Of a DNA stretch of 64,000 bases, positions 1 through 64,000 are shown piece after piece; position 1 is the first letter of the stretch, and each line of letters begins with the position of its first letter. The notes beneath the pieces are model-generated. The model had not been told where the DNA came from and did not search any database. It saw nothing but the letters and a program-made list of their open reading frames with translations. Origin of the DNA: Candidatus Wildermuthbacteria bacterium RIFCSPHIGHO2_01_FULL_48_25. GTDB taxonomy: Bacteria; Patescibacteriota; Minisyncoccia; Minisyncoccales; UBA10102. A program made the translations under genes and the position numbers. Location of the stretch: positions 43 through 64,042 of the forward strand of contig MHTR01000001.1 in NCBI GenBank assembly GCA_001823155.1, written 5' to 3'.

Positions 1-2
1 GG

Positions 3-290
3 AAAGAAGGGAAGCAAAAAGGGGGTGACCTAAAAGAGATACGGCTTACGCTCGCAATATCTCCCCACGACATGGAGACGCGAACAAAGAAAGCCCTACA
101 GTTCCTGAAGCGGGGTGACACCGTGCGGGTCGCAATGCGGCTGCGCGGCCGGGAAAAAGCCATGGGCAGGTTCGCAGAAGAGAAGGTTGGCATTTTCCTT
201 GAAATGGTAAAGCAATCAATGGAAATACGCATGGAGCGGCCGCCCAAAATGGAGCCCTCAGGCCTCTCACTCATTATCACGAAGAAATAA
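3..290 (+). CDS. infC: translation initiation factor IF-3, C-terminal part (5' end lies outside the window)
   Basis: Frame is open from the window edge (KEIRLTLAISPHDMETRTKKALQFLKRGDTVRV...), matching the IF-3 C-domain pattern. It precedes rpmI-rplT, as in the canonical infC-rpmI-rplT operon. Confidence 0.85.
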   Translation, partial: KEGKQKGGDLKEIRLTLAISPHDMETRTKKALQFLKRGDTVRVAMRLRGREKAMGRFAEEKVGIFLEMVKQSMEIRMERPPKMEPSGLSLIITKK

Positions 291-291
291 C

Positions 292-483
292 ATGAAACTG
301 AAAACAAGAAAATCTATCTCCAAGCGGTTCAAAATCACGAAGAACGGGAAGGTATTGCGAAGACCCGTTGGACAGGACCACGGCTTGGCAAAGGAAACCG
401 GGAAAAAGATCAGAAAACTGAGGCGCTGGATCGAGATTTCGGGACCCGAAGCAAAAGCAATTAAACACATGCTTAAGTTTTAA
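292..483 (+). CDS. rpmI: 50S ribosomal protein L35
   Basis: 63 aa, basic, MKLKTRKSISKRFKITKNGKV... is a typical L35. Lies between infC and rplT. Confidence 0.9.
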   Translation: MKLKTRKSISKRFKITKNGKVLRRPVGQDHGLAKETGKKIRKLRRWIEISGPEAKAIKHMLKF

Positions 484-486
484 TAT

Positions 487-840
487 ATGGCACGCGTTAA
501 ACGAGGCACCATTGCCCACAAAAGAAGGCAGCATCTCCTGCGCCACACCAAAGGGTTCCGCTGGGGAAGAAAGACGAAGTTCCGCATGGCAAACGAAGCC
601 ATGCTTAAAGCGTGGACCTACCAGTTCCGCGACCGCAAGGCGAAAAAGCGAAGTTTCCGCCAGCTGTGGACCGCAAACCTGGGAGCAGCCCTTAAAACAA
701 AGGGGCTTTCTTGGAGCAAGTTCGCGAACCTGTTGAAGAAACAAAACATCGGGCTCGACCGCAAAACCCTATCCTTGCTCGCCAAGGAAAAGCCCGCGGT
801 CTTTGAGAAAGTTGTTGAAAAAGTCACTCAGAAATCTTAG
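487..840 (+). CDS. rplT: 50S ribosomal protein L20
   Basis: MARVKRGTIAHKRRQHLLRHTKGFRWGR... is the canonical L20 N-terminus. Confidence 0.95.
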   Translation: MARVKRGTIAHKRRQHLLRHTKGFRWGRKTKFRMANEAMLKAWTYQFRDRKAKKRSFRQLWTANLGAALKTKGLSWSKFANLLKKQNIGLDRKTLSLLAKEKPAVFEKVVEKVTQKS

Positions 841-1279
841 TTGGGGGTTCCCTCGAAAGAAACTGGTTTGCTTTGTTGAGAAGAATTTTCGCGTTGTTGA
901 ACTTCAACTGGCTCATCGCCTCTCCAAAGGTTGCCCACTGGTATCCCGTGTGCTCAAAGGACACTTTCACGTCCTTTGTTTTTGTTTGGGCAAGGTAGAA
1001 AATAACCACCTTGAAAATCCTTCCTTCCTGCGTTTGGAAAAAGTACCTGATGGTTTGGCGAAAACCCCGCTTGAACTCCAAATCATGAATGCCTGTTTCT
1101 TCGGCAACTTCTCTTCTCACGGTCTGCTCTTCGGTTTCCTGGCCTTCCACGTGTCCTTTGGGAAAATCCCAATACCCCTTCCCGCTTCTCCTGCGGCCTG
1201 GATAATGGAGTAAAAGAAAAAAAGGTTTTGCGTCTTCAACCCGAAATACGAGCGAACCTGCTGATAATTCTCTTGGCAT
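824..1279 (-). CDS. NUDIX hydrolase
   Basis: Nudix box GHVEGQETEEQTVRREVAEETGI (GX5EX7REUXEEXGU). Confidence 0.85.
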   Translation of the reverse strand: MPRELSAGSLVFRVEDAKPFFLLLHYPGRRRSGKGYWDFPKGHVEGQETEEQTVRREVAEETGIHDLEFKRGFRQTIRYFFQTQEGRIFKVVIFYLAQTKTKDVKVSFEHTGYQWATFGEAMSQLKFNNAKILLNKANQFLSREPPTKISE

Positions 1280-1290
1280 ATTCCTGCACG

Positions 1291-3012
1291 CTATCGTTTG
1301 CGCGCCAATATGTCAAGCAAGCGGTTAAACGAAAGCGCGTTGATTACATCGTTTTTTTCCACCCATCCCCTTCGTGCTTGAGCAATGCCGAACTTTAAAA
1401 AACGAAAGTGTTCTTTACGATGGCTGTCTGAATCAATGGAGAGCTTTACTCCTGCTTGAACCGCTTTTTTAATATCCGTGTCTTTCAAGTCCAGGCGCCT
1501 GGGAGAAGCGTTGGCCTCCAAAACAGTGCCTGTTTTCCTTGCTTCCTTGATAAGAGCATCCATATCAAGGGCATAGGGTTCGCGCTCGTGAATGAGGCGG
1601 CCCGTGGGATGGAACAGAATATCCACGTGAGGGTTTCGTATGGCGCGAATAATTCGTTCAGTCATGTCTTTCTGGGTCATTTTGAAAAGCGTGTGCACAG
1701 AAACTCCCACCACGTCGAGCTTCGCGAGGACTTCGTTCGCGATATCCAGCGTTCCGTCTCTCCTGATATTCACTTCAGCCCCTTTGAGGATCTTTATCCC
1801 CGAAATCTTCCTGTTGAGCTTGTCTATGGCCGCCATTTGGCGCAGCAGTTTTTTCTCATCTGACCCTCCGGTCATTGCCAGATCTCTTGTGTGATCGGTA
1901 ATGGCGATATATTCCAGGCCCTGGGCTTTTGCTTCTTTTGCCATTTCTTCAATGGAGTTGTTCCCGTCACTCCAATCGGTCTGTACCTGCAAGTCCCCTT
2001 TCAAAGAGTCATACCCAATGACTTTGGGAAGCTTGCCCCGGAGGGCAGCTTCGATCTCTCCCGTGTCTTCGCGCATTTCGGGCTCGATATATGGCATGCC
2101 CAAAGCCTTATATACTTCTTCTTCTGTTTTGCAGGCAATCCGTTTCTTTCCTTTAAAAAGACCGTACTCAGAGAGCTTGTACCCTTTTTGAATCGCATGG
2201 GTCCTTAGTTTTACGTTGTGTTCTTTGGAGCCCGTAAAGTACTGAAGCCCTACCCCGAACACCTCTTCGTCAAGCACTCGCACGTCAATATCAAAGCCCT
2301 GCAAGGTGCGCAAAGAAACCTTGGTAGGCCCCTTGCCCCAAAGCTTGCTGTACTTCATGTGAGAAAGAAAGTACTCAATGATTTCCTTGGGCTTCTTCGT
2401 AGTGACAAGGATATCCACGTCTCCAATAGTTTCTTTCATTCGACGTATAGAACCTGCCGCAACTGCCTCTTTCACAAGGTTCGAATCTTTAAGAAGCGCA
2501 ACGATTTCTTCCATGTAGGGATATATGGTTCCAAGAAGCCACCTTCCTTTGGATTTCTTCGCGAATGCAATGCCGTTCAGAATATTCTGTTCGGTTTTCA
2601 AGCCAAAATGCGGGAGCTTTTGTATCTTGCCTACTTTGGCTGCTGCTTCCAGGGTTTTGAGGTCTTTCACCTTCAAATGCTTCCACAGGTCACGCATCAT
2701 TTTGGGTCCAATGCCTTCAACCAAGCCAAGTTCGTCCATATTCACGGGCATTGTTTTTCGCATCTTCTCATACTCCTTCACCTTGTCTGTTTTGAGATAC
2801 TCCTCTATTTTCTCCGCAATGCCTCTACCCACTCCTGGAATTTTCTCCAAACCCTTCATTCCTTCTTTTTTATATAAACCCTCAACGTCTTCTCCCAAGG
2901 ATTCCAAAGCCATGGCAGCCCGTTCATACGCCTGGGGCTTGAACGGAACATCTTCCATAGCCAAGTATGTGGCCATATTGTACAAAATCTTCGCGATTTC
3001 TTGGTTCTTCAT
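1291..3012 (-). CDS. polX: family X DNA polymerase with C-terminal PHP domain (PolX)
   Basis: 573 aa with HhH motifs, the pol-beta nucleotidyltransferase motif GSIRRMKETIGDVDILV, and a PHP domain (IAITDHT ... SIDSDSH). Confidence 0.85.
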   Translation of the reverse strand: MKNQEIAKILYNMATYLAMEDVPFKPQAYERAAMALESLGEDVEGLYKKEGMKGLEKIPGVGRGIAEKIEEYLKTDKVKEYEKMRKTMPVNMDELGLVEGIGPKMMRDLWKHLKVKDLKTLEAAAKVGKIQKLPHFGLKTEQNILNGIAFAKKSKGRWLLGTIYPYMEEIVALLKDSNLVKEAVAAGSIRRMKETIGDVDILVTTKKPKEIIEYFLSHMKYSKLWGKGPTKVSLRTLQGFDIDVRVLDEEVFGVGLQYFTGSKEHNVKLRTHAIQKGYKLSEYGLFKGKKRIACKTEEEVYKALGMPYIEPEMREDTGEIEAALRGKLPKVIGYDSLKGDLQVQTDWSDGNNSIEEMAKEAKAQGLEYIAITDHTRDLAMTGGSDEKKLLRQMAAIDKLNRKISGIKILKGAEVNIRRDGTLDIANEVLAKLDVVGVSVHTLFKMTQKDMTERIIRAIRNPHVDILFHPTGRLIHEREPYALDMDALIKEARKTGTVLEANASPRRLDLKDTDIKKAVQAGVKLSIDSDSHRKEHFRFLKFGIAQARRGWVEKNDVINALSFNRLLDILARKR

Positions 3013-3084
3013 ACCTGCATTTTACCAGATTCTTCTGATAATTTCATTGTAAGAAAAAGAGTCGTCTCATTACTGAAACGACTC

Positions 3085-3660
3085 CTATTGGAGCCTCACG
3101 ATAATCGACGCGAGATCCTCTCTTCGTGTAAGATACACAAGCTTGGGCTCAAGCTCTTCCTCAAACTCTGGGTGCAATTTTCCGCCCACGAGCAGATCCG
3201 AAACAGCAACCAGCATTTTGAGGTTAACTCGTGGGCTAGGAAACCGGATGTCCCAGACCGCGTCACTTATCTCCCCGTCTGTTCCAGCGGACAATCCCAT
3301 ACACACGCAAAGAGAAGGAATCGTAACGGTGGCATTGTTGGCATCATCCCATGTTTCCTCCCAACGCACCGCATCTGCCTTGTCGGCGTACGGAAGCACG
3401 TGATAATTCGGCCAACGAATTGGCCGCTTGGGCAGAATGACAGTCCACAGCCGACCGCCAGCCTCTTTATACGCGCTCGGTACCGCGGCAAGCATACCCT
3501 CGCCCCCGTTTGTCCAAAGGTCACACCCATGTTCTGCAAGGGCACGACCAACGAACAACGCCCACTCTTGGAAAAGCTCCGGGGGCTTTCCGAGACGTCT
3601 ACTCAGAGCCCCAAGGTTTGTAGGCCCGATGATGCTCACTTGCAGAGCCATGGATATCAC
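3085..3660 (-). CDS. LOG/TIGR00725-like Rossmann-fold nucleotide-binding protein (paralog A)
   Basis: IIGPTN ... NGGEGM ... GLSAGTDGE resemble the LOG-superfamily GGxGxM / PGGxGTxxE motifs. Collinear similarity to the 4324-4923 product. The start could be the internal Met at 3651. Confidence 0.55.
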   Translation of the reverse strand: MISMALQVSIIGPTNLGALSRRLGKPPELFQEWALFVGRALAEHGCDLWTNGGEGMLAAVPSAYKEAGGRLWTVILPKRPIRWPNYHVLPYADKADAVRWEETWDDANNATVTIPSLCVCMGLSAGTDGEISDAVWDIRFPSPRVNLKMLVAVSDLLVGGKLHPEFEEELEPKLVYLTRREDLASIIVRLQ

Positions 3661-3678
3661 CTCCCTTCTAGCAAGGTA

Positions 3679-4311
3679 CTATTTTGCCTTTTTCTTCCCT
3701 ATCTCTTCTTGCTCGATTTCCTCCAAAAAGTCAAGGAGGGCTTTATCATGGATAACCTCGTCCGCATGCTCCCACCAGGGAAGAGTTGGGAACTTTTTAT
3801 CCTGTTCCCAACTCTCCAATGCCTCCAGAAGATTCTCTGCCCGATCAAGTTGTTCCATAAATTTCGCTTCATGGCTTTCAAGCTTCTGATAATCGAGCCA
3901 GCTTTCAATTATGTCTTTCCGAATATCCTCTGGAAGTTTTGAGGTCAGCTTCTTGAGCGCGCGCAGCTCTTTTCGAAACTTCTCTTTATATCTTCGCTGT
4001 TTCTCCTGTAAACTAAGGCGGCGCCATCGCCATGCGACCCGATATCCGCCCTTCTTGTTCTTGGGAAAAAGCCCTTCATAGGGAGTGATGTCGCCCGTGT
4101 ACACTTTGCAAATGTCATGCACCAATGCAAGTTTCACTAGTTTTGCGAAGTCTAATTTGCGCCCATAACCGAAAACCCACGCCATTATTGCTAGTCTAAA
4201 TGTATGGTCGGTTGCAGTATCTGCATTTTTAAATCCGTAAAAAAGGACTCCGCGGCGTTGAATATTTTTGAGTTCGCCTATCTTTTTGAAAAACTCAAGG
4301 GTTTTCTTCAT
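3679..4311 (-). CDS. HD-domain phosphohydrolase (YfbR-like 5'-nucleotidase type)
   Basis: H...HD metal motif (ALVHDICKVYTGDITPY). Size and layout match HD 5'-deoxynucleotidases. Confidence 0.65.
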   Translation of the reverse strand: MKKTLEFFKKIGELKNIQRRGVLFYGFKNADTATDHTFRLAIMAWVFGYGRKLDFAKLVKLALVHDICKVYTGDITPYEGLFPKNKKGGYRVAWRWRRLSLQEKQRRYKEKFRKELRALKKLTSKLPEDIRKDIIESWLDYQKLESHEAKFMEQLDRAENLLEALESWEQDKKFPTLPWWEHADEVIHDKALLDFLEEIEQEEIGKKKAK

Positions 4312-4323
4312 AGTATTAGTCTA

Positions 4324-4923
4324 TCATTTCAACAGCTTCTCGAGAAATGCATCCAAATTCTCGGCTTTTTTGAGGTACGTAACCATGGAACGTACTTCAA
4401 TCCCTATTTCTGGCGGCAATATTTTTCCCCTCACAAGCTCTTCGATCACCACAAGGTCTTTAAGCTTCCCTTTTTGAAACTGAATATTCCATTTGATGTA
4501 TGCGAGCTCGCTTAACGTTCCCGCGCTGAGCCCCACGCAAATACACAGGGCAGGAGCTGAAACAACCTCGTAATTTGCCCAAAACCAATTAGGCTGGATA
4601 CTAACTCTATCTGCCACTTTCCGATAAGGCTGGGTATGCTTATTAGGCCAGGGAGCACTTTTTCTGGGATACAAAACAACAAGGGATTTCCCTTTGTGTT
4701 TTTTATAAGAAAGGGCAACAGTACCAGGCATACCACCGTCGCTATTAACCCACAATTCACAGCCATGGATTGCCAATATCCTGCCGAGTTCCTCTGCCTT
4801 TTTCAAAAAGAAGCTTTTCGGCTTTCCAGTAAGCCGCGTAAGCTTTCTCATGTTCGTGGGGCCGATGATCCCTACTTTCAAATGTTTCATAAGCAAGACC
4901 AAGGTGTTAGCCTTGGTTACCAC
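4324..4923 (-). CDS. LOG/TIGR00725-like Rossmann-fold nucleotide-binding protein (paralog B)
   Basis: VGIIGPTN ... NSDGGM ... GLSAGTLSE. Aligns by eye along its full length with the 3085-3660 product. Confidence 0.55.
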   Translation of the reverse strand: MVTKANTLVLLMKHLKVGIIGPTNMRKLTRLTGKPKSFFLKKAEELGRILAIHGCELWVNSDGGMPGTVALSYKKHKGKSLVVLYPRKSAPWPNKHTQPYRKVADRVSIQPNWFWANYEVVSAPALCICVGLSAGTLSELAYIKWNIQFQKGKLKDLVVIEELVRGKILPPEIGIEVRSMVTYLKKAENLDAFLEKLLK

Positions 4924-4966
4924 AATTTTAGAACAACAACAAGCCCCTGATACCAGGCTCTACAAA

Positions 4967-5440
4967 CTATAGAGTATACCGGACTTTTTTGACGCAAAAA
5001 ATTGTTTTCTTAGGAGAAGATACGGCAATTTCGTCTCCGACTTTCAACCCCAATAACGCCCTCCCAACGGGAGATTCTATAGAAATCTTACCTAGTGAAG
5101 GATTCGCTTCCAGGGTTCCCACTATTTCATACTCATCAATCGGGCCGTTATCCACCGCAACCGTCACCCTGGCTCCGAGAAAAACAATATTGCGTTTTCC
5201 TTTTGGAGGAGTAGTAATTAGTTCCGCATTTTTAATAATACTTTCATACTCAACAATGCGCGCTTCCAAAAGCGTCAAATCTTCTTGGTAGGCAAGGTAC
5301 TCGGGGTTCACGTCTTCAGAATGCCAAATAGAAGGCACCTCACTTTTAGCCTTCATATCGCGAAAACCCAGGAGTCTTTCATACTCCTCCTTAATTCGCT
5401 TTAACCCTTGTTTTGTTAGATGAAATTTAGTCTCTGGCAT
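4967..5440 (-). CDS. greA: transcription elongation factor GreA
   Basis: MPETKFHLTKQGLKRIKEEYERL... followed by the C-terminal ISIESPVGRALLGLKVGDEI motif. The start was taken at the internal Met (157 aa); the ORF extends to 5464. Confidence 0.9.
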   Translation of the reverse strand: MPETKFHLTKQGLKRIKEEYERLLGFRDMKAKSEVPSIWHSEDVNPEYLAYQEDLTLLEARIVEYESIIKNAELITTPPKGKRNIVFLGARVTVAVDNGPIDEYEIVGTLEANPSLGKISIESPVGRALLGLKVGDEIAVSSPKKTIFCVKKVRYTL

Positions 5441-5462
5441 ATGTTTTGACTCTTTTACGCAC

Positions 5463-5488
5463 AAACCTGGCTTTCTGAAGCCAGGTTT
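5463..5488 (-). other. perfect 11-bp stem hairpin in the endoQ-greA spacer
   Basis: AAACCTGGCTT-TCTG-AAGCCAGGTTT, 23 nt upstream of the greA ATG. No U-tail on either strand. Confidence 0.3.
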
Positions 5489-5672
5489 GCTGATTTACGA
5501 AGGGAAACGAGGAGGAAACCAATCAAACCCGGCGATGCCTGTATTGCAAGGTAGAAACCAATCCTTTACAGAATGAATAAATCGTGTTGCTTGTCATGTG
5601 GGTTATGAATTACCTCCCCTTTGGAACTTTATTCTACTCTCTCAAACAGGATTGTCAAGCCCTTTGCATATT

Positions 5673-6947
5673 TTAAAACAAAGATTTCTGGATGTTGAAG
5701 ATTTTTGGTTCGTTTTCTGGAAAGATCTTGATCTTTCCATACTCCCCATCATACCCTGGATCAATAACTACCCTTCCTTCACGAACTCTTTTTATGCCTT
5801 CTGCAACTTCCGGCAAAGTTGCAGACTGCAAGTCGCTCGCGGAGGCATCGAGAAGCACCGCGAACTCGTTTCCAAAGCGCTCGATGAGTTTTTGGTATTC
5901 TTCACGAGAGCGCTTGGTCCCAACTCCCACTCCTAATACGTCCGCAACAATCTCTTCCAAAGGAATTAAGCTTTTGAATGGAACTGCGTTCTCTGGCTTA
6001 AATCCCTCGGGCCTGTCTGCCAACTCTTCCACGCGATTAAGGACGCCAATAACCAATGGTTTTTTACACTTGGGACATAGATTATTGTTCTTCTTCGATT
6101 CTGCTGGAGCCATGCTCACTCCACACAAACGGTGCCCGTCATAGTGGTACTTTCCCTCTTCGGGGAAAAACTCAACAGTGAACAAAAAACGCTTGGGGTC
6201 TTTTGCTTTGAGCGTGTCGAGTATCGCCTGATAACTCATATCGGTATCGAAAACATTCGCTTCCCTCCCTATTTTCTCCAACGAATGGGAATCTGAGTTA
6301 CTGATAAGCGAAATCTTGTCTAAAGCAGACAACCTCCAGTTCATCGCAGGGTCTGAAGATAAGCCCGTTTCAATCGCAAAGATGTACTTAGTGTATTCGT
6401 CAAAGCATTCTTCCAAGGAGTTGAATCCTGATTTTGAACCAAACACCGCGAACCATGGAGTCCAAACATGAGCAGGTACCACCATGCAATTAGGGTCTGC
6501 GTCGAAAGCAATCTTGGCAACTTCTTTCGCATCAATACCAATGATCGGCCTGCCATCAGACCGTAAGTTCCCCACCCAGCCCAAACGCGTGTTGATTTTT
6601 TCAACAGCCGCAAAAGAAGGGGCGAGCAAAACCAAGTGCACCCTGCGTACCGCTCCTTTTTTGGAATAAATGCAACTTATCTCACACGAGAGAATGAATC
6701 TTGTTTGGGTTTCCTTGCCTTTCAGCCCTTCACTGCGGTTCAGGGCTTTCAGTTTATACAGTCCAGGTTCAGCTTCTTCCAAGCCCTCTTTGAGCTCCTG
6801 GAACCACACGGGGTGCGTGAAGTCTCCCGTGCCCATGACTTTAATGCCCTTAACCGCAGCCCACTTATCCAAATTCTCCAAAGTCATGGCTTTAGAAGTT
6901 GCTCTCGCAAACCGGGAGTGGATATGAAAATCTGCAACAAACTTCAT
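5673..6947 (-). CDS. endoQ: endonuclease Q-like PHP-domain nuclease (TIGR00375 type)
   Basis: 424 aa. Motifs: DFHIHSRFARATSK, GTGDFTHPVW, PAHVWTPWF, SNSDSHS, GKYHYDGHR, the zinc-finger CPKCKKPLVIGVLNRVEEL, and C-terminal PGYDGEYGKI. Same order and length as archaeal EndoQ. Confidence 0.75.
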   Translation of the reverse strand: MKFVADFHIHSRFARATSKAMTLENLDKWAAVKGIKVMGTGDFTHPVWFQELKEGLEEAEPGLYKLKALNRSEGLKGKETQTRFILSCEISCIYSKKGAVRRVHLVLLAPSFAAVEKINTRLGWVGNLRSDGRPIIGIDAKEVAKIAFDADPNCMVVPAHVWTPWFAVFGSKSGFNSLEECFDEYTKYIFAIETGLSSDPAMNWRLSALDKISLISNSDSHSLEKIGREANVFDTDMSYQAILDTLKAKDPKRFLFTVEFFPEEGKYHYDGHRLCGVSMAPAESKKNNNLCPKCKKPLVIGVLNRVEELADRPEGFKPENAVPFKSLIPLEEIVADVLGVGVGTKRSREEYQKLIERFGNEFAVLLDASASDLQSATLPEVAEGIKRVREGRVVIDPGYDGEYGKIKIFPENEPKIFNIQKSLF

Positions 6948-6954
6948 TGAAGTT

Positions 6955-7674
6955 TTAGATGAGAACTTTTTGAGAAAGTTTCTTCGGGTAGTTTGGGATC
7001 TGGTTCAGCCATTCCCGGTTGTACCACTCCCAGAGTTCTTTTGCAGACAAAAATGCCTCCAAGTCATGCGCTTGGTTCTCAAGCTCCTTAAACTCAAGCT
7101 CGCTCTTGGGCCCTCCCCACACGTGATTGCAAAAGGGATTCCCTCCACTCACCTTTGTTTTCTTTTTGGCAAAACACCCTTTGCACTCTTCGTACTGCTC
7201 AATGCGCAATATCCATCTCGTCTCGCATTTTTCTTTCGTGCTCCCGCTATTGTATGCCGCAAAGTAGGCCGCGGTCTGCAGCGAGTGCTCCTGGCGTATC
7301 TCGCTGCTCGTTTTTAGATCAATGATGCCTTTTTTGCCTTTTACTCTCCCAATAATATCCACCGTGCCTGCGTACAGGTTTTCCCTGTCGAACACTTTTT
7401 TCTCAACTTCTTCAATGCTCTCAATTTCAAAATGATGCGCTTTCTGCCACTTGGAAAACGCTTGAATAGAAGGCATCACGCTCTCTTGCGGTTCTCCTTT
7501 TTCTCCCTTAAGAAGGGATGCAACAGACTGATGAACTAATGTTCCCCAGTCTGCGCTTCCCCTGTTCCAGAATCCGTTTCCTTTTGAAACAAAGCCGGTG
7601 ACCGCAGTCACCCTCGGAACCCACAGCCCTTCAACCTCGTGGCCATATTTCTGTTTAAAGTAGTCGAGCGTCAC
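6955..7674 (-). CDS. PD-(D/E)XK superfamily nuclease (RecB/Cas4-like fold)
   Basis: Core YAGTVDIIG ... GIIDLKTS (D...D/ExK) plus a QTAAY motif. C-terminal Cys cluster CKGC...C.H. Confidence 0.55.
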   Translation of the reverse strand: MTLDYFKQKYGHEVEGLWVPRVTAVTGFVSKGNGFWNRGSADWGTLVHQSVASLLKGEKGEPQESVMPSIQAFSKWQKAHHFEIESIEEVEKKVFDRENLYAGTVDIIGRVKGKKGIIDLKTSSEIRQEHSLQTAAYFAAYNSGSTKEKCETRWILRIEQYEECKGCFAKKKTKVSGGNPFCNHVWGGPKSELEFKELENQAHDLEAFLSAKELWEWYNREWLNQIPNYPKKLSQKVLI

Positions 7675-7970
7675 GGCTTTCTCATGATAATCTTATAGAT
7701 ATTCTCCAAAAAATCTCCGCCCGCGTATCCCACAATGAGGGCCAGGGCGGGAGTCAAGCCAGTGAGCCCGGAACCTCCAAAAAACACGAACCCGGTTTTG
7801 CTTACCGCCGAGGCAACCGTGACGCCCACTACTCCCGACAAAAACATCATGAAAAAGAAGTAGGGCACGTTGAACTTTACTTCTTTGTATGAATACTGAT
7901 GCTTCACAAACCCAACCAAGCCCCGTATGGCTCCTCCTCCGAATCCCGCGATGAGTATAGAAAGTTCCAT
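7671..7970 (-). CDS. small integral membrane protein
   Basis: 99 aa with 3 hydrophobic segments. 4-nt overlap with the downstream gene. Confidence 0.5.
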   Translation of the reverse strand: MELSILIAGFGGGAIRGLVGFVKHQYSYKEVKFNVPYFFFMMFLSGVVGVTVASAVSKTGFVFFGGSGLTGLTPALALIVGYAGGDFLENIYKIIMRKP

Positions 7971-8491
7971 TAGATAACAATACCAAATATTGTTTTTACG
8001 AGCCGCCCAATTCCATACGCAACCATAGAAGCAGCTCCGCCTACCAAGAAAATCTCAAGGCCAGAAACCCAGAATCGCTCCGCGGTAACCAAGGCACGCG
8101 CGGTTCCTACTCCAAAAAAAGTTACCCCTGCGAGTATTGCTGAAACAACGAACTGGTTTCCGTTTTGCCCCGCCTGAACGAGATACGGAATCAAGGGAAT
8201 GAATCCCGCGATCGTAAAAGCGATAAATGTTGCTAATCCATGCTGGAACGGAATAACTAAGTTCTTTTCCAACCTAGCCAGCGCTCCTTCTGACCTCCTT
8301 CCGAGAAAGTTCGAGGCACCCATAGAAAATCCGTCTGCAACCAGATTTGCAAGACCTAAAATAATAACCACTGCGGCGGGGAGCGAAGCGCCTACTGCGG
8401 CTGCCACTATGGCAAAGGTGGTCACAGTGCCGTCAGTGGCACCATACACCATGTCTCCCAGAAATTTTCCTTTTTCAGGATTTCCCGCCAT
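7970..8491 (-). CDS. VIT1/CCC1-family membrane protein (iron/manganese transporter-like)
   Basis: [15 protein letters not shown] followed by multiple TM helices. Resembles short VIT-family proteins. Confidence 0.55.
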
Positions 8492-8690
8492 TTCGGTTTT
8501 TGAACTGGGTATACAGACCTCCTAAGAACAAAAGGGTAAAAAGCTTCTCGTGGGTGAGGCGGAACACAAAAAGATCGGAAAAATCAAAAAGATACCCCTC
8601 ACGGTACAGTTCGTCCACGAGCACCAACGCGCTCGCAAACAAAAAAACGAGTCCCAGTGAAATATTTTTTTCCTTCAGCCATTTTCGCAT
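8475..8690 (-). CDS. small membrane protein
   Basis: 71 aa with one N-terminal TM segment. No recognisable motif. Confidence 0.35.
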
Positions 8691-8717
8691 ATTGGCTATT
8701 GTACCAGGAAAAGCGCT

Positions 8718-8746
8718 TTGACATCAAGGAATTCTGCTGATATAAG
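8718..8746 (+). promoter_or_regulatory. sigma70-type promoter for the pyrD-like gene
   Basis: TTGACA-17 nt-TATAAG. Confidence 0.45.
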
Positions 8747-8802
8747 AATGGCAGACCTTATTGCTCAGTTAAGTCATCAAGCTAATGGCTGGGAGGCAAG
8801 AC

Positions 8803-9750
8803 ATGGGACTCAAGACTAGGATTTTCGGACTCGGCACACTCGAACATCCGATCATGAACGCGGCAGGCCCCAGGTGCAAAACCCTGGAAGAGGTCGTGGA
8901 CCTTTCGAGAACGCCAGTTGCAGTGGTGACGGTCGGCTCTATTACTGTAGAGCCCCGCCCTGGAAACCAGGGGGATGTGTATCATTCAACCCCAGGACAG
9001 TTCTCACTAAACTCTCTGGGTCTCCCGAACGGAGGGATTCCCTACTACGAGGAGAACCTCTCCGGTATGGCAGACGTGGTGCACAGAGCCAGCAAAACTT
9101 TCGGGGTGAGTATAGCAGGATTCACGCCAGAAGAGTACGCAAAACTTGCTGCGCTTGCTGTCCAGGGAGGCGCGGACATGGTTGAGGTCAACCTCGGATG
9201 CCCTAACGTCTGGCAAGGCGGCAAACAAAAGCGGATTGCTTGTTTTGACCCAGGACTCGTAATGGAGATCCTTACATTGGTGGGAGACGCAACGCTCTGG
9301 GAGATAACCGAGAATGCACCCTGCCTTGTGGCGAAAGTATCTCCGTTCTCTGATCCTGTGCTCCTGGGAGAAATCGCACAGGTCATAAAGGGGCGCGTAG
9401 ATGCCGTAACAGCCATCAACACATTCCCCAACGCCTTTGCGTTCACGGGAAGCGGAAGACCTGCTATCAGCCCCCAGTTCAGCAAGGGCCTCGCGGGAAT
9501 GGCAGGCCCCGCGATGAAGGCAATCGGTTTGGGACAGGTTCTCCAGTGGAGAAATCTCCTTCCTGAAGACATGTCTGTCATTGGAGCAGGGGGAGTCCGA
9601 ACCGGGCAAGACGTACAAGACTACCGCAGGGTAGGCGCGAGCGCGGTGCAGATTGCCACTGCCCACGCAGACGAAGGCGCCAAGGTATTCGATCGCATCC
9701 TTATGGAATACGTTGCCTTGGCAGAAGCGGAAGTTCCACTCGCCCCCTAG
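8803..9750 (+). CDS. pyrD: dihydroorotate dehydrogenase family protein (class 1-like)
   Basis: IMNAAG, NSLGLPNGG, VEVNLGCPN, AKVSPF, INTF and GAGGV motifs. The start was chosen at 8803, after the GGGAGG SD; the ORF opens at 8785. Confidence 0.75.
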   Translation: MGLKTRIFGLGTLEHPIMNAAGPRCKTLEEVVDLSRTPVAVVTVGSITVEPRPGNQGDVYHSTPGQFSLNSLGLPNGGIPYYEENLSGMADVVHRASKTFGVSIAGFTPEEYAKLAALAVQGGADMVEVNLGCPNVWQGGKQKRIACFDPGLVMEILTLVGDATLWEITENAPCLVAKVSPFSDPVLLGEIAQVIKGRVDAVTAINTFPNAFAFTGSGRPAISPQFSKGLAGMAGPAMKAIGLGQVLQWRNLLPEDMSVIGAGGVRTGQDVQDYRRVGASAVQIATAHADEGAKVFDRILMEYVALAEAEVPLAP

Positions 9751-9775
9751 AAACAAAAGTGGGGACAGTCCCCGC

Positions 9776-9815
9776 TTTCGCAAACTCGGAGCCTCTTTTC
9801 AGGGGCTCTTTTTAT
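9776..9815 (+). terminator. intrinsic terminator after pyrD
   Basis: GGAGCCTCTTTTCAGGGGCTC hairpin followed by TTTTTATT. Confidence 0.5.
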
Positions 9816-10106
9816 TCAGAAGCCGAATTCGCGGACGTCAAAATCTTTGAACTCGCCCTTGTAATCCTCGAAGGAAACCTCCGCATTCTCTACTTTTGAG
9901 AGCGGAGAGCCTTGTTTGCACCACTCCAAGAATTTCTCAACGCTTTCCTTCTCCCCTTCGCACACAATCTCCACTCTCCCATCCAAAAGATTTTTCACGA
10001 AACCAAAAACTCCAAACTCCTTTGCGGCGTTTTTCGTGTAGTCACGGAACAGCACTCCCTGCACCCTGCCCGTTATGAATAGATGAACTCTGGTTTTGTC
10101 TGTCAT
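9816..10106 (-). CDS. acyP: acylphosphatase
   Basis: ITGRVQGVLFRDY... is the acylphosphatase signature. 96 aa. Confidence 0.85.
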   Translation of the reverse strand: MTDKTRVHLFITGRVQGVLFRDYTKNAAKEFGVFGFVKNLLDGRVEIVCEGEKESVEKFLEWCKQGSPLSKVENAEVSFEDYKGEFKDFDVREFGF

Positions 10107-10114
10107 CGGATTTT

Positions 10115-10155
10115 AAACTTAGACAGTCTAAGTTTTAACTTGGCTTAGCCAAGTT
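10115..10155. repeat. two tandem near-perfect palindromes
   Basis: AAACTTAGAC-A-GTCTAAGTTT at 10115-10135 and AACTTGGCT-T-AGCCAAGTT at 10137-10155, between the permease stop and the acyP start. Confidence 0.6.
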
Positions 10156-11286
10156 CTAGAGGAAGAGGTCGGCGAGGGCGCCACCCAGGAGTATGAAAGA
10201 TATGAAATAGATCAGGGGGCGGGAAAAGGGAGTGCTAAATTCAGGCTTTCTCTGCCCCGCTTGTTTTGCCTTTTTGAGAATAGCTATCATGAGCATGCCC
10301 TGGGCTGCCGCGGCAACAATTCCCACGATTCCAATCACGGAAATGAATTGGCGGAATCCCACGAGAAACAGAAACAAAGGAACTCCGACTGTCAGTAAAA
10401 CCGCTACGGCTGTTGGAATCGCGAAATCGTGGCGCAAAGCGTTTTTCATGTAGTTCGCGATGACCAAAAAAGAAGACGCTATGGCAAACACTCCCAAGAG
10501 AGCGCCGAACCCAACGATCCTCTCTCCCAGAAACTGCACCAAGCCCGCGAACGCGTCTTGCGTGGTGTGTATTCCTGAAACTCCCACCACAATGGCCGTA
10601 AACACGAAACACAACGCGGCCGCGATAAGCGTTGCGACAACAATGACTTTTGCCAAGGAAATGTTGGACTTGGTGTCTTTGATGAACGAAGCAACTTCCG
10701 GGATGGCTTCCCAACCAATTAAGGCAAAGAAAATGACGCCAAAGGGCAGGAACATGCTCGGCATGTCGAGCATGGGAAAGTTCTCAACCCGCACCGCAGG
10801 AAGCGCGAAAAATGCGATCAAGAAAATGGCCGCGAAAATCCCGATATTCAAAAGAAACTCCGCTTTCGCGATAAGCTGGCGGCCTTTGATGACAAAAAAC
10901 GTTCCGAGCGCCGTGAACAAAAGAGTGTATTCGGTTGCGGAGAACGGAAACACCGAGCCCAGAGAAACCACTAAAAAGTCTCCCGCGAGGATGAGGTAAG
11001 CAAGAAGCGTTCCCAGGAGTACGAACAACAGCACAAAGGAAGCAAACAGCTTTCCCCAGGCACCCAGGTATATCTGCGCGTACCCAACCAACCGGTGCTT
11101 TCCTTCGGTTCGTAAGCAGATCTCTCCGAAGAACAAGTGCAGGTACACCACCACGAAGGTGAGGACGATGAAATAAAATAAGCCGGGGATAATCCCGCTC
11201 ATTGCAACCACGTAGGGCATGCCGAAGATGCCGGCCCCAATAATGGGCCCCACCATGGTGGAAACCGCGAGTACGAAATTCCTCAT
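10156..11286 (-). CDS. amino acid permease (about 11 TM, aromatic amino acid/SLC-type)
   Basis: 376 aa, polytopic. GAGIFGMPY near the N-terminus is typical of amino-acid transporters. Confidence 0.6.
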   Translation of the reverse strand: MRNFVLAVSTMVGPIIGAGIFGMPYVVAMSGIIPGLFYFIVLTFVVVYLHLFFGEICLRTEGKHRLVGYAQIYLGAWGKLFASFVLLFVLLGTLLAYLILAGDFLVVSLGSVFPFSATEYTLLFTALGTFFVIKGRQLIAKAEFLLNIGIFAAIFLIAFFALPAVRVENFPMLDMPSMFLPFGVIFFALIGWEAIPEVASFIKDTKSNISLAKVIVVATLIAAALCFVFTAIVVGVSGIHTTQDAFAGLVQFLGERIVGFGALLGVFAIASSFLVIANYMKNALRHDFAIPTAVAVLLTVGVPLFLFLVGFRQFISVIGIVGIVAAAAQGMLMIAILKKAKQAGQRKPEFSTPFSRPLIYFISFILLGGALADLFL

Positions 11287-11615
11287 GCAACCTTGAACAC
11301 CCGGTACCCTTCCCGCGCCTTTTTGGAAACCTTCAAGCCAACGTCTGCCCCTTTCTTTGCCGAGGCTACAACTTCGTGTTCGATCTGCATAGATGCCACT
11401 TTCTGCTTGAACGAAACATCTCCTCCTTCAACGCGAATGGTGTCGCCTTTCTTTAGGGTGTCTTTGAGCTTGAACGCAATGACCCCGATTTTATCAAAAT
11501 AGTGCTCAACCTTGCCTATGAGCTTGCCCTGAGCTTGTCGAACGGGTTTTTCCTTTGCCTTTTTGGCAACGGGCTTCTTTACCTTTGTGGGGGCTTTTTT
11601 CTTTTTTACAGGCAT
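11283..11615 (-). CDS. translation elongation factor-like small protein (EF-Tu domain 2-type beta barrel) with Lys-rich N-terminus
   Basis: GKVEHYFDKIGVIAFKLKDTLKKGDTIRVEG ... GADVGLKV pattern. Confidence 0.45.
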   Translation of the reverse strand: MPVKKKKAPTKVKKPVAKKAKEKPVRQAQGKLIGKVEHYFDKIGVIAFKLKDTLKKGDTIRVEGGDVSFKQKVASMQIEHEVVASAKKGADVGLKVSKKAREGYRVFKVA

Positions 11616-11619
11616 AGCG

Positions 11620-12222
11620 TTACGACTTCTTTTTCGTCTTGCTCCGACCTTTCTTTGTTTTGTGATTACTGTCCTTCTGCTCCTTTACCATTTTTATAAG
11701 CGTTTTGACGAGCGCTTCAGGATTGCTGCTCCCAATAACGCGCTTTGGGCCCCGATACCCTCCTTTCAGTAAGAAATCTATCTTGTCCGCGGTGCCTCCG
11801 GTTCCTTCCAGAACTCCTATGGGTTTTTTGTCTTCAAAGGCAATGGTGAACTCGTTCAAAGTTCCCATTCTCCCGCAAATGGTCACCACCGCGTCTGCCG
11901 CTCTCGTGAGCAGAAGGTTTCTGCCCGCGTACCCCGAGCCCGTGTATATGATGAGGTCAAAGGCGTCAACCGGAAGATGATACACCTTGATGTGCTCCTT
12001 TTCCGTGGTTGCGGGAGAAAATCCAATGGAAATGCCGCCTGCCTGTTTTGCTCCCACCGCAGACCAATAAGGAATGCCGGTGGTAGCCCCTGTTAAGATA
12101 ATGGCCTTTTGTTCAACTATCTGCCTTCCCACCTCTATGGCGAGTTTCTTTGCGTTGGGACTGCAAGGATCAAGGGCGGCAGCCCCTGACACGCAGATTT
12201 TGTAGTGCTTTGTGTAATCCAT
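11620..12222 (-). CDS. TIGR00725-family (LOG-like) protein
   Basis: ICVSGAA ... ILTGATTGIP ... ICGRMGTLNEF. The start was taken at the internal Met; the ORF extends to 12246, which abuts the tRNA. Confidence 0.65.
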   Translation of the reverse strand: MDYTKHYKICVSGAAALDPCSPNAKKLAIEVGRQIVEQKAIILTGATTGIPYWSAVGAKQAGGISIGFSPATTEKEHIKVYHLPVDAFDLIIYTGSGYAGRNLLLTRAADAVVTICGRMGTLNEFTIAFEDKKPIGVLEGTGGTADKIDFLLKGGYRGPKRVIGSSNPEALVKTLIKMVKEQKDSNHKTKKGRSKTKKKS

Positions 12223-12250
12223 TTGTGGATTATAGCACAAAAACAAGTTG

Positions 12251-12322
12251 TGTCCTCGACAGGAATTGAACCTGTACCCCAGCCTTCGGAGGGCTGTGTC
12301 CTGTCCGTTGGACTACGAGGAC
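12251..12322 (-). tRNA. tRNA-Arg (anticodon CCG)
   Basis: Hand-folded cloverleaf. Acceptor GTCCTCG/CGAGGAC, anticodon stem CAGCC/GGCTG with loop CTCCGAA, T-arm ACAGG-TTCAATT-CCTGT. No encoded CCA. Confidence 0.85.
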
Positions 12323-12330
12323 AGATTACT

Positions 12331-13275
12331 TCAGACTCGGGAGACGCGGAACAATCCGCCGCACGGAACAATTTCAACGCCCTGCTTTTGCAATTCGTCG
12401 AGAATAACATTCATGCCAAGAGAATCAGAGGGCATGTGCCCTGCTATGACCACGTTGAGGTTGGCGGCTTCAGCTTCTTTTTTGTGCTCTTCAGAGACAT
12501 GCATACCAACCACAGTACCAATGCCTACTTGTGACATTTTCTCAAAAAGTTTCGGAGACCCTTCGGTTCCTCCGGTAATTTCGGTCAAAGCAATCCTGCC
12601 GCACCGGTTTTCGGGGCGACCCACAAAAAGCCGAGGGCCTATTCCCACTTCCATGGCTTTTTTGTATTCTTCAATGCCGCGGATAACGCTCATGAGTTCT
12701 TCTAAACGCTCGGGGTTCTTTGCTTCCACTTCCCTTCTCAAGAACATGGCGGCATTGTTATCTGCAACCGTGTGCATGCACATTAAGTTCACTCCCAAAA
12801 GCTTGGCGGCATCAATTGCCTGCCAGTGGTTTTTAGGATTGATCCCTCGCGCAACCTCAGAGATTCTTTCGTGGAGCATTTGTTCAGCCACGTTGATGGG
12901 AACACCGTATTGGTTGAGCACGTCTGCCTGCAGCTCCATAACCTCGTGCAGGTCTGCCAAAGCTCTTCCCATGGGGTGGTGAGAAATGACCAGATCAATG
13001 TCTCCCAATTGCTTTGCCAAAAGGATCTCCGCGGTATCAATATCTATTCCAACCAAAACCTTCTTTATTTCCTTGTCATCCGCAACATGCAGAATCCTGC
13101 TGTCTGAATAGGGGTTGGTTAAAGATTCCTTGTCAAACTCGATCTTCTCGTCTCCCGCGAGCTTCTCGTATTTTCGCTTGTTCCGCTCAAGCACCTTTTC
13201 AATGCGCTCCAAAGGGCGGAAATCCGCCTCAATTCCTTTTTGCACCGCTACTTTGTAAATGTCTTGTATTGTCAT
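12331..13275 (-). CDS. Nif3-like dinuclear metal centre protein
   Basis: DLVISHHP motif. Length and layout match the NIF3/YqfO family. Confidence 0.7.
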   Translation of the reverse strand: MTIQDIYKVAVQKGIEADFRPLERIEKVLERNKRKYEKLAGDEKIEFDKESLTNPYSDSRILHVADDKEIKKVLVGIDIDTAEILLAKQLGDIDLVISHHPMGRALADLHEVMELQADVLNQYGVPINVAEQMLHERISEVARGINPKNHWQAIDAAKLLGVNLMCMHTVADNNAAMFLRREVEAKNPERLEELMSVIRGIEEYKKAMEVGIGPRLFVGRPENRCGRIALTEITGGTEGSPKLFEKMSQVGIGTVVGMHVSEEHKKEAEAANLNVVIAGHMPSDSLGMNVILDELQKQGVEIVPCGGLFRVSRV

Positions 13276-13466
13276 TTTCCCGCTGCCACAACTTCTTTTT
13301 CCTGCTTTAAAACCTTTTGCTTCTTCTCCCTGCTCTCGAGAACTTCTTTTCGCATTTCTGCTATGAGTTCCTCTTGCTTTTTAAAATCAAAAACCTCGCG
13401 TCGTATGCGAGCCTTTTCCAAACGAACATGCTTGCGTAAGCTTTTTGGAAGCCCCAGTGTGCTCAT
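13272..13466 (-). CDS. small Lys/Glu-rich hypothetical protein
   Basis: 64 aa with a 4-nt overlap with the Nif3 gene start. No motif recognised. Confidence 0.35.
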   Translation of the reverse strand: MSTLGLPKSLRKHVRLEKARIRREVFDFKKQEELIAEMRKEVLESREKKQKVLKQEKEVVAAGK

Positions 13467-13508
13467 GCGTGTTGATGAGAATGGTTATTCCCATGTACAA
13501 AGGATACC

Positions 13509-14705
13509 CTACCATGAATTCCCCGCTTTGTCCACGATTTTGGCAAACTCCTCTTTGACGACTTCCCGGTCATCCCAAGGAATCTTCTTCCCGTTTTGCG
13601 CGATAGAATCTTCCGAACCCTTCCCGGTTATCACAACCGTATCTCCGGGGTGAGCCAAGTTCAGAGCTTTTCGTATGGCTTCTCTCCTGTCGAGAATCTT
13701 TTCCGCCTTGTCTCCGGCTCCCTTCGCAACCTCGTTTATAATCTTCATCGGATCCTCATTATACGGATCCTCGTTGGTAACAATAACCCTGGCGCAGTAT
13801 TTGGCCGCAATTCCTCCCAACACCGGCCGCTTCCAGGTATCTCTCCCTCCTCCTGCAGCTCCCAAAACGCAGACCGCGGGTCTTAATGCTTGGTACACTT
13901 TTTCCAAAGCCGCGGGAGTAAAAGCGTAGTCAACCACAACGCGGATAGGTTCTTTGATAACCGCCTCCATTCTTCCGGGAACAACAGACATTTTCTCGAG
14001 CGCCCTTTTTGAAACATCAAAAGGAATACCGAAACTCTCCGCTACTTTTACTGCGGCTAAGGCGTTCATGCGGTTGAAGTCTCCCAGGAGCCGCAGGTTC
14101 AAGTTAAGGTTCTGGGCTTCAGACCACGAATACCGAACAACCTTCTTTGCGGGAAACGACAAGAAATACTCCGCGTTTTTGTCATCTCCATTGATAACGT
14201 GCAGGTCTTTTGCAACAACAAACAACTTCCCCTTTGCTTTTTTGTAGTTCTCAAAAGAACCGTGGCGCTCAATGTGTTCGGGACTAAGGTTGGTAAGAAC
14301 CGCTCCATGGAAATGTATGAAACGGTGCCGGTGCTGGAGAATCCCTTCTGAAGTGACCTCTAGAATCACATGGGTGCATCCTGCTTTTTTTGCATCCCGA
14401 AGGAACTTCTGAACGCTAAAGCGGCCAGGCATAGTCATTTTCCTTTTATTCCTCCATTCTTTGTCTAGAATCTGAAAGCGTATGGAAGAAAGAGAAGCTG
14501 TCTTTACGCCAGCTTCCCTGAAAATCCTTGAGAGCATGTCTACGGTGGTAGACTTTCCGTTGGTGCCTGTAACGCCGATCACGGTAAGGTTTTTTGAGGG
14601 GAATCCATACACCAAAGCACCCATAAAAGACCATAGAAAGTGGTAGGCGCTTAAAAGAAACGATGGGGTGATTGCCCGCAAAAAGTTCAGCATGTCTTTT
14701 ACCAT
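13509..14705 (-). CDS. Mur ligase family protein (MurE-like, lacks long N-domain)
   Basis: P-loop VIGVTGTNGKSTT, then Mur ligase middle and C-terminal domain patterns (DYAFTPAAL, VTNEDP). Confidence 0.75.
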   Translation of the reverse strand: MVKDMLNFLRAITPSFLLSAYHFLWSFMGALVYGFPSKNLTVIGVTGTNGKSTTVDMLSRIFREAGVKTASLSSIRFQILDKEWRNKRKMTMPGRFSVQKFLRDAKKAGCTHVILEVTSEGILQHRHRFIHFHGAVLTNLSPEHIERHGSFENYKKAKGKLFVVAKDLHVINGDDKNAEYFLSFPAKKVVRYSWSEAQNLNLNLRLLGDFNRMNALAAVKVAESFGIPFDVSKRALEKMSVVPGRMEAVIKEPIRVVVDYAFTPAALEKVYQALRPAVCVLGAAGGGRDTWKRPVLGGIAAKYCARVIVTNEDPYNEDPMKIINEVAKGAGDKAEKILDRREAIRKALNLAHPGDTVVITGKGSEDSIAQNGKKIPWDDREVVKEEFAKIVDKAGNSW

Positions 14706-14737
14706 AACAAATAAAAGCCCTCCTCAAAAGAGAAGGG
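14706..14737 (-). terminator. terminator-like hairpin abutting the Mur ligase start codon
   Basis: On the minus strand: CCCTTCTC-TTTT-GAGGAGGG followed by CTTTTATTTGTT, then directly the ATG. Confidence 0.4.
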
Positions 14738-14765
14738 TATACGGACTATGCACGAAAAAGGACTG

Positions 14766-15683
14766 CTAGCGAGCGACTAGAGCCAGGGGCCTGGCTGCCG
14801 GCCTTGGCACAGAGACATCCCGGGCCTGGCCGCCACTCAGGAATCCGAGCGCCACCCTGGTCTTCGCTTCGAGGATTCGAAGCGTGCTGATGAGCTTCAG
14901 GCGCCGGTACTCTGGTATGGTCTGCAGCTGCAAGGCGTCGAGCACGCCCGCTGTTTCGAGAACCGACGTCTCGAGCATGGTGAGGTCAACCCCTGCGCGA
15001 GGCCCTGACTCGGGCTTCTTCTTGACCTTGGCCGCGGCCTTGGTGCCGCGAAGGACCTCTTCCAGCACTTCCTGGATCGGACGGCCGGGTGCCTTCTTTG
15101 CGTAGCCAACGACCTTTTCGACGTACACCGAACTCAAACGGCCGGTGACAAAGGGCTCTGCGACTTCGCGCTGCCGCTCGTGGTCGGTGATGTCGGCGAT
15201 GCTTCGCGCTTCCTTGAAGGTGAGTTGGCCTTTCTCAACCTTCTCGGCAAGGTCCGCGGCAAGGCTGCGTACCAGGCTCTCGTAGTGGTGGATGGTACCG
15301 GGTGTGATGCCAGTCCTCCGTGCCAACTCTTGCTGGCTCACGCTGAACCGTTCGCGGTGCCGCAGGAACGCCCTGCCCATTGACATCGGCGGCAGATTCT
15401 CGTGGTGGTAGTACTCGCTCAGTTGAAGCTCGCTCGCTTCCTGCTCGTCGAGATTCTCCTGGACGGTCACATCGATCTCGGTTTGGCCCGCGGCCTGCGC
15501 CATGCGCCACCGACGCTCGCCGATAATGATTGTGAACGTGCCCTGCTGCTCTCCGGGCCGCACAACCACTGGCTGTACGCCCGCGGGAACACCAGTCTTC
15601 CGTAGCTGCTCCACAAGCCTGCCGTCGATGGGTCGGCTCACATGATTTAGGTCGGGCAGAATAGTATCGATAGATACCAACAT
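14766..15683 (-). CDS. ParB/Spo0J/KorB-like protein (ParB N-domain plus HTH), high-GC
   Basis: ParB box IIIGERRWRMAQAAG, HTH SQQELARRTGITPGTIHHYESL, AAGGAGG SD. No partner parA is present. Confidence 0.7.
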   Translation of the reverse strand: MLVSIDTILPDLNHVSRPIDGRLVEQLRKTGVPAGVQPVVVRPGEQQGTFTIIIGERRWRMAQAAGQTEIDVTVQENLDEQEASELQLSEYYHHENLPPMSMGRAFLRHRERFSVSQQELARRTGITPGTIHHYESLVRSLAADLAEKVEKGQLTFKEARSIADITDHERQREVAEPFVTGRLSSVYVEKVVGYAKKAPGRPIQEVLEEVLRGTKAAAKVKKKPESGPRAGVDLTMLETSVLETAGVLDALQLQTIPEYRRLKLISTLRILEAKTRVALGFLSGGQARDVSVPRPAARPLALVAR

Positions 15684-15733
15684 CGAGGACCTCCTTGTGG
15701 AAGGACTCTACAAGCCAACGTAGGCTTTAAAGA

Positions 15734-15762
15734 AGTATACGGGAGGCAAGGGGGGTCGTCAA
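15734..15762 (-). promoter_or_regulatory. sigma70-type promoter of the ParB-like gene
   Basis: TTGACG-17 nt-TATACT on the minus strand. Confidence 0.45.
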
Positions 15763-15767
15763 ATATG

Positions 15768-15890
15768 AAAAAAGACAAAATTAATGGCAGGGGTGACACG
15801 TTGAAACGTGGCTCTCCACCCCTGCCTTTGGGAACCGGATAAGCTACGTCGCTGCAAGTAACAAACACAGAAACGTTTCTTATCTCGGTA
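15768..15890 (-). ncRNA. candidate small RNA (own promoter and intrinsic terminator, no plausible ORF)
   Basis: Promoter TTGACA-16-TATAAG at 15897-15924. 5' hairpin AGAAAC/GTTTCT. Terminator GGCAGGGGTG...CACCCCTGCC followed by ATTAATTTTGTCTTTTTT. No ATG in the transcript body. Confidence 0.35.
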
Positions 15891-15936
15891 CTTTTACTTA
15901 TATGTGAATGGCGTATTTTGTCAACCCCGCATATTT

Positions 15937-15993
15937 GAAGAAAAAGAAAAAGGGCGAGGAGAGCAGCAACGTCGGGCGCTGCTCTCCTGCCCT
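15937..15993 (-). terminator. intrinsic terminator of the 16077-16667 gene
   Basis: GGGCAGGAGAGCAGC...GCTGCTCTCCTCGCCC followed by TTTTTCTTTTTCTTC on the minus strand. Confidence 0.6.
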
Positions 15994-16076
15994 TGGAGTG
16001 GGAGGGAGGTGGCTCTGGAGTTTGTCGCAGCTACAGAAAGTGCGAAGCCGCCTCCATCCTGGATCGTGCGAAGACC

Positions 16077-16667
16077 TTACTCGCGCGGGTCGTATGGCGT
16101 ACCCGATCGCCGCGCCGTCCTGTCTGCGCCGCTTTGGGTCGTGCCGTGTCGTCCGTCGTCGGTGCCGCTGTCAACAAAGCTCGACTCGAATGGCGCGTGA
16201 GCTCGAGCGTCTTTGCGAGTACGCCAGGCAAAGAGGCCGAAGGGGATCGTGAGTAGCGCCACTGCCCCAGTCGCGATACCAATGTTGCGGGTTGTCGCGT
16301 CGTCCGTCGTGGTGGTGATCAGGCTAGCGGCCTCTGGGGCCGCAAGGACGTCATGAGTCTGGTCCACCGCCAGGGTCGTCAACGAGGTATCGAGCTGCGA
16401 GCCGACGTCGTGTTCCGCCACGAGTGTGAAGGCGGGGGTCGTCGGGTCGTCGAAGGTCGTCACGTCGATCTGCGTCGTCGCGAGAACATCGGCGCCTCCA
16501 CCCTCAAGGTCGAGGGTACCGGGGAGGTCGATGCTCTGGACGATCACGGTCGTCTCGAAGTCTACAGGAACTGCCGAGGCTTCTGCTCTCGTTGAAAGCC
16601 CCACGATGGCTACCACCAGCAGCGCTAGGGCTGCCAGGGCAGTCACCAATCTCGCCGAGTACTTCAT
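16077..16667 (-). CDS. secreted, C-terminally membrane-anchored Thr/Asp-rich protein, high-GC
   Basis: Start at MKYSARLVTALAALALLVV (signal peptide) after a GAGGAGG SD. C-terminal TM IGIATGAVALLTIPFGLFAW followed by RTRK. The ORF extends to 16739. Confidence 0.55.
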   Translation of the reverse strand: MKYSARLVTALAALALLVVAIVGLSTRAEASAVPVDFETTVIVQSIDLPGTLDLEGGGADVLATTQIDVTTFDDPTTPAFTLVAEHDVGSQLDTSLTTLAVDQTHDVLAAPEAASLITTTTDDATTRNIGIATGAVALLTIPFGLFAWRTRKDARAHAPFESSFVDSGTDDGRHGTTQSGADRTARRSGTPYDPRE

Positions 16668-16747
16668 TTGAACCAGCCTCCTCTCTCTTACGAGCTCACT
16701 CTCTCCCATGAGAGAGTAAACTTCCCTTCTTGGGGGCAAGTTTCTTT

Positions 16748-16775
16748 AACATACCAAAGACCAGCCGCTTGTCAA
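16748..16775 (-). promoter_or_regulatory. sigma70-type promoter of the 16077-16667 gene
   Basis: TTGACA-16 nt-TATGTT on the minus strand. The leader contains CTCTCTC-ATGG-GAGAGAG and AAACTTGCCC...GGGAAGTTT hairpins. Confidence 0.4.
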
Positions 16776-16809
16776 GCACTCTCATAGGACCAAAATCACT
16801 CCTCCCTTT

Positions 16810-16845
16810 ACTTAACTAGGAATACATATGTATAATTAAGTAAGT
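16810..16845. repeat. imperfect palindrome overlapping the promoter of the PaaX-like gene
   Basis: ACTTAACTAGGAATACATATGTATAATTAAGTAAGT. Shares the ACTTA..ACTA / TTAAGTAAGT arms with the palindrome at 17431-17470. Confidence 0.55.
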
Positions 16846-17415
16846 ATGCTGCGAAAGTATAAATATTACCTACGAAAGCCCAAGGGAGAAATCACCAAAG
16901 ACATTCTCCTCGCCCTTTTTGTTGGTGGAATGCTTATAGTAGGAGGAAGCTCTACGGCGGCCGCACTATGGCGCTCAATACTGCAACGCAAAAAGTATCC
17001 GAGGAAGAAATTCTGCGACACGTTTACCCGTCTCCACAGGAAGGGGCTTGTTGCAATAGAACAACAAGGTCATCGTGTTCGCGTTGCGCTTACGCCAGAA
17101 GGCAAAAAACTTGCGGGATACATGCAAATAGACCGCCTTGAAATAAAACGTCCGCAGAAATGGGACGGGATGTGGCGGCTTATTCTTTTTGATATCCCAA
17201 ACCTTAAAAACCACCAACGTAACGCATTCCGCGGAACTCTCGAGGAGCTTGGGTTTCTTCCCTTACAAAAGAGTGTTTGGGTTCACGCGTTCGATTGCGT
17301 AGCAGAAATTGAACTCTTAAAAGACTTTTTCGGCCTTCGGGAGGAAGAAGTGCGTTTTATTCTCGCAAAGAATATTGGAAGTGACAACTTACTCCGCAAG
17401 CACTTTCAGCTCTGA
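16846..17415 (+). CDS. PaaX-family-like protein (N-terminal TM plus winged-helix, Cas2/VapD-fold middle domain)
   Basis: WDGMWRLILFDIPNLKNHQRNAFRGTLEELGFLPLQKSVWVH is the characteristic PaaX/Cas2-fold motif. Backbone-like low GC. Confidence 0.55.
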   Translation: MLRKYKYYLRKPKGEITKDILLALFVGGMLIVGGSSTAAALWRSILQRKKYPRKKFCDTFTRLHRKGLVAIEQQGHRVRVALTPEGKKLAGYMQIDRLEIKRPQKWDGMWRLILFDIPNLKNHQRNAFRGTLEELGFLPLQKSVWVHAFDCVAEIELLKDFFGLREEEVRFILAKNIGSDNLLRKHFQL

Positions 17416-17430
17416 TCAAAGGCGAAAAAT

Positions 17431-17470
17431 ACTTACTTAACTAAAAATGCGTATATATAGTTAAGTAAGT
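17431..17470. repeat. 13-bp perfect inverted repeat downstream of the PaaX-like gene
   Basis: ACTTACTTAACTA-14 nt-TAGTTAAGTAAGT. Confidence 0.6.
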
Positions 17471-17525
17471 AAGAGAGGTTGAGTGGGTGTTCGACGTCGG
17501 ACATTGCACTTACAGGAAGATGAGC

Positions 17526-17562
17526 AAATAAAAAGGACGGAGAGTAACGATTACTCTCCGTC
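17526..17562 (-). terminator. intrinsic terminator (12-bp perfect stem)
   Basis: On the minus strand: GACGGAGAGTAA-TCG-TTACTCTCCGTC followed by CTTTTTATTT. Confidence 0.6.
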
Positions 17563-17714
17563 TTACTATGAAAGGGGCGAAAGGCTACGGCAGCATCGGA
17601 AACAAAGGCTCGACAGTCCGCCGAATCTGGTCCGGACAAATCCTTTCAGGATTGAGCCGGCGTCTTGGGTCTGGCCTTGTCCTTGGAGTTGTTGTCGGCA
17701 CAGTACGTACCGGT

Positions 17715-18179
17715 TCAGGCGCCGGGCCCAGTGTTGGGCTGATCAGAACGTTTCCACCTTCTAACTGCATCGTCAACCTCCTCGCGGGACATCTCAGCCC
17801 CGTCCGGTTCCTCGTCTGTGACAACTCCTCCCAGGGCTGCTTGAGCAGCTCGCGTGTTCCCAATCGAGAGCAGTGCCTGGTAGAGCTTTGCCTTGATAAC
17901 CAGGCCGAGGTCAGCATTGGCACCCTGCGAGGTGTAAATGCTGACGCGTTCCCGCATGAGCCAAAGCTCGTCCTCGGTGAAACTGATGCCCACCGGGCGG
18001 GACCGATTCCCGAGAGCCTCGAGTATGGCGGTGCCAATCTTGAGGCAGGTTTCTTTGCCAGGACCCGCTGCGCCTGCTTCGTTGCTGCCGGTAACCGCTT
18101 GGCTCGGCGAGAGCGCGTGCTCAATGCAGATGAGTTCTGCGATTTCCAGTTCAATAATTCGGGACAGTCCCTCCACCAT
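17715..18179 (-). CDS. hypothetical protein, high-GC, no recognised domain
   Basis: 154 aa with balanced composition and the highest third-position GC of the overlapping frames. AGGAGG SD 7 nt upstream of the ATG. Confidence 0.5.
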   Translation of the reverse strand: MVEGLSRIIELEIAELICIEHALSPSQAVTGSNEAGAAGPGKETCLKIGTAILEALGNRSRPVGISFTEDELWLMRERVSIYTSQGANADLGLVIKAKLYQALLSIGNTRAAQAALGGVVTDEEPDGAEMSREEVDDAVRRWKRSDQPNTGPGA

Positions 18180-18228
18180 GGCACGCCTCCTGGGCTGGCC
18201 ACTAGAGGCAGCAAAAGCTGCCTTGCCG

Positions 18229-18258
18229 CTATACCGCCAACCGTGCCGAACAATTCAT
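18229..18258 (-). promoter_or_regulatory. 9-codon leader micro-ORF (MNCSARLAV) with strong SD, followed by a hairpin
   Basis: AAAGGAGG-8 nt-ATG ... TAG, then the GGCAGC-TTTT-GCTGCC hairpin before the SD of the 154-aa gene. Confidence 0.3.
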
Positions 18259-18310
18259 CGGCCTATAACCTCCTTTCTTAGGTGCTTGCCTCTTCCAATA
18301 GAGTTTCTTT

Positions 18311-18338
18311 AGTATACGAGACGAGGACAGGGTGTCAA
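18311..18338 (-). promoter_or_regulatory. sigma70-type promoter of the leader/154-aa unit
   Basis: TTGACA-16 nt-TATACT on the minus strand. Abuts the ruvA stop codon. Confidence 0.45.
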
Positions 18339-18340
18339 TC

Positions 18341-18904
18341 TTACCTCCTCACAAGCTTAAGAGCTTCTTTGAGCCGCTGCTGCGGGTCTGCAATTTCTTC
18401 TGGAACTTTAGACAACGCCTCCCGTGCTTTTGTTTTTGGGAAACCCAAAGCAGTCATCGCGTCGAGCAGTTCCTTGTCTTCTGGTCTTTCCGTTAGAGCT
18501 TGCGTCTTGAGTTTTCCGGTCAGCTCCAGAAGAATTTTCTTTATCTTCATAGGGCCTAATCCGTGGATTCCTTTGAAAAATGACTCGTCCCCTTCTTGGA
18601 GCGCTTTTTTGAGCTGGTCTGGAGTTCCCAGAAAAGCAATATTCATTGCGGCTCTTGGCCCAATGCCAGAAATGCTTCTCACCAATTCAAACACCTGCAG
18701 TGCCTCTGCGTTTTCCACGCCAAAAAGCTCCAGGGTCTCGTCGCGCTTCAATTGCAGGGAACAGAAGAACTTGGCATCCATGCCCTCTGAAAGCCCGGCA
18801 AGCGTCTTTGCGGGAAGGAACATCTTGTATCCTACCGAGTTTGCTTGGAGTATGATATACTCAGAGGTCTTGGAAATAACCTTGCCTTCGATGAAGGAAA
18901 TCAT
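18341..18904 (-). CDS. ruvA: Holliday junction branch migration complex subunit RuvA
   Basis: MISFIEGKV... N-terminus and the HhH region GIGPRAAMNI. Confidence 0.9.
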   Translation of the reverse strand: MISFIEGKVISKTSEYIILQANSVGYKMFLPAKTLAGLSEGMDAKFFCSLQLKRDETLELFGVENAEALQVFELVRSISGIGPRAAMNIAFLGTPDQLKKALQEGDESFFKGIHGLGPMKIKKILLELTGKLKTQALTERPEDKELLDAMTALGFPKTKAREALSKVPEEIADPQQRLKEALKLVRR

Positions 18905-18916
18905 TCTTCCACTATA

Positions 18917-20860
18917 ATGCAGTTTGAACTAGTTTCCAACTTTAAGCCAAAGGGCGACCAGCCCCAAGCCATAGCCCACCTTTCAAAAGGCCTTGAATCG
19001 GGTGCGAAACACCAGGTGCTTTTGGGAGTGACTGGAAGCGGCAAAACATTCACCATGTCGAATGTTATTGCCAAAACCCAAAGGCCAACGCTCGTGGTGT
19101 CTCCCAACAAAACCCTTGCGGCGCAGTTGTACCAGGAGTTCAAGGAATTCTTTCCCAAGAACGCCGTGCACTACTTTGTTTCCTATTATGACTACTACCA
19201 GCCCGAGGCATACATTCCTCAGACCGACACCTACATTGAAAAAGACGCGAAAGTAAATGAAACCCTAGACCGCATGCGCCACGAAGCGGCCCAAGACGTG
19301 CTTTCGAGAAAAGATGTCGTCGTGGTTGCCTCGGTTTCCTGTATTTACAACATAGGCAACCCTGCGGAATACCAAAGCGTTTCGTTGGAAGTGAAAAAGG
19401 GGCAGAAGATAAAACGCCGGGATTTCCTGTCTTATCTCACAGGTTTGCAGTACCAGCGCAATGACATGGATTTCAAGCCCGGAACCTTTCGCGTGCGAGG
19501 CGACACGATAGAGGTGTTCCTGGTAACAGGAAAAGAACTCTTCAAGGTGGAGTTTGCGGGAGACAAAATCGATTCTCTTTCTACGTCCCAGAGCGCGCTC
19601 ACTCCAAAGTACGAGGAATTCAGAGGAACCTATACCGTGTTCCCCGCAAAGTTCTGGGTCACTCCGCAGGAAAAACTGAAGATAGCGATGGAGAATATAC
19701 GCCTGGAACTCCAAGAAACTCTGACTGCCTTAAAAAAGCAGAATAAGCTTTTGGAAGCGCAGCGCCTGGAGCAACGGACTCGCTTTGATTTGGAAATGAT
19801 GCAGGAGTCTGGCTACTGCCACGGCATTGAGAACTACTCAAGGCACATGGAGTTCAGGAAACCAGGCGAAGCGCCGTTTACTCTTGTTGATTACTTTCCC
19901 GAAGACAGGCTCGTGTTCGTGGATGAATCGCACCAAACTATTTCACAGCTTGGAGCAATGGCAATCCAAGACCGCGCCAGAAAGAAAGTGCTTATTGAAC
20001 ACGGCTTTCGCTTGCCTTCTGCCATAGATAACAGGCCTTTGAACTACAAGGAGTTTGAAAAACGCACTCCGCAAAAGATCTATGTCTCTGCTACTCCTGG
20101 AGACGAAGAGCAGGAGAAAGCGGGAAGAAAAAACATAGCCACCCAGGTGTTGCGGCCCACAGGACTGCTCGAGCCCCCTATAGAGATCCGCTCAACCAAG
20201 AACCAGGTAGAAGACCTTATTCAAGAAATTCGCAAAAGCATAGCAAAGAAACACCGGGTACTGGCCCTTACCTTGACTAAGCGCCTTGCTGAAGAGCTTT
20301 CAGAATACCTTTCAAAAGAAGGCGTATCCGCTCAATGGCTCCACTCTGAAGTAAAAACTTTGAAACGGCCTGAAATGCTCCAGGACTTGCGCTCGGGAAA
20401 GTATGACGTTCTGGTGGGGATCAACCTATTGCGAGAAGGGCTCGACCTTCCCGAGGTTGCCTTAGTTGCCATTCTCGACGCAGACAAAGAAGGATTCCTG
20501 CGCTCCGAAACAACGTTTATACAGATCATGGGGAGAGCGTCGAGGCACCCTGAGGGCCATGTTATTCTCTACGCAGACACAGTCACCGGCTCCATGAAAG
20601 CAGCCATGAACGAGGTAAAGAGAAGAAGGGCTGTTCAGGAAAAGTACAACAAGCTCCACCACATTACTCCAAAACCCATTGTAAAGGCGCTGCGGGATTG
20701 GGAATTTAGGGAGAAAGTGAAGGAAGTGGAGGCAGAGTTCGGAGCAATTACAGACGCCGCTCTCTTGGAACAGGAGATGAAGCAGGCGGCGACAAACTTA
20801 GACTTTGAACGCGCGGCCCAGCTTCGCGACTTGATTAAATCCCGCAAGCATGGTACATAA
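18917..20860 (+). CDS. uvrB: excinuclease ABC subunit B
   Basis: FELVSNFKPKGDQPQAI, Walker A GVTGSGKTFTM, helicase motifs and the C-terminal UVR domain. The start was taken at MQFELV; the ORF opens at 18845. Confidence 0.95.
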   Translation: MQFELVSNFKPKGDQPQAIAHLSKGLESGAKHQVLLGVTGSGKTFTMSNVIAKTQRPTLVVSPNKTLAAQLYQEFKEFFPKNAVHYFVSYYDYYQPEAYIPQTDTYIEKDAKVNETLDRMRHEAAQDVLSRKDVVVVASVSCIYNIGNPAEYQSVSLEVKKGQKIKRRDFLSYLTGLQYQRNDMDFKPGTFRVRGDTIEVFLVTGKELFKVEFAGDKIDSLSTSQSALTPKYEEFRGTYTVFPAKFWVTPQEKLKIAMENIRLELQETLTALKKQNKLLEAQRLEQRTRFDLEMMQESGYCHGIENYSRHMEFRKPGEAPFTLVDYFPEDRLVFVDESHQTISQLGAMAIQDRARKKVLIEHGFRLPSAIDNRPLNYKEFEKRTPQKIYVSATPGDEEQEKAGRKNIATQVLRPTGLLEPPIEIRSTKNQVEDLIQEIRKSIAKKHRVLALTLTKRLAEELSEYLSKEGVSAQWLHSEVKTLKRPEMLQDLRSGKYDVLVGINLLREGLDLPEVALVAILDADKEGFLRSETTFIQIMGRASRHPEGHVILYADTVTGSMKAAMNEVKRRRAVQEKYNKLHHITPKPIVKALRDWEFREKVKEVEAEFGAITDAALLEQEMKQAATNLDFERAAQLRDLIKSRKHGT

Positions 20861-20866
20861 CACCAT

Positions 20867-21130
20867 ATGCCTATTACCAGTTCAGCCAAAAAAGCGCTGC
20901 GCCAGTCGGCCAAGCGAAAGATCCAGAACGCGAAGGTGAAGAAAGCCACCCGTCTTGTGGTGAAACAATTCCGCGGACTCTTGGCTCAAAAAGACAAAGA
21001 CAACGCAAAGAAACTGATGCCTCAACTTATGAAGTTTTTGGATAAAGCGACAAAAACAGGGGTACTCAAAAAGAACACCGTTTCGAGGTTGAAATCCAGA
21101 GCTGCCAAAGCCCTGGCAAAACTCTCATAG
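20867..21130 (+). CDS. rpsT: 30S ribosomal protein S20
   Basis: MPITSSAKKALRQSAKRK... is a typical S20. Confidence 0.9.
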   Translation: MPITSSAKKALRQSAKRKIQNAKVKKATRLVVKQFRGLLAQKDKDNAKKLMPQLMKFLDKATKTGVLKKNTVSRLKSRAAKALAKLS

Positions 21131-21952
21131 CGAAACCGCGAGCGAAAACAGCGCGAGGGCAGGGTCTATCCTGCCTGTTTTCATTGCGAGATCCGTCTTG
21201 AACACTTTCTCGTGAAACGCTTTCGAATCTTTTGCCCTGGAGCGCGCGAACCAGGAAAACATAGACAACAAGTAAAAGGGCGACTCTCCTCTCTCTAAGT
21301 GCTGTGCCAGCTTTTCCAAACCCTGTTTCTTGTTTCCCTGCTGGAGCAGGGACAAGGTTTGGAAAATGTCTGCTTCCAAGGGCTCTCTCAGAAAAAGAGC
21401 CGCGTCTGTTTCCATAACTGACGAGTCGCGGGATTTTGAGAACGCTGCCAGCTTTCGTATTTCCTGCGAGAGCGCCCACAGGTCGTTCTGAAAGGAACGC
21501 ACGAGAGCCTCTATCACTCCAGGGGCTGCTTTCACGTGAAGAGCCGAGAATTCTCTCGCGATCCACGCTTTGACCGAGGCGAGTGTTAGAGGAGAAAACT
21601 CCTGGGTTTTCGCGTGCTCTTTTAAGAAGCGGAAGAACGCGTCTTTTACTGCCAGCTTCCCCTCTTCGAAGAACACGATAATGTCATCGGTCTTTAAGAG
21701 GAACCTCTTCCATTCTCCCATTCGCGACACATATTCCTTGTTTTGGAACAGGTTTTTTATGACAACGAGTTTTTTGGTCTGGAACAACGACTGGGTTTCC
21801 AGTTCCGTCTCAAAAGAAGAAAAAACTGCTTCTTGGCAGTCGAGAACTCTCAGGTGGATGCTTTCTTTGTGGAGCTGTCGGTAGTGTTCCCGGAGTTCCC
21901 TGAGTTTTAGGTTCGAGCGAAAGGTATCCTGCCCGAACAAAAAAATAAGCAT
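21125..21952 (-). CDS. holA: DNA polymerase III delta subunit (short form)
   Basis: N-terminal FLFGQD... and the SLF..KKLVVIKN pattern of HolA. Similarity is weak and recognised by eye only. Confidence 0.55.
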   Translation of the reverse strand: MLIFLFGQDTFRSNLKLRELREHYRQLHKESIHLRVLDCQEAVFSSFETELETQSLFQTKKLVVIKNLFQNKEYVSRMGEWKRFLLKTDDIIVFFEEGKLAVKDAFFRFLKEHAKTQEFSPLTLASVKAWIAREFSALHVKAAPGVIEALVRSFQNDLWALSQEIRKLAAFSKSRDSSVMETDAALFLREPLEADIFQTLSLLQQGNKKQGLEKLAQHLERGESPFYLLSMFSWFARSRAKDSKAFHEKVFKTDLAMKTGRIDPALALFSLAVSL

Positions 21953-22317
21953 CAGGTAATGATGGTTTTTATCTTGGCAACGATTTCTCCCGGAGTGAAG
22001 TGAGCTTTCACCAGAAAATCCGCAGCTCCCAGCTTCAAAGCTTTCTCAACCTCTTCTTGCTGCCCAAGGTTTGAAAGAACCAAAACCGGAATGTTGGCGG
22101 TTTCAGGGTTGCTCTTTGCGGCAGTCAGTATTTCAAACCCGTCTTTGCCGGGTAAAATGAGGTCAAGCAGCACGAGGTCTGGCTTGTCTTCCGTAATCTT
22201 TTTTAACCCTGCTTCTCCGTCAACTCCTTCCAGCACCTCGTAGCCCTCTTTGAGAAGTTTCTGGCTAAGCAGCTCGCGCAAGAACTTGTCGTCTTCTATA
22301 ATAAGCACCTTTGCCAT
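21952..22317 (-). CDS. single-domain response regulator (CheY-like receiver)
   Basis: MAKVLIIEDD ... DLVLLDLILPGKDG ... K in the receiver layout. The start was taken at the internal Met; the ORF extends to 22530. Confidence 0.85.
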   Translation of the reverse strand: MAKVLIIEDDKFLRELLSQKLLKEGYEVLEGVDGEAGLKKITEDKPDLVLLDLILPGKDGFEILTAAKSNPETANIPVLVLSNLGQQEEVEKALKLGAADFLVKAHFTPGEIVAKIKTIIT

Positions 22318-22327
22318 ATATGTATGT

Positions 22328-23359
22328 TTACTTCGAGACAGGAAGCGTGAATCCAAACATGCTTCCTTCGTTTTCTTTTGATTGGAATTGCATGGCTCCT
22401 CCGTGCGCTTCCACGATGTTTTTGGCAAGATACAGGCCGAGACCCGTGCCCTCAGGTTCCTTACTCTTGGCGTTGGAGGCGCGGAAGAACTTTTCAAACA
22501 CGCGCTGCCTTTCTTTTTCAGGAATGCCAATACCCGTGTCTTGCACTTTCACCTCTACTTTCTTTGTATCATACAATAGGGTCACTGTCACCCGGCCGTT
22601 TGCTGGCGTATACTTCAAGGCGTTATCAACAAGGTTTTGCACTGCCAACTCCATTTTCTCCCGGTCGAGCAAAAGCATGGGGGGCGGTTTTTGCGGGAGC
22701 TCGAGCAAAAGCTCAACCTCTTTTCTCGAGGCCCTGGGTTTGTACGCTTCCACCATGACCAAAAGAATGTCAGCCAGCTGCGACAGCTCGCGGTGGAACA
22801 GATACCTCCCTTCTTCAATGCGCGTAACGTTCAGCAAATCGTTCACCAAACGGATCATGCGTTCGTTTGAGGTTGTGGTTTTTTGCAAAACCACGCGCTG
22901 CTTCTGGGTCAGCTTTCCCAAGTCCTCCTCACTCAAAGCGTCCAGAGCCCACTTGATGTCTGAAAGCGGAGCTCGCAGCTGATGCGCGACCAGTGAAACA
23001 AACTCGGTTTTCAGCTGCTCTATTTGTTTCTCCCGTTCCTGGGCGTGTTCCAGTTTCTCGATCATGGAGTTCAAGCCCTGGCCAAACTCCCTAATTTCCT
23101 TGGGGCCTCCCAATGACATGCGCACGGAAAAATCGCTCTCACCCACCTTGTGCAATGTTTTCATGTAGCCCTTCAGGGGCTGCAGAACGCCCCGGGTGAT
23201 AAGGAACACCAAAAGCACCACTGCTTCAACGTTCGCAATGGCAACCATCAAAAGCGGAATAGTTTGCTCTTTTCCAACCGCAAAGTACACCGACAAAACG
23301 CCTGCAAGCACCAAAAGCAGGACTATCAGGGCGACAATAAGGCTAATGGAAAATCTCAT
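22328..23359 (-). CDS. sensor histidine kinase (TM-HAMP-HisKA-HATPase)
   Basis: H-box VAHQLRAPLS, N-box DNALKYT, DTGIGIP and GTGLGLYLAK. Confidence 0.9.
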   Translation of the reverse strand: MRFSISLIVALIVLLLVLAGVLSVYFAVGKEQTIPLLMVAIANVEAVVLLVFLITRGVLQPLKGYMKTLHKVGESDFSVRMSLGGPKEIREFGQGLNSMIEKLEHAQEREKQIEQLKTEFVSLVAHQLRAPLSDIKWALDALSEEDLGKLTQKQRVVLQKTTTSNERMIRLVNDLLNVTRIEEGRYLFHRELSQLADILLVMVEAYKPRASRKEVELLLELPQKPPPMLLLDREKMELAVQNLVDNALKYTPANGRVTVTLLYDTKKVEVKVQDTGIGIPEKERQRVFEKFFRASNAKSKEPEGTGLGLYLAKNIVEAHGGAMQFQSKENEGSMFGFTLPVSK

Positions 23360-25590
23360 AGAGTTTTCAGTTCTCCCCAGTTAGGTCCTTTCTTGACGTC
23401 AACCTCCAGGGGAACTGCCAAGGGAAGCGCTCCTTCCATAACTGTTTCAATGGTTCTAGCCAATTGAGGCATTGTACCACTTGGTATTTCAAACAACAAT
23501 TCGTCGTGTATTTGCAGGATCATCCGCGCCTTTGCTTCTGGGATCATTTCGTGCACCTTTACCATGGCAAGCTTCATAATGTCTGCCGCAGATCCCTGTA
23601 TGGGATGGTTTATGGCTGCTCTCTCGGCAGCTGCTTTCAACTGCGGGGTTTCAGACGTGATGTCTGGAATGTATCGCCTTCTCCCGAGAATAGTTTGTGT
23701 GTACCCTTTCTCCTGCGCGAACTCAATGGTTTCTTCCACATAGTCTGCTATTTTGGGAAAACGCAAAAAGTAGTTTTCAATAAAGGTTTCCGCCTCTTCA
23801 TACGGGATCTTGGCTGACCTGGCAAATCCCCTAGCTCCCATGCCGTACAGCACCCCAAAGTTCAAGGCCTTTGCTTTGTAGCGCATGTCATCGGTCACCT
23901 TGGCAAAGGGAACTCCGAACACCTCGGCTGCCGTCATCTTGTGGATGTCTTTTCCCTCTCTGAAATATTCTTGCATTTTCTCTTCTTTGGCAACGTGAGA
24001 AGCAACGCGCAGCTCGATTTGCGAATAGTCAAAGGAATACAACTCAAACCCCCGGGCCGCCACAAACCCTTTTCTCACTTTTTTTCCCCAATCTCCCAGA
24101 ACCGGAATGTTCTGGAGGTTAGGATTCAAAGAAGAAATGCGGCCGGTCGCCGCCCCGAACTGGTCAAAGTGCGCGTGGATTCTGCTGTTTTTGTTTGCCA
24201 GCAAGGGAAGCGGCTCCAAATACGTGTTCTGGAGTTTGGCCAGCTCCCGGTGGCGCAGAATGTCTTGCACAATGGGGTGGGAATCCTGCAGTTTTTCCAA
24301 CTCAGGAGACGCGGTGGAGAGCGTGCCTCCCGGAGTTTTGCGAATTCCTTTGGGAGAGATTTCCAGCGTTTCGAACAATACCGAAGCAAGTTGCCTGGGC
24401 GAGTTCACGTTGAACTCTTTTCCAGCTGTTTTCACAATGCGTTTGGCCAGCTCTTCCAAGACTTTACCAACTTCGTTTGAGAGTTTGGCGAAATATAGTT
24501 TGTCTATCTGAATGCCGAGTTTTTCCATGCGCTCCAGCACCGGAACTAAGCGTTTCTCCAGTTCATATACTTCTTTTGAAAAGAGTTCTTCTTTGTAGAA
24601 TCGCTCAATGCGCGAAATCCTGCTTTCTGCTTCAGGAAGCCCTGCCTGCCGGACAGGCAGGGCGGGAGCGCTTTCTTTGGCGCCCAGGTCTTCAATTCTC
24701 GACACAAGACTCCTGAAATCATACGAAAGCAACAGTTTCAAAACTTCTTCTTTGTCAAAGGACTGCCACGCCAAATCCTCCAGCTTGAAGGTCGCGGGCG
24801 CGTTCCTGTCTATGGTCACCAGCTCTTTACTCAAGAACGCCTGCTCTTTTGATTTTACCAGCAGTTCTTTTAAGCGCGGCTTCAGCTTTTGAACATTCTC
24901 GCTGTTCTCTTCAAGCTCCTGGTACAAATTCTCTAAAGAACCGAATGTATTCACCAACGTCGATGCGGTTTTCTCGCCAACCCCGTCTACCCCGGGAATG
25001 TTGTCTGAAGGGTCTCCCCTTAAGGCTTTGTAATCGATAACCTGGGAAGGCAAAATCCCTGAAAAGCGCTCTTTCACTCTTGCTTCGTCATACAGCACCG
25101 TATCTTGCAAACCCTTTCTCAAGGAATACACGCGGGTATTTTCTGAAACCAATTGCAGCATATCCATGTCCCCTGTCAGAATAATGGTTTCCAGGGGAGG
25201 GTGAACCTGTTTTTTCGCCACCTTTTCCGCCATGGTTCCGAGCAAGTCATCTGCTTCGAATCCCTCCTTTTCAAAGGAAGGGATATGGAACGCGTTCAAA
25301 AACTCATGGATCTTTGGGATCTGGTCGTACAACTCCTGGGCTGCTTTTACTCTTTTTGCCTTGTACTGTTCATACTTTTTCTCCCGCAACGTCTTTCCAG
25401 GCGCGTCAAAACAGGCCGCGACAAAATCCGGCTGCAATTCCTTGAGCGCCTTGAACAGCACGAGCAAAAACCCGTACACCGCGTTTATTTGCTCTCCTTT
25501 GGAGTTTGAAAGCTCGGGCAGCGCGTGAAACGCCCGGTGTATTAACGAGTTTGCATCGATAAGCAGGAGGCGTTTTTTCTGTTCTGGCAT
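23356..25590 (-). CDS. polA: DNA polymerase I (5'-3' exonuclease plus polymerase)
   Basis: N-terminal FEN domain (LLLIDANSLIHRAFHA), motif A DYSQIELRV, and QIHDELLFE. Confidence 0.95.
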   Translation of the reverse strand: MPEQKKRLLLIDANSLIHRAFHALPELSNSKGEQINAVYGFLLVLFKALKELQPDFVAACFDAPGKTLREKKYEQYKAKRVKAAQELYDQIPKIHEFLNAFHIPSFEKEGFEADDLLGTMAEKVAKKQVHPPLETIILTGDMDMLQLVSENTRVYSLRKGLQDTVLYDEARVKERFSGILPSQVIDYKALRGDPSDNIPGVDGVGEKTASTLVNTFGSLENLYQELEENSENVQKLKPRLKELLVKSKEQAFLSKELVTIDRNAPATFKLEDLAWQSFDKEEVLKLLLSYDFRSLVSRIEDLGAKESAPALPVRQAGLPEAESRISRIERFYKEELFSKEVYELEKRLVPVLERMEKLGIQIDKLYFAKLSNEVGKVLEELAKRIVKTAGKEFNVNSPRQLASVLFETLEISPKGIRKTPGGTLSTASPELEKLQDSHPIVQDILRHRELAKLQNTYLEPLPLLANKNSRIHAHFDQFGAATGRISSLNPNLQNIPVLGDWGKKVRKGFVAARGFELYSFDYSQIELRVASHVAKEEKMQEYFREGKDIHKMTAAEVFGVPFAKVTDDMRYKAKALNFGVLYGMGARGFARSAKIPYEEAETFIENYFLRFPKIADYVEETIEFAQEKGYTQTILGRRRYIPDITSETPQLKAAAERAAINHPIQGSAADIMKLAMVKVHEMIPEAKARMILQIHDELLFEIPSGTMPQLARTIETVMEGALPLAVPLEVDVKKGPNWGELKTL

Positions 25591-25604
25591 ATATTAATAA
25601 TACT

Positions 25605-26066
25605 CTATATAGCGTGTTTGAAGCGAATGTGAAAAGCGTCTCGGGGAAGAAGGTGCTGAACCCTGTTTCCCCACTCAACCAGCGCAATTGCCCTGGGGTT
25701 TTTGACTATGTCTTTCCAATGTAGTTCCAAAAGCTCTTTGGGACTTTTCAACCGGTAGCAGTCAATGTGATAAAAGAGTTTGTAGTTTTTAGTTTTCAAT
25801 TTATAGGGCTTCATAATGACAAAGGTTGGGCTTGAGACGCGTTCTTTGACGCCCAAACCCCTTGCGAAACCCTGCGAAAAAGTAGTTTTCCCACTTCCAA
25901 GGTCTCCTTCTAGGCTTACAACCACTGCGTGCTTCCCGACAGGAAGCTTGAGGATGCTTTTTGCAACCTTACTGCCAAGAGCCCTTGTGGCGCGGGGAGA
26001 GTTCGAAACAAGCGTTGACTTTTTCATGTGAAAAAGATAGGGTGGAGTAATTTCATGGAGAGCCAA
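25605..26066 (-). CDS. tsaE: tRNA t6A biosynthesis ATPase TsaE
   Basis: GDLGSGKTTFSQGFARGLG, then HIDCYRL. The true start may be the Met at 26027. Confidence 0.85.
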   Translation of the reverse strand: MALHEITPPYLFHMKKSTLVSNSPRATRALGSKVAKSILKLPVGKHAVVVSLEGDLGSGKTTFSQGFARGLGVKERVSSPTFVIMKPYKLKTKNYKLFYHIDCYRLKSPKELLELHWKDIVKNPRAIALVEWGNRVQHLLPRDAFHIRFKHAI

Positions 26067-26570
26067 AAGAAAGAAAAAACATTTGTGGTGTCGTTAAAAG
26101 GGCTTGCTCCCTGGGTATCTGCCATTCGCTACGAAAAGGAGCGTGACGACGTGAAGCTGCACATCACGCTCGCCAAAGAAACGCGCCCTGCGGTCATTGT
26201 AGAAGAAAGCGCGCTTGGAGGAAAGCTGTCACAGCGCATGTTCAAGAACCTCGAATACCACCAGCTCTCTTCTCTGTACATCTCCCTGCTCTCGGAACAA
26301 GATTTTAAAGATTGCGGAGCCAACGGATCTAACCTCAAGAACTGCCTAGTTGACTTGAAAAACTCGGCTCCAGACCTCTCGCTTCTCCTGGTGGCTCAGA
26401 TACCCGGCAAAGAATCCAAAGGATTTCTCTGGACGCATCGCGAAAGCTTGAGGGTGAAAATCGCTCAAGGCTTTGAAAGCAAAACAAAAGGAAACTGGGT
26501 TGTTTTTCGCCCGGAGGAGAATGCGATGAATACGAAAAGCCGCGTCCTCTCTCTGGCTGGGGAATTATGA
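26028..26570 (+). CDS. hypothetical protein translationally coupled to the GspE-like ATPase
   Basis: 180 aa. ATGA overlap with the 26567 start. No motif recognised. The start may be 26055. Confidence 0.45.
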   Translation: MKKIGWSNFMESQKKEKTFVVSLKGLAPWVSAIRYEKERDDVKLHITLAKETRPAVIVEESALGGKLSQRMFKNLEYHQLSSLYISLLSEQDFKDCGANGSNLKNCLVDLKNSAPDLSLLLVAQIPGKESKGFLWTHRESLRVKIAQGFESKTKGNWVVFRPEENAMNTKSRVLSLAGEL

Positions 26571-27811
26571 CCATCACAAACCTTCAAGATCTGGGCGCGC
26601 TCGTGGAACAGAAAGCATCCGGTGACATCACCGGATTAGCTGACGCGATTCTATCGGGAGCAGTGATTCTTGACGCCTCGGACGTGCACATTGAACCTCA
26701 GGAAGAACAGAACCAAGTTCGGCTCCGTATTGACGGGCTCTTGCAAGACGCGTTCTTGCTGCAGAACGCGACAGCGCAAAACCTGCTTTCCCGCATCAAA
26801 CTCATGGCAGGCCTTAAGCTCAACGTGGAAGACCGCCCCCAGGACGGCAGGTTCTCCTTGGGAGAACAGGAAGGCCAACATGTTGAGGTTCGCGCCGCCA
26901 CCCTTCCTTCAGAGCACGGAGAATCTCTTGTGTTGCGTATTTTAAACCCAAAGCGGCTTTTGAAGCTGAAAGACCTTGGTTTGCGGGAAGACTTGCTTTC
27001 CTTGTTTAAGAAAGAACTGGCAAAACCCAATGGCATGATCGTGGTTACGGGCCCCACGGGTTCCGGGAAAACAACAACGCTCTACGCCTTTTTGCGCGAG
27101 GTGACAAAGCCCGAGGTAAAAGTGGTTACCATTGAAGACCCCATTGAGTACCATTTAAAAGGAATTTCCCAAACCCAGGTGGATGAAGCAAAGGGATACG
27201 ATTTTGCTTCAGGGCTGCGCGCCATTGTGCGCCAAGACCCGGATGTCATTCTGGTGGGAGAAATGCGCGACGAAGAAACCGTGGACATTGCTCTTCAGGC
27301 TTCACTCACCGGGCACCTGGTTTTTTCCACGCTTCACACAAACGACGCAGTGGGAACCGTGGCCCGGCTTCAGAGCTTGGGAGCAAAGGTTGAAACCGTT
27401 GCCTCGGGCCTCAATCTCATCATTGCCCAGCGGCTCGTGCGCGTTCTGTGCCAGGCGTGCAAAGAAACCTATGCGGCGAGCGAAAGCGAGCGAAAGGAAA
27501 TAGAAAAGGCGGTTGAGGGACTCAAGGGAAAGCTGAAACCGAAACTCGAAAAGAAGCTCATGCTTTCAAAAGCTCGAAGCTGCAAGCAATGCAACAGCAC
27601 CGGGTTCAAGGGCAGGGTTGGTATTTTTGAAGCAATGAATATGAACGGCAAAGCAGAGGAGTTTATCTTGAGCTCGCCCTCGGTTTCTGCCTTGCGCAAG
27701 TTCGCGGTGGAACAAGGAATGGTGGAAATGTACCAAGATGGAATATTGAAAGTATTGGAAGGAATAACCACCCTGCAGGAACTGCAGCGGGTTGCAACTA
27801 TGGAGGAATAA
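26567..27811 (+). CDS. type II/IV secretion system ATPase (GspE/PilB family, short N-terminus)
   Basis: Walker A GPTGSGKTTT, Asp box, Walker B VILVGEMRD, His box GHLVFSTLHTN, and tetra-Cys CQAC...CKQCNSTG. Confidence 0.9.
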   Translation: MTITNLQDLGALVEQKASGDITGLADAILSGAVILDASDVHIEPQEEQNQVRLRIDGLLQDAFLLQNATAQNLLSRIKLMAGLKLNVEDRPQDGRFSLGEQEGQHVEVRAATLPSEHGESLVLRILNPKRLLKLKDLGLREDLLSLFKKELAKPNGMIVVTGPTGSGKTTTLYAFLREVTKPEVKVVTIEDPIEYHLKGISQTQVDEAKGYDFASGLRAIVRQDPDVILVGEMRDEETVDIALQASLTGHLVFSTLHTNDAVGTVARLQSLGAKVETVASGLNLIIAQRLVRVLCQACKETYAASESERKEIEKAVEGLKGKLKPKLEKKLMLSKARSCKQCNSTGFKGRVGIFEAMNMNGKAEEFILSSPSVSALRKFAVEQGMVEMYQDGILKVLEGITTLQELQRVATMEE

Positions 27812-27975
27812 AAAACACAACTCCTTGGATTGGGGACCAAATTTGGTTAAGGCAACGCAAATTGAGGATTACGTCGGGGAATAGCTCAGCACTACCCGTG
27901 CTACCCGCCAGAACTGTAGTCCCAAAAGGTCCCCAGTCCAAAGAGTTGTGACAATTTACTGTACCATACAATAAA

Positions 27976-28983
27976 ATGGCTGTCAAGACCTCTTTTCTGA
28001 AAAAAGCGGAAGACGAAACCTTGCAGGAAACCCTCCGTCCCTCCTTGTGGAAGGATTTTATGGGGCAGGAAAAGCTGAAATCGGGCTTGTCTGTCATCAT
28101 CCAGGCCTCAAAGATGCGCAACGAGAGCTTGGAACATCTCCTGTTCTACGGGAACTCGGGGCTTGGGAAGACCTCACTTGCCCAGGTGGTGGCGAATGAA
28201 ATGGGAGTGAAGCTCCACAGAACCTCGGGCCCTGCCTTGAACATCGCCGGAGACGTTGCCTCAGTGCTCACGAACCTCCAGGATAAGGAGATTTTGTTCA
28301 TTGACGAGATCCACCGCGTGCCCCACCAGGTGGTGGAAACTTTGTATTCCGCGATGGAAGATTTCAAGCTACACCTGGTTTTGGGAAGAGGCCCTTTGGC
28401 ACGAACCATGGAGCTTCCGCTCCCCTCGTTCACCATTATTGGAGCAACCACCAAGGTGGGCACGCTGCCCAATCCTTTTCGCAACCGCTTTGGCGCCATT
28501 TTCCACCTGGATTTCTATGAAGAGCGGGATATTGAGCGTATTATCGAGAGGTCCGCGAATATCCTCAACATTACTATTGACGAAGAAGCGAGAGCAATCC
28601 TTGCAAAGCGTTCGCGCTTTACCCCACGCGTCGCGAACAGAATTTTAAAGCGCGTGCGCGATTTCGCGGCGGTAAAAAACCAGAATCCCATTACCAAAGA
28701 AACCGTTACAGACGCGCTCTTGTTCCTGGAAATAGACGAGCTGGGTTTGGACGCGGAAGACCGCAAAATCCTGGATGCATTGATTACAAAGTTCCAAGGA
28801 GGCCCGGTTGGCATGAACGCCTTGGCCTCCGCGGTGCAGGAAGAAGAAGACACCCTGCTTGACCTCTATGAACCCTTTCTCACCCAGATAGGATTTCTCA
28901 CGAGAACCCCTCGGGGAAGAATAGCAACCAAAAGGGCGTACCAACACCTTGGGCTTGAGAAGCAAGAAGGTAATCTGCTATAG
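27976..28983 (+). CDS. ruvB: Holliday junction DNA helicase RuvB
   Basis: LRPSLWKDFMGQ, GNSGLGKTSLA, ILFIDEIHR. Confidence 0.95.
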   Translation: MAVKTSFLKKAEDETLQETLRPSLWKDFMGQEKLKSGLSVIIQASKMRNESLEHLLFYGNSGLGKTSLAQVVANEMGVKLHRTSGPALNIAGDVASVLTNLQDKEILFIDEIHRVPHQVVETLYSAMEDFKLHLVLGRGPLARTMELPLPSFTIIGATTKVGTLPNPFRNRFGAIFHLDFYEERDIERIIERSANILNITIDEEARAILAKRSRFTPRVANRILKRVRDFAAVKNQNPITKETVTDALLFLEIDELGLDAEDRKILDALITKFQGGPVGMNALASAVQEEEDTLLDLYEPFLTQIGFLTRTPRGRIATKRAYQHLGLEKQEGNLL

Positions 28984-28993
28984 TTTCCTTACC

Positions 28994-29713
28994 ATGTCAG
29001 GACACTCTCACGCGAGAACCGTAAAACACAAGAAGGAGGCCTCTGCCGCGCAGCGAAGCAAGGCCTTTTCAAAGGTTTCCCGGGAAATAGCCATAGCTGT
29101 GAAAGAAGGGGGTTCAGACCCTGCAACGAACTCAAAGCTCCGAAGTGTTATTGAGAAAGCAAGGGCGTTTAACATGCCAACAGAAAATATTGAGCGCGCC
29201 GTTGCGAAGGCAGCGGGCGGAGGCGAGGCAGGAAACCTTCAAGAAGTGTTGCTGGAGGCGTATGGCCCAGGAAACATCGCGCTCCTTATTCAGGGCATCA
29301 CAGACAACAAGAACCGCATGCTGGGCGAAGTAAAACAGATCCTCTCCAACAACCAGGGCAAATTGGTTGAAGGAGGAGCGGTGCGCTGGATGTTCGACCA
29401 AAAAGGAGCTGTCACTATTGACCCCAAAGACGCGAATAAAGAAGAGCTGGAGCTCAAAGCCATTGAGGCGGGGGCTGAGGACTTGTATTGGAGAGAAGAC
29501 GGCTGGCTCGACGTGTTCACGCTTCCCCAGAACCTGGAACAAGTACGCTCAAAGCTCGAGGCAGACGGCATAAAAATAGAAGCAGCTTCTTTAGACTGGG
29601 TTCCCAAGGAACATGTGGACGCCCAGCTCGCAAAAGACGCCGCTGAAAAGCTGTTCGACGCTTTAGACGAGCAAGATGACGTTCAAGACATCTACTCGAA
29701 CATTAAAGCATAG
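28994..29713 (+). CDS. yebC: YebC/PmpR family DNA-binding regulator
   Basis: MSGHSHARTVKHKKEASAAQRSKAFSK... is a typical YebC N-terminus. The ORF opens at 28949. Confidence 0.9.
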   Translation: MSGHSHARTVKHKKEASAAQRSKAFSKVSREIAIAVKEGGSDPATNSKLRSVIEKARAFNMPTENIERAVAKAAGGGEAGNLQEVLLEAYGPGNIALLIQGITDNKNRMLGEVKQILSNNQGKLVEGGAVRWMFDQKGAVTIDPKDANKEELELKAIEAGAEDLYWREDGWLDVFTLPQNLEQVRSKLEADGIKIEAASLDWVPKEHVDAQLAKDAAEKLFDALDEQDDVQDIYSNIKA

Positions 29714-29715
29714 CC

Positions 29716-30183
29716 ATGACCATTCTTGGCATTGACCCGGGAACAGCCACGACTGGATTCGGCGTCATTGAAAAAAAGACCTCTGGGATCAAGTGCGTGA
29801 CGTACGGATGCGTCATAACTCCCAAAACACAAAAAGCGGGGCAGCGACTCCTGCTTTTGGAAAAAGGGATCCTGCAGATTCTTGCTTCACACAAGCCCGA
29901 CATTCTTGCCATTGAGCGCTTATTCTTTTTCAAGAACCTCAAAAGCGCGCTTCCGGTAAGTGAGGCACGGGGAGTCGTGCTTTTGTGCGCGGCGAAAAAG
30001 AAACTGCCTATTGTGGAGTTCGCTCCTTTGCAGGCGAAAATGGCTATAACGGGATATGGCAGGGCAGATAAAAAACAAATGCAGGCTATGGTGCAAAAGC
30101 TCTTGAACCTGCCTTCTATCCCAAAACCAGACGACGCGGCAGACGCCCTGGCTTTGGCCATCGCCTGCGCCGTTCGCGCCTAG
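29716..30183 (+). CDS. ruvC: crossover junction endodeoxyribonuclease RuvC
   Basis: ILGIDPGTATTGFGVIE... plus the C-terminal DAADALALAI. Confidence 0.9.
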   Translation: MTILGIDPGTATTGFGVIEKKTSGIKCVTYGCVITPKTQKAGQRLLLLEKGILQILASHKPDILAIERLFFFKNLKSALPVSEARGVVLLCAAKKKLPIVEFAPLQAKMAITGYGRADKKQMQAMVQKLLNLPSIPKPDDAADALALAIACAVRA

Positions 30184-31343
30184 CTGACGCGCACGAAACG
30201 GCGGGGGCCTACCTGTACCACCATCCCCTTTTGAACGGGGATTTTTTGGTTCCAGTTGTTTTGCACAACTCCTGCGATTTTCACGCCTCCCTGCTCAACC
30301 AGTCTTCTTGCCTCACCCTTGGAAGAAGCGAGCGCGAGCTGAACGAGCAGTTCGGTAAGCTCAATCTCTTTTTCCGAAATGTTCACTTCGAGAATGTCTG
30401 TTGGCAATTCTTTTTCCTTGAATACTTTTTCGAACTCCTCTTTCGCGGCTGCTGCAGCTTTTTCTCCGTGATACAAAGCCGTAATAGTCTGTGCGAGTTT
30501 CGCTTTGAGGTCGCGAGGCGGGAGCTGCTGCTGAAGCGCCTTCACCTCTTCTTTCGGAACGTCCGTGCATAGCTCAAAGTACTGGGGCATCAACTCGTCT
30601 CTTAGCGTCATTACCTTCCCGTACATTTCCCTTGCGTCGTCCAGGAGGTTAATCGTGTTCCCAAGCGACTTACTCATCTTTCGCCCGTCTGGGCCCAAGA
30701 GAAGAGGGGTGGTTAACACGTATTTTTCTTTGTTGTGGTATGCGCGCTGGAGCTCTCTCCCAATAAGCATGTTAAAGGTCTGATCTGTCCCGCCAATCTC
30801 AAGGTCTACATCCAAAGCTACAGAATCATACCCCTGCAAAAGCGGGTACCACATCTCGTTCACCCACACCGGCTGTCCTCTCTTTTTACGCTCTTGAAAC
30901 ATGTCTCGCTCCCACAATTGAGCTACCGTAATGTGAGAAGCAAGCCGCTGCACTTCCTGAATAGACATCTTTTCCGTCCACGTGTGGTTTTCCGCGATAC
31001 GGAGATGCTTCATATCCAAAATGAGTCCGGCCTGCTTGCGGTACGTTCGCATGTTCTCTTTCACTTCCTTTTCGGAAAGCGGCTGCCGAGCCTTGTCTCT
31101 CCCAGAAGGGTCCCCGATGCGGGCAGTAAATGTTCCAAAGAGCAGGATAACCTCGTGCCCCAAGTCCTGAAACTGCCGAAGCTTGCGAAGGACTACCGCA
31201 TGACCAAGATGCAGATTGGGTGAGGTGGGGTCAATACCGTGATACAAACGAATCTTTCGCTTGCTCATTAAAGAAAGTAATCCTTCTTTTGAGGGAAGCA
31301 CCTCTACTACCTGGCGCCCAAGAACGTCGTTTGATTCCAACAT
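30180..31343 (-). CDS. tyrS: tyrosine--tRNA ligase
   Basis: HIGH-type HLGHAV, KMSKS, and a C-terminal S4 domain. Confidence 0.9.
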   Translation of the reverse strand: MLESNDVLGRQVVEVLPSKEGLLSLMSKRKIRLYHGIDPTSPNLHLGHAVVLRKLRQFQDLGHEVILLFGTFTARIGDPSGRDKARQPLSEKEVKENMRTYRKQAGLILDMKHLRIAENHTWTEKMSIQEVQRLASHITVAQLWERDMFQERKKRGQPVWVNEMWYPLLQGYDSVALDVDLEIGGTDQTFNMLIGRELQRAYHNKEKYVLTTPLLLGPDGRKMSKSLGNTINLLDDAREMYGKVMTLRDELMPQYFELCTDVPKEEVKALQQQLPPRDLKAKLAQTITALYHGEKAAAAAKEEFEKVFKEKELPTDILEVNISEKEIELTELLVQLALASSKGEARRLVEQGGVKIAGVVQNNWNQKIPVQKGMVVQVGPRRFVRVS

Positions 31344-31431
31344 ATTTCCCTACTATACCACCCCTTTGAGGGTTGCGAAAGCAAAGAAAATGTGTTACCT
31401 TTCGAGGTGTGAAGCGTCACAGTATCTTGTA

Positions 31432-33354
31432 ATGCCGAGAACAAAACGTTCTAAAACATTTTTTGGCAGAAAATCGTTTCTCATGAAGCGCGACCTTGTG
31501 TGGGCGTTTCTTTTTTTGCTGTTCTTCCCGTTCTTTGCCTTGGGAGCAGCCTTTGTGTACTACGCAAAAGACCTGCCGCGGCCCGAGAATTTCAACGAGC
31601 TTGCGTTTGCCCAAGCCACGAGGATCTATGACAGAACAGGCGAGGTGCTGCTCTATGAGGTGTTCGCCCAGGAACGCAGAGACCCTATTTCTTTGGAAGA
31701 AGTCCCTCTGCACGCGCGAAACGCGATCATCGCGGTTGAAGACGCCAACTTCTACAGCCACGTTGGCGTTGACCCCAGGGGAATCGCCAGAGCCGTTTTA
31801 ACGAACTTCAAACTCCGCTCTCCTTCCCAGGGAGGAAGCACCATTTCTCAGCAGCTCATCCGCTCCTCGTTCCTTTCCCAGGAAAAAACCTTGGAACGCA
31901 AAGTCAGAGAGATCGTGCTGGCTCTTGAGCTTGAGCGCAAGTACTCCAAAGACGAGATCCTGGAGTTCTACCTCAACCAGGTTCCGTGGGGAAGCAATGT
32001 GTACGGAATTTCAGCGGCTTCCCGCCTGTACTTCCAAAAGCATCCCTCCCAGCTCTCCATTGCGGAAAGCGCGCTCTTGGCAGCCATGATCCGCGCGCCC
32101 TCCTACTATTCTCCGTATGGTTTGCACACGGAAGAACTTATGGCGAGGAAAGACTACGTTCTGCGGCGCATGGAGAGTCTTGGTTTTATTGACGAGGCCA
32201 CGGCAACGTTGGCAAAGCAGGAACAGCTCGTGTTCGCGAAAACGAGCGAGTCCTTGCAAGCCCCGCATTTTACCCTGTGGGTTTTGGACTACCTGCTGCA
32301 AAAATACGGGGAGGATTTCGTGCGCCAGAACGGGCTTCGCGTGTACACCACTTTGGACGCGCAGCTCCAGGAGGAAGCGGAAAAGGCCATGGGCCGTTTC
32401 GCAAAACAGAACCAGTCATTCGGCGCCCATAACGAGGCCCTGGTTGCGATTGACCCCAATACCGGAGACGTTTTGGCTATGATAGGAAGCAGGGACTGGT
32501 TCGCAGACCCGTTTCCCAAGGGCTGCCGCCCTGGAATTGACTGCCTGTTTGACCCAAAGGTGAATATCACGACCAGGATCCCGGGCCGCCAGCCAGGTTC
32601 CGCGTTCAAGCCCTTTGCCTATGTCACCGCGTTTGAAAAAGGCGCTACTGACACCGTGGTTGTGGTAGACGAACTCACGAACTTTGGGGTGTGGGGAGGA
32701 AAAGAATACATTCCCCAGAACTATGACGGCAAGTTCAGGGGGCCCGTAACCCTGCGGGAATCTCTTGCCCAATCTTTAAATATTCCTTCTATTAAAGTGC
32801 TTATGGATTTCGCGGGGCTCAAAGAGAGTATCCAAACCGCGCGGGATATGGGACTGACGACCATTAAGGACAATCCTTCTCTTTATGGACCTTCCCTGGT
32901 TTTGGGAGGCGGAGAGGTACGGCTCCTTGACCTGGTGTCTGCGTACGGCGTGTTCGCGGCAGAAGGGTTGAGAACGCAGCCCGTCAACATTTTGCGCATT
33001 GAAGACAAAGACGGAAAGGTGCTGGAACGAAAGAACACGAGTTCCATTCGCGTGCTTGATAACGAGCATGCGGCCATGATAACCAGCATTCTTTCAGACA
33101 ACGTTGCCCGCACCCCCATTTTCGGCCCGTTCTCTCCTTTGTACTTCCCGAACTACACGGTGGCCGCTAAAACCGGGACCACCCAGGATTTTCGCGACGG
33201 TTGGATCGTGGGGTATAACGACAAAATCGTGGCGGGCGTTTGGGTTGGGAACAACGACAATTCATCCATGAACAAAGAGCCGGGCTCCGTATTGGCCGGC
33301 CCCATTTGGCACGAGTTTCTGGCAAAAGCCCTTCCTTATATGGAAGGGCTATAG
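31432..33354 (+). CDS. class A penicillin-binding protein (glycosyltransferase plus transpeptidase)
   Basis: GT51 motifs EDANFYSHVGVD, GGSTISQQL and RKVRE. Transpeptidase motifs SAFKP and KTGT. The ORF opens upstream at a TTG at 31261. Confidence 0.9.
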   Translation: MPRTKRSKTFFGRKSFLMKRDLVWAFLFLLFFPFFALGAAFVYYAKDLPRPENFNELAFAQATRIYDRTGEVLLYEVFAQERRDPISLEEVPLHARNAIIAVEDANFYSHVGVDPRGIARAVLTNFKLRSPSQGGSTISQQLIRSSFLSQEKTLERKVREIVLALELERKYSKDEILEFYLNQVPWGSNVYGISAASRLYFQKHPSQLSIAESALLAAMIRAPSYYSPYGLHTEELMARKDYVLRRMESLGFIDEATATLAKQEQLVFAKTSESLQAPHFTLWVLDYLLQKYGEDFVRQNGLRVYTTLDAQLQEEAEKAMGRFAKQNQSFGAHNEALVAIDPNTGDVLAMIGSRDWFADPFPKGCRPGIDCLFDPKVNITTRIPGRQPGSAFKPFAYVTAFEKGATDTVVVVDELTNFGVWGGKEYIPQNYDGKFRGPVTLRESLAQSLNIPSIKVLMDFAGLKESIQTARDMGLTTIKDNPSLYGPSLVLGGGEVRLLDLVSAYGVFAAEGLRTQPVNILRIEDKDGKVLERKNTSSIRVLDNEHAAMITSILSDNVARTPIFGPFSPLYFPNYTVAAKTGTTQDFRDGWIVGYNDKIVAGVWVGNNDNSSMNKEPGSVLAGPIWHEFLAKALPYMEGL

Positions 33355-34476
33355 CTTGAGAGGCATTAACACGTAGAGGAACTCCTCAGAAGCTCCGGGC
33401 CTCACAAGGGCCGGCCCTTCTTCGTTTGCCAAACCAAAGTCAACGCGCTCGCTTTTCATTTGCGCCAGGCCTTCCAAAAAAAACCTCCAGTTAAAAGAAA
33501 CCTCGCGCTTTTCTCCTTCCACTTTTGCTTCTAAAGAAGAGACGTCCTCTCCCAGGTCTTGGCTCTGCGCCCTGACCTCAACCGCTTTTTTTTGAGGGTT
33601 TAATATGAAGTGGACGTCATTGGTCCTCCCCGAAAACACTGAAGCTGCTTTCAAGTGCGCTATTAAGTCGTTCTTGTTGAGTATGGCCTTGGTCTTGATG
33701 TTGGAGGGAATGACGTCTTGATACTTGGGGTATTCCCCCTCAATGAGCCGGGACACTAACTGTATCTGGGGTTCTTTCATTTCCCCCTGCTGGCTGTAGA
33801 AAAAAGAGGCTTGGGTGGGGGAGAAATAGATTTTCACTTTGCCTTGCCGCTCTCCGAGCGCGTTGACCAGCTCTCGCGCCGCTTTCGCGGGAAGAATAAA
33901 GCTGTGTTCCTTCGGGGCCGCTGTTCTGGTGGAAACCGTTTTTTCAGCAAGTCTAAAGCTGTCGGTGCTCACGAGCTTCAGGGTTTTTTGGGAGAATGAA
34001 AATAAAATTCCCGAGATCTCCGGGCGCGCCTGGGTCTGGCCCACAAACCCAATAACGCTCGCCACGCCCTCAACCAAAGCCCCGGCATCGATCTCAACCG
34101 TGGGCTCGTCTCCCTTGGGGGAAGGAATGATGGGAAAATCTTCAGGGTCTAGGGTTTTTAGGAGCGCCTTGAAATTTCCCGATTGAACCTCCAGTTGTTT
34201 TTCTTTTAAAGTCAGTACTGCTTGATTGCTCGTCAAAGAAGAAACGAATTGCGAAAGCGCCCTTGGAGGAACCACCACGGACCCGTCTTTGTCGTTCTTG
34301 GCCAGCGCCTTGTAATGCACCCCTATCTCCAAATCCGTTGCGCTTATCTGGAGTATGTTTTTTTCCGCCACCATTAAAATATTACTCAAAACCGGCAATG
34401 AGGGATTTTTCGCGCAAACGCGTTCAGCCATGGATATGCCTTCTTTCAGGAAATCTTTTAAAACAGTGGTTTTCAT
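33349..34476 (-). CDS. dnaN: DNA polymerase III beta sliding clamp
   Basis: 375 aa with the typical DnaN layout. Located downstream of dnaA. Confidence 0.9.
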   Translation of the reverse strand: MKTTVLKDFLKEGISMAERVCAKNPSLPVLSNILMVAEKNILQISATDLEIGVHYKALAKNDKDGSVVVPPRALSQFVSSLTSNQAVLTLKEKQLEVQSGNFKALLKTLDPEDFPIIPSPKGDEPTVEIDAGALVEGVASVIGFVGQTQARPEISGILFSFSQKTLKLVSTDSFRLAEKTVSTRTAAPKEHSFILPAKAARELVNALGERQGKVKIYFSPTQASFFYSQQGEMKEPQIQLVSRLIEGEYPKYQDVIPSNIKTKAILNKNDLIAHLKAASVFSGRTNDVHFILNPQKKAVEVRAQSQDLGEDVSSLEAKVEGEKREVSFNWRFFLEGLAQMKSERVDFGLANEEGPALVRPGASEEFLYVLMPLKL

Positions 34477-34659
34477 AAATTCAGTAGTAAGTAGTAAGTT
34501 TTAAAATAAAGAAAAGAGATTGCTGTTGTTGTTGGGGGTGTGGATGAAAGAAAATTTGAGGGAGGTTGTTCGGAAAAGAAAGGGGTGGTGAGTTGAGGGA
34601 GGGGTTGGGGATAATTACGGTGTTTTTGTTTTCGCAAAACCATACACAAGTTATCCACT
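34477..34659. other. candidate oriC module (dnaA-dnaN spacer)
   Basis: AT-rich tract with tandem GTAGTAA repeats at 34477-34518. DnaA-box-like 9-mers: TGTGGATGA (34539), TGGGGATAA (34606), TTATCCACT (34651). Confidence 0.45.
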
Positions 34660-36015
34660 GTAAATGCGCTGTCGAATCAACGTCATTTCCTCAACCAATC
34701 CTTCGGAATCTTGGAGCTCTTTTAGGATTTTCGCGCACGCGTAAATGGCTGTGGTGTGGTCTTTCCCGCCGAACTTTTCCCCAATAAAGGGGTAGGAGCT
34801 CTTTAGCTCTTCTCTAAGCAGGTACATGGCTATCTGGCGCGGTTTTACAATCTCCTTCTTTCTCGAGGGAGCCAAAATGTCTTTTTCTCGAATGTCATAA
34901 AACTCAGCCACTACCTGCACAATGCGCCGGGGCGTGGCGAACTTGCTCGGGCTCTGGATGACGCTGCGAAGCAGGTTCTTTGCTTCTGCCACCGTGGGCA
35001 AGGCGTTGTTGAGTTTATAAAAAGCAGCCAAGCGGTTAATGGCCCCTTCCAGTTCCCTGATGTTCCGCTGGATGTTTGAGGCGATGTAGTCGAGCACCGC
35101 GTCTTCCAGGGGAAGGGTTTTTTCCTGCGCCTTGGTTTTAATAATAGCCATTCTCGTCTCAAAGTCGGGGCTTGAGATGTCTGCTATCATTCCTCCTTCA
35201 AAGCGAGAGCGCAGGCGCTCCTCTAAGGCAGCGATGGCTTTTGGGGGTCTATCTGACGAGAACACGATCTGCTTGCCCCGTTCATATAACGTGTTGAAGG
35301 TGTGGAAGAGTTCTTCTTGTGTTTTGTCCTTTCCTGCCAGGAACTGCACATCGTCGAGCACCAACACGTCTAAGTCGCGGTAGGAGGCGCGGAAGTTGTC
35401 CATGGTGTGGTTGCGAATGGCAGACACCACGCCCGTGGTGAAGCGCTCGGAAGATACGTAGCGCACGCGTTTGTCGGCGAAGTCCTTTCCCATTTGGTTT
35501 CCCGCGGCCTGCAAAAGGTGGGTTTTCCCCAAACCCGTGCCGCCGTAAATGAACAAGGGGTTGTAGACAGAGCCCGGGCTCTTGGTCACCGCCTGGGTTG
35601 CCGCGTGCGCGAGCTCATTGAAAGGCCCCACCACGAAGTTGTCAAAGGTGTAGCGGGAGTTGAGGTTCGTGGTCTTGTCTACCGACAGGGGAGCCAGCTC
35701 CAGTTGGGCTTCCTGAGTGGCTGCTGCGGGAGAGGCCGCTTCCCTTTGGGTTTGGGCCTGGCGCTCCACCGTGTAGTTCACCTCCCGAACTTCGTTGTCC
35801 AGGTTCCTCAATATTTTAAAGATGAGCTTGTTGTACTTGTTCTCGAGCCACTCCTTTGAGAAGTTGTTGGGAACAGACACCACAACCTGCCCGCCCTTTT
35901 TGGCGAGAATGTACGTATTTTTAAGCCAGGTGGCGAAATTTGCCTGAGAAATCTGAAACTGCAGCTGCGCCAGGGTTGCTTGCCAGAGTTCTTCCTTAGT
36001 CATAGAGGTGAACAT
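34651..36015 (-). CDS. dnaA: chromosomal replication initiator DnaA
   Basis: Walker A GGTGLGKTHLL, VLVLDDVQFL, and the C-terminal DNA-binding domain (GGKDHTTAIYA). Confidence 0.95.
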   Translation of the reverse strand: MFTSMTKEELWQATLAQLQFQISQANFATWLKNTYILAKKGGQVVVSVPNNFSKEWLENKYNKLIFKILRNLDNEVREVNYTVERQAQTQREAASPAAATQEAQLELAPLSVDKTTNLNSRYTFDNFVVGPFNELAHAATQAVTKSPGSVYNPLFIYGGTGLGKTHLLQAAGNQMGKDFADKRVRYVSSERFTTGVVSAIRNHTMDNFRASYRDLDVLVLDDVQFLAGKDKTQEELFHTFNTLYERGKQIVFSSDRPPKAIAALEERLRSRFEGGMIADISSPDFETRMAIIKTKAQEKTLPLEDAVLDYIASNIQRNIRELEGAINRLAAFYKLNNALPTVAEAKNLLRSVIQSPSKFATPRRIVQVVAEFYDIREKDILAPSRKKEIVKPRQIAMYLLREELKSSYPFIGEKFGGKDHTTAIYACAKILKELQDSEGLVEEMTLIRQRIYSG

Positions 36016-36156
36016 GTCGATGGGTTATTATATGCTAAGCAGCAAAGCGCGCAAAGTAAGACTAAACCGGTTCCCTGTGTGGAAAACCTGGGGATAAAAA
36101 GGGGACAAGTTTGCGCTGTTGACCCCCAAGAGAAGTCGAGGTAGAATAGCTGTTAT
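36016..36156. other. candidate oriC module / divergent dnaA-rpmH control region
   Basis: DnaA-box-like TGTGGAAAA (36078) and TGGGGATAA (36089). rpmH promoter TTGACC-17-TAGAAT at 36119-36147. Confidence 0.4.
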
Positions 36157-36291
36157 ATGAGTATTACATATCGGGCTAAAAAGAAAAAGAGGGCCAAGAA
36201 GCACGGATTCCGAGCGCGCATGAGAAGGCCTGGAGGGAAAAAGGTTGTGGCAAGGCGCAGGAAAAAGGGCAGAAAGCGCCTTACCGTATAA
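36157..36291 (+). CDS. rpmH: 50S ribosomal protein L34
   Basis: Hand translation: [44 protein letters not shown] (44 aa). Absent from the ORF track because it is under 60 aa. Confidence 0.9.
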
Positions 36292-36295
36292 CCCA

Positions 36296-36646
36296 ATGCT
36301 CCCCAAGGCCTATCGCCTGTCTCGAGAAACGGATTTCCGGGCAGTGTTAAAAGAACACAAGGGCTTCCGCGAAGACGGCCTGTTCCTGAAGGCAAAGAAG
36401 AAAAGTGGCCATTCCCTCAGATTCGGAATAGTGGTGGGGAAAAACGTGAGCCTAAGGGCAACCAAGCGCAACCGTTTCAGAAGAGTTGTCTCTGAGGCCT
36501 TGCAAAAAAAGCTCTTGGAGATTAAAGAAGGGTATGACGCGGTGCTCATCGCGCTTCCCAAGGCAGAACTTAAGAGCTTGGCAGAGGCAGAGGCAGTTTT
36601 GGAAAAACTGCTCCGCAAAGCTTCTTTATTGAAACACAACCCATGA
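36296..36646 (+). CDS. rnpA: ribonuclease P protein component
   Basis: MLPKAYRLSRETDFRAVLK ... RNRFRRVV (RNR motif). The ORF opens at 36245. Confidence 0.9.
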   Translation: MLPKAYRLSRETDFRAVLKEHKGFREDGLFLKAKKKSGHSLRFGIVVGKNVSLRATKRNRFRRVVSEALQKKLLEIKEGYDAVLIALPKAELKSLAEAEAVLEKLLRKASLLKHNP

Positions 36647-36648
36647 AT

Positions 36649-36773
36649 CCCGTTAGAGATTACACATCTACATTTGAAAGCAGTATCAGTCAAACACAAA
36701 ATGACATGAAAAGTTCGATAGTTTTACCAATGAGTGACGGAAACGTTGCGAAACGTTTCCTATCTCTAACGGG
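36649..36773. mobile_element. MITE-like element, copy 1 (125 bp, 12-bp perfect TIRs, flanked by duplicated ATGAAT)
   Basis: CCCGTTAGAGAT at 36649-36660 and ATCTCTAACGGG at 36762-36773. ATGAAT at 36643-36648 and at 36774-36779. Subterminal hairpin at 36739-36760. Confidence 0.6.
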
Positions 36774-37505
36774 ATGAATATTATTTTCGGATTCTATAAC
36801 ACCCTTTTATACCAACCGCTCTTCAACTCCTTAATCCTGTTGTATGATTTCCTTCCCGGAAGGGACTTTGGGATTTCCATCATCGCGCTTACTGTTATTA
36901 TCCGCGTTGCTTTCTATCCCCTATCTGCCAGGGCTTTTATTGTGCAAAAAGCGTTTTCCGAACTCCAGCCAAAACTAAAAGAACTCCAGGAAAAGTTCAA
37001 GCATGACAAAGACATGTTGGCGCGGCAAACTCTGGAGATGTACAAGAAAAGCGGGGTGAATCCTTTGGCGAGTTTAGGCCCCTTATTGCTCCAGCTTCCC
37101 ATTCTGCTCGCCATTTTCCAGGTGTTCTCAAAGGGGCTGCAAGAGTCGCAACTCCTGAACCTGTATCCTTTTGTGGAGAACCCCGGAATTATTAACCCTA
37201 TGTTCCTGGGGTTGATTAACTTGAGCGAGCAGTCTTTGGTTTTGGCGCTCATGGCAGGGCTCCTCCAGTTTTTGCAAATGCAGGTTGGCCTTACCGCTCC
37301 CAGGGCAGCAGGTTCTAAGAAGCCCGGCATGGCCTTGGTGCAAAAGCACGCCACCCCCATTTTCTTCGCCGCCTTCACGATATATATTTTAACTCGCCTT
37401 CCCTCTGCCATTGGGGTATACTGGGTTGCGACCTCAGTGTTCTCCATTGCTCAGCAGTGGTACCTTGCAAAGAAGTTAAAATTAAAAGGCCAAAGTGAAA
37501 AATAA
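36774..37505 (+). CDS. yidC: membrane protein insertase YidC (short form)
   Basis: Five-TM YidC/Oxa1 core. Located in the rnpA-yidC-jag context. Confidence 0.9.
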   Translation: MNIIFGFYNTLLYQPLFNSLILLYDFLPGRDFGISIIALTVIIRVAFYPLSARAFIVQKAFSELQPKLKELQEKFKHDKDMLARQTLEMYKKSGVNPLASLGPLLLQLPILLAIFQVFSKGLQESQLLNLYPFVENPGIINPMFLGLINLSEQSLVLALMAGLLQFLQMQVGLTAPRAAGSKKPGMALVQKHATPIFFAAFTIYILTRLPSAIGVYWVATSVFSIAQQWYLAKKLKLKGQSEK

Positions 37506-37985
37506 ATGATACCGAACGAAACACTCAGAACCATAAGGGGCGTTGCCGAAGAATTTCTCCTTAAGCTTGAGGCGGAGGCGAAGGTGCAGGTTCGCGAAGA
37601 CGAAGAAGGAGCCGTACAAGTCTTGATTGACGCTGGCGAGCCCCAAATATTCATTGGCGAGCAAGGGCAAACGCTTCTTGAGATTCAGCATTTGTTGCGC
37701 CTAATGGTGCGAAAGAAGCTTGGAGAAGCTCCGTTGCTCGTGCTGGATATTAACGAGTACCGCAAGAGCAGGGAGACCTATTTGCGAGAACTCGCGAACA
37801 CCACAGCAGACGAAGTGGCTTTGCTCAAAAAAGAAAAAGAGCTGAGCGCAATGTCAGCCCAAGACCGGAGGATCGTTCACGTGGTCATTAGTGAGCGCCA
37901 AGACGTGGTTTCAGAGAGCGTGGGCGAAGAACCCGAGAGGAGAATTGTGATTAAGGTCAAAGAGTCGGAAAGTTCAACTCGGTAA
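37506..37985 (+). CDS. jag: Jag/KhpB-like RNA-binding protein (KH plus R3H)
   Basis: R3H region QDRRIVHVVISE. Located after yidC. Confidence 0.8.
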   Translation: MIPNETLRTIRGVAEEFLLKLEAEAKVQVREDEEGAVQVLIDAGEPQIFIGEQGQTLLEIQHLLRLMVRKKLGEAPLLVLDINEYRKSRETYLRELANTTADEVALLKKEKELSAMSAQDRRIVHVVISERQDVVSESVGEEPERRIVIKVKESESSTR

Positions 37986-38325
37986 ACCCGGGATTGATAA
38001 TCTCGAGGAGTATAAAAGAAGATAAAACCAGCAAAAGCCCCAAAAGGGCATTTTGTATTCTGTCTTTCGCGTCGCTCGCCAGAGACGGATTTGCCGCGGA
38101 CATCAACCACTGTATTCCGCCATATACGATCATTGCAAAGGCAGCAAGCCCGGAAATCCCAACAATTGTGTAATACACCCAAGCTATCACAGCGGGTAAG
38201 CTCTGGTCTTGATTAATGTCGGGTCCACCCAGAAACTTCGGATAATCCAGGTTAAGATTTAGCGCAAGCGCCGCGATGGGAAAGAGAAGCAGGAGCAGGG
38301 CAAGAGAAGGAAAAACGTATTTCAT
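37957..38325 (-). CDS. TrbC/VirB2-like T4SS pilin
   Basis: Start at MKYVFPSLALLLLLFPIAALA (signal peptide), then two TM helices separated by a short loop. The ORF extends to 38583. Confidence 0.55.
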   Translation of the reverse strand: MKYVFPSLALLLLLFPIAALALNLNLDYPKFLGGPDINQDQSLPAVIAWVYYTIVGISGLAAFAMIVYGGIQWLMSAANPSLASDAKDRIQNALLGLLLVLSSFILLEIINPGFTELNFPTL

Positions 38326-38339
38326 ATTATTGTATCGTA

Positions 38340-38789
38340 TCACTTTCCTCGAACCGTGGAAATGACCGCCCAGGTCCAAAGAACAAATATACTTAAAATA
38401 GGCACCAGCCCTCCTAAAAAGTAAAGAATTCCCCTTCTCCAGGCGCGACGCGTCGCCATTCTTCTTGCAATCAGCTTCTGCTGCTGTTCCTGGACGAATT
38501 TTTGGCGGAGCTCGGGAGCTTGCCGAATTCTTTGCACCTGCTCTGCGGCAGCCCACGGTCTTCCGCTCTTCCAAACCATCCACAGCATAATAGGTATTCC
38601 AAGAATGATGTTTTCAATAACCCCGAATGCGAGCGTAAAGTCCAAAATATCGATTGAAACCGCGACCGCCATCACCAGCATTACGTCGGGATCTAGGAAG
38701 CTTGCTGTGGCAGTCGGCGTCTCCTGCTCGGCAGGAGAGGCCTGTGGAGGTTGCTTTGCGCTTTGTTCCAATGCGAGTGCTTCCGCCAT
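38340..38789 (-). CDS. membrane protein of the T4SS-like locus
   Basis: 149 aa with 3 TM segments and a basic coiled central region. Confidence 0.45.
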   Translation of the reverse strand: MAEALALEQSAKQPPQASPAEQETPTATASFLDPDVMLVMAVAVSIDILDFTLAFGVIENIILGIPIMLWMVWKSGRPWAAAEQVQRIRQAPELRQKFVQEQQQKLIARRMATRRAWRRGILYFLGGLVPILSIFVLWTWAVISTVRGK

Positions 38790-38791
38790 GG

Positions 38792-40573
38792 TTATGTAGT
38801 TTCCCCTTGTTCTTTTTCTAAGATTTCCTTGGGACTCGTGGTAACGATCTGATGTTCAGTTGGGGAAGCCACTACTTTAATGGCTACATGCTTTTGTCCC
38901 GCGAAGAACACGCCCTCCCCCACCTCTGTTTCCAGGAGCAAGGACTTTTCTTCAGCAGTGAGGTTAAAGGACTTTTTTACTACATCAATAGTTGCGGGGC
39001 TTTGCTTCATTAGAATTTGGATGGAGGAGTTGGTAATGATGGGTCTCCCATACTCGGATTTTAAGAAATCCCCCACGTCTTGCGTAATGGTGGTAACTCC
39101 CAAATAGTATTTTCTTGCCCGTTTTGCGATTCCGTAGAGGAACGAGGCTCCGTCGTCAGACTGCATGATCCACCATGCCTCGTCTACCACGAGAATGCGT
39201 TTTTTCAGTTCAGAGCGCACCTTGTTCCATATGTAGCGCATGATGATGTACATTGCCATAGGCCGCAAACCCTCTTCCATGTCGCGTATGCCAAAAGCAA
39301 CAAACGGGTTTTGCATATCAATATTCGTTCTGTTGTTGAAGAAGTTGGCGTACGTGCCTTTGGTAAACTTGCGCAGGCGCGTCACCAGAGATTCTGCTCC
39401 TTCCATGGTTTCTAATACTCCTTCCAAGTCCTCCATGAGCGGTATGTTTTGCCGCCACATTGCGGGGTCTGAAGTAATGGTTATGTCTTTCGCGGCATAG
39501 GTCTCAGTTAAAGCTCTATCCATGATCGCGTCTTCCTCGGGATTCAAACCGCCGAGCATGATGCGCATTAACCCCACCAAGTTGATGACGTTTGAGCGCA
39601 AGACGTCTTCTGGTTTTTCGTCTTCTCTGGGCTCTGGCAGGTCAAAAGGATTGATATGGTTTTCAGAGCCAAGAGAAATGTCAAAGAAACTTCCACCCAC
39701 GGCGTTTGTCAGATTTTTGTACTCGTTTTCAGGGTCAAGCACGATTACGTCCACTCCGGTCATGAGATACCTTAGAATCTGTACCTTCACAAAGTAGCTT
39801 TTTCCAGAGCCAGATTTCGCGAACACCACCTCGTTCGCGTTTTCAAGGGAGAACCTGTCAAAGAGAATCAAAGAGTTGTTGTGCAGGTTGATTCCATACA
39901 AAATGCCTTCGTTCGAACTCAAATCAAACGACACAAAAGGAAATGTTGAAGACAATGGCTCGGTATTCATTGAGGTGTGCACCTGCAAAAAGTCTTTCCC
40001 ATATGGCACGCACGAGTTAAACCCTTCTTTTTGTTGGTAAAGCGCGGGTTTTATATAGAGTAACCGCGACTCAAAAATAGAACGCAAGGCAGTTTCAATC
40101 TGCCGCAATTCTTCCTGGGTTTCTCCGTACACCGTCAAATACAAGCCGAATTTGAACATGCGCTCCTGGGCTGTTTGGAGTTTGTCGCGAAGGGCTTCCA
40201 AGTCTTGGAACCCGGTTTGGAGTTCGGGGTCTCGCACCATGCCCTTGTCTTCTTTTTCCATGATTTCAGACTGCACCTCAGTAACTTTTCTTTGAAGCTG
40301 GCGCAGGATCGTGTTCGTATTCACGGGGTGCACGAACATCGAAATATCCATAGGCACATCAAGGTTGATGGCAGGCCCCAGCCAAGCAGCCGTCAGGTAT
40401 CTTGGATACGAGAACACAAAGAAAGATCGGGCGAATCTTCCCTGCAGGTCCAGGTATTCGGGAGCCACGCGAACCGAAGCAGGAGCAATAATGTCTTTTG
40501 CCGTGGTTACCTCGGTGTCGAAAAACTTCTCCACGGGCCTTGCCTTTTTCGTTTTTAAGAATGGCAGTTTCAT
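38792..40573 (-). CDS. virB4: VirB4/TraC-family T4SS ATPase
   Basis: Walker A AKSGSGKSYF and Walker B ILVVDEAWW, with a VirB4-like N-domain. Confidence 0.85.
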   Translation of the reverse strand: MKLPFLKTKKARPVEKFFDTEVTTAKDIIAPASVRVAPEYLDLQGRFARSFFVFSYPRYLTAAWLGPAINLDVPMDISMFVHPVNTNTILRQLQRKVTEVQSEIMEKEDKGMVRDPELQTGFQDLEALRDKLQTAQERMFKFGLYLTVYGETQEELRQIETALRSIFESRLLYIKPALYQQKEGFNSCVPYGKDFLQVHTSMNTEPLSSTFPFVSFDLSSNEGILYGINLHNNSLILFDRFSLENANEVVFAKSGSGKSYFVKVQILRYLMTGVDVIVLDPENEYKNLTNAVGGSFFDISLGSENHINPFDLPEPREDEKPEDVLRSNVINLVGLMRIMLGGLNPEEDAIMDRALTETYAAKDITITSDPAMWRQNIPLMEDLEGVLETMEGAESLVTRLRKFTKGTYANFFNNRTNIDMQNPFVAFGIRDMEEGLRPMAMYIIMRYIWNKVRSELKKRILVVDEAWWIMQSDDGASFLYGIAKRARKYYLGVTTITQDVGDFLKSEYGRPIITNSSIQILMKQSPATIDVVKKSFNLTAEEKSLLLETEVGEGVFFAGQKHVAIKVVASPTEHQIVTTSPKEILEKEQGETT

Positions 40574-41229
40574 TTTAATATTTCAGGAGGTATTTCAGGA
40601 TAGTATCCAACCTCTGCTTCGGCTGGATGGTGCCAGCTCCAGAACAGTTCAATCATTTCTTCGCTTGAGAGCGGAACTACCTGCAGGCCCGCGCGCCTCA
40701 AGCCTAAAGCAACGAACTCCATTCTCTGCCACAGCTGGTTTTTCATTCGTTGGAACTCTTCTTCCGAAAGCTTTCCTCCGAGCTTTGGCTTGCGCAGCCC
40801 CTGGCCTTCCGCGGGTATGGTTTCCAGCCACGAGAAAGGAATGACCACAAAGAAGGCCTTTGCCATAATGGTTCCCTGGCGGCCCTGGGGCGAGGCGCTT
40901 CCAATAAGCTGTTCCACGAACTCGCGGTAGCTCGCTGTTTGTTCTTTTAAGAGTTTAGAACCCTGGTTTGCTTCCAGGGATTTTAAGTATTCGAGATATC
41001 CTGTAAGGTTCAGTCTTCTTGATTGCACCACTATTTGCAAAGAGAAGTCCAGGGAGTTCAAGAAGTTCTGGAATTGGAATATAGTGGCCTGCTGTTCTTC
41101 ATCTGACTTTAGGGCAAAGTTCTGGGAATTCACCATTAAGATTCCCCGCATGCTCCTGTCTTTGAGCACCAGGGTTCCTTCCTTGATCTCTTCTATTTCC
41201 AAAAATTGCTGCGTTGAAGCGTTTGCCAT
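40570..41229 (-). CDS. T4SS-associated protein (resembles a VirB4 N-terminal-type domain)
   Basis: 219 aa with 4-nt overlaps to both neighbours. Only weak pattern similarity. Confidence 0.35.
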   Translation of the reverse strand: MANASTQQFLEIEEIKEGTLVLKDRSMRGILMVNSQNFALKSDEEQQATIFQFQNFLNSLDFSLQIVVQSRRLNLTGYLEYLKSLEANQGSKLLKEQTASYREFVEQLIGSASPQGRQGTIMAKAFFVVIPFSWLETIPAEGQGLRKPKLGGKLSEEEFQRMKNQLWQRMEFVALGLRRAGLQVVPLSSEEMIELFWSWHHPAEAEVGYYPEIPPEILK

Positions 41230-41639
41230 TAGCGTTTTGTTTCAATTTGCGTGCCTAGGTTCTGCACCTTGCTTTTGCTTCCCATCTGAACCTGGGAAGC
41301 TACAGCTTCCTGTTCAGCGGTTCTTTTGTATTCTTTTGAAACATCCGTATTTTTCCTCGTCCTCGATTCTTTCCAAATGTAGGTTTTGGGATTCATGCTG
41401 TACCCCAAGAACCCTGCCATGAGTGACGAAAGGGATTGCCCACCCATTTTCAAAAATCCAAGAGCGAACCCGATCGTGAAAAGAATAACCGAGCCGATGA
41501 CAAAAAGCATGAAAGGCGCGGTAAAGTATAAAAAGAACGCGACAGCCCCTGGGATTGCAAGATACAAAAATTGCCTAAACGTAAACGGGCCAATGACTTT
41601 TGGCTCGTGCTCTATAAACTGTGGAACTTGGAATCTCAT
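41229..41639 (-). CDS. PrgI-family (VirB3-like) membrane protein
   Basis: MRFQVPQFIEHEPKVIGPFTFRQFLYL, then two TM helices. Confidence 0.6.
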   Translation of the reverse strand: MRFQVPQFIEHEPKVIGPFTFRQFLYLAIPGAVAFFLYFTAPFMLFVIGSVILFTIGFALGFLKMGGQSLSSLMAGFLGYSMNPKTYIWKESRTRKNTDVSKEYKRTAEQEAVASQVQMGSKSKVQNLGTQIETKR

Positions 41640-42073
41640 TCTATCGGTTCTCTATATCCATCATCTTTACTTGATATTTGTTTGGGCTCTTCTTGATCCT
41701 CAGGCTCCACCAGAGGCTGGGGAGTTACAACCTTAGCGGACACCTCAATTTCCATTTTATGGAGCTGCTCGAGGGCTGGCTTCACGGGATAGAAAACAAA
41801 ACGGTTAACTTCCATTGCAACACTCTTTGCCACACTCTTTTTTAGGCGTAGTTCTTCTTCCAGGGTTTTTTGGAAATCCCCCGGCAAGAGAACGCCCATT
41901 AAAACAAGGCCGACAAAATAGGAAACTCTCGGCACTTCTTCTATTTCACTCCGTTCGCAGATATCAAAAACGAAGTCTGCGGTTTCTTGCGAAAAAACCG
42001 CCTCTTTAAGTTCATTCGGGAGCTTTTCATAGAGTTTCCACAATTCTTCGGTTGTATACTGCCTTTGGTTCAT
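41636..42073 (-). CDS. hypothetical protein, first gene of the lower T4SS block
   Basis: 145 aa, acidic C-terminus, 4-nt overlap with prgI. Confidence 0.45.
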   Translation of the reverse strand: MNQRQYTTEELWKLYEKLPNELKEAVFSQETADFVFDICERSEIEEVPRVSYFVGLVLMGVLLPGDFQKTLEEELRLKKSVAKSVAMEVNRFVFYPVKPALEQLHKMEIEVSAKVVTPQPLVEPEDQEEPKQISSKDDGYREPIE

Positions 42074-42076
42074 ACT

Positions 42077-42105
42077 ATTGACAAAAAGGTGATTATGGTG
42101 TATAT
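42077..42105 (+). promoter_or_regulatory. sigma70-type promoter of the high-GC gene
   Basis: TTGACA-17 nt-TATATA. Confidence 0.5.
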
Positions 42106-42177
42106 ATACTTTAGTAGTTTATGCTGAGTGTGGCGTTCGCCATGCTCCTAGGGGTTTTAGGAAAAGGAGACGGCGAA

Positions 42178-42852
42178 ATGCCACAGAGAGTTGAGTCGTA
42201 CTGGATAAAGTTCTTGGGGATCATCCCGTTTGCGATGGCCACGAGAGTGGTCATGGACCCGGATCCTCAGCCTGCGCCCGCTGCTCCGGCGATCCCGCCC
42301 GAGGACGAGGATCCCGAACGGATTCTCGCAGGGGTGATGGTGGATGACGCCAGGTATGCGGCACAGGAACTGGCCCAGGTCGCAACAGAGGTGGCTATCG
42401 AGCGTCGTCTGCTCCAGGCTACACACAGGCGGGTTGAGCTCCGAAACATTCGGAGCCAGCGGGCGGATGCCGAAGCAGTCCTCTACGAAGTTCCCCACCA
42501 GGCAGAGAGGCGCGAGCGGCCGACTGTGCGCGTACGCGAGGAGGCCGCAACGCCACAGCCTCGACAGCAGAGACCCGAACCGGCACCCCGCGAACGAGCG
42601 CCCACTACCCAGCAGTTGGAGGATGCTTACCAGCGTGGCGTAGGCGATCGTCAAGGCCGCGTTGGTCAAGACGAAGCCGTTCGGCATGCGGCAGAGTACC
42701 CGGCGCAGCAAGGGCTGCGCAGATCGTACTGGGATGGATACGGCGATCGCCGAAACGCCTCAGCTGCTGCGCAGCCAGCTCCTGCGCCGGCAAACGCGCA
42801 GCCCGCTGCTGCCCAGGCGCCGCAGCCCAATGCTCAGGCACTGGGTGTGTAA
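42178..42852 (+). CDS. high-GC TM-anchored Pro/Ala/Gln/Arg-rich protein
   Basis: AAGGAG SD 7 nt before the ATG at 42178. N-terminal TM WIKFLGIIPFAMATRVV, then a PDPQPAPAAPAIPPEDEDP linker. The ORF opens at 42121. Confidence 0.5.
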   Translation: MPQRVESYWIKFLGIIPFAMATRVVMDPDPQPAPAAPAIPPEDEDPERILAGVMVDDARYAAQELAQVATEVAIERRLLQATHRRVELRNIRSQRADAEAVLYEVPHQAERRERPTVRVREEAATPQPRQQRPEPAPRERAPTTQQLEDAYQRGVGDRQGRVGQDEAVRHAAEYPAQQGLRRSYWDGYGDRRNASAAAQPAPAPANAQPAAAQAPQPNAQALGV

Positions 42853-42865
42853 CTGGCAAAAGCGA

Positions 42866-42919
42866 GGGCGGGCCACAGGTCGATTCTTTCGACTCTGTGG
42901 TCCGCCCACTTTTTATTTT
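42866..42919 (+). terminator. intrinsic terminator of the high-GC gene
   Basis: GGGCGGGCCACAG...CTGTGGTCCGCCC followed by ACTTTTTATTTT. Confidence 0.65.
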
Positions 42920-42927
42920 AAAGTGCT

Positions 42928-45900
42928 TTATCCGCCTCGATATTCTTCTCGTTCTTCTTCATCTTCTTCTCGTTCTTCTCTCCTCCTTCTTTGGCGGGTT
43001 CGCATTATTTCTTGTATGCGGCTCCAGTCATTTTCGAGTTTGTCTTGGTTAACCCCAGGGAGGCCCGCTGCCGCATCCACGCCATCCCTTATATCTTTGA
43101 GCCTCACATCTATTTCATCTTGCAGCCGCTTAAGCATGGCTGGCGTAGCCCCTCTTTGTTTTTCACGTTCCAAGGTGAGTCGCGTCATGGCAACGGCTTG
43201 CAGTATCTTGTATTGATTCTCAAGAAGAGGTCGGCTTGGGCTTGTTCGGGTATCAAGGGGCTGGCTTGCCAAAATATTGGCAACGTTTGCCCGCTGCGTG
43301 ACAGCGTTTGTGGTTTCAAGCCCTTCCACAGGTGAAAGGCCGAGTCCTTGCGCCGCGCTGCTTGCGAGATATCGGGGCATCGCCGCATTCCGAGGCGCCC
43401 TCCAAGCATTTCCCGCTTCATCTTTCCGCTCTGTAAGTTCAAAGTACCAGTCTTCTGGCTTTTTGCCTTTCTCAAGCCTATTGACGAAATCCCTGCCTAT
43501 GGCAGTGGCGGCCTGTGAGGTCTGGCTCCCGCCCCAGAACTTATTGACAGCCTCTATATTTTTTTCCTCTTCATGCCATCCTTTTTGCAGTGCTTTAATT
43601 TCATCGGCAGTTCTCGCTTCCCCAACAACTTTTTCAGTAAGAGAAGCATACCCCCTCTCTTCTCTGTCTCTTCGGTCAAGACCACCTTGAGTCTGGTCAG
43701 CTGCTTTTTCAAAAGACTTTGTGAATTCATCAGTAATTCTTGCGAATTCTTTTATCGCACCCGCGTTATTAACAAATGCCCTTTGGAGACCCTCTACAAG
43801 ATCTGTGTTGCGCGTTTGGCGCGCCTTTTCGTAAATACTCGTAATCTCTTCTTGCTTCAGCACGTTTTGCTTTCCACCGACAAGATCGGGATTGCCAGCA
43901 TCTCGAATCTGATCCTTTTGGCGCATCGCGTCCAAAATCGCGGTTTTTTCCGTGACGCTTCCCGCTTGCCTCAGAGCAGAGAGGTTTCCAGAAACGTCGC
44001 GCTTCATTGCAGCTGTTCTCGTCCTTTCTATATCCGCCTGTTCGCTTCCGCTAACCACGGTTGTAAATCCTTTGCCAGTGGCTCTCTTGCTGTAGCCATA
44101 GGCGCCCGCAGCTCCTCGCAGCACCCATCCTCCCAAGCCCGCCCTGCCCTTGCCCCATTCTGGACTTGCGGAAGCAGATGCCTTTCTGAATGTTTCTCTG
44201 GTGTCATGCGGAACACGATCTCTGGTATACTGCCATGCTCGTTTTCCGGCAAGGGCTCCTGCGGCAGCCCCCCATTTCTTCCCGAAGTTAATGGCCCCCT
44301 GCGCGCCCGCGGGAGCTAGTTGTATGCTAATGCCAATGCCGGCGATGAGGAGGATGAGAGAAGCGAGCGGGGTGATGATTCCGTAAATAACCTCTCCCAA
44401 TGCCCCAGCCCCCTCAAGGCCCCCTTTGGGGAATCCCCCGCCTGTCGTGAGAAAAAGGTTTGATAGGTACAAGAAAAAGGCAATGGGAGCGCCAATAAGA
44501 GACCATTGGATAAGTTGTTTCCACCACTGCTCAAAAAACCCTCGCGTGGCAGGCAGAATGTAAGCGGCGAAAGCGAAAGGAGAAAGCACCGCGAGCAAAG
44601 AAAGGATTGACGCGCGAATCACGAAAATAAGGAGGAGTATAAACAGAACAATCAGCAAAACGGCGTTGTACAGAAGGAGGATGACGCTCTTGGCAACAAT
44701 TCCAACGAGGTTCCCGTATAACTCATCGAAACCCGGGGACGAGACATAACTTAAGAGGTCTCCCCCCAAACTTCCAACTTGCTGGGCCACCGTTCCAAAG
44801 CTCGCTATCCGGGAAAGGAAAATGTTGGTGAGGATATTTCCCATGTCAACAATAAAACCAACGAAGACGCCGCTGAAGTTGATAAGGAGAGCTACGACAA
44901 AGAACGTTGGGAGAAGTTTTTGGAATTGATACCGTTGAAAACGGAGAATGGTGGCGAGCCCGATAATAACAAGGATAAGGACAAACAAACTGTTTACAAT
45001 AGTAAGGGAAATATGGAATCCTTGTTCCACGAAAGGATTTTCAGAGGTAACAGGGATGTTTATTGCCTCTTTCGCGAACCATATGAAAAAGAATTCAACT
45101 GCCGAGGCGAGTACGCTTGCGAGGCTCGCGGTGAGTGTTACCGTAATTACAATGACCGCCGTGGGGATTACAACGGGAAGGTTTTTAACAATATTGACAA
45201 CTGTGCCCAGGCGGCAGAACACGCCCGAAATTCCGGTTTCGCATCCGTCGTCCACCTGCACTGTTTTGCCGGGGTTTGCGCACTCTCCTCCGAAGGTTAC
45301 ACTCGAGGGGACGTCATTCCAGTTGCTGCCTCCCACAAACTCAAAGTCGTCAAGCTTATTAGCGGTATAGGGGCCGTTCCAACAGATTCGACTTCCTTCA
45401 TAATCTTTATGTTCATAAAGGAATACGGTAGCGTTGTCTCCCACCACAAGTGAGGACGCGTTATTGAAAGGAGGCTTCATTTTACTGAGGTCGGTCGTGT
45501 TCGTGTTGAGTCCGAGACTCGTGCCGCCACAATCATCATCTTCGTACAGAGTGACAGAGCCAGATGCAGCGCTTGAAACACAGCCTACCGACGTAACTGC
45601 GGGATTAGTACATGCTCCCGCCGCCCCTACCTTCACGCTTGATGGGTCGTCGCCCCACCCATTGCCCGGAGAAATAGGAAAGGCATCAAGTTTGTTTATT
45701 TGCGCAGGGCCATTCCAGCAGATGTTTTTCTTTCCATAGTTGGCGTCCTCATAGAGAGTTACGGAAACATTCTTTCCAATCACAAGCGCGGACGCGTCAT
45801 TAAGAACAGGAACTGTTTGCGTGAGGTTGGGAGTATCCGAATCTAATACAAGAGGCGTGCCCCCGCAATCGTCATGTTTATATAAAGTAACAATGTAAGG

Positions 45901-46032
45901 GCTTGTGCTCGGAGCGCAAGCCGCGAGCGCGTCGCTTGGCGCCATAACCAATAATCCTACAAGGAGGGTTGCAAAAATGCCAGTTGCGATAGAAAGCCGG
46001 GCAAACATTGGTTTATTATAGTACAAGTTCAT
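42928..46032 (-). CDS. VirB6/TrbL-like polytopic membrane protein with N-terminal beta/gamma-crystallin-like repeats and a long C-terminal soluble domain
   Basis: Four Greek-key-like motifs (VTLYEDANYGKKNICW, VFLYEHKDYEGSRICW and two others), at least 8 TM helices, and an acidic tail EEREEDEEEREE. The start is uncertain (46008, 46032 or TTG at 46074). Confidence 0.6.
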   Translation of the reverse strand: MNLYYNKPMFARLSIATGIFATLLVGLLVMAPSDALAACAPSTSPYIVTLYKHDDCGGTPLVLDSDTPNLTQTVPVLNDASALVIGKNVSVTLYEDANYGKKNICWNGPAQINKLDAFPISPGNGWGDDPSSVKVGAAGACTNPAVTSVGCVSSAASGSVTLYEDDDCGGTSLGLNTNTTDLSKMKPPFNNASSLVVGDNATVFLYEHKDYEGSRICWNGPYTANKLDDFEFVGGSNWNDVPSSVTFGGECANPGKTVQVDDGCETGISGVFCRLGTVVNIVKNLPVVIPTAVIVITVTLTASLASVLASAVEFFFIWFAKEAINIPVTSENPFVEQGFHISLTIVNSLFVLILVIIGLATILRFQRYQFQKLLPTFFVVALLINFSGVFVGFIVDMGNILTNIFLSRIASFGTVAQQVGSLGGDLLSYVSSPGFDELYGNLVGIVAKSVILLLYNAVLLIVLFILLLIFVIRASILSLLAVLSPFAFAAYILPATRGFFEQWWKQLIQWSLIGAPIAFFLYLSNLFLTTGGGFPKGGLEGAGALGEVIYGIITPLASLILLIAGIGISIQLAPAGAQGAINFGKKWGAAAGALAGKRAWQYTRDRVPHDTRETFRKASASASPEWGKGRAGLGGWVLRGAAGAYGYSKRATGKGFTTVVSGSEQADIERTRTAAMKRDVSGNLSALRQAGSVTEKTAILDAMRQKDQIRDAGNPDLVGGKQNVLKQEEITSIYEKARQTRNTDLVEGLQRAFVNNAGAIKEFARITDEFTKSFEKAADQTQGGLDRRDREERGYASLTEKVVGEARTADEIKALQKGWHEEEKNIEAVNKFWGGSQTSQAATAIGRDFVNRLEKGKKPEDWYFELTERKDEAGNAWRAPRNAAMPRYLASSAAQGLGLSPVEGLETTNAVTQRANVANILASQPLDTRTSPSRPLLENQYKILQAVAMTRLTLEREKQRGATPAMLKRLQDEIDVRLKDIRDGVDAAAGLPGVNQDKLENDWSRIQEIMRTRQRRRREEREEDEEEREEYRGG

Positions 46033-48400
46033 ACCATTTACCAAAGATGGTAACTTGAAACCCCACAAATCCAAGCAGGAGGTTCAAGAGTAACCAGGAG
46101 AAGAGGAGAATGAGAAAACCAATCCCTACCGTTTTCCACATAGATTTTGTTCTTGCCGCAACCTCCATGCCTCCAAAAGAGGTATACATGGTAAACCCCG
46201 TGAACGCGGTCATGAGTATCACGAGAACCAGGCTTAACTTCCAGAGCGCAAAATCAATCAAATTGCGCGCCAGCAAAAATAGGTGTTTTAGCTCGCACGG
46301 GTCGCGTTCGTCTAACCCAGTAGTTGCGGGGTTATCATTGTTTGCGTCGCATGGTACGAATCCTCCGACTCCCCCAGTAAACTCTTCAACAGCAAACGCA
46401 AGGGGCTGGGGTGTTTGAGGGCTCGCGGCTTGGCATGCTTTGTCGATACAACCCTGGACATTGAACTCATACTTTCCTAAACATCGAAGCCGCAGGGAGA
46501 CGCTGTTTGTTTCGGTGAAGCCTTCTGAAACAGGGTGCGGAGTCTGGCACGAGGGAGATGTTTCTCGTGGTGTGATCGGGCCGAGGAATGTAAGCTGATA
46601 TCTAAAATAGTTGCTTCCAAAGTCTTTGGTCCAGGCGAATTTTGTGTCCTTCCCAAAAAATTCTGTTTGGGTGCTTACGGGTTCTAATACGGTGGGAGCT
46701 TGGAGAGGAGCGAAAACAAACGATTGAAGCGCAGACCACTCTCCGCACCTAAAGCTTGCTTTATCGGCGCAGGTCTGAACGCTCCAAAAGAACTCGGCGG
46801 CAGGGTCTCCCGTGTTCGGAGCTATGCGCGGGTAATCTATTGCAATCTGTGAATCTTGTATCCTGGGTATTTTGTTAAAATTACCTTCCTTCCCAAAGCG
46901 TAAAACGTACGAAGCAGCCCCTGGAACATCGTTCCAGTCAAACGTAGCGGGAAGGGCGACGCGCGTTCCACCAGGCTCTTGAGGAGTGACCGTGAACTGG
47001 GTAGGAGGCTCGCCCGTTGTTTTGAATTCCCAGATATCGCTTTGCGCTTCACACGAATATATTTGGTTGTTGCCGCACGCAAAAACCTGCCAGGAATATT
47101 TCGTCTCAAACTCAAGGAGGTTCCAAAAGAGAGAAAAAGGAAACTGCAGAGATCCCCCCGTATTCACAAAAGATTTGGTGAAGGGTTCATCGTCCGTCTC
47201 CACATTGAGCAGTAGGTAAAAGAAGGGCGTAAAAGGGTCGCCTTTCCATTCAAGAACATCGTCTATATTCACCACAGGAACCTGTCCTGAGCTAAAAAGA
47301 GGTTTGGAGAGTTGTGGCGGAGAAAGAACTATTCCTCCGGGGATAAAACTCCACAGCTGGCTGAATATGCCGCAAGAACTAAGGTTCGGGGAAGTGCAGG
47401 GTGCTACCCGCCAGAAATATGTAATGTCTTTTTTAAGAAGTTGCGCATCTAGGTCTTCGTAGGAAGTCGTAGAAGACGGTACAATATCTTCCCATAGAAG
47501 GTTTTGTTGAGTTACCTCTTCTTTGTATATTTGGTATCGGAATGACTGGGCTTTTGTGTCTGGGCACCAGGCGAGCGTTGCGGGAAGATCTGCTGCGGCC
47601 GACTCTTCTTCTTGCCAATCAGAGTCATATGGGTAGAGCGGCTGCGTAGCAGCACTCGTAGAGAAAGACAACGTGCCCGCGGCGCCGCATGTTCCTCCGC
47701 TGCACGCCCGCACCTCAAGGGCATAGTTGGAATCGGGACGCAGCACGCAGGAGTTTTCCCCAATAAGCGTACTGTGGGTGGAACCGCTTACCTCGTCAGA
47801 TGCCGCGATTGCGGCCCCTTGCCCCACTTTGTATTGAAAAGAAGAAATCTGGCACGCGGCTCCCGTAAAAGAGAGTTGCTGTTCCACGTTATTTTTCCAG
47901 CCGACATTCAAGGGTAGTTTTACCTTTCCGGCTGCGTCAAACACGTTTTTCGGAGAAAGGGTTGTTTCCTCAAGTTTTTGCACCTCAGGTGCTGGGTAGC
48001 ACGCGCCCTGGCATTGGAATTCGTATGAACTACTCCAACCAGAGCTTGAGACGCATTGTTTGAATTGCTGGCCCGCGATGGCTTGGCCCTCAGAATAGAA
48101 CGGGCCTCCCACTACTTTGGTTCTGTCAGTAATACATTCATATATCCCGGGGCATTCTAAGTCTGTTGCCTCCCTTGGTTTATAAAAGTCTTGGCAGTCG
48201 TATGACTCAGTTCGGGTTCGCACACCTGCTCCACATTCGTTGCTTTCGCATTGGTACTGCGTTCCAGAGTCGCACGTATACGCTTGAGAAGGGGGGCATT
48301 CTGGAACGGGCTGGGGAGGAGGACAATCTTCACCTTGCGCGAGCGCAAAACCAAAAACAAGAAAACTTCCCAGGAAAAGAAGAACAAACCCTTTTGCCAT
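46016..48400 (-). CDS. giant secreted Cys-rich protein ending in a T4SS-pilin-like two-TM module
   Basis: Signal peptide MAKGFVLLFLGSFLVFGFALAQG. Repeated W...F/W.V..C modules. The C-terminus VPC...C...LIDFALWKLSLVLVILMTAF...GIGFLILLFSWLLLNLLL resembles the small pilins at 37957 and 55526. Confidence 0.6.
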   Translation of the reverse strand: MAKGFVLLFLGSFLVFGFALAQGEDCPPPQPVPECPPSQAYTCDSGTQYQCESNECGAGVRTRTESYDCQDFYKPREATDLECPGIYECITDRTKVVGGPFYSEGQAIAGQQFKQCVSSSGWSSSYEFQCQGACYPAPEVQKLEETTLSPKNVFDAAGKVKLPLNVGWKNNVEQQLSFTGAACQISSFQYKVGQGAAIAASDEVSGSTHSTLIGENSCVLRPDSNYALEVRACSGGTCGAAGTLSFSTSAATQPLYPYDSDWQEEESAAADLPATLAWCPDTKAQSFRYQIYKEEVTQQNLLWEDIVPSSTTSYEDLDAQLLKKDITYFWRVAPCTSPNLSSCGIFSQLWSFIPGGIVLSPPQLSKPLFSSGQVPVVNIDDVLEWKGDPFTPFFYLLLNVETDDEPFTKSFVNTGGSLQFPFSLFWNLLEFETKYSWQVFACGNNQIYSCEAQSDIWEFKTTGEPPTQFTVTPQEPGGTRVALPATFDWNDVPGAASYVLRFGKEGNFNKIPRIQDSQIAIDYPRIAPNTGDPAAEFFWSVQTCADKASFRCGEWSALQSFVFAPLQAPTVLEPVSTQTEFFGKDTKFAWTKDFGSNYFRYQLTFLGPITPRETSPSCQTPHPVSEGFTETNSVSLRLRCLGKYEFNVQGCIDKACQAASPQTPQPLAFAVEEFTGGVGGFVPCDANNDNPATTGLDERDPCELKHLFLLARNLIDFALWKLSLVLVILMTAFTGFTMYTSFGGMEVAARTKSMWKTVGIGFLILLFSWLLLNLLLGFVGFQVTIFGKWYELVL

Positions 48401-48409
48401 TCCCTCATT

Positions 48410-49267
48410 CTACTTTTTCGCGAAGAGTTTTGCCAGCTTGAGCCAGTCTTCAATACTCAATGTTTCCGCCCTTGCCGTTGAACTGATGTCTAGTTGAGAG
48501 AGCGTTTTTATTATCTCTTCTTTTCCAATCCCTAACCCCTTTGCCAAGTTTCCTGCCAGTTGCTTTCTTGGCTGTTTGAACCCAGCTTTCACCACGTTAA
48601 AAAACACCGTGGAAAAATAACTGCTATCGCCTGTATTTTTCCACGCTTTGCGCGGAGTGAGTCTGATAATCGCGGAGTCAACCTTCGGCTGAGGCCAGAA
48701 TGCATTTTTGGGCACGAAAGATACGATTTCCGCTTTTGCATACGCTTGCATTGCTACGGCAAGCAGTGACATCTGCGGCGGCTTTGCGCATATTCTCTGC
48801 CCCACCTCCTTTTGTACCATGAGCACCATGAGTTTGGGTTGGTGTTCTGTTTCGAGAAACTTTCGTATCACATGGGTGGCTATATAGTAAGGCAGATTCG
48901 CAACGAGTTTGTACTCCTTGGCCCGACCAAGGATTTCTTTCCTTGGTCGGGCCAAGGAGAGAATGTCGCTTTCAATAATTTTTACGTTTGGGTGCTTCTT
49001 TGCCACGGTTTTTTCCAAAATCTCCACCATGGCAGGGTCTTTTTCCACCGCAACCACGTTCTTTGCTCTCTTGGCAAGGGCTTCAGTCAGCACGCCCAGG
49101 CCCGGGCCTATCTCAAGAACCGTGTCCTGCTTCTTGAGGTTGGCTGCCTTTGCGATGAGCTCCAAAAAGGGTTTTGCAACCAAAAAATGCTGGCCCAGGC
49201 CCTTTTTGGGGCGCAATCCAGCTTCTGAAAGCACGCTTTTTATGTCTTTGGCATTGGCAATATCCAT
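48410..49267 (-). CDS. rsmA: 16S rRNA (adenine1518/1519-N6)-dimethyltransferase
   Basis: KKGLGQHFL, SAM motif VLEIGPGLGVLT, and NLPYYI. Confidence 0.9.
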   Translation of the reverse strand: MDIANAKDIKSVLSEAGLRPKKGLGQHFLVAKPFLELIAKAANLKKQDTVLEIGPGLGVLTEALAKRAKNVVAVEKDPAMVEILEKTVAKKHPNVKIIESDILSLARPRKEILGRAKEYKLVANLPYYIATHVIRKFLETEHQPKLMVLMVQKEVGQRICAKPPQMSLLAVAMQAYAKAEIVSFVPKNAFWPQPKVDSAIIRLTPRKAWKNTGDSSYFSTVFFNVVKAGFKQPRKQLAGNLAKGLGIGKEEIIKTLSQLDISSTARAETLSIEDWLKLAKLFAKK

Positions 49268-49308
49268 ACTTGACCGAGAGCCATGAAACTGATATCCTTT
49301 AGGAAGGC

Positions 49309-50340
49309 ATGAAATCGACTCAAAAGGACATATCCTCTGAATCCCGCCTATCGGACGGGCAAGCTGGCCATACCCACCCTGGCCTTTACGTAGCTCTTGG
49401 AGCTATTTTTTTGTTGGTTTTCTTGGGAACAGGGTCTGGAAGAGGGCAGGCAGTGTCTGGTTTGTTCGCCTCTCCCGTGCTCGCGCAAAAGGGTTTCTTG
49501 TCTTCAAAACTTGCTCCAGTTCCCCTTACTCCTGAACTTACCCTGATAGGAAAAACCGGGCTTCGGGCAAACACTCCTCCTTTGGGCGCGAGCCCCAAGG
49601 TGCTGGGAGCCATTTTAGGGGAGATCCCCAATGACACTCGGCCCGAAGTTCTGCTCTATGAAGTGGAAGAGGGTGACACAGTTTCCTCTCTTGCCGAGCG
49701 CTTCGGCATTTCCCAGGATACCATACTTTGGGCAAATGACTTGAGCAAGGGCGCCTCGTTGAAACCAGGAGACCACTTGAGCATTCTTCCGGTTACCGGA
49801 GCTCTGCACTTGGTGCGGCCCAACGATACCCTGAGCGAGATTGCTTCCTGGTACAAGGCAAAGGCAGATGAAGTCGTGGCATTCAACCAATTATCCTCGA
49901 CTTCCGAGATTTTCGCGGGTGACATTCTTGTTATCCCTGGAGGCATAATGCCTTCTCGGCTTCCTTCAGGAAGATTGACTCCGCTTCCCAACTCTTACTT
50001 TATCTGGCCTATTCCTTCTCCTCACCGCATAACCCAAGGATTGCATCCGTTCAACGCCGTTGATATGAGCAACGGAGCGTGCGGAGAAGCCATTTGGGCT
50101 GCTGCTGGAGGCCAGGTTCAGAAAACCGGAAGTACGAGGGTTGGAGGAAAGTATGTTCGCATTCTCCACCCCAACGGCGTGGTGACGTATTACGGCCACC
50201 TTTCAGGGATCTTAGTTGCTCCCGGTTCTCGGGTACTCCAAGGCCAAATGGTTGGCTACATGGGCAGAACCGGCACAAGCGCTACCGGATGCCACCTGCA
50301 CCTTGAGGTGCGTGGCGCCGCCAACCCCTTCGTAAAGTAG
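49309..50340 (+). CDS. LysM-domain M23 family metallopeptidase
   Basis: Two LysM-like segments (YEVEEGDTVSSLAERFG, HLVRPNDTLSEIASWY) and the M23 motifs HPFNAVD ... GCHLHLEV. Confidence 0.85.
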   Translation: MKSTQKDISSESRLSDGQAGHTHPGLYVALGAIFLLVFLGTGSGRGQAVSGLFASPVLAQKGFLSSKLAPVPLTPELTLIGKTGLRANTPPLGASPKVLGAILGEIPNDTRPEVLLYEVEEGDTVSSLAERFGISQDTILWANDLSKGASLKPGDHLSILPVTGALHLVRPNDTLSEIASWYKAKADEVVAFNQLSSTSEIFAGDILVIPGGIMPSRLPSGRLTPLPNSYFIWPIPSPHRITQGLHPFNAVDMSNGACGEAIWAAAGGQVQKTGSTRVGGKYVRILHPNGVVTYYGHLSGILVAPGSRVLQGQMVGYMGRTGTSATGCHLHLEVRGAANPFVK

Positions 50341-50685
50341 TTATTTATTGGTGCACTCCGAACAGAGTTTGGCTTCAGGCAGTGCCTGAAGTCTTTCTTT
50401 TGAGATTTCCTTTTTGCAGTTTTCGCACTTCCCGTAGGTTCCCTGTTCTATCCGTTCCAAGGCGGCGTTCACGTCTTGCAGCTGGAGTTCCAGGGAGTGC
50501 TCAACCGGAAGGGTTTCTGAATACTGTTCCACTTCGCTTGCTGCTTCCTCAAGCCCGCCTTCTTGAACCCTTGGATACCTTGAATCCCAATCGTTCTTGA
50601 GTTTTGGGTCTTTATTCGCGAATTGCGACAGTTCCTGTTCAATCCTCTGTTTCTTTTCTATAAGCAGTTTCTTAAATTCTTCCAT
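50341..50685 (-). CDS. DksA/TraR-family C4 zinc-finger protein
   Basis: CENCKKEISKERLQALPEAKLCSEC. Confidence 0.8.
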   Translation of the reverse strand: MEEFKKLLIEKKQRIEQELSQFANKDPKLKNDWDSRYPRVQEGGLEEAASEVEQYSETLPVEHSLELQLQDVNAALERIEQGTYGKCENCKKEISKERLQALPEAKLCSECTNK

Positions 50686-50689
50686 TGCC

Positions 50690-51694
50690 TTAGTTGTTAG
50701 TTGTAAGTTCGTCTATTACTGCTTTCATACTTTCCAAACCGCTCGTGAGTACCAAGGTATTGCCTACTATGGCGTAGACCAAGCCGAGGTCTTGGGCTGA
50801 GTACGTTTGGTACCGTATCCTCTCCCCTTTATACTGCGTTTCGCGGAAAAACTGAACCGCGAAAGAATCTTTTTGTCCCTGGAAGGAAAAGAACCCTGCG
50901 AAGTCCTGCTCAAGCGTGCTTTCCCAATTCAAGAGGTCCTGGGAAACATTTTCCGTGTTCTTGAGAGGAAGCGCAAAGCCAAGGCGCGTTCTGTTTTGCG
51001 CGTTTTCGTACGCAAAGAGCGTAATGTGTTCTTCGAGACTGTTCTGTATTGTTTCAGGAACAACAACGCCAAGCCCCGCGAGGAATTCTTTTGCGGTCCA
51101 CACGCGGTTTTCTTGGGGGGTTATGAACACAATGCGAGAAAAGCCAAAGTCTCGCTCCTTTTGGAACACGGCAGAAAGAGTTTGGGCAAGATCCCCATTT
51201 CTTTCAAGCTCCACCTGTTCTTCTTTTGCGATAGAGAACGCGGGAGCAGGTATTATCAAGGGTTGGGGTTGCGAAACAGTTTCTTCTTTTGTGGGGGTTT
51301 CGCTCGGAGCTCCCTCGTTCTGCGAGAACAGGAAGAACGCGAGCGCAACGGCGTTTGCTATGAAAAAGAGAATGACCAGCAGAAGCACGGCGCGGATAAG
51401 GAGCTTTCCTCGCCCTGTTTTCTTCGCGGGCATGAGCGGTACGGGTTCAGGCGCGGTTTCTGTCGAAGCCGAGCTTCTTTCTTCGGTTATGGCAGGAGCC
51501 TGAAGCTCGGCTTCCTTAGCGCTCGCCGGCTTCTCCGCAGTAGGCAGGTTTCCTATTCGTGCCCGTTCGCCCATGGCTTCCTGGTTCCGGGTCTGAGCCA
51601 GGTCTTTAGCCAGCGTTCGCACATCTTCTCGTTTGAGCAGCTCAAGCGGTTGCTCCTCTCCGCCAGCTGGCGGATTAGGGTTCTTGGTTTCCAT
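50690..51694 (-). CDS. membrane-anchored hypothetical protein
   Basis: 334 aa. Disordered N-region, single TM LLIRAVLLLVILFFIANAVALAFFLF, extracytoplasmic domain. Confidence 0.5.
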   Translation of the reverse strand: METKNPNPPAGGEEQPLELLKREDVRTLAKDLAQTRNQEAMGERARIGNLPTAEKPASAKEAELQAPAITEERSSASTETAPEPVPLMPAKKTGRGKLLIRAVLLLVILFFIANAVALAFFLFSQNEGAPSETPTKEETVSQPQPLIIPAPAFSIAKEEQVELERNGDLAQTLSAVFQKERDFGFSRIVFITPQENRVWTAKEFLAGLGVVVPETIQNSLEEHITLFAYENAQNRTRLGFALPLKNTENVSQDLLNWESTLEQDFAGFFSFQGQKDSFAVQFFRETQYKGERIRYQTYSAQDLGLVYAIVGNTLVLTSGLESMKAVIDELTTNN

Positions 51695-53789
51695 TATCTT
51701 TTGCTTCTTTTATAGAAAGATTCACCCTTCCCAATTCGTCAATGCCGACAACCTTCACACGCACCTCGTCTCCCACGTTCACCACGTCGGTCACTTTCGC
51801 GACTCTCCTGTTGTCGAGCTGAGAAATGTGCACCAGGCCTTCCTGGCCAGGGGCGAACTCCACGAACGCTCCAAAGTCGAGAATCCTCCGCACTTTGCCG
51901 GCGTAAAACTCCCCTATTGCCACTTCTTTCACAATACCTTTAATGGTTTCCATGGCAAGCCGAGCTTTTTCTTCGTCGTTCCCGGTCACAAATACTTCGC
52001 CTGTGTCATCAATATCTATCTCAACTCCAAACTCCTCCACTATTTTGTTAATGGTTTTTCCTCCGCTTCCAATAACCATGCCGATTTTCTCGGGGTTGAT
52101 CTGCAACACAAAAATCTTGGGAGCGAACGGAGAGAGCTTCTCTCGTGGTTTCTCCAGTACTTTTCCAATAACTTCGTCGAGTATTTTTATTCGTGTTGCT
52201 TTTGCCGCCGCGAACGCTTCTTTCGCTATCTGTTCCGTGATTCCTTTCACCTTAACATCAAGCTGTATGGCGGTTATTCCTTCCTTGGTTCCCGCTACTT
52301 TAAAGTCCATGTCACCATGGTGGTCTTCAGGGCCCTGGATGTCAGTGAGCAGGGCATACTTCCCATTATCGTCTTGCATCAAACCCATTGAAATGCCTGC
52401 AACCGGCCGCTTAATGGGGACTCCCGCGTCAAGCAAAGCCAAAGAAGAAGAACACACCGACGCCATGGACGTAGAACCGTTTGAAGATACCACTTCTGTC
52501 ACAATGCGAATGGTGTAGGGGAAATCAACTACACTTGGAATGACGGGCAGGAGCGCTTTTTCCGCGAGCATACCGTGCCCTATTTCCCTTCTTCCGGGCC
52601 CCCGCATGGGCTTTACTTCTCCAGGCGCGTAGGGAGGGAAGTTGTAGTGGTGCAAGAACCGTTTCTTTCCGATGAACTCCATGCCCTCCAAGAGCTTTTG
52701 GTCTCCCGGAGCCCCTAAGGTAAGAATAGAAAGCGTTCTGGTCTGGCCCCGCTCAAAGAGCCCGGAACCATGGGTTCTGGGAAGCATCGCTGCTCTGGCA
52801 GAAAGCGGCCGCACTTCGTCAAGCTTCCTATCATCCACGCGCTTCCCTTCTTTCAAAGCTGCTTCGTGCACCAATCTGTCAATTTCTTCTTCAAAGAAGT
52901 CCTGCACCACGTTCCCTTTTCCAGGATTCGTTTCTTCCATGGCTGCAGCCACCTCGTCTTTGAACGCGTTCACCGAATCCATCCTGGTTTTCTTGTCTCC
53001 TTGGAACAGAGCGTCTTTCAACTTCGAGCCGATGCGAGACTGCATCTCTTGCAAAAACGCCTCGTCCTTTTCTGGGGTTGCGAGTAATGCTTTTTCTTTT
53101 TGGAATGCTTTCCCTTTGTTTTCCTGGAATTCAATGACTTGTGAAATGAGCGGCTTTGCGAATTGCAGAGCTTCCAGCATAATGTCATCTGGCACTTCGT
53201 TGGCAGACCCTTCGATCATGTTTATGATAACGTCGTTGTTGTCTTTGACGCCCGCAACCACAAGGTCGAGCTCGCTCTTGCTCCGTTCTTCATAGGAAGG
53301 GTTGGCAACAAACTTCCCGTCTACTCTTCCCACGCGAACAGCTCCCAAGGGCCCTTTCCACGGAATGTCTGAAATAGAGAGAGCGAACGAAGCTCCCATG
53401 AGGCCCAGAATGTCTGGGTCATAGGTAGCGTCCCATGAAAGACACGTCGCGATAACCTGCACCTCCTTTCGCAGTTCCTTGGGGAACAAGGGCCGAATAG
53501 CTCGGTCAATGACTCTTGCTGTGAGAATGGCCTCATCTGTGGGCCTTCCTTCTCTTCGAACGAACCTCGAGCCGAGGATTTTTCCTGCCGCGTAAAACCG
53601 CTCTTCGTATTCCACAAACAAAGGGAAAAATCCCTGGTTTGCCATATTTTTCCCCATTACCGCGGTCACCAAAAGAACCGTGTCACCCATGCGCATTAAT
53701 ACGGCGCCATTGGCGTGCTCGGCGAGCGGGGTCACCTCAAAAGAAACTTCCTTATCCCCTATTTGTATTATCTCAGCGGAAGAAGCCAT
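51675..53789 (-). CDS. pnp: polyribonucleotide nucleotidyltransferase (PNPase)
   Basis: Two RNase PH domains, a KH domain (GGKTINKI) and an S1 domain. 704 aa. Confidence 0.95.
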   Translation of the reverse strand: MASSAEIIQIGDKEVSFEVTPLAEHANGAVLMRMGDTVLLVTAVMGKNMANQGFFPLFVEYEERFYAAGKILGSRFVRREGRPTDEAILTARVIDRAIRPLFPKELRKEVQVIATCLSWDATYDPDILGLMGASFALSISDIPWKGPLGAVRVGRVDGKFVANPSYEERSKSELDLVVAGVKDNNDVIINMIEGSANEVPDDIMLEALQFAKPLISQVIEFQENKGKAFQKEKALLATPEKDEAFLQEMQSRIGSKLKDALFQGDKKTRMDSVNAFKDEVAAAMEETNPGKGNVVQDFFEEEIDRLVHEAALKEGKRVDDRKLDEVRPLSARAAMLPRTHGSGLFERGQTRTLSILTLGAPGDQKLLEGMEFIGKKRFLHHYNFPPYAPGEVKPMRGPGRREIGHGMLAEKALLPVIPSVVDFPYTIRIVTEVVSSNGSTSMASVCSSSLALLDAGVPIKRPVAGISMGLMQDDNGKYALLTDIQGPEDHHGDMDFKVAGTKEGITAIQLDVKVKGITEQIAKEAFAAAKATRIKILDEVIGKVLEKPREKLSPFAPKIFVLQINPEKIGMVIGSGGKTINKIVEEFGVEIDIDDTGEVFVTGNDEEKARLAMETIKGIVKEVAIGEFYAGKVRRILDFGAFVEFAPGQEGLVHISQLDNRRVAKVTDVVNVGDEVRVKVVGIDELGRVNLSIKEAKDNGNQEP

Positions 53790-54295
53790 TTTCGTTGTTT
53801 CAAAAGATATTTATCTACCGTAGTTTCCAGATCCAAGAATTCGTCAGCAATTTCCTTCAGCTTGGAAGACGTGGATTTTCCGAACGCCATTACCTCAACC
53901 CGCTTTCCGTGGTTCTTGAGGTACTCCACCAAAGGGGCAAAGTCTCCATCTCCAGACACTAGCACAATAACGTCTACAGCTGAAGACGTTTTGATGGCGT
54001 CAACCGCGATTCCCACGTCCCAATCAGCTTTTTTCAGGCCGCCATAGTATTCCTGGAGGTCTTTGGTGCGGGTTTCAATGCCGAGCTTCAATAATGCCTC
54101 GAAAAATGGTTTTTCCTCCCCTGTTTTGGTGCGCACCACGTATCCAAAAGCGCGAATGAGCCGTCTCCCCGCGACAGCGTCTTTGAGAACTTCTCCGAAG
54201 TTAACGCGTGTTTGGTACAGGTTCTTTGCCGAGTGGTAGAGGTTTTGTACGTCAATAAAAACTGCAACTCTCTGGTCTTTGTTCTTAAGCGTCAT
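53768..54295 (-). CDS. NYN-domain (LabA/DUF88-like) predicted ribonuclease
   Basis: VAVFIDVQNLY ... DVIVLVSGDGDFAPLV. The start was taken at MTLKNK; the ORF extends to 54316. Confidence 0.7.
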   Translation of the reverse strand: MTLKNKDQRVAVFIDVQNLYHSAKNLYQTRVNFGEVLKDAVAGRRLIRAFGYVVRTKTGEEKPFFEALLKLGIETRTKDLQEYYGGLKKADWDVGIAVDAIKTSSAVDVIVLVSGDGDFAPLVEYLKNHGKRVEVMAFGKSTSSKLKEIADEFLDLETTVDKYLLKQRKWLLPLR

Positions 54296-54299
54296 CGTG

Positions 54300-54566
54300 T
54301 TATGCCTTGATTCCAAGCGCTTTTACGAACGAAGCGTGGCGCTTCGGGTTTTCGCGCTTTAAATACCCCAAAAGCGTTCTGCGCCTGGCCACCAGTTTCA
54401 AGAGCGCCCGCTTTGAAGAGAAATCTTTGGCGTGCTTTTTCAAATGCGAAAGCAGCTTCCCGATTTCTTCTGAAACAAGGGCTATTTGCACTTCCGGGCT
54501 TCCGGTGTCTTTCTCGTGCACTTTGTATTTCTCAATTACCTTGAGTTTGTCTTGTTGTTTCAACAT
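54300..54566 (-). CDS. rpsO: 30S ribosomal protein S15
   Basis: 88 aa. DTGSPEVQIALVSEEI ... HLKKHAKD. Confidence 0.95.
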   Translation of the reverse strand: MLKQQDKLKVIEKYKVHEKDTGSPEVQIALVSEEIGKLLSHLKKHAKDFSSKRALLKLVARRRTLLGYLKRENPKRHASFVKALGIKA

Positions 54567-54622
54567 GAAAACAGCGTAGCATAAAAACTAAAAATCCGCA
54601 AGAAAACCCTGTCTTGGGCTTC

Positions 54623-55441
54623 CTACAGAGAGGAGTTGGCTAAGAGGGCTATGATAAATCCAGCAAAAGCAATGAGGGCGAATATGCCGACAATGCCAAG
54701 CGCGATAAACACCTTGATGGCGGTTCTGAACCTTGCCTCGTTCGCTTCAAGCGGATGCTGCGCTTTTACCTCGCGCACGGCCTGGTATATGCCGTACGCG
54801 TAGGCAATACTCACGGGAATGACCAAGAAATGGATGACTGCGAGTTGGAAAAATTGCGGTATTCCAGGCTGCGTTGAATGCACGGCGCTCGTGGCAAGAG
54901 CCGTGAGCCCTGCCTGGATGAGTATGGACAGCACGCCAATAAACACAATGCGCCACACCACGCTCCACCAATATCCTTTAATGTATGCATAGCTCGCGGT
55001 TAAGGCAGAAAGCCCTTTCTTGTTCTCGGTGAACAATATGTATGGGGCGAATGTGAGCCATAGAGAGAGCACGAGGCCCGGGATGACAAACAATACAAGC
55101 CCGCCCAAGACGGCAAGCGTGGTGAGAATGCTTACCCAGCCGTATGATACAAGCATGCGTATCGCGTTCTCATACGCCCCCACAACTCCTTTTTCAGGAG
55201 TTCCTTTTGCAGCCATTACCGTGATGAGCGCGCCCACGGAAAGGAAACCAAAGAGTAACGCCAAGAGTCCTACAATAATCTCAACTCCGCCCCAAAATTG
55301 AAACGTTCCGATAACAAAAGGAATCGCCATAACTCCCGCGAGAACGGGCCAATGGGCTTTATAAAACGAAAGCGCGCCTCCGAGAAGTTTGAACGCGGAA
55401 GGTAGCGTCGCCTTGGGTGATAGCATTTGAATGTTTTCCAT
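54623..55441 (-). CDS. polytopic membrane protein, unknown function
   Basis: 272 aa with about 6 TM segments. Confidence 0.5.
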   Translation of the reverse strand: MENIQMLSPKATLPSAFKLLGGALSFYKAHWPVLAGVMAIPFVIGTFQFWGGVEIIVGLLALLFGFLSVGALITVMAAKGTPEKGVVGAYENAIRMLVSYGWVSILTTLAVLGGLVLFVIPGLVLSLWLTFAPYILFTENKKGLSALTASYAYIKGYWWSVVWRIVFIGVLSILIQAGLTALATSAVHSTQPGIPQFFQLAVIHFLVIPVSIAYAYGIYQAVREVKAQHPLEANEARFRTAIKVFIALGIVGIFALIAFAGFIIALLANSSL

Positions 55442-55446
55442 TATAT

Positions 55447-55520
55447 TGGTGCCCCCAGAAGGAATCGAACCCTCATCAGTGGATTAAGAGTCCACAGCTT
55501 TGCCATTAAGCTATGGGGGC
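55447..55520 (-). tRNA. tRNA-Lys (anticodon CTT), CCA encoded
   Basis: Acceptor GCCCCCA/TGGGGGC, anticodon stem GTGGA/TCCAC with loop CTCTTAA, T-loop TTCGATT, 3' ACCA. Confidence 0.85.
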
Positions 55521-55525
55521 GGAGT

Positions 55526-55954
55526 TTATTGAACGCCGCACGAGATCTGCCACCAGTTTCCAAGGCCCGCCCATTCGGCGACTCCCATGGCCTGGAATAT
55601 CGTGTTCACGAAGATCCACGAGGCATATACAATGATGAGGCCAATGACCGTTGTAGTCAATATGACTTTGCCTCTGTTGGTGCGCTCCGGGCTTCCTGCC
55701 GCGGTGAGCATGGTAAACCCGCCTACCACAAACAGGAACGACGCTATCAAAGGAACGATCGCGAATCCGCTATTGGCCGAACCAGGGAACAAAAAGAAGT
55801 TGATGATGTTTGTGCCGAGCTGGAATACATGGCAGAGGTTGCATGGGTCTTGCCCTGCTCCTCCGCAAGGAATCAAGCCGTTGGCAGCTTCAGCCAAGCT
55901 TCCTACTGCAAGAACACCCACTACGATTATTGCGATAAACATGAAACTCCTCAT
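55526..55954 (-). CDS. TrbC/VirB2-like T4SS pilin (orphan copy)
   Basis: Signal peptide MRSFMFIAIIVVGVLAVGSLAEA, then LIPCGG...C..C and two TM helices. Same architecture as the C-terminus of the 46016-48400 product. Confidence 0.55.
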   Translation of the reverse strand: MRSFMFIAIIVVGVLAVGSLAEAANGLIPCGGAGQDPCNLCHVFQLGTNIINFFLFPGSANSGFAIVPLIASFLFVVGGFTMLTAAGSPERTNRGKVILTTTVIGLIIVYASWIFVNTIFQAMGVAEWAGLGNWWQISCGVQ

Positions 55955-56016
55955 TTCCCCACTATACCTCATGCATTGAATTCTTCAACTTTTTAAGCTA
56001 AACTTATGAATAACGC

Positions 56017-56088
56017 GTCCCCGTAGCTTAACGGATAGAGTTCTGGGCTTCGAACCCAGCGATAGAGGTCCGATTCCTCTCGGGGACA
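56017..56088 (+). tRNA. tRNA-Arg (anticodon TCG)
   Basis: Acceptor GTCCCCG/CGGGGAC, anticodon stem CTGGG/CCCAG with loop CTTCGAA, T-arm AGAGG-TCCGATT-CCTCT. Confidence 0.85.
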
Positions 56089-56099
56089 CAAAAAGGATT

Positions 56100-57587
56100 A
56101 TGAAAATACCTCAAGAAGTTGAAACAGTGGTGGAAACGCTTAGTAAAAACGGGTTCGAGGCCGCCGTGGTGGGCGGCTGCGTTCGCGACTTGCTGCGGAA
56201 AAAAGAACCCGAAGATTGGGATGTCGCTACCAACGCGACTCCCGAAGACGTGCAGAAGCTTTTCCCCGAGAACTTTTACGACAACAAGTTTTTCACGGTT
56301 ACGGTAAAAACCGAGAGCGAGAACCCCAAACTCAAAGAGATCGAGGTTACCACCTACCGCACCGAGTTCAAGTATCAGGACAGGAGAAGGCCCGAAGAGG
56401 TGAAGTACGCGCAGAACCTGGAAGAAGACCTTTTGCGCCGCGATTTTACCATGAACGCAATCGCCTTGCGTCCTAAGCGAAGCTTAGGACAGGAGCATCC
56501 TAAGCTTCGCTTAGGATTGGAGATCGTGGATCCGTTCGAAGGACAGAAAGATCTCAAAGCAAAACTCATTCGCGCCGTGGGAAGCGCGGAAGAGCGTTTC
56601 CAGGAAGACGCCCTGCGCATGCTGCGCGGAGTACGGTTCTTCGCGACACTAGGCTTTTCCCTGGAGCCGGAAACGCGGAATGCCATTCAAAAGAACGCGT
56701 CTCTTTTGCAGGAAATATCCCAGGAACGCATGCGCGACGAGTTTGTGAAGCTCGTGATGTCGGAACGGGCGTTCGAGGCGGTGCAAGAACTGCAAGACCT
56801 GGGCCTGCTTTCTTTTATTGTCCCCGAGCTTCTCGAGGGCTGGGGAGTAAGCCAGAACAAGCACCACAAATACACGGTATGGGAGCACAACATCCGTTCA
56901 CTCGAGTTCGCGGTTCAAAAGGGCTGGAGTCTTGAAGTGAGACTTGCTTCCCTACTGCATGACGTTGCGAAACCCAGGGTGAAGAAGGGTGAAGGCCTTG
57001 ATTCAACCTTTCACGGCCACGAAGTGGTGGGCGAACGCATGGCAAAGGATATTCTTTCAAGACTCCGCTTCCCTCAAAAAACTATAGAAAAGGTGGCAAA
57101 GCTCATCCGCTATCACATGTTCTACTATAATGTAGGGGAGGTAACGGATTATTCTGTTCGAAAGCTGGCGCGCAACATTGGAAGTGATAGCGTTGAAGAG
57201 CTCTTGCAGGTGAGACAAGCAGACCGCATTGGGTCTGGAGTTCCCAAGGCCGAGCCCTACAAATTGCGCCATCTTCGGTATATGCTGGAAAAGGTGTCGC
57301 AAGACCCTATTCTGCCAAAGATGCTGGCAGTCAAAGGGGATGAAGTTATGGAAACATTGAAGCTTGAGCCAGGGCCCAAGGTGGGCCAGATCCTGGATAT
57401 TCTTCTGGAAGAAGTTCTGGAAAATCCCAAGAACAACAAAAAAGAGTTCTTGCAAACGCGGATTGTCGCGCTGGGAAGGCTTTCTGATAAAGAGCTCCAG
57501 AAGCTCTCGGAACAAGCGAAAAAGGGACGCGCCGATGTCGAAACAAGACGCGACGAAATGACAAAACAGAAATATTGGGTAACATAG
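56100..57587 (+). CDS. cca: CCA-adding enzyme / tRNA nucleotidyltransferase with HD domain
   Basis: GGCVRDLL, DWDVAT, RRDFTMNA, then HD domain HDVAKP. Confidence 0.9.
   Translation: MKIPQEVETVVETLSKNGFEAAVVGGCVRDLLRKKEPEDWDVATNATPEDVQKLFPENFYDNKFFTVTVKTESENPKLKEIEVTTYRTEFKYQDRRRPEEVKYAQNLEEDLLRRDFTMNAIALRPKRSLGQEHPKLRLGLEIVDPFEGQKDLKAKLIRAVGSAEERFQEDALRMLRGVRFFATLGFSLEPETRNAIQKNASLLQEISQERMRDEFVKLVMSERAFEAVQELQDLGLLSFIVPELLEGWGVSQNKHHKYTVWEHNIRSLEFAVQKGWSLEVRLASLLHDVAKPRVKKGEGLDSTFHGHEVVGERMAKDILSRLRFPQKTIEKVAKLIRYHMFYYNVGEVTDYSVRKLARNIGSDSVEELLQVRQADRIGSGVPKAEPYKLRHLRYMLEKVSQDPILPKMLAVKGDEVMETLKLEPGPKVGQILDILLEEVLENPKNNKKEFLQTRIVALGRLSDKELQKLSEQAKKGRADVETRRDEMTKQKYWVT
56471..56516. repeat. 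in-frame palindromic insert inside cca
   Basis: TCCTAAGCGAAGCTTAGGA-8 nt-TCCTAAGCTTCGCTTAGGA. The two 19-mers are reverse complements of each other and each is self-complementary. Confidence 0.8.
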
Positions 57588-57597
57588 AAAAGGTACG

Positions 57598-58182
57598 ATG
57601 AACAGGAAGACAGCCAACGAGATAGCTTTACGCTTTACGTGGAGGAAGCCAGTAGCCAGGTTTTTAGACTTTTGGTGGAAGATGCGTTCGAAACGCCTTG
57701 CGAAACTTCTCTTGCCCCACATCCCAAAGGGATCTTACGTGCTCGACATTGGATCCGGGAGCGGCATACTCGCCAAGGAGATCTCTTCATACGCAAGGGT
57801 GCAGCTTCTTGACGTGATTGACTGGAATGTTACCGATCTTCCGCTTGTTCTGTTCGACGGCAAACACATCCCGCATGGAGATAAGCAATTTGATGTGGCG
57901 CTGTTGGTCGACGTTTTGCATCACAGCGAGAACGAGGAAGAACTGCTGCGCGAAGCGAACCGCGTCGCGAAAAAAGTTGTGGTGCTGGAAGAGGCGCACG
58001 ACAGCGCGTATATGAAGCTATGGGCGAATATTAACGACAATCTTCAGTGGCTGCTCTACGGAATGCCTCTTGGGCTGCATCATCGGAGCAAAGAGAAATG
58101 GTCTTCGTTCCTGGGAGGATTTTGCTCCAAAGTCCAGTGCCACTCGGAATATTTCAGCCACGCGGTTTACGTAATGGAATAA
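57598..58182 (+). CDS. class I SAM-dependent methyltransferase
   Basis: Motif I VLDIGSGSGILA. Confidence 0.7.
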   Translation: MNRKTANEIALRFTWRKPVARFLDFWWKMRSKRLAKLLLPHIPKGSYVLDIGSGSGILAKEISSYARVQLLDVIDWNVTDLPLVLFDGKHIPHGDKQFDVALLVDVLHHSENEEELLREANRVAKKVVVLEEAHDSAYMKLWANINDNLQWLLYGMPLGLHHRSKEKWSSFLGGFCSKVQCHSEYFSHAVYVME

Positions 58183-58191
58183 ACGCAGCAT

Positions 58192-58770
58192 ATGGATTAC
58201 GCTTCAAAACTCTATACGTTCTGTCTTTTACACTACGATACAACCAATCTTCCTGCGCTCGTCGAATATCTTCAGCCTCGACAAGGGGAGAAGATACTGG
58301 AAATCGGGTGCAATAGGGGCCGCTTGCTGAAAAAAATCGTTGACCTAGGCACCAAGGCCTTTGGAATTGACGTGAACCCCTACGCCATTGAAAACAGGAC
58401 AGCGGGTGTTGAGACCGCTCTTATGGACGCAACGCAACTGACGTTTCCAGGCGCTTCGTTCGACAAGATATACAGCCTGCACGTTATCGAGCACATACCA
58501 AACCTCAAAAAAGCATTTGAAGAAATGGCGAGGGTTTTGAGGCCGGGCGGCCGCATTGTGTTGTTTTACCCGGCAGAACCTATCCGTGGTCTTTTCGCCA
58601 TTCCTTCAGCTTTAGTAATGTGGAAGAACCCTTTGGACATTCACGTGAACAAGCTCAACCCGCGTAAGATTGCGGCAATGGCCTCGTCTCTTGGATTGGA
58701 GCACGTGGAAAGCCACTTCCCCGTGCGCTTTACCCCCCAATACGTTACGGTTCTTCAAAAGAAGTCATAA
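58192..58770 (+). CDS. class I SAM-dependent methyltransferase (type 11-like)
   Basis: Motif I ILEIGCNRGRL and the post-I acidic residue. LRPGGRIVL. Confidence 0.7.
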   Translation: MDYASKLYTFCLLHYDTTNLPALVEYLQPRQGEKILEIGCNRGRLLKKIVDLGTKAFGIDVNPYAIENRTAGVETALMDATQLTFPGASFDKIYSLHVIEHIPNLKKAFEEMARVLRPGGRIVLFYPAEPIRGLFAIPSALVMWKNPLDIHVNKLNPRKIAAMASSLGLEHVESHFPVRFTPQYVTVLQKKS

Positions 58771-58772
58771 AT

Positions 58773-58843
58773 CGGGGTGTCGTACAACGGCAGTATACAC
58801 GCTTCGGGTGCGTGCGATCCGGGTTCAATTCCCGGCTCCCCGA
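58773..58843 (+). tRNA. tRNA-Pro (anticodon CGG)
   Basis: C1-G72 acceptor CGGGGTG/CTCCCCG (one mismatch), anticodon stem CACGC/GCGTG with loop TTCGGGT, T-arm CCGGG-TTCAATT-CCCGG. Confidence 0.8.
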
Positions 58844-58844
58844 C

Positions 58845-59984
58845 ATGAAACAGCTAGTACTGGGAGCAGCGCTCCTTGCTGGTGTTGGAATAGGGATAGC
58901 GGGTTGGAACGTGTTCTTGAAAAAAGAGCAGCCGCCTGTTTCTCAAGGAAGCGAGGAAAGTCTCGCGCGTTTTGCCAATCAGATCGTTTCGGGAGAGACG
59001 AGAAACGAATCTTCCAACGTTTCCGGTTCTGAAGCGCAAAATCCTTCGCTTTGCGTGGGGCAAGAGCAGGCAGATTTTAGTTGCTACGAAAAAGTTTTTT
59101 CAGACCTTACTCATAATGAAGGCGTTGCCGCCGCGTTTGCGTTACTGAGAGCAGAATACCCAAAGAACGCATACGTGCAGACGCAGTGCCATCCTTTAAC
59201 CCATGTGGTCGGAAACGCCGCGGCAACTCTGTACCCCGACGTGTCTGAGGCCTACGCCAAAGGAGACAGCTTTTGCTGGTCTGGCTACTATCACGGGGTG
59301 CTGGAAGGGGTCATTGGCCGCATTGGGTATTCAAAACTCGAAAGCGAGATGAATAATATTTGCGAAGGATTGCGTGACGCGCGGGCCTACGGTTTTGACC
59401 ATTACAACTGCGTGCACGGCTTGGGCCACGGGGTTATGGCAGTAACCAACAACGAGCTGTTCCAGTCACTGGAAACCTGCGACATCCTGAATGATTCTTG
59501 GGAAGCAGCATCGTGCTGGTCGGGAGCTTTCATGGAGAATGTGATCATTGATAATAAAAATCACTACACAAAATACCTAAGGCCCGAAGAACCTTTATAT
59601 CCATGCAACGCGGTGGGAGAACAATACAAAGGAACCTGTTATCTTATGCAGACTTCGTACATGCTCAAGGTTACGTTCGGAGATTTTGAGAAAGTGTTTG
59701 ATTTGTGCAGCCAGGCTGAACAAGGGTATCGCGACACCTGCTACGTGAGCTTGGGGAGGGATGCTTCGGGAAGGAGTTTGAGCAATGTTGAGCAGACAAA
59801 AGCAACCTGCAACCTCGGCAAGGACTTTACGCAGCGCTCCAACTGCGTTATTGGGGCAGTAAAGGATTTCATCTCGTACTTCCACTCAGATATTCAGGCA
59901 AAAGAGCTCTGCGCTTCCCTTGACGGAGCAGACCTTCAAAAGGTATGTAGAGATACAGCGGAAAGCTACGCAACGATTCTGTAA
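58845..59984 (+). CDS. membrane-anchored Cys/His-rich repeat protein, unknown function
   Basis: Start at MKQLVLGAALLAGVGIGIAGW, immediately after tRNA-Pro. Recurrent C.H..GH / CW.G / CY...G motifs. The ORF-track start at 58812 lies inside the tRNA. Confidence 0.55.
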   Translation: MKQLVLGAALLAGVGIGIAGWNVFLKKEQPPVSQGSEESLARFANQIVSGETRNESSNVSGSEAQNPSLCVGQEQADFSCYEKVFSDLTHNEGVAAAFALLRAEYPKNAYVQTQCHPLTHVVGNAAATLYPDVSEAYAKGDSFCWSGYYHGVLEGVIGRIGYSKLESEMNNICEGLRDARAYGFDHYNCVHGLGHGVMAVTNNELFQSLETCDILNDSWEAASCWSGAFMENVIIDNKNHYTKYLRPEEPLYPCNAVGEQYKGTCYLMQTSYMLKVTFGDFEKVFDLCSQAEQGYRDTCYVSLGRDASGRSLSNVEQTKATCNLGKDFTQRSNCVIGAVKDFISYFHSDIQAKELCASLDGADLQKVCRDTAESYATIL

Positions 59985-59986
59985 AG

Positions 59987-60057
59987 GGGCCTGTAGTTAA
60001 GTGGTAAAACGCCGCATTCGCATTGCGGAGGCGCGAGTTCGATTCTCGCCAGGTCCA
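59987..60057 (+). tRNA. tRNA-Ala (anticodon CGC)
   Basis: Acceptor GGGCCTG/CAGGTCC with the G3:U70 identity pair, anticodon stem CCGCA/TGCGG with loop TTCGCAT, T-arm GCGAG-TTCGATT-CTCGC. Confidence 0.85.
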
Positions 60058-60120
60058 CAACAAAAGAAAAATCTCTGTAAAGGATATCCCTTGCAGAGAC
60101 TTTTCTTTTCTGGGAGTAAA

Positions 60121-60143
60121 TGTGTGAAGACCGTCTTCACACA
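60121..60143. repeat. perfect 11-bp-arm palindrome
   Basis: TGTGTGAAGAC-C-GTCTTCACACA. Confidence 0.6.
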
Positions 60144-60288
60144 TCCTCACTCGGTTGCTATGACAGCGCCGGTGGCGTCGACAATTTAGAACGCCCCTTT
60201 TTCCCATGGAGAAACCATTCTCCTATCAAATGATGTTGACGCACTGAGCGCGATAATCTTGCGTTTCCGCCCTCCCAGAGGGGGGATA

Positions 60289-60317
60289 TTGACAAAAAAT
60301 ATCCCTCGTGCTATACT
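60289..60317 (+). promoter_or_regulatory. sigma70-type promoter of the high-GC mini-unit
   Basis: TTGACA-17 nt-TATACT. Confidence 0.5.
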
Positions 60318-60391
60318 CTTTTCTATTGGCGTACAGAGAGTATGCCGAGGAGTTTCCGCCACAAGGCGGGAGAAAGGAATAGGCATCATAC

Positions 60392-60568
60392 ATGTCCAAA
60401 GCAGGTCCGTCCGAGACCCGAACCACGCCCCAAGAAGGTGACGTTATTTCCAAGCAGGACATCCACCCGATCGACGACGGCGCCCACGACGGCGAGACCA
60501 CGTCGACCCCGCGCGGCCGCGCCACCGGGAAGCCCGGCAAGCCGACGACGCGCCGGCCCCGCTGACGC
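60392..60568 (+). CDS. possible 58-aa hydrophilic protein in a very high-GC patch
   Basis: Hand translation: MSKAGPSETRTTPQEGDVISKQDIHPIDDGAHDGETTSTPRGRATGKPGKPTTRRPR. About 84% GC at third positions, the best of the three frames. The SD is weak. Confidence 0.3.
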
Positions 60569-60707
60569 GGCCAGGTCGTCCCGCCTCTCTCGGGTGAGGG
60601 AGGCGCGACAATCGGAATTCCGCACATCGCGGAGGAGGCAAGGATGAACGGTTTCATGCCGCCGTAGCGGCGAACAAGTGACCTACATAGTCGTCGATGA
60701 AAGGCCA

Positions 60708-60752
60708 TGGGCCCCTTAGGTGCAAAGCATCTTCGGGGCCCGAACTTTTTCT
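60708..60752 (+). terminator. intrinsic terminator of the high-GC mini-unit
   Basis: GGGCCCCTTAGGTGC-AAA-GCATCTTCGGGGCCC followed by GAACTTTTTCTT. Confidence 0.6.
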
Positions 60753-60779
60753 TGACTCCCTTTGTGCCCTATGATATAT
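60751..60779 (+). promoter_or_regulatory. nusA promoter
   Basis: TTGACT-17 nt-TATATA. The leader hairpin TCCGCT-GGAA-AGCGGA followed by TTTT at 60808-60830 could act as an attenuator. Confidence 0.45.
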
Positions 60780-60855
60780 AGTAAGTACTGGATGAAACGA
60801 TTGAGATGTCCGCTGGAAAGCGGATTTTAAATTCTAACAATACGCGAATACGCGC

Positions 60856-62088
60856 ATGATTGACTTAAAAAATCTCGCATTGCTTGTTGACCACATCTCT
60901 TCTGAAAAAGGATTAGCCAAAGAGGTGGTTTTTGACATGGTTGAGCAGGCCCTGGCTTCCGCGTACAAGAAAGAATACGGAAAGCGCGGCCAGGTTGTTG
61001 TCGCAAAACTCGACCCCAAAACAGGAAAGATAGATTTTTGGCAGGTGCAAACCGTGGTGGATGATTCCATGATTTACTCTGAAGAAGAGCTGGCTGAGCT
61101 GCAGGCCCGCGTGCCAGACGGGCAGGAGAAAAGAGTGATCCTTGAAGAGGAAGAAACTCCAAGCGAAGAAAAGAAGGTGCGTTTCAATCCTGAGCGCCAC
61201 GTTATGGTAGAAGACGCCAAGAAACTGAAAAAGGGAGCAAAGCCGGGAGAGACCATTGAAACAAAACTCCAAACGCACGCTGACTTTGGAAGGATCGCCG
61301 CCCAAACAGGCAAACAGGTTATTCTGCAGAAAATCAGGGAAGCTGAGCGCGACATGATTCTCAACGAGTTCAAGCAAAAAGAGGGAGAGCTTGTCTCGGG
61401 AGTCGTACAGCGCCTGGAAGGTTCCACCGTGCTTATTGATCTAGGAAAAACCTTGGGAGCGCTTCCCCGGGAAGAACAAACCCCAGGAGAGTTTTATCGG
61501 CCAGGCCAGCGCCTGAAGTTCTATGTTTTGCAAGTGCAAGACAGCACGCGCGGCCCGCAGATCATGCTGTCGCGCGCGTATCCCAAACTCATCTCTAAGC
61601 TCTTTGAGTTGGAGGTTCCGGAAATTCAAGGAGGGACCGTTGAGATAAAAGCCATCACAAGAGAGCCGGGTTCCCGTTCCAAGATAGCTGCTTTTTCCTT
61701 AGCAGACGGAGTGGATGCCGTGGGTTCTATGGTGGGTCAAAGAGGAACCAGGGTGACTGCGGTTATCAACGAACTGGGAGGGGAAAAAATCGATGTCATT
61801 GAATACGCAGAAGACCCCAAGAACTTTATCGCAAACGCCCTGTCCCCTGCCAAAGTGGTGGACGTGGAAGTACACGAAAAGAACCGGGCCGTTGCCTTGG
61901 TTGAAGAAGACCAACTTTCGTTAGCCATTGGAAGAGAAGGCCAGAATGTTCGTCTTGCCGCCAAACTGACCGGCTGGAAGATAGACGTGAGAACTCCTGG
62001 AGGGAAAGATGTGTCTTTGGAGGAACCTGCCTCTACTGAAGCCACGGCGCCCGAGGAGGAAGTTGCAGAAGAAAAGAAAGAGGAATAA
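60856..62088 (+). CDS. nusA: transcription termination/antitermination factor NusA
   Basis: N-terminal domain, S1 and two KH domains (GQRGTRV, AIGREGQNVRLAAKLTGWKIDV). Confidence 0.95.
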   Translation: MIDLKNLALLVDHISSEKGLAKEVVFDMVEQALASAYKKEYGKRGQVVVAKLDPKTGKIDFWQVQTVVDDSMIYSEEELAELQARVPDGQEKRVILEEEETPSEEKKVRFNPERHVMVEDAKKLKKGAKPGETIETKLQTHADFGRIAAQTGKQVILQKIREAERDMILNEFKQKEGELVSGVVQRLEGSTVLIDLGKTLGALPREEQTPGEFYRPGQRLKFYVLQVQDSTRGPQIMLSRAYPKLISKLFELEVPEIQGGTVEIKAITREPGSRSKIAAFSLADGVDAVGSMVGQRGTRVTAVINELGGEKIDVIEYAEDPKNFIANALSPAKVVDVEVHEKNRAVALVEEDQLSLAIGREGQNVRLAAKLTGWKIDVRTPGGKDVSLEEPASTEATAPEEEVAEEKKEE

Positions 62089-62105
62089 CATAAAAGAACA
62101 TGAAT

Positions 62106-62235
62106 CCCGTTAGAGATTGCACCTCATCTACTTACAAATACATGATTCCAAGAGCAAGGTACACAACCAGTCTTATGTCTATATCCGTAACCGACGGAAA
62201 CGCTTTGCGTAAAAGCGTTTCCTATCTCTAACGGG
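62106..62235. mobile_element. MITE-like element, copy 2 (130 bp, same TIRs, flanked by duplicated ATGAAT)
   Basis: CCCGTTAGAGAT at 62106-62117 and ATCTCTAACGGG at 62224-62235. ATGAAT at 62100-62105 and at 62236-62241. Subterminal hairpin at 62196-62222. Confidence 0.6.
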
Positions 62236-62817
62236 ATGAATCTCATTCCCACGGTCATTGAGAAATCGCAATACGGAGAACGCGCGTACGATATTTATTC
62301 AAGGCTTCTTAAAGACCGCATCATTTTTTTGGGAGCTCCCATTAACGACATGGTCGCGAACTCCATCATCGCGCAGCTTTTGTTTCTGGCTTCTCGTGAT
62401 TCTACAAAACCCATTCAGTTCTACGTCAACACCCCCGGAGGTTCGGTGACCGCGGGGTTAGCCATTTACGACACCATGCAGTACATCAAGTGCCCGGTGT
62501 CAACGGTGTGCGTTGGCATGGCAGCCTCCATGGGAGCAGTGCTGCTTGGGGCGGGAACCGCGGGAAAACGCTTCGCGCTTCCCAATTCGCAGATCATGCT
62601 CCACCAGGTTGCGGGAGGCGTGACCGGAGAAGCAGTGGAAATTGAAATAACGGCAAAGCAAATAGTAAAGATACGCGAGCGGTTAAACTCCATTATCTCA
62701 AAGCACACCAAGCAATCTCTCGCGAAAGTGGAAAAAGACACTGACCGCGATTTTTACATGACTCCCGAGGAAGCAAAAGCATACGGCCTCATTGATGAGG
62801 TCATTGACGGGAAATAA
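62236..62817 (+). CDS. clpP: ATP-dependent Clp protease proteolytic subunit
   Basis: [33 protein letters not shown], with the catalytic Ser (MAASMG) and His (MLHQ). Confidence 0.95.
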
Positions 62818-62822
62818 TCCCC

Positions 62823-62993
62823 ATGGATGTTCTCATTATTCTTTTCGCGCTTTTTGCCCTCTTTGCGTGTTTTCTTCTTACCTTTGTGCTGCGGGCTTTG
62901 AGTTTGGAGCGGGGCGAAATATTCGCGCTGTTTCTCGTAGCCACTTTGTCTATTGGGATTTCAACTCTCGTTCTCCTCTTTACTGTTGCGTAA
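62823..62993 (+). CDS. possible 56-aa two-TM membrane peptide
   Basis: Hand translation: MDVLIILFALFALFACFLLTFVLRALSLERGEIFALFLVATLSIGISTLVLLFTVA. Below the ORF-track size cutoff. Confidence 0.4.
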   Translation: MDVLIILFALFALFACFLLTFVLRALSLERGEIFALFLVATLSIGISTLVLLFTVA

Positions 62994-63077
62994 AAGTGTG
63001 CTATGAACAAGGTATTAGTCTAGTAACCTTGACCTTTGGATTTGCAATGCACACAGTCCAATCGATCAACATAATCT

Positions 63078-64000
63078 ATGAATCCGTTAACCCTCGCCGC
63101 TCTGGGGGCTCTTGCCTTGGCCCTGGGGCTCGTTTTGGGATATGTCGCAAGGCAGTCGATCGCACGGTCTCGAGCAGGCTCAATTGAGGAGAAACTCAAG
63201 AAGCGCATCGCGGAGGCCGAAGAAACCGCGAAGAAACTCGTAGAAAGCGCCAAGGAGAGGGCGCAGGAAGTATCAGACAAAGCAAAGGCAGCTGAAGACG
63301 AGCGGAGAAAATCTCTGCTGCAAACAGAACAGCTTCTCTTGAAACGAGAGGAGGCTTTCGACAGAAAGCTCTCCGACTTTGACGCGAAAGAAAAGGATTT
63401 GCAACTAAAACGGGAAACGCTCGAGAAAGGAAAAGAAGAACTGGAAAAGGGAAAAGCAGAAGTCATCAAAAAGCTCGAAACCATGGCAGGTCTCTCTGAA
63501 AAAGAGGCCTTGGAGGAGTTGTACCGAAGAACTGAGGAACAGCACGGAAAGGAAATAATGGAACGCATCAAGAAACTGGAAACAGAAGGAGAAACACGGT
63601 TCTTGCAGCGCGCCAAAGAAATCATTGCCTATGCCATTCAGAAGAACGCGGTTCCCCAAACGCAAGAGCTCACCACCACAACCCTGGCGCTTACTTCTGA
63701 AGAGCTCAAGGGGAAAATAATCGGGAAAGAAGGACGGAATATCCGCGCCCTGGAACGGGCCGCGGGAGTTGAGGTCATTGTCGATGAAACTCCTGAAGCC
63801 GTTGTCATATCCGGGTTCGACCCTGTTCGAAGACACGTCGCAAAAGTCGCTTTGGAGCGGCTTATTAAAGACGGCAGGATACAGCCCGCGAGAATTGAAG
63901 AAGAGGTGGCAAAAGCGCAAACAGAGGTAGACCAGCAAATGAAAGAAGCGGGAGAAGCCACGGTGTTCGACCTTGGGATTGTGGGTTTGGACCCGCGGCT
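63078..64000 (+). CDS. rny: ribonuclease Y (3' end lies outside the window)
   Basis: Hand translation: an N-terminal TM (MNPLTLAALGALALALGLVLGYV), a long coiled coil, and a KH motif GKIIGKEGRNIRALE. The frame is open to the window edge, so it is absent from the ORF track. Confidence 0.9.
   Translation, partial: MNPLTLAALGALALALGLVLGYVARQSIARSRAGSIEEKLKKRIAEAEETAKKLVESAKERAQEVSDKAKAAEDERRKSLLQTEQLLLKREEAFDRKLSDFDAKEKDLQLKRETLEKGKEELEKGKAEVIKKLETMAGLSEKEALEELYRRTEEQHGKEIMERIKKLETEGETRFLQRAKEIIAYAIQKNAVPQTQELTTTTLALTSEELKGKIIGKEGRNIRALERAAGVEVIVDETPEAVVISGFDPVRRHVAKVALERLIKDGRIQPARIEEEVAKAQTEVDQQMKEAGEATVFDLGIVGLDPR

Follow-up and report, generated by a model that had tools for sequence, protein, structure and literature searches.

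The spacer between rnpA and yidC in the 64,000-nucleotide stretch of DNA analyzed here (the window; contig MHTR01000001.1 of Candidatus Wildermuthbacteria bacterium RIFCSPHIGHO2_01_FULL_48_25) is a recently mobile, non-coding miniature transposon that rebuilds the start codon of the downstream gene. The element (copy A) has a defined anatomy, is flanked by a target-site duplication, is missing from exact empty sites in relatives, and has a second copy in the window (copy B, 62100-62241) on the start codon of clpP. Both are probably non-autonomous MITEs of one widespread family that are inserted by a transposase acting in trans, reconstruct the start codon at the insertion site, and let the gene be expressed along a route that we infer below.

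Two copies in the window and their empty sites

The gene for the RNase P protein, rnpA, spans 36296-36646 in the ORF list, and the identical gene in L121-L125 carries PF00825. Its stop codon TGA (36644-36646) overlaps, as ATGA, a relic start codon at 36643-36645 which, judging from the sequence and the empty site of L138, is the original yidC ATG and now begins a 44-codon upstream ORF. The left TGAA (36644-36647) is the 4-nt target-site duplication, assigned on the basis of the family-wide 4-nt direct repeat. It is followed by the left 13-nt terminal inverted repeat TCCCGTTAGAGAT (36648-36660), an interior (36661-36736), and a conserved subterminal module (36737-36761) that consists of AC, a 9-bp hairpin with arms GGAAACGTT (36739-36747) and AACGTTTCC (36752-36760) and loop GCGA, and one unpaired T. 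The interior is unconserved, as indicated by alignment of the two window copies, end profiles, and composition (38% GC versus ~50% in host DNA). In the right 13-nt terminal inverted repeat ATCTCTAACGGGA (36762-36774), the last base, A36774, is the A of the yidC ATG. The right TGAA (36775-36778) provides the TG of this start codon and the TGA stop of the upstream ORF (36643-36777; MNPVRDYTST...LSLTG), which reads from the relic ATG to a stop overlapping the yidC ATG. All these features, and yidC itself (36774-37505; PF02096), a gene for a short 243-aa insertase, lie on the forward strand; jag (37506-37985) follows directly. A good promoter is present upstream of rpmH.

Copy A is 127 bp long, and the only ORFs inside the two window copies are those of 43-44 codons. 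The preliminary description had reported perfect 12-bp terminal inverted repeats; these are present where it placed them and extend to 14 nt (36647-36660 and 36762-36775; ATCCCGTTAGAGAT). The two ATGAAT hexamers that it noted (36643-36648, overlapping the rnpA stop as ATGA, and 36774-36779, opening yidC), the hairpin at 36739-36760, and the 44-codon frame with its overlapping TGA were all recovered. The predicted RNA fold of the segment has an energy of -39.9 kcal/mol (z = -4.4), and none of 200 shuffles was as stable; a shuffled interior would leave the upstream ORF open with a chance of 0.076. Search with the Rfam 15 covariance models returned nothing relevant at E-values up to 10 in positions 35900-37300, and five tRNAs and nothing else over the whole window.

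Copy B (132 bp) has the same plan, also on the forward strand. The stop codon of nusA (60856-62088) lies 11 nt before the relic ATG (62100-62102), which overlaps the left TGAA (62101-62104); the empty site in L130 reads GAACATGAATCTCATT here. The left terminal inverted repeat (62105-62117) is again TCCCGTTAGAGAT, and the repeats are perfect, as in copy A. The module at 62194-62223 (AC, hairpin arms 62196-62206 and 62212-62222, unpaired T) matches that of copy A with a longer stem (11 versus 9 bp). A62236, the last base of the right terminal inverted repeat ATCTCTAACGGGA (62224-62236), is the A of the ATG of clpP (62236-62817; PF00574), and the right TGAA occupies 62237-62240. The upstream ORF of this copy (43 codons, 62100-62231) ends at a TAA within the right terminal repeat, in the arrangement UAA-CGGG-AUG. 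The 16-nt end motif has four arms in the window versus 0.42 expected, an excess due to this second copy, and nhmmer with the family profile detected two copies only in the window. A candidate third copy near 42220-42236, with three mismatches, no partner arm, and a location within an ORF, was treated as a chance match.

Recent mobility is apparent from empty sites. Over 4.6 kb, L130 and the window share 99.5% identity, and their ClpP proteins are identical; the nusA-clpP junction of L130 lacks the 136 bp and retains a single TGAA (a single ATGAAT), which makes it an exact empty site. In L138, the closest relative species (YidC 90% identical), rnpA and yidC join in a plain ATGA overlap that reads cccATGAGTATT, and the rnpA-yidC junctions of L143 and L139-141 are likewise empty. 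Thus, the empty sites proposed in the preliminary description exist, and the rnpA-yidC spacer is absent from these relatives. Further insertions in the same lineage were found at the starts of secY-like, glyA-like, and rpiB-like genes. Other differences in the L130 scaffold that resembled additional indels turned out to be runs of N.

Target-site duplication and extent of the family

We scanned public genomes for pairs of ends up to 600 bp apart, requiring exact 11-mers at both ends, and obtained at least 120 loci with exact termini in ~85 species-level genomes; the sampling is biased by this design and in that all hosts are metagenome bins. Further copies with conserved termini, which the preliminary description had named as a check, therefore exist and, together with the empty sites, support its view of a MITE-like element exactly on the yidC start codon. 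Hosts among the matches listed include Patescibacteria, Omnitrophota, Planctomycetota, Elusimicrobia, and others, several genomes carry 3-5 or more copies, and single matches in Clostridia and Ignavibacteria could come from mis-binned contigs. Identical termini of 11-13 nt occur in at least 7 phylum-level groups among these matches, a spread that is unusual for a MITE and counts against the MITE explanation. The family appears to be undescribed: a literature search with the terminal sequence returned only irrelevant primer-like matches, and a search combining MITE, start codon, and Patescibacteria returned no match.

Across the family, the element is ~115-135 bp long, with 13-nt terminal inverted repeats (T/C)CCCGTTAGAGAT, an AC-hairpin-T module that adjoins one end only, and an interior that is unconserved. 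Two subfamilies are distinguished by the terminal bases, the TC type of Patescibacteria and the CC type of Omnitrophota and Planctomycetota. In variant copies, the two arms change in concert. The hairpin covaries, with 78 different stems among the 124 copies listed, and each of its pairs 3-7 uses all four Watson-Crick types; the mean fold energy by the hairpin end is -10.4 kcal/mol, compared with -1.9 on the mirror side and -4.1 in shuffles. A subterminal hairpin conserved in structure is typical of IS200/IS605 ends, and the motifs GTTAGAG and CTCTAAC have what we take to be a vague likeness to integron core sites. Still, a hairpin-guided single-strand DNA transposon derived from the IS200/IS605 type, or a site-specific recombination cassette, in place of a DDE element, is extremely improbable: the hairpin is at one end only, and perfect 13-nt terminal repeats with 3-5-nt duplications are products of neither system.

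The target duplication is the 4-nt TGAA in the window copies and ranges from 3 to 5 nt across the family. Of the 126 copies listed, 67 have a perfect 4-nt direct repeat, against a permutation null with a mean of 10.6 and a maximum of 20; other repeat lengths fail in the family-wide test, and individual 3-nt and 5-nt cases do occur. At least 12 different tetramers are duplicated among the copies listed, and the flanks seen include TGGA, TGAG, TGCG, TTTA, TAAA, and TTGA. The remaining 47% of the copies listed have no perfect 4-nt repeat, and one sub-lineage has recurrent non-duplicated flanks (CTTG or TTTG on the left, TAAA or TGAA on the right).

These data bear on the original proposal of a 6-bp ATGAAT duplication at a fixed target. 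The true repeat is TGAA; the A and T that extend it to ATGAAT are the element's own terminal bases, such that the left "copy" invariably has the T of the element as its sixth base and the right one invariably has the A of the element as its first. A 6-nt repeat is perfect in none of the 126 copies listed, and the flanks differ widely. A specialized element that targets the hexamer ATGAAT at start codons, duplicates 6 bp, and has a coupling ORF built in as a conserved part is accordingly very unlikely, even though the window, secY-like, and rpiB-like copies do combine ATGAA flanks with through-reading ORFs and the open frame is enriched in their subfamily: CC-type copies are mostly off start codons, and only a minority of copies have an upstream ORF that extends to the right end (see below), with a peptide that is unconserved.

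The source of the transposition machinery was sought in ~1 Mb of flanking DNA, which contained neither a transposase or autonomous element bounded by these ends nor an ORF whose occurrence in unrelated genomes would point to a transposase. Long intervals between end-like motifs, considered as candidate parents, enclosed ordinary genes (PriA, an ABC-F ATPase, a sugar transferase). Viral contigs yielded 0 matches to the element, so carriage by phages is not supported. Published tables of ends and duplications were compatible with several parent families and did not single out one. The ends, (T/C)CCCG..., and the mostly 4-nt, T..A-rich duplication are shared with IS1380/piggyBac-type elements and are not specific to that family. 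The terminal sequence CCCGTTAGAGATA presumably resembles the piggyBac end CCCTAGAAAGATA, over a short length, and the asymmetric subterminal features seem alike as well. IS1380 transposases have been used as the prokaryotic outgroup of piggyBac (PMC10813416); duplications of ~5 bp are also produced by IS701 and ISH3 (PMC2266710). We regard IS1380/piggyBac-type parentage as a lead only.

Position at gene starts and expression of the downstream gene

Throughout the family, copies occupy translation start regions almost exclusively. Among the TC-type copies listed, 62 of 71 (87%) sit on the ATG that opens an ORF of 60 aa or more. All 10 downstream ORFs sampled are housekeeping genes whose Pfam domains begin at the N-terminus, and the core genes found downstream include yidC, clpP, secY-like, frr, rplQ, truB, and bipA. 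CC-type copies are mostly off start codons: in 24 of the 50 listed, the gene starts 3-19 nt from the hairpin-side end, and the element often lies between a Shine-Dalgarno sequence (GGAGG) and the ATG. Many copies are internal to operons. The hairpin end faces the gene in both subfamilies (~58:5 in the TC type and ~27:10 in the CC type, among the copies listed). Because the ends are symmetric, this orientation bias does not follow from the rebuilding of start codons. The relic ATG is kept in ~53 of 58 copies, which is not clearly above neighboring free positions.

A bias in orientation would fit a directional signal, such as an outward promoter near the hairpin; transcripts starting there would not include the left arm, and the gene would be read from a short leader with a 5' hairpin and no masking helix. 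There is a weak TA...T tendency just 5' of the conserved ACGG and one promoter-like match (9/12) in copy A, at 36674-36702. Such a promoter is nevertheless highly improbable given the low information content upstream of the hairpin (at most 0.7 bit), the lack of a well-placed -10-like hexamer in either window copy, the count of zero promoter-like sites in copy B, and the operon-internal location of many copies. A terminator or promoter role for the element was rejected more generally: terminator-like sites were absent from the elements, and counts of promoter-like matches were not above those in shuffles.

Under the preferred explanation, a MITE mobilized in trans, the transposase would insert the element by a staggered cut, so that 3-5 nt (most often 4) are duplicated and T..A tetramers such as TGAA are preferred. 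Elements of the Patescibacteria subfamily end in ...GGGA; if the duplicated tetramer is the TGnn of a gene's ATGnn, this right end restores an intact ATG at the coding sequence, and the old ATG stays behind as an upstream relic. Copies in gene-dense genomes would be retained only in translation-initiation regions, exactly on the start codon in Patescibacteria and a few nucleotides upstream of it in Omnitrophota and Planctomycetota. In the mRNA, the two ends would pair over 13-14 bp, and the resulting helix would mask the rebuilt start. It could be opened by ribosomes that come from the upstream gene (rnpA in the case of copy A) or that begin at the relic ATG; where the frame is open, these ribosomes would stop in the right end, either at a UAA 4 nt before the AUG or at an overlapping UGA, and could then reinitiate on the real gene.

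The folding calculations are consistent with such masking. The predicted cost of exposing the start codon is 16-17 kcal/mol at the filled site versus 2-4 at the empty site, and falls to 7-10 kcal/mol if the left arm is kept unpaired. The hairpin and the terminal helix stack to ~20-24 bp in the predicted fold. This structure, with a covarying hairpin 15 nt ahead of the start codon, two arms that covary, a fixed orientation in both subfamilies, and core genes as targets, could also point to an exapted mobile regulatory module kept for the benefit of the host, for example, as a thermometer, a protein or transposase binding site, an RNase III processing site generating an mRNA with a short leader, or a 5' stabilizing hairpin. 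We consider this unlikely. The predicted effect of the structure is to hinder initiation, not to aid it; near-identical strains are polymorphic and the nearest species lacks the element, which argues against a needed function; the target genes do not belong to a common functional class; and Rfam matches are absent, with the interior unconserved.

The ORF evidence qualifies the coupling chain from rnpA through the upstream ORF to yidC that the preliminary description had proposed. The ORF is open in both window copies and their close relatives, and in that respect the proposal holds; family-wide, it does not, with a coupling ORF in only 14 of the 75 Patescibacteria-type copies listed, spread over 13 of 53 sequence clusters. 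The relic-ATG frame is open in 17 of the 75 copies listed, compared with 5.7 for shuffles and 0-10 in the other five frames, and element length is biased toward multiples of 3 (38/21/16 for length modulo 3). The coupling ORF, about three-fold enriched over controls, thus appears to be favored by selection yet dispensable and is not a defining feature of the element. In ~80% of the start-codon copies listed, the upstream ORF stops early, so termination-reinitiation is not the general route of expression.

A stronger version of this idea, which we entertain only tentatively and think somewhat doubtful, is that the family is a "translation-transparent" transposon lineage that uses start sites as a safe haven, changed its outermost pair from C/G to T/A in Patescibacteria, and acquired features that rescue expression. 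The T/A outer pair would let the element complete an ATG from the duplicated TG; stops in two frames of the right end, within 7 nt of the ATG (UAA-CGGG-AUG or AUGA), would hand ribosomes over; length and stop content would be tuned for an open hand-over frame; and the oriented hairpin would be part of the same device.

Comparison with known elements and implications

The elements are short, lack transposase-coding sequence, have terminal inverted repeats and a variable duplication, and exist as dispersed copies with insertion polymorphism, as is expected of MITEs. Like bacterial MITEs, they are non-coding and multicopy, with filled and empty sites, and break metagenome assemblies. They differ from bacterial MITEs in the presence of the same termini in several phyla with no parent insertion sequence found in ~1 Mb, in the concentration of one subfamily on start codons (the 87% given above) with a terminal base that completes the ATG, and in the covarying one-sided hairpin in fixed orientation toward the gene.

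The closest parallel is provided by MIRUs, which are tandem-repeat units of 46-101 bp known only from mycobacteria and not known to have terminal inverted repeats or target duplications. Both are small, seemingly mobile repeats that lie within operons, on start codons or where genes join, and MIRUs contain an ORF whose stop overlaps the next start. The MIRU-type overlap is present as ATGA at both ends of copy A and nearly so in copy B, and coupling ORFs occur in about one-fifth of the copies of the present family, which has terminal repeats and duplications and inhabits other phyla. According to a 2025 review (PMC12548453, citing Supply et al. 1997), MIRUs are inserted at start codons and contain an internal ORF that is coupled at -4 nt, an arrangement believed to render the insertion harmless to expression; the preliminary description followed the same logic. 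Its author knew of no described mobile element that targets start codons and carries a coupling uORF; MIRUs, as summarized in that review, are such a precedent.

Several other systems share individual features with the family. It resembles the Correia elements in being MITE-sized and having ends that would pair in mRNA, and differs from them in its 13-nt repeats, 3-5-nt duplications, and hosts (Patescibacteria and others). Correia elements, or NEMIS, of Neisseria, reportedly described by De Gregorio et al. in 2002-2003 and Buisine et al. in 2002, are 100-155-bp MITEs co-transcribed with their neighbors, with inverted repeats that pair in mRNA; their repeats measure 26 bp and their duplication is TA, they carry an IHF site and outward promoters, and their cleavage by RNase III is documented. 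They are known from one genus only and are not known to be associated with start codons. The Rickettsia palindromic elements, said to have been reported by Ogata et al. in 2000 (Science 290:347), lie in-frame inside coding sequences and are translated within the protein. They, too, are palindromic selfish DNA in reduced, gene-dense genomes with insertions compatible with expression, whereas the present family avoids the in-frame state (0 of 12 in-frame copies open). Palindromic elements derived from IS200/IS605 have hairpins at both ends, no terminal repeats or duplication, and a fixed tetra- or pentanucleotide 5' of the insertion, in contrast to the terminal repeats, variable duplications, and one-sided hairpin (-10.4 versus -1.9 kcal/mol) seen here. 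In phage T4 genes 38 and 25, split ribosome binding sites have a stable stem-loop between the Shine-Dalgarno sequence and the AUG that is looped out, which lets the two signals work jointly. CC-type copies similarly sit between GGAGG and ATG and might be bridged in an analogous way; unlike these 120-nt mobile insertions, the hairpins of the phage are short and have a fixed position.

Tiny, gene-dense genomes offer transposons almost no harmless landing places, and this family appears to land on signals that are rebuilt afterwards, namely, the start codon or the spacer between the Shine-Dalgarno sequence and the AUG; MIRUs, with a quite different architecture, are the sole described parallel. 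The element precedes core genes in many CPR, Omnitrophota, and Planctomycetota genomes, fragments assemblies, and creates spurious small ORFs that gene callers annotate, such as a 43-aa gene in L128, L131, L133, and L134. It is also a marker of recent strain-level change in the aquifer population. Should the "translation-transparent" reading hold, no earlier MITE family would have been shown to unite terminal repeats and target duplication with the reconstruction of a start codon, and its spread over several uncultivated phyla would make it a natural probe of their translation initiation. The family's hundreds of independent insertions of a 13-bp helix on start codons would amount to a natural experiment on initiation in Patescibacteria, which are poor in Shine-Dalgarno sequences.

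Element copies in the window and empty sites in relatives

Copy A, an insert of 127 bp (36648-36774, plus strand), separates rnpA (36296-36646) from yidC (36774-37505) in a plus-strand series that includes rpmH (36157-36291) and jag (37506-37985), next to dnaA on the minus strand (34651-36015). A check of the sequence bore out the features of the preliminary description: ATGAAT on both flanks, a hairpin (arms 36739-36747 and 36752-36760), a 44-codon upstream open reading frame (ORF; 36643-36777) with a closing TGA that overlaps the yidC ATG, and a perfect inverted repeat, which spans 14 nt (36647-36660 and 36762-36775). The ORF begins at the relic ATG, the old gene start left upstream of the element. 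As RNA, this stretch has a predicted folding energy of -39.9 kcal/mol (z = -4.4), and an Rfam search with it returned no match. The divergent dnaA/rpmH intergenic region (36016-36156) is probably close to the replication origin, and the rpmH-rnpA-yidC-jag operon has a strong sigma-70-like promoter (TTGACC-17-TAGAAT, 36119-36147). Immediately beyond jag, the minus strand (37957-40573) carries a type IV secretion-like cluster in which a pilin-like gene (weak Pfam match) and an ORF of 149 aa accompany a VirB4/TraG-like ATPase (38792-40573); the whole cluster is kept in Wildermuthbacteria relatives.

Copy B (termini 62105-62117 and 62224-62236) lies between nusA and clpP and is again flanked by ATGAAT, the right one being the clpP start; its relic ATG is located 11 nt past the nusA stop, and the ORF that begins there has its stop 4 nt ahead of the clpP ATG. 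The two copies have in common the ends and an AC-hairpin-T module beside the right end; the interior sequences are divergent, and one hairpin stem is longer than the other. Copies A (36648-36774) and B (62105-62236) have a GC content of 38-42% against ~50% in the host DNA, consistent with descent from a genome of higher AT content. Upstream of copy B, between tRNA-Ala (59987-60058) and nusA, there is a GC-rich island (60300-60800; 0.62-0.64 vs ~0.50 nearby) with Arg/Pro-rich ORFs on both strands.

Contig L130, one of those with an exactly identical ClpP, matches the window at 99.5% identity across 4.6 kb. At the nusA-clpP junction of L130 the sequence is GAGGAATAGCATAAAAGAACATGAATCTCATT, with one TGAA and no element; the junction is unbroken sequence, and the remaining gaps in the scaffold are runs of N, one of which corresponds to the GC-rich island. 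The yidC copy is present in every contig with an identical YidC, and in one of these (L127) SNPs occur in the element interior. The empty rnpA-yidC junction that the preliminary description proposed to look for was found in the nearest relative species (L138, YidC 90% identical), where cacccATGAGTATTATT is a plain rnpA/yidC ATGA overlap, and in other Candidatus Wildermuthbacteria (L143 and L139-141, about 72% identical). A single metagenome scan limited to the hairpin of this lineage yielded three more insertion sites, at secY-like, glyA-like, and rpiB-like genes, each on the start codon. At the level of sequence comparison, the element is shown to have been active recently in this population.

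Extent and anatomy of the family

Further copies with conserved termini, another check proposed initially, proved abundant. Scanning one genome per species with the pattern CCGTTAGAGAT...ATCTCTAACGG, which requires exact 11-mers at both ends and excludes the flanks, recovered at least 120 loci, from about 85 species-level genome bins among the matches listed. The hosts among these matches span many Patescibacteria classes, Omnitrophota, Planctomycetota, Elusimicrobia, and Ratteibacteria, with single bins of Ignavibacteria and Clostridia, and several genomes carry 3-5 or more copies; every host is a metagenome bin, so the taxonomy may be incorrect in a few cases. Phage contigs searched for the family ends contained zero copies. 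The outermost end pair changes jointly, defining two types, TCCCG...CGGGA (TC), which among the matches listed is essentially confined to Patescibacteria, and CCCCG...CGGGG (CC), found in Omnitrophota, Planctomycetota, and others. Short metagenome contigs (L126, L127, L135, L136, and L137) break off within the element at a distance of 48-150 nt upstream of yidC or clpP; the repeat thus fragments assemblies. In L128, L131, L133, and L134, public gene calls list the 43-codon upstream ORF of copy B as protein-coding (2865-2996 or equivalent); thus, family elements seed spurious small ORFs in databases.

Conservation is limited to the ends and a one-sided tACGG-hairpin-CC-T module. The hairpin covaries strongly, with 78 different stems in the 124 copies listed and all four Watson-Crick types at each of pairs 3-7, and its end of the element has a mean folding energy of -10.4 kcal/mol, compared with -1.9 at the opposite end and -4.1 in shuffled sequences. 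Both terminal arms change together in variants (GAGAC/GTCTC in four copies from three genomes; GAAGT/ACTTC in L072). The hairpin end points toward the gene in about 58 of 63 TC and about 27 of 37 informative CC copies listed, a bias that start-codon rebuilding cannot account for because the ends are symmetric. No terminator and no promoter-like excess was detected in the elements.

Structurally, the family has every feature of a MITE except a known parent. The sequence of the ends and the size of the duplication point to an IS1380/piggyBac-like transposase; ~5-bp duplications are likewise known from IS701 and ISH3 (PMC2266710). A transposase search in about 1 Mb of flanking DNA found none, and a literature search for the terminal sequence produced no relevant occurrence. 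Identity with MIRUs, Correia elements, or IS200/IS605 derivatives was ruled out on membership criteria.

Target-site duplication and insertion on start codons

The flanks vary between copies (TGAA, TGGA, TGAG, TGCG, TTTA, TAAA, TTGA, CAAA, CTGA, TTAG, CGCG, and others in the 126 copies listed), the left matching the right inside a given copy. A perfect 4-nt direct repeat just outside the 13-nt ends occurs in 67 of these 126 (permutation null mean 10.6, maximum 20); repeats of 2, 3, 5, 6, 7, and 8 nt with the same anchoring fail the test, and part of the apparent 4-nt mismatches are 3-nt or 5-nt duplications. The flank table therefore resolves ATGAAT as A + TGAA + T, where the right-side A is the last and the left-side T the first base of the element. 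The 6-bp ATGAAT duplication claimed originally is thus rejected in favor of 4 nt, a perfect 6-nt repeat being present in 0 of 126 copies listed. Judging from these junctions, the right end ...GGGA together with the duplicated TGnn rebuilds ATG, and the element is shown to be a non-autonomous transposon making 3-5-nt duplications. An Omnitrophota-type sub-lineage with the hairpin GGAAGCGC... (L009, L017, L022, L040, L045, L048, L059, L063, L074, L075, and L112) has recurrent unduplicated flanks (left CTTG/TTTG, right TAAA/TGAA), often with a GGAGG-like motif just left of the element; its copies represent independent events, given that the downstream genes are unrelated.

Of 71 TC copies listed, 62 coincide exactly with the start ATG of an ORF that is 60 aa or longer. 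Ten of ten randomly sampled downstream ORFs are genuine housekeeping genes with Pfam domains beginning at the N-terminus, including SAICAR synthetase, TruB, BipA, RecR, L17, 6PGDH, RRF, RuvX, and an exonuclease. Just 5 of 73 TC copies listed have a Shine-Dalgarno-like motif ahead of the relic codon. Only about a fifth of the CC copies listed are on a (GTG) start; a gene begins 3-19 nt past the hairpin-side end in 24 of 50, and many have a GGAGG-type motif on one side and the ATG on the other (for example, L045, L063, L075, L108, and L112). Surviving copies are thereby shown, as far as their positions tell, to occupy translation-initiation regions where their own end restores the start codon.

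Tandem arrays, in which adjacent elements have one duplication in common, also exist. In L086 (3368-3634), at least three CC-type elements follow one another with a single TTCA tetramer between neighbors; the third, with the variant end CCCCGTTCGGAG, runs off the contig. In L003 (5898-6279), three head-to-tail elements share one start codon, ATGAA[el]TGAA[el]TGAA[el]TGAATAAA. The middle element (about 6023-6155) differs in its inner repeats, TCCCGTAGTAG... and ...CACTACGGGA, with only the outer TCCCGT/ACGGGA in common, which implies sibling families invisible to the exact-pattern scan. Because each insertion regenerates the target, such arrays argue for a real target preference; selection alone would not yield them.

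The upstream ORF and a possible route to translation

A first count, with 11 of 53 upstream ORFs reaching the right end, suggested no selection; fuller analysis reversed this for the TC type only. Among 75 distinct TC elements listed, the relic-ATG frame is stop-free in 17 (shuffles, 5.7; other five frames, 0-10), and 38 have a length divisible by 3, compared with 21 and 16 in the other length classes (29.5/13.3/10.2 at the cluster level, p = 0.002). This frame averages 1.91 stops versus 2.50 ± 0.17, and the 14 through-reading TC copies are spread over 13 of 53 sequence clusters among those listed; related copies are not fully independent, and the signals survived clustering. The through-reading peptides are unrelated except for the end-encoded parts (MNPVRD...SYL), and nearly all end at a TAA within the right repeat (UAA-CGGG-AUG), the AUGA overlap of copy A being the alternative that is also built in. 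The in-frame class, which would lengthen the protein, is open in 0 of 12 TC copies listed. Neither bias was found in the CC copies listed. If the interior is shuffled, the frame stays open with a probability of 0.076 in copy A and 0.145 in copy B. The coupling ORF noted at the outset thus holds for both window copies and is favored in the TC type, yet it is present in only about a fifth of the TC copies listed.

In its manner of working, this family resembles MIRUs, for which a 2025 review describes start-codon insertion and the coupling of an internal ORF at -4 nt (PMC12548453). The predicted structure suggests that the element ends pair with each other in mRNA, so that making the rebuilt start accessible is predicted to cost 16-17 kcal/mol instead of 2-4; with the left arm held open, this cost would be 7-10 kcal/mol. 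Termination-reinitiation requires short stop-start distances (PMC6728339, PMC10666635). In copy A, ribosomes finishing rnpA would halt at the helix foot, reinitiate at the relic ATG, and translate 44 codons before terminating on the yidC ATG; in copy B, the corresponding steps would span 11 nt from the nusA stop to the relic ATG and 4 nt from the ORF stop to the clpP ATG. For the ~80% of copies listed with an early stop in the upstream ORF, it may be enough that upstream ribosomes open the helix transiently; co-transcriptional loading or looping out of the element between the Shine-Dalgarno sequence and the AUG may also be enough.

Follow-up and report, generated by a model that had tools for sequence, protein, structure and literature searches.

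A family of very small mobile elements on bacterial start codons, with gene-less copies derived from a GIY-YIG nuclease gene

The DNA analysed here (the window) is a 64-kb stretch of Candidatus Wildermuthbacteria bacterium RIFCSPHIGHO2_01_FULL_48_25, a metagenome-assembled genome of Parcubacteria type obtained from aquifers. It carries nusA and, on the forward strand, clpP (62236–62817; CLP_protease, PF00574), and a short element with inverted termini lies between these genes. The left 12-mer CCCGTTAGAGAT (62106–62117) has its exact complement, ATCTCTAACGGG, at 62224–62235, and the hexamer ATGAAT stands on both flanks (62100–62105 and 62236–62241). A subterminal hairpin (62196–62222) is formed by the arms GGAAACGCTTT (62196–62206) and AAAGCGTTTCC (62212–62222) around the loop GCGTA in an 11+5+11 arrangement. 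From the host ATG on the left, an upstream open reading frame (uORF) of 43 codons (62100–62231, MNPVRD...SVSYL*) crosses the element and stops at a TAA (62229–62231) inside the right terminal inverted repeat (TIR), 4 nt upstream of the clpP ATG. Everything that the initial annotation stated on the sequence of this copy agrees with the letters of the window. The predicted RNA fold, composed of a terminal stem and the hairpin, beats shuffled sequences with z = -6.4. We refer to this element as copy 2.

Copy 1 is a 127-bp element of the same family on the same strand (36648–36774), located between rnpA and yidC at the yidC start codon. Its 12-mers (36649–36660 and 36762–36773) are the same two as in copy 2, and the two copies are the only perfect matches within the window. 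ATGAAT flanks this copy too, and the duplicated TGAA occupies 36644–36647 and 36775–36778. The rnpA stop TGA (36644–36646) falls in the left TGAA. At this site the rnpA stop overlapped the yidC start (ATGA), and the duplication has preserved both. The hairpin arms lie at 36739–36747 and 36752–36760 (9+4+9). The uORF has 44 codons (36643–36777) and ends with ...KRFLSLTG*, its TGA overlapping the yidC ATG. The RNA fold is again a terminal stem plus hairpin that beats shuffles (z = -5.3). The interiors of the two copies are 0.67 identical.

A ClpP identical to that of the window occurs on 19 public contigs. In one of these, L006, the flanks are about 97% identical and read ...AAGAAC ATGAAT CTCATT... 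with no element between them, which makes it an empty site. Since L006 lacks the element and has a single ATGAAT, the 136-bp block at clpP is a presence/absence polymorphism. The genuine insertion proposed in the initial annotation is thus confirmed by the nusA-clpP junction of a relative. Copy 1, by comparison, is present on every contig with an identical YidC.

The element at clpP is one among hundreds of copies. A search of GTDB species genomes for the two termini at 88–118 nt from each other, with unconstrained flanks, found them in at least 120 genome stretches, and metagenomes contributed more than 120 further stretches. The MITE-like family membership suggested earlier holds. Every family member, the two window copies included, has perfect 12/13-nt TIRs. 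Viral contigs were searched for phage carriage and gave 0 matches. Copies were oriented by the hairpin and then split by the outermost base pair into two classes. Among the matches listed, class A (T...A) has 71 copies, from Paceibacteria/Parcubacteria, Saccharibacteria, Nomurabacteria, Wolfebacteria and related groups, and class B (C...G) has 51, mostly from Omnitrophota, Planctomycetota, Elusimicrobia and Ratteibacteria.

This comparison defines the ends of the element. At the clpP locus alone, a 132-bp element with a 4-bp duplication and a 130-bp element with a 6-bp duplication are equivalent, and the family-wide flanks decide. In class A, base 6 of the left hexamer is invariably T and base 1 of the right hexamer is invariably A, while base 6 of the right hexamer is variable. 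Class B has C...G as the outer pair at the very positions where class A has T...A. Because the outer pair is constant within a class and switched between classes, it is carried by the element, and the TIRs are 13 nt long. Among the matches listed, the direct repeat in 62 class A copies is 4 nt in 37, 3 nt in 8, 5 nt in 3, 2 nt in 2 and mismatched in 12; in class B it is 4 nt in 22 of the 51 copies (TTCA, TTTA, TAAA, TTGA). Among the matches listed, the duplication is TNAA or TGNN and never TTAA. A left GTG is paired with a right ATG in three class A copies (L018, L039 and L093), which shows that the terminal A of the element and the duplicated TG together build the downstream ATG. Judged by these flanks, copy 2 is a 132-bp non-autonomous MITE at 62105–62236, running from T + CCCGTTAGAGAT to ATCTCTAACGGG + A, and its duplication is the 4-bp TGAA; the hexamer is not a true duplication. 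The left TIR is TCCCGTTAGAGAT (62105–62117) and the right TIR is ATCTCTAACGGGA (62224–62236), whose last base, A62236, opens the clpP ATG. The right TGAA (62237–62240) supplies the TG that completes this start codon. A62100 and the left TGAA (62101–62104) are the original clpP start codon region, ATGAA, as in the single ATGAAT of the L006 empty site. The 6-bp ATGAAT duplication of the initial annotation is accordingly replaced by 4 bp plus the element-borne T and A. The target is also not ATGAAT alone, as had been supposed, as ATGGA, ATGAG, ATGCG and GTGGA are used too.

The family resides on start codons across thousands of uncultivated bacteria. Among the class A copies listed, all from Patescibacteria, an ATG adjoins the hairpin-side end in 62 of 71, and an open reading frame of at least 60 codons opens there in 58, with four more in the opposite orientation. 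The hairpin lies next to the gene in 62 of these listed copies versus 4 with the reverse arrangement. An independent metagenome sample gives the same picture for class A, with an abutting ATG in 72/82 and an opened frame in 64/82. The downstream proteins are unrelated housekeeping proteins and include SecA, MetRS, Asp/LysRS, PheT, EF-Tu-like GTPases, RRF, L35, TruB, a Mur ligase, YidC and ClpP. Unoccupied ATGAA in the same loci is found at 90 called starts, at 348 intergenic positions and at 1523 positions inside open reading frames. If any non-disruptive ATGAA could be occupied, 21% of insertions would be expected at starts, versus 21/26 observed. In 6 of 126 copies a shared duplicated target joins the element to a second CCCGT.../...ACGGG terminus (0.87 expected), and in locus L009, which has the TIR variant CCCGTAGTAGAAAAT, three different elements stand in tandem on one start codon, separated by ATGAAT. 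The high share at starts and the tandem re-insertions argue for a real target preference, not for survivorship alone. The start-codon association noticed at two genes in the window, set against the 21% expected, therefore extends to the family.

Class B shows a looser arrangement. Among the matches listed, 24/51 have a gene start no more than 30 nt from the hairpin-side end and 8/51 from the opposite end; this enrichment is only semi-quantitative, because internal in-frame start codons raise the random-position control. Many class B copies separate a GGAGG Shine-Dalgarno (SD) site from the ATG, for example GAGGAG-ttta-[element]-ttt-ATG in L114. Targeting of leaderless genes was considered for the family and rejected. 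Boxes resembling a -10 element occur 5–10 nt upstream of 50% of element-bearing starts versus 32% of the ordinary starts of these loci, and they are more a lineage trait than a target trait. Scans for a promoter or terminator inside the element found none consistently, and -10-like boxes within the element have no positional peak.

A longer coding form shares these termini. When metagenomes were scanned for only the right end, CCTATCTCTAACGGG, 128 distinct ends were recovered, and 34 of them have no left TIR within 260 nt. In 26 of these 34 the left TIR lies 272–279 bp upstream with the same flanks, which defines a long form of about 277 bp with perfect 13-nt TIRs (Y-CCCGTTAGAGAT). It contains a single open reading frame. 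In 21 of the 26 this frame encodes about 86 amino acids, and the other five end with ...GASYL* at the TAA of the right TIR. The ATG lies 14–22 nt inside the left end or, in five cases (MNPVRD...), the frame is continuous with the host ATG. The stop codon is the TGA or TAA of the duplicated target in 18/21, and in 17/21 it is the TGA of ATGA. The last seven codons (RFLSLTG) consist of the stem arm followed by the right TIR. The partner with the same termini that the initial annotation looked for does exist, in the form of this 272–279-bp element; what it encodes is a GIY-YIG nuclease gene and not a recognisable transposase.

The long-form protein matches the Pfam GIY-YIG model PF01541 with 56–67 bits against a cutoff of 22.6 (E = 4e-15 to 2e-18), and the closest solved structure is UPF0213 protein BH0048 (PDB 1ZG2, E = 4.6e-6). 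The catalytic motifs, with the GIY and YIG tyrosines, Arg, His and Glu, were compared in an alignment of 20 rows, consisting of 18 nuclease sequences and the two window uORFs. Tyr3, Tyr5, Tyr15, Gly17, Arg23/Arg25, His29 and Glu49 are at least 90% conserved in the 18 nuclease sequences. Differences at the three codon positions amount to 0.35/0.26/0.59 per site; third positions vary most and, by this measure, the nuclease is under purifying selection. Public data contain more than 6100 protein clusters (90% identity) of 85–86 or 94–95 amino acids that all end with RFLSLTG. The 94–95-residue forms begin with MNPVRD, and the annotation of these clusters is generic only. In the examined loci, 32 of 39 GIY-YIG matches have the canonical TIR at both ends, while more distant GIY-YIG genes are without it; one such gene, in L009, lies in a separate cassette without these TIRs. 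Neither the 64-kb window nor the contig flanks contain an intact nuclease gene.

A GIY-YIG nuclease between host genes brings free-standing homing endonucleases to mind, which cut empty alleles and are copied in by homologous repair, without transposition. The long-form protein has a weak, sub-threshold match to a group I intron endonuclease model, and filled and empty alleles coexist in related strains, as homing predicts. The family, however, hits dozens of unrelated genes with only about 5 nt in common, possesses TIRs and a target duplication, and has gene-less derivatives that multiply within a genome, and its protein of 85–86 amino acids is without a DNA-binding extension. Homing is for these reasons an extremely unlikely explanation. 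Such homing genes (I-TevI, Seg/Mob of T4) and the Slx1-like/UPF0213 proteins do share the PF01541 domain with the nuclease, and homing genes are likewise selfish and wedged between host genes. The minimal single-domain GIY-YIG form is known in prokaryotes, and stand-alone prokaryotic GIY-YIG domains have been classed with Slx1-like structure-specific nucleases (PMC1564403). Homing enzymes, however, carry a DNA-binding domain and act on one long cognate target, and their spread, by homologous repair, is confined to homologous empty alleles; mobility of UPF0213 proteins is not described. In the present family, an 86-residue domain is bounded by TIRs, with a duplication, many unrelated sites and MITE derivatives.

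The short copies are shortened versions of the long form. At their two ends (~95 nt on the left and ~25 nt on the right) copies 1 and 2 align with long forms, and about 150 nt between these parts is missing. The 5' arm of the hairpin corresponds to the codons L-R-K-R-F and the 3' arm to the C-terminal codons K-R-F-L of the parental gene. The arms of copy 2 are identical to the inverted-repeat arms of long forms L142, L160, L175 and L189. In the long form these arms make a 13-bp long-range stem that lies entirely in coding sequence. In the stem alignment 96% of cells are paired, and a shifted register leaves no more than 50% paired. Five pairs are changed on both sides, giving 42 doubly changed cells versus 12.4 ± 3.7 in shuffles (0/500 shuffles reach this value). 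Of 126 short copies, 79 have a fully paired hairpin, versus 6% when arms are exchanged between copies, and 62 distinct arms occur. The covariation anticipated from the two window hairpins is hence seen at both levels. The hairpin had been taken as a free-standing structure selected in the MITE; from the aligned arms it is instead the collapsed long-range stem of the nuclease gene, that is, two parental inverted-repeat arms joined by a deletion of about 150 nt. Along the same lines the window uORFs are relics of the parental frame, with KRFLSLTG in copy 1 and SYL* in copy 2 representing two parental endings. The tail of the copy 1 uORF is identical to the C-terminus of the nuclease, and long forms L139, L218, L219, L239 and L247 end with ...SYL* as the copy 2 uORF does.

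Element sizes form a series of ~277, 185–213, 113–130, 78–95 and 42–63 bp, with TIRs and stem kept in all classes. The interiors are unconserved. Between different loci of one genome, short-copy interiors are up to 97, 86 and 83% identical, while the between-genome maximum is 0.80. Identity within genomes above that of any between-genome pair means that short copies spread as short copies, and the near-identical copies at different loci of one genome rule out decay in place as the only process. The short copies are thus small (114–133 bp), multicopy and gene-less apart from relic codons, and they spread as such. Together with the inverted termini, the 4-nt direct repeats with an empty site and the longer coding element with shared ends, this is the constitution of a MITE. 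Copy 2 is a real and mobile leftover, without a gene, of an element of only about 277 bp.

How the host gene is translated behind such an insertion differs between copies. The initial annotation had proposed the uORF with termination-reinitiation as the layout of these elements and had itself named a frame interrupted in most copies as evidence against it. The left-ATG frame is open to the right end in only 12 of 60 short copies, 11 stopping at the TIR TAA and 1 at the ATGA overlap; family-wide conservation of the uORF is rejected on this count. The frame control was made on the interiors alone, since stops in the TIR or the target itself block the other two frames, and the numbers of open interiors per frame are 12, 8 and 5 versus 4.1 expected. 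Among short copies in the TAA frame 11/28 are open. In every common configuration the host frame runs through the left TIR without a stop, and short copies are mostly out of frame with the host gene. Both window copies keep an open uORF, with shuffle probabilities of 0.07 and 0.11. With the left-ATG frame interrupted in 80% of short copies, relay translation is not the general route to host expression. The termination-reinitiation layout is an inheritance from the parental nuclease frame, which both window copies happen to retain, and clpP and yidC may well be translated in this way. SD-like motifs at proper spacing occur at 2/60 native starts of element-bearing genes, and at ordinary starts in 7% in the loci and 8/63 in the window. 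Since these motifs are rare at native and ordinary starts alike, an ATG without SD is normal in these organisms. We suggest as a general mechanism that a ribosome starting at the left ATG crosses and melts the 13-bp stem that masks the right ATG. Cleavage of the stem by RNase III, by analogy with Correia elements (PMC10969869), could be an alternative to melting by ribosomes. In class B the terminal stem may loop the element out and so restore the distance between SD and ATG.

The strong predicted structure and the covarying stem would also suit a domesticated cis-regulatory 5' RNA (a leader, attenuator or processing site) that is kept for control of clpP and yidC and is not selfish. The constant orientation with the hairpin beside the gene (62 versus 4 among the matches listed) and the fixation of copy 1 in all contigs with the same YidC fit this as well, and RNase III is known to cleave Correia elements at the TIR stem (PMC10969869). 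A regulatory RNA is nevertheless hard to reconcile with presence and absence at clpP between near-identical strains, an unconserved interior, unrelated target genes and tandem arrays. Stem and orientation, moreover, are found already in the parent that codes for the nuclease, as well as in class B copies away from start codons. Rfam covariance models assign the window copies to no known structured RNA family at the gathering threshold, and at E <= 10 only chance-level matches appear. We regard this explanation as very unlikely.

We consider it probable that the feature in the window is an internally deleted MITE of a very small GIY-YIG element family. This account builds on what the present data establish, namely the insertion polymorphism, the ends and duplication, the start-codon residency, the derivation from the GIY-YIG form, the covarying stems, the purifying selection and the spread within genomes. 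Insertion duplicates 4 bp (TNAA; in Patescibacteria nearly always the TGAA/TGNN belonging to a start codon). With ...GGGA as the end of the element, the duplicated TG rebuilds the host ATG, and the duplicated TGA doubles as the stop codon of the nuclease (GGG-ATGA). The element is thus wedged between the start signals and the reading frame of the host gene; it would be expressed from the host promoter and start region, and the stop-start overlap would hand ribosomes on to the host gene. Short copies arose by loss of about 150 nt between the internal inverted-repeat arms, which left a tight hairpin and relics of the N- and C-terminal codons. Long and short forms alike may be mobilised by the nuclease, acting on the TIR stem and the adjacent stem, probably in folded or cruciform DNA. 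Most likely it is the GIY-YIG nuclease recognising the folded terminal stem and adjacent stem that makes the cuts, and host repair would complete the reaction.

TIRs with a fixed 4-bp duplication are a hallmark of DDE enzymes, and characterised GIY-YIG nucleases leave 2-nt 3' overhangs. We know of no precedent for a GIY-YIG enzyme as a transposase. The 11 copies with repeats of 3 or 5 nt, the 12 with mismatched repeats and the absence of an intact nuclease gene from the window also speak against the GIY-YIG account. The short copies could accordingly be ordinary MITEs of a DDE transposase, for example an IS1380/piggyBac-like one, mobilised in trans, with the GIY-YIG frame as a passenger or addiction gene. 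Amplification of short copies within genomes agrees with this, and so do the perfect TIRs, the CCC...GGG termini and the 4-bp TTAA-like TNAA duplication, which resemble piggyBac; IS1380 is the prokaryotic outgroup of piggyBac (PMC10813416). The TIR length of 13 nt, the asymmetric internal repeat and the exact empty site are likewise shared with piggyBac and IS1380 (PMC10813416). Between inverted termini 200–5000 bp apart, however, no DDE/DDD transposase was found in 8-kb stretches around about 250 loci, and the 277-bp GIY-YIG form is the sole larger form. Its nuclease frame is physically part of the right TIR and the stem, and it is under purifying selection. The duplication is never TTAA and does not abut the CCC, as one base (T or C) intervenes. 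The coding capacity of this family is a GIY-YIG nuclease, and a DDE origin of the mobility is unlikely. In its strongest version the GIY-YIG account makes the long form an autonomous transposon of a new class, with the 86-residue nuclease, recognising both stems, as the sole protein for excision and insertion. We put this version forward tentatively, as somewhat less probable than its opposite.

Several known systems resemble the family in part. Correia or NEMIS elements, the MITEs of Neisseria, are also about 100–150 bp long, have TIRs that form a long stem in mRNA, are co-transcribed with adjacent genes and vary in presence between strains. Their stem is a known substrate of RNase III and alters expression (PMC10969869, PMC2649163). 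Correia elements have 26-bp TIRs, a TA duplication, intergenic locations and no known coding parent, whereas this family, found outside Neisseria, has 13-nt TIRs, a 4-bp TNAA duplication, a seat on start codons with the ATG rebuilt, and an origin in a nuclease gene. Rickettsia palindromic elements are likewise small palindromic mobile elements that survive in genes through translation-compatible insertion (PMC10969869). They lie in frame inside open reading frames and become part of the protein, in contrast to the present elements, which lie at the first codon, mostly out of frame, and leave the host protein unchanged. IS200/IS605 with the PATE derivatives and REP/RAYT are similar in their very small size, hairpins in DNA as cis signals, short non-autonomous derivatives and sequence-specific short targets. 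IS200/IS605 and REP/RAYT differ in using HUH tyrosine transposases, without TIRs and without a duplication. The smallest known of these elements is ~700 bp, 2.5 times the present long form. The open-access literature yielded no account of these termini, of MITEs at start codons or of GIY-YIG elements bounded by TIRs. A 2024 review of prokaryotic MITEs nowhere mentions start codons, and a 2025 study lists GIY-YIG proteins among genes exported from Patescibacteria. The family thus appears to be undescribed, and its parent appears unlike any insertion sequence catalogued in that literature.

The family accounts for thousands of "GIY-YIG nuclease family protein" calls in Patescibacteria, and for mislabelled "excinuclease ABC subunit C" calls, as well as for spurious frames of 40–45 amino acids upstream of housekeeping genes. 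The copies form a natural system for SD-independent initiation and translational coupling in CPR bacteria, which are not yet open to manipulation. As a minimal nuclease guided by structure or sequence to a defined short target, the protein is a possible lead for molecular tools. By duplicating the stop/start overlap and carrying in the missing A of ATG, the element can insert harmlessly into essential genes. If the nuclease mobilises it, it would represent a new enzymatic class of prokaryotic transposons and set a new lower size limit. If the long form is autonomous, it would be the smallest autonomous DNA transposon known and the first with the start codon as its niche, borrowing promoter, start region and stop codon from its host.

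At the rnpA–yidC junction, which carries the first copy in the window (36648–36774), the ATGA at 36643–36646 is the overlap of rnpA and yidC prior to insertion. The 4-bp duplication divides this overlap between the two genes; its left copy retains the rnpA stop and its right copy retains the yidC start. At locus L009 (Wolfebacteria NORP133, 5894–6285), one start codon carries three tandem elements with ATGAAT between each. The termini of the middle element (CCCGTAGTAGAAAAT ... TTTTTCACTACGGG) differ from those of the family, so this element belongs to a sister family that inserts at the same site. The third element shows a concerted change in both TIR arms, AGAGAC and GTCTCT.

The smallest members are micro-derivatives of 42–63 bp in metagenome loci L135, L138, L153, L163, L164 and L245, which consist of two TIRs and the hairpin and nothing else; most of them belong to class B. 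In L245, a span of 190 nt contains three right ends and looks like a short tandem array. Class B copies, whose outer pair is C...G, are often placed between a GGAGG Shine-Dalgarno site and the ATG, or else just upstream of the Shine-Dalgarno; examples from Omnitrophota and Planctomycetota include L114, L051, L081, L080 and L069. Some class B flanks lengthen the terminal stem by G-U pairs on one strand only (e.g. TTTG...TGAA), and this one-strand extension is a hint that RNA pairing is under selection.

Some members of the 86-aa nuclease family (P0061, P0074) are publicly annotated as ‘excinuclease ABC subunit C’. This is a mislabel; the protein is a stand-alone GIY-YIG domain. L009 also carries a small GIY-YIG gene distinct from the family nuclease (2150–2530, minus strand, 38% identity). 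Its borders lack CCCG...CGGG TIRs and are formed by a GC-rich palindrome, CTCTCCGCCAGCTGGCGGAGAG, in direct copies and a repeated C-terminal coding tail, and it may represent another kind of GIY-YIG cassette. Distant GIY-YIG genes (36–42% identity) directly adjoin tRNA genes in metagenome loci L187 and L200, without the family's TIRs.

Across the whole window, a Shine-Dalgarno-like motif precedes just 8 of the 63 long ORFs, and several genes have a TATAAT-like box 6–10 nt upstream of the ATG (example gene starts are the region upstream of dnaA, which starts at 36015 on the minus strand, and those at 16846 and 27976). This suggests that leaderless or Shine-Dalgarno-independent genes are numerous both in this genome and in CPR loci related to it.
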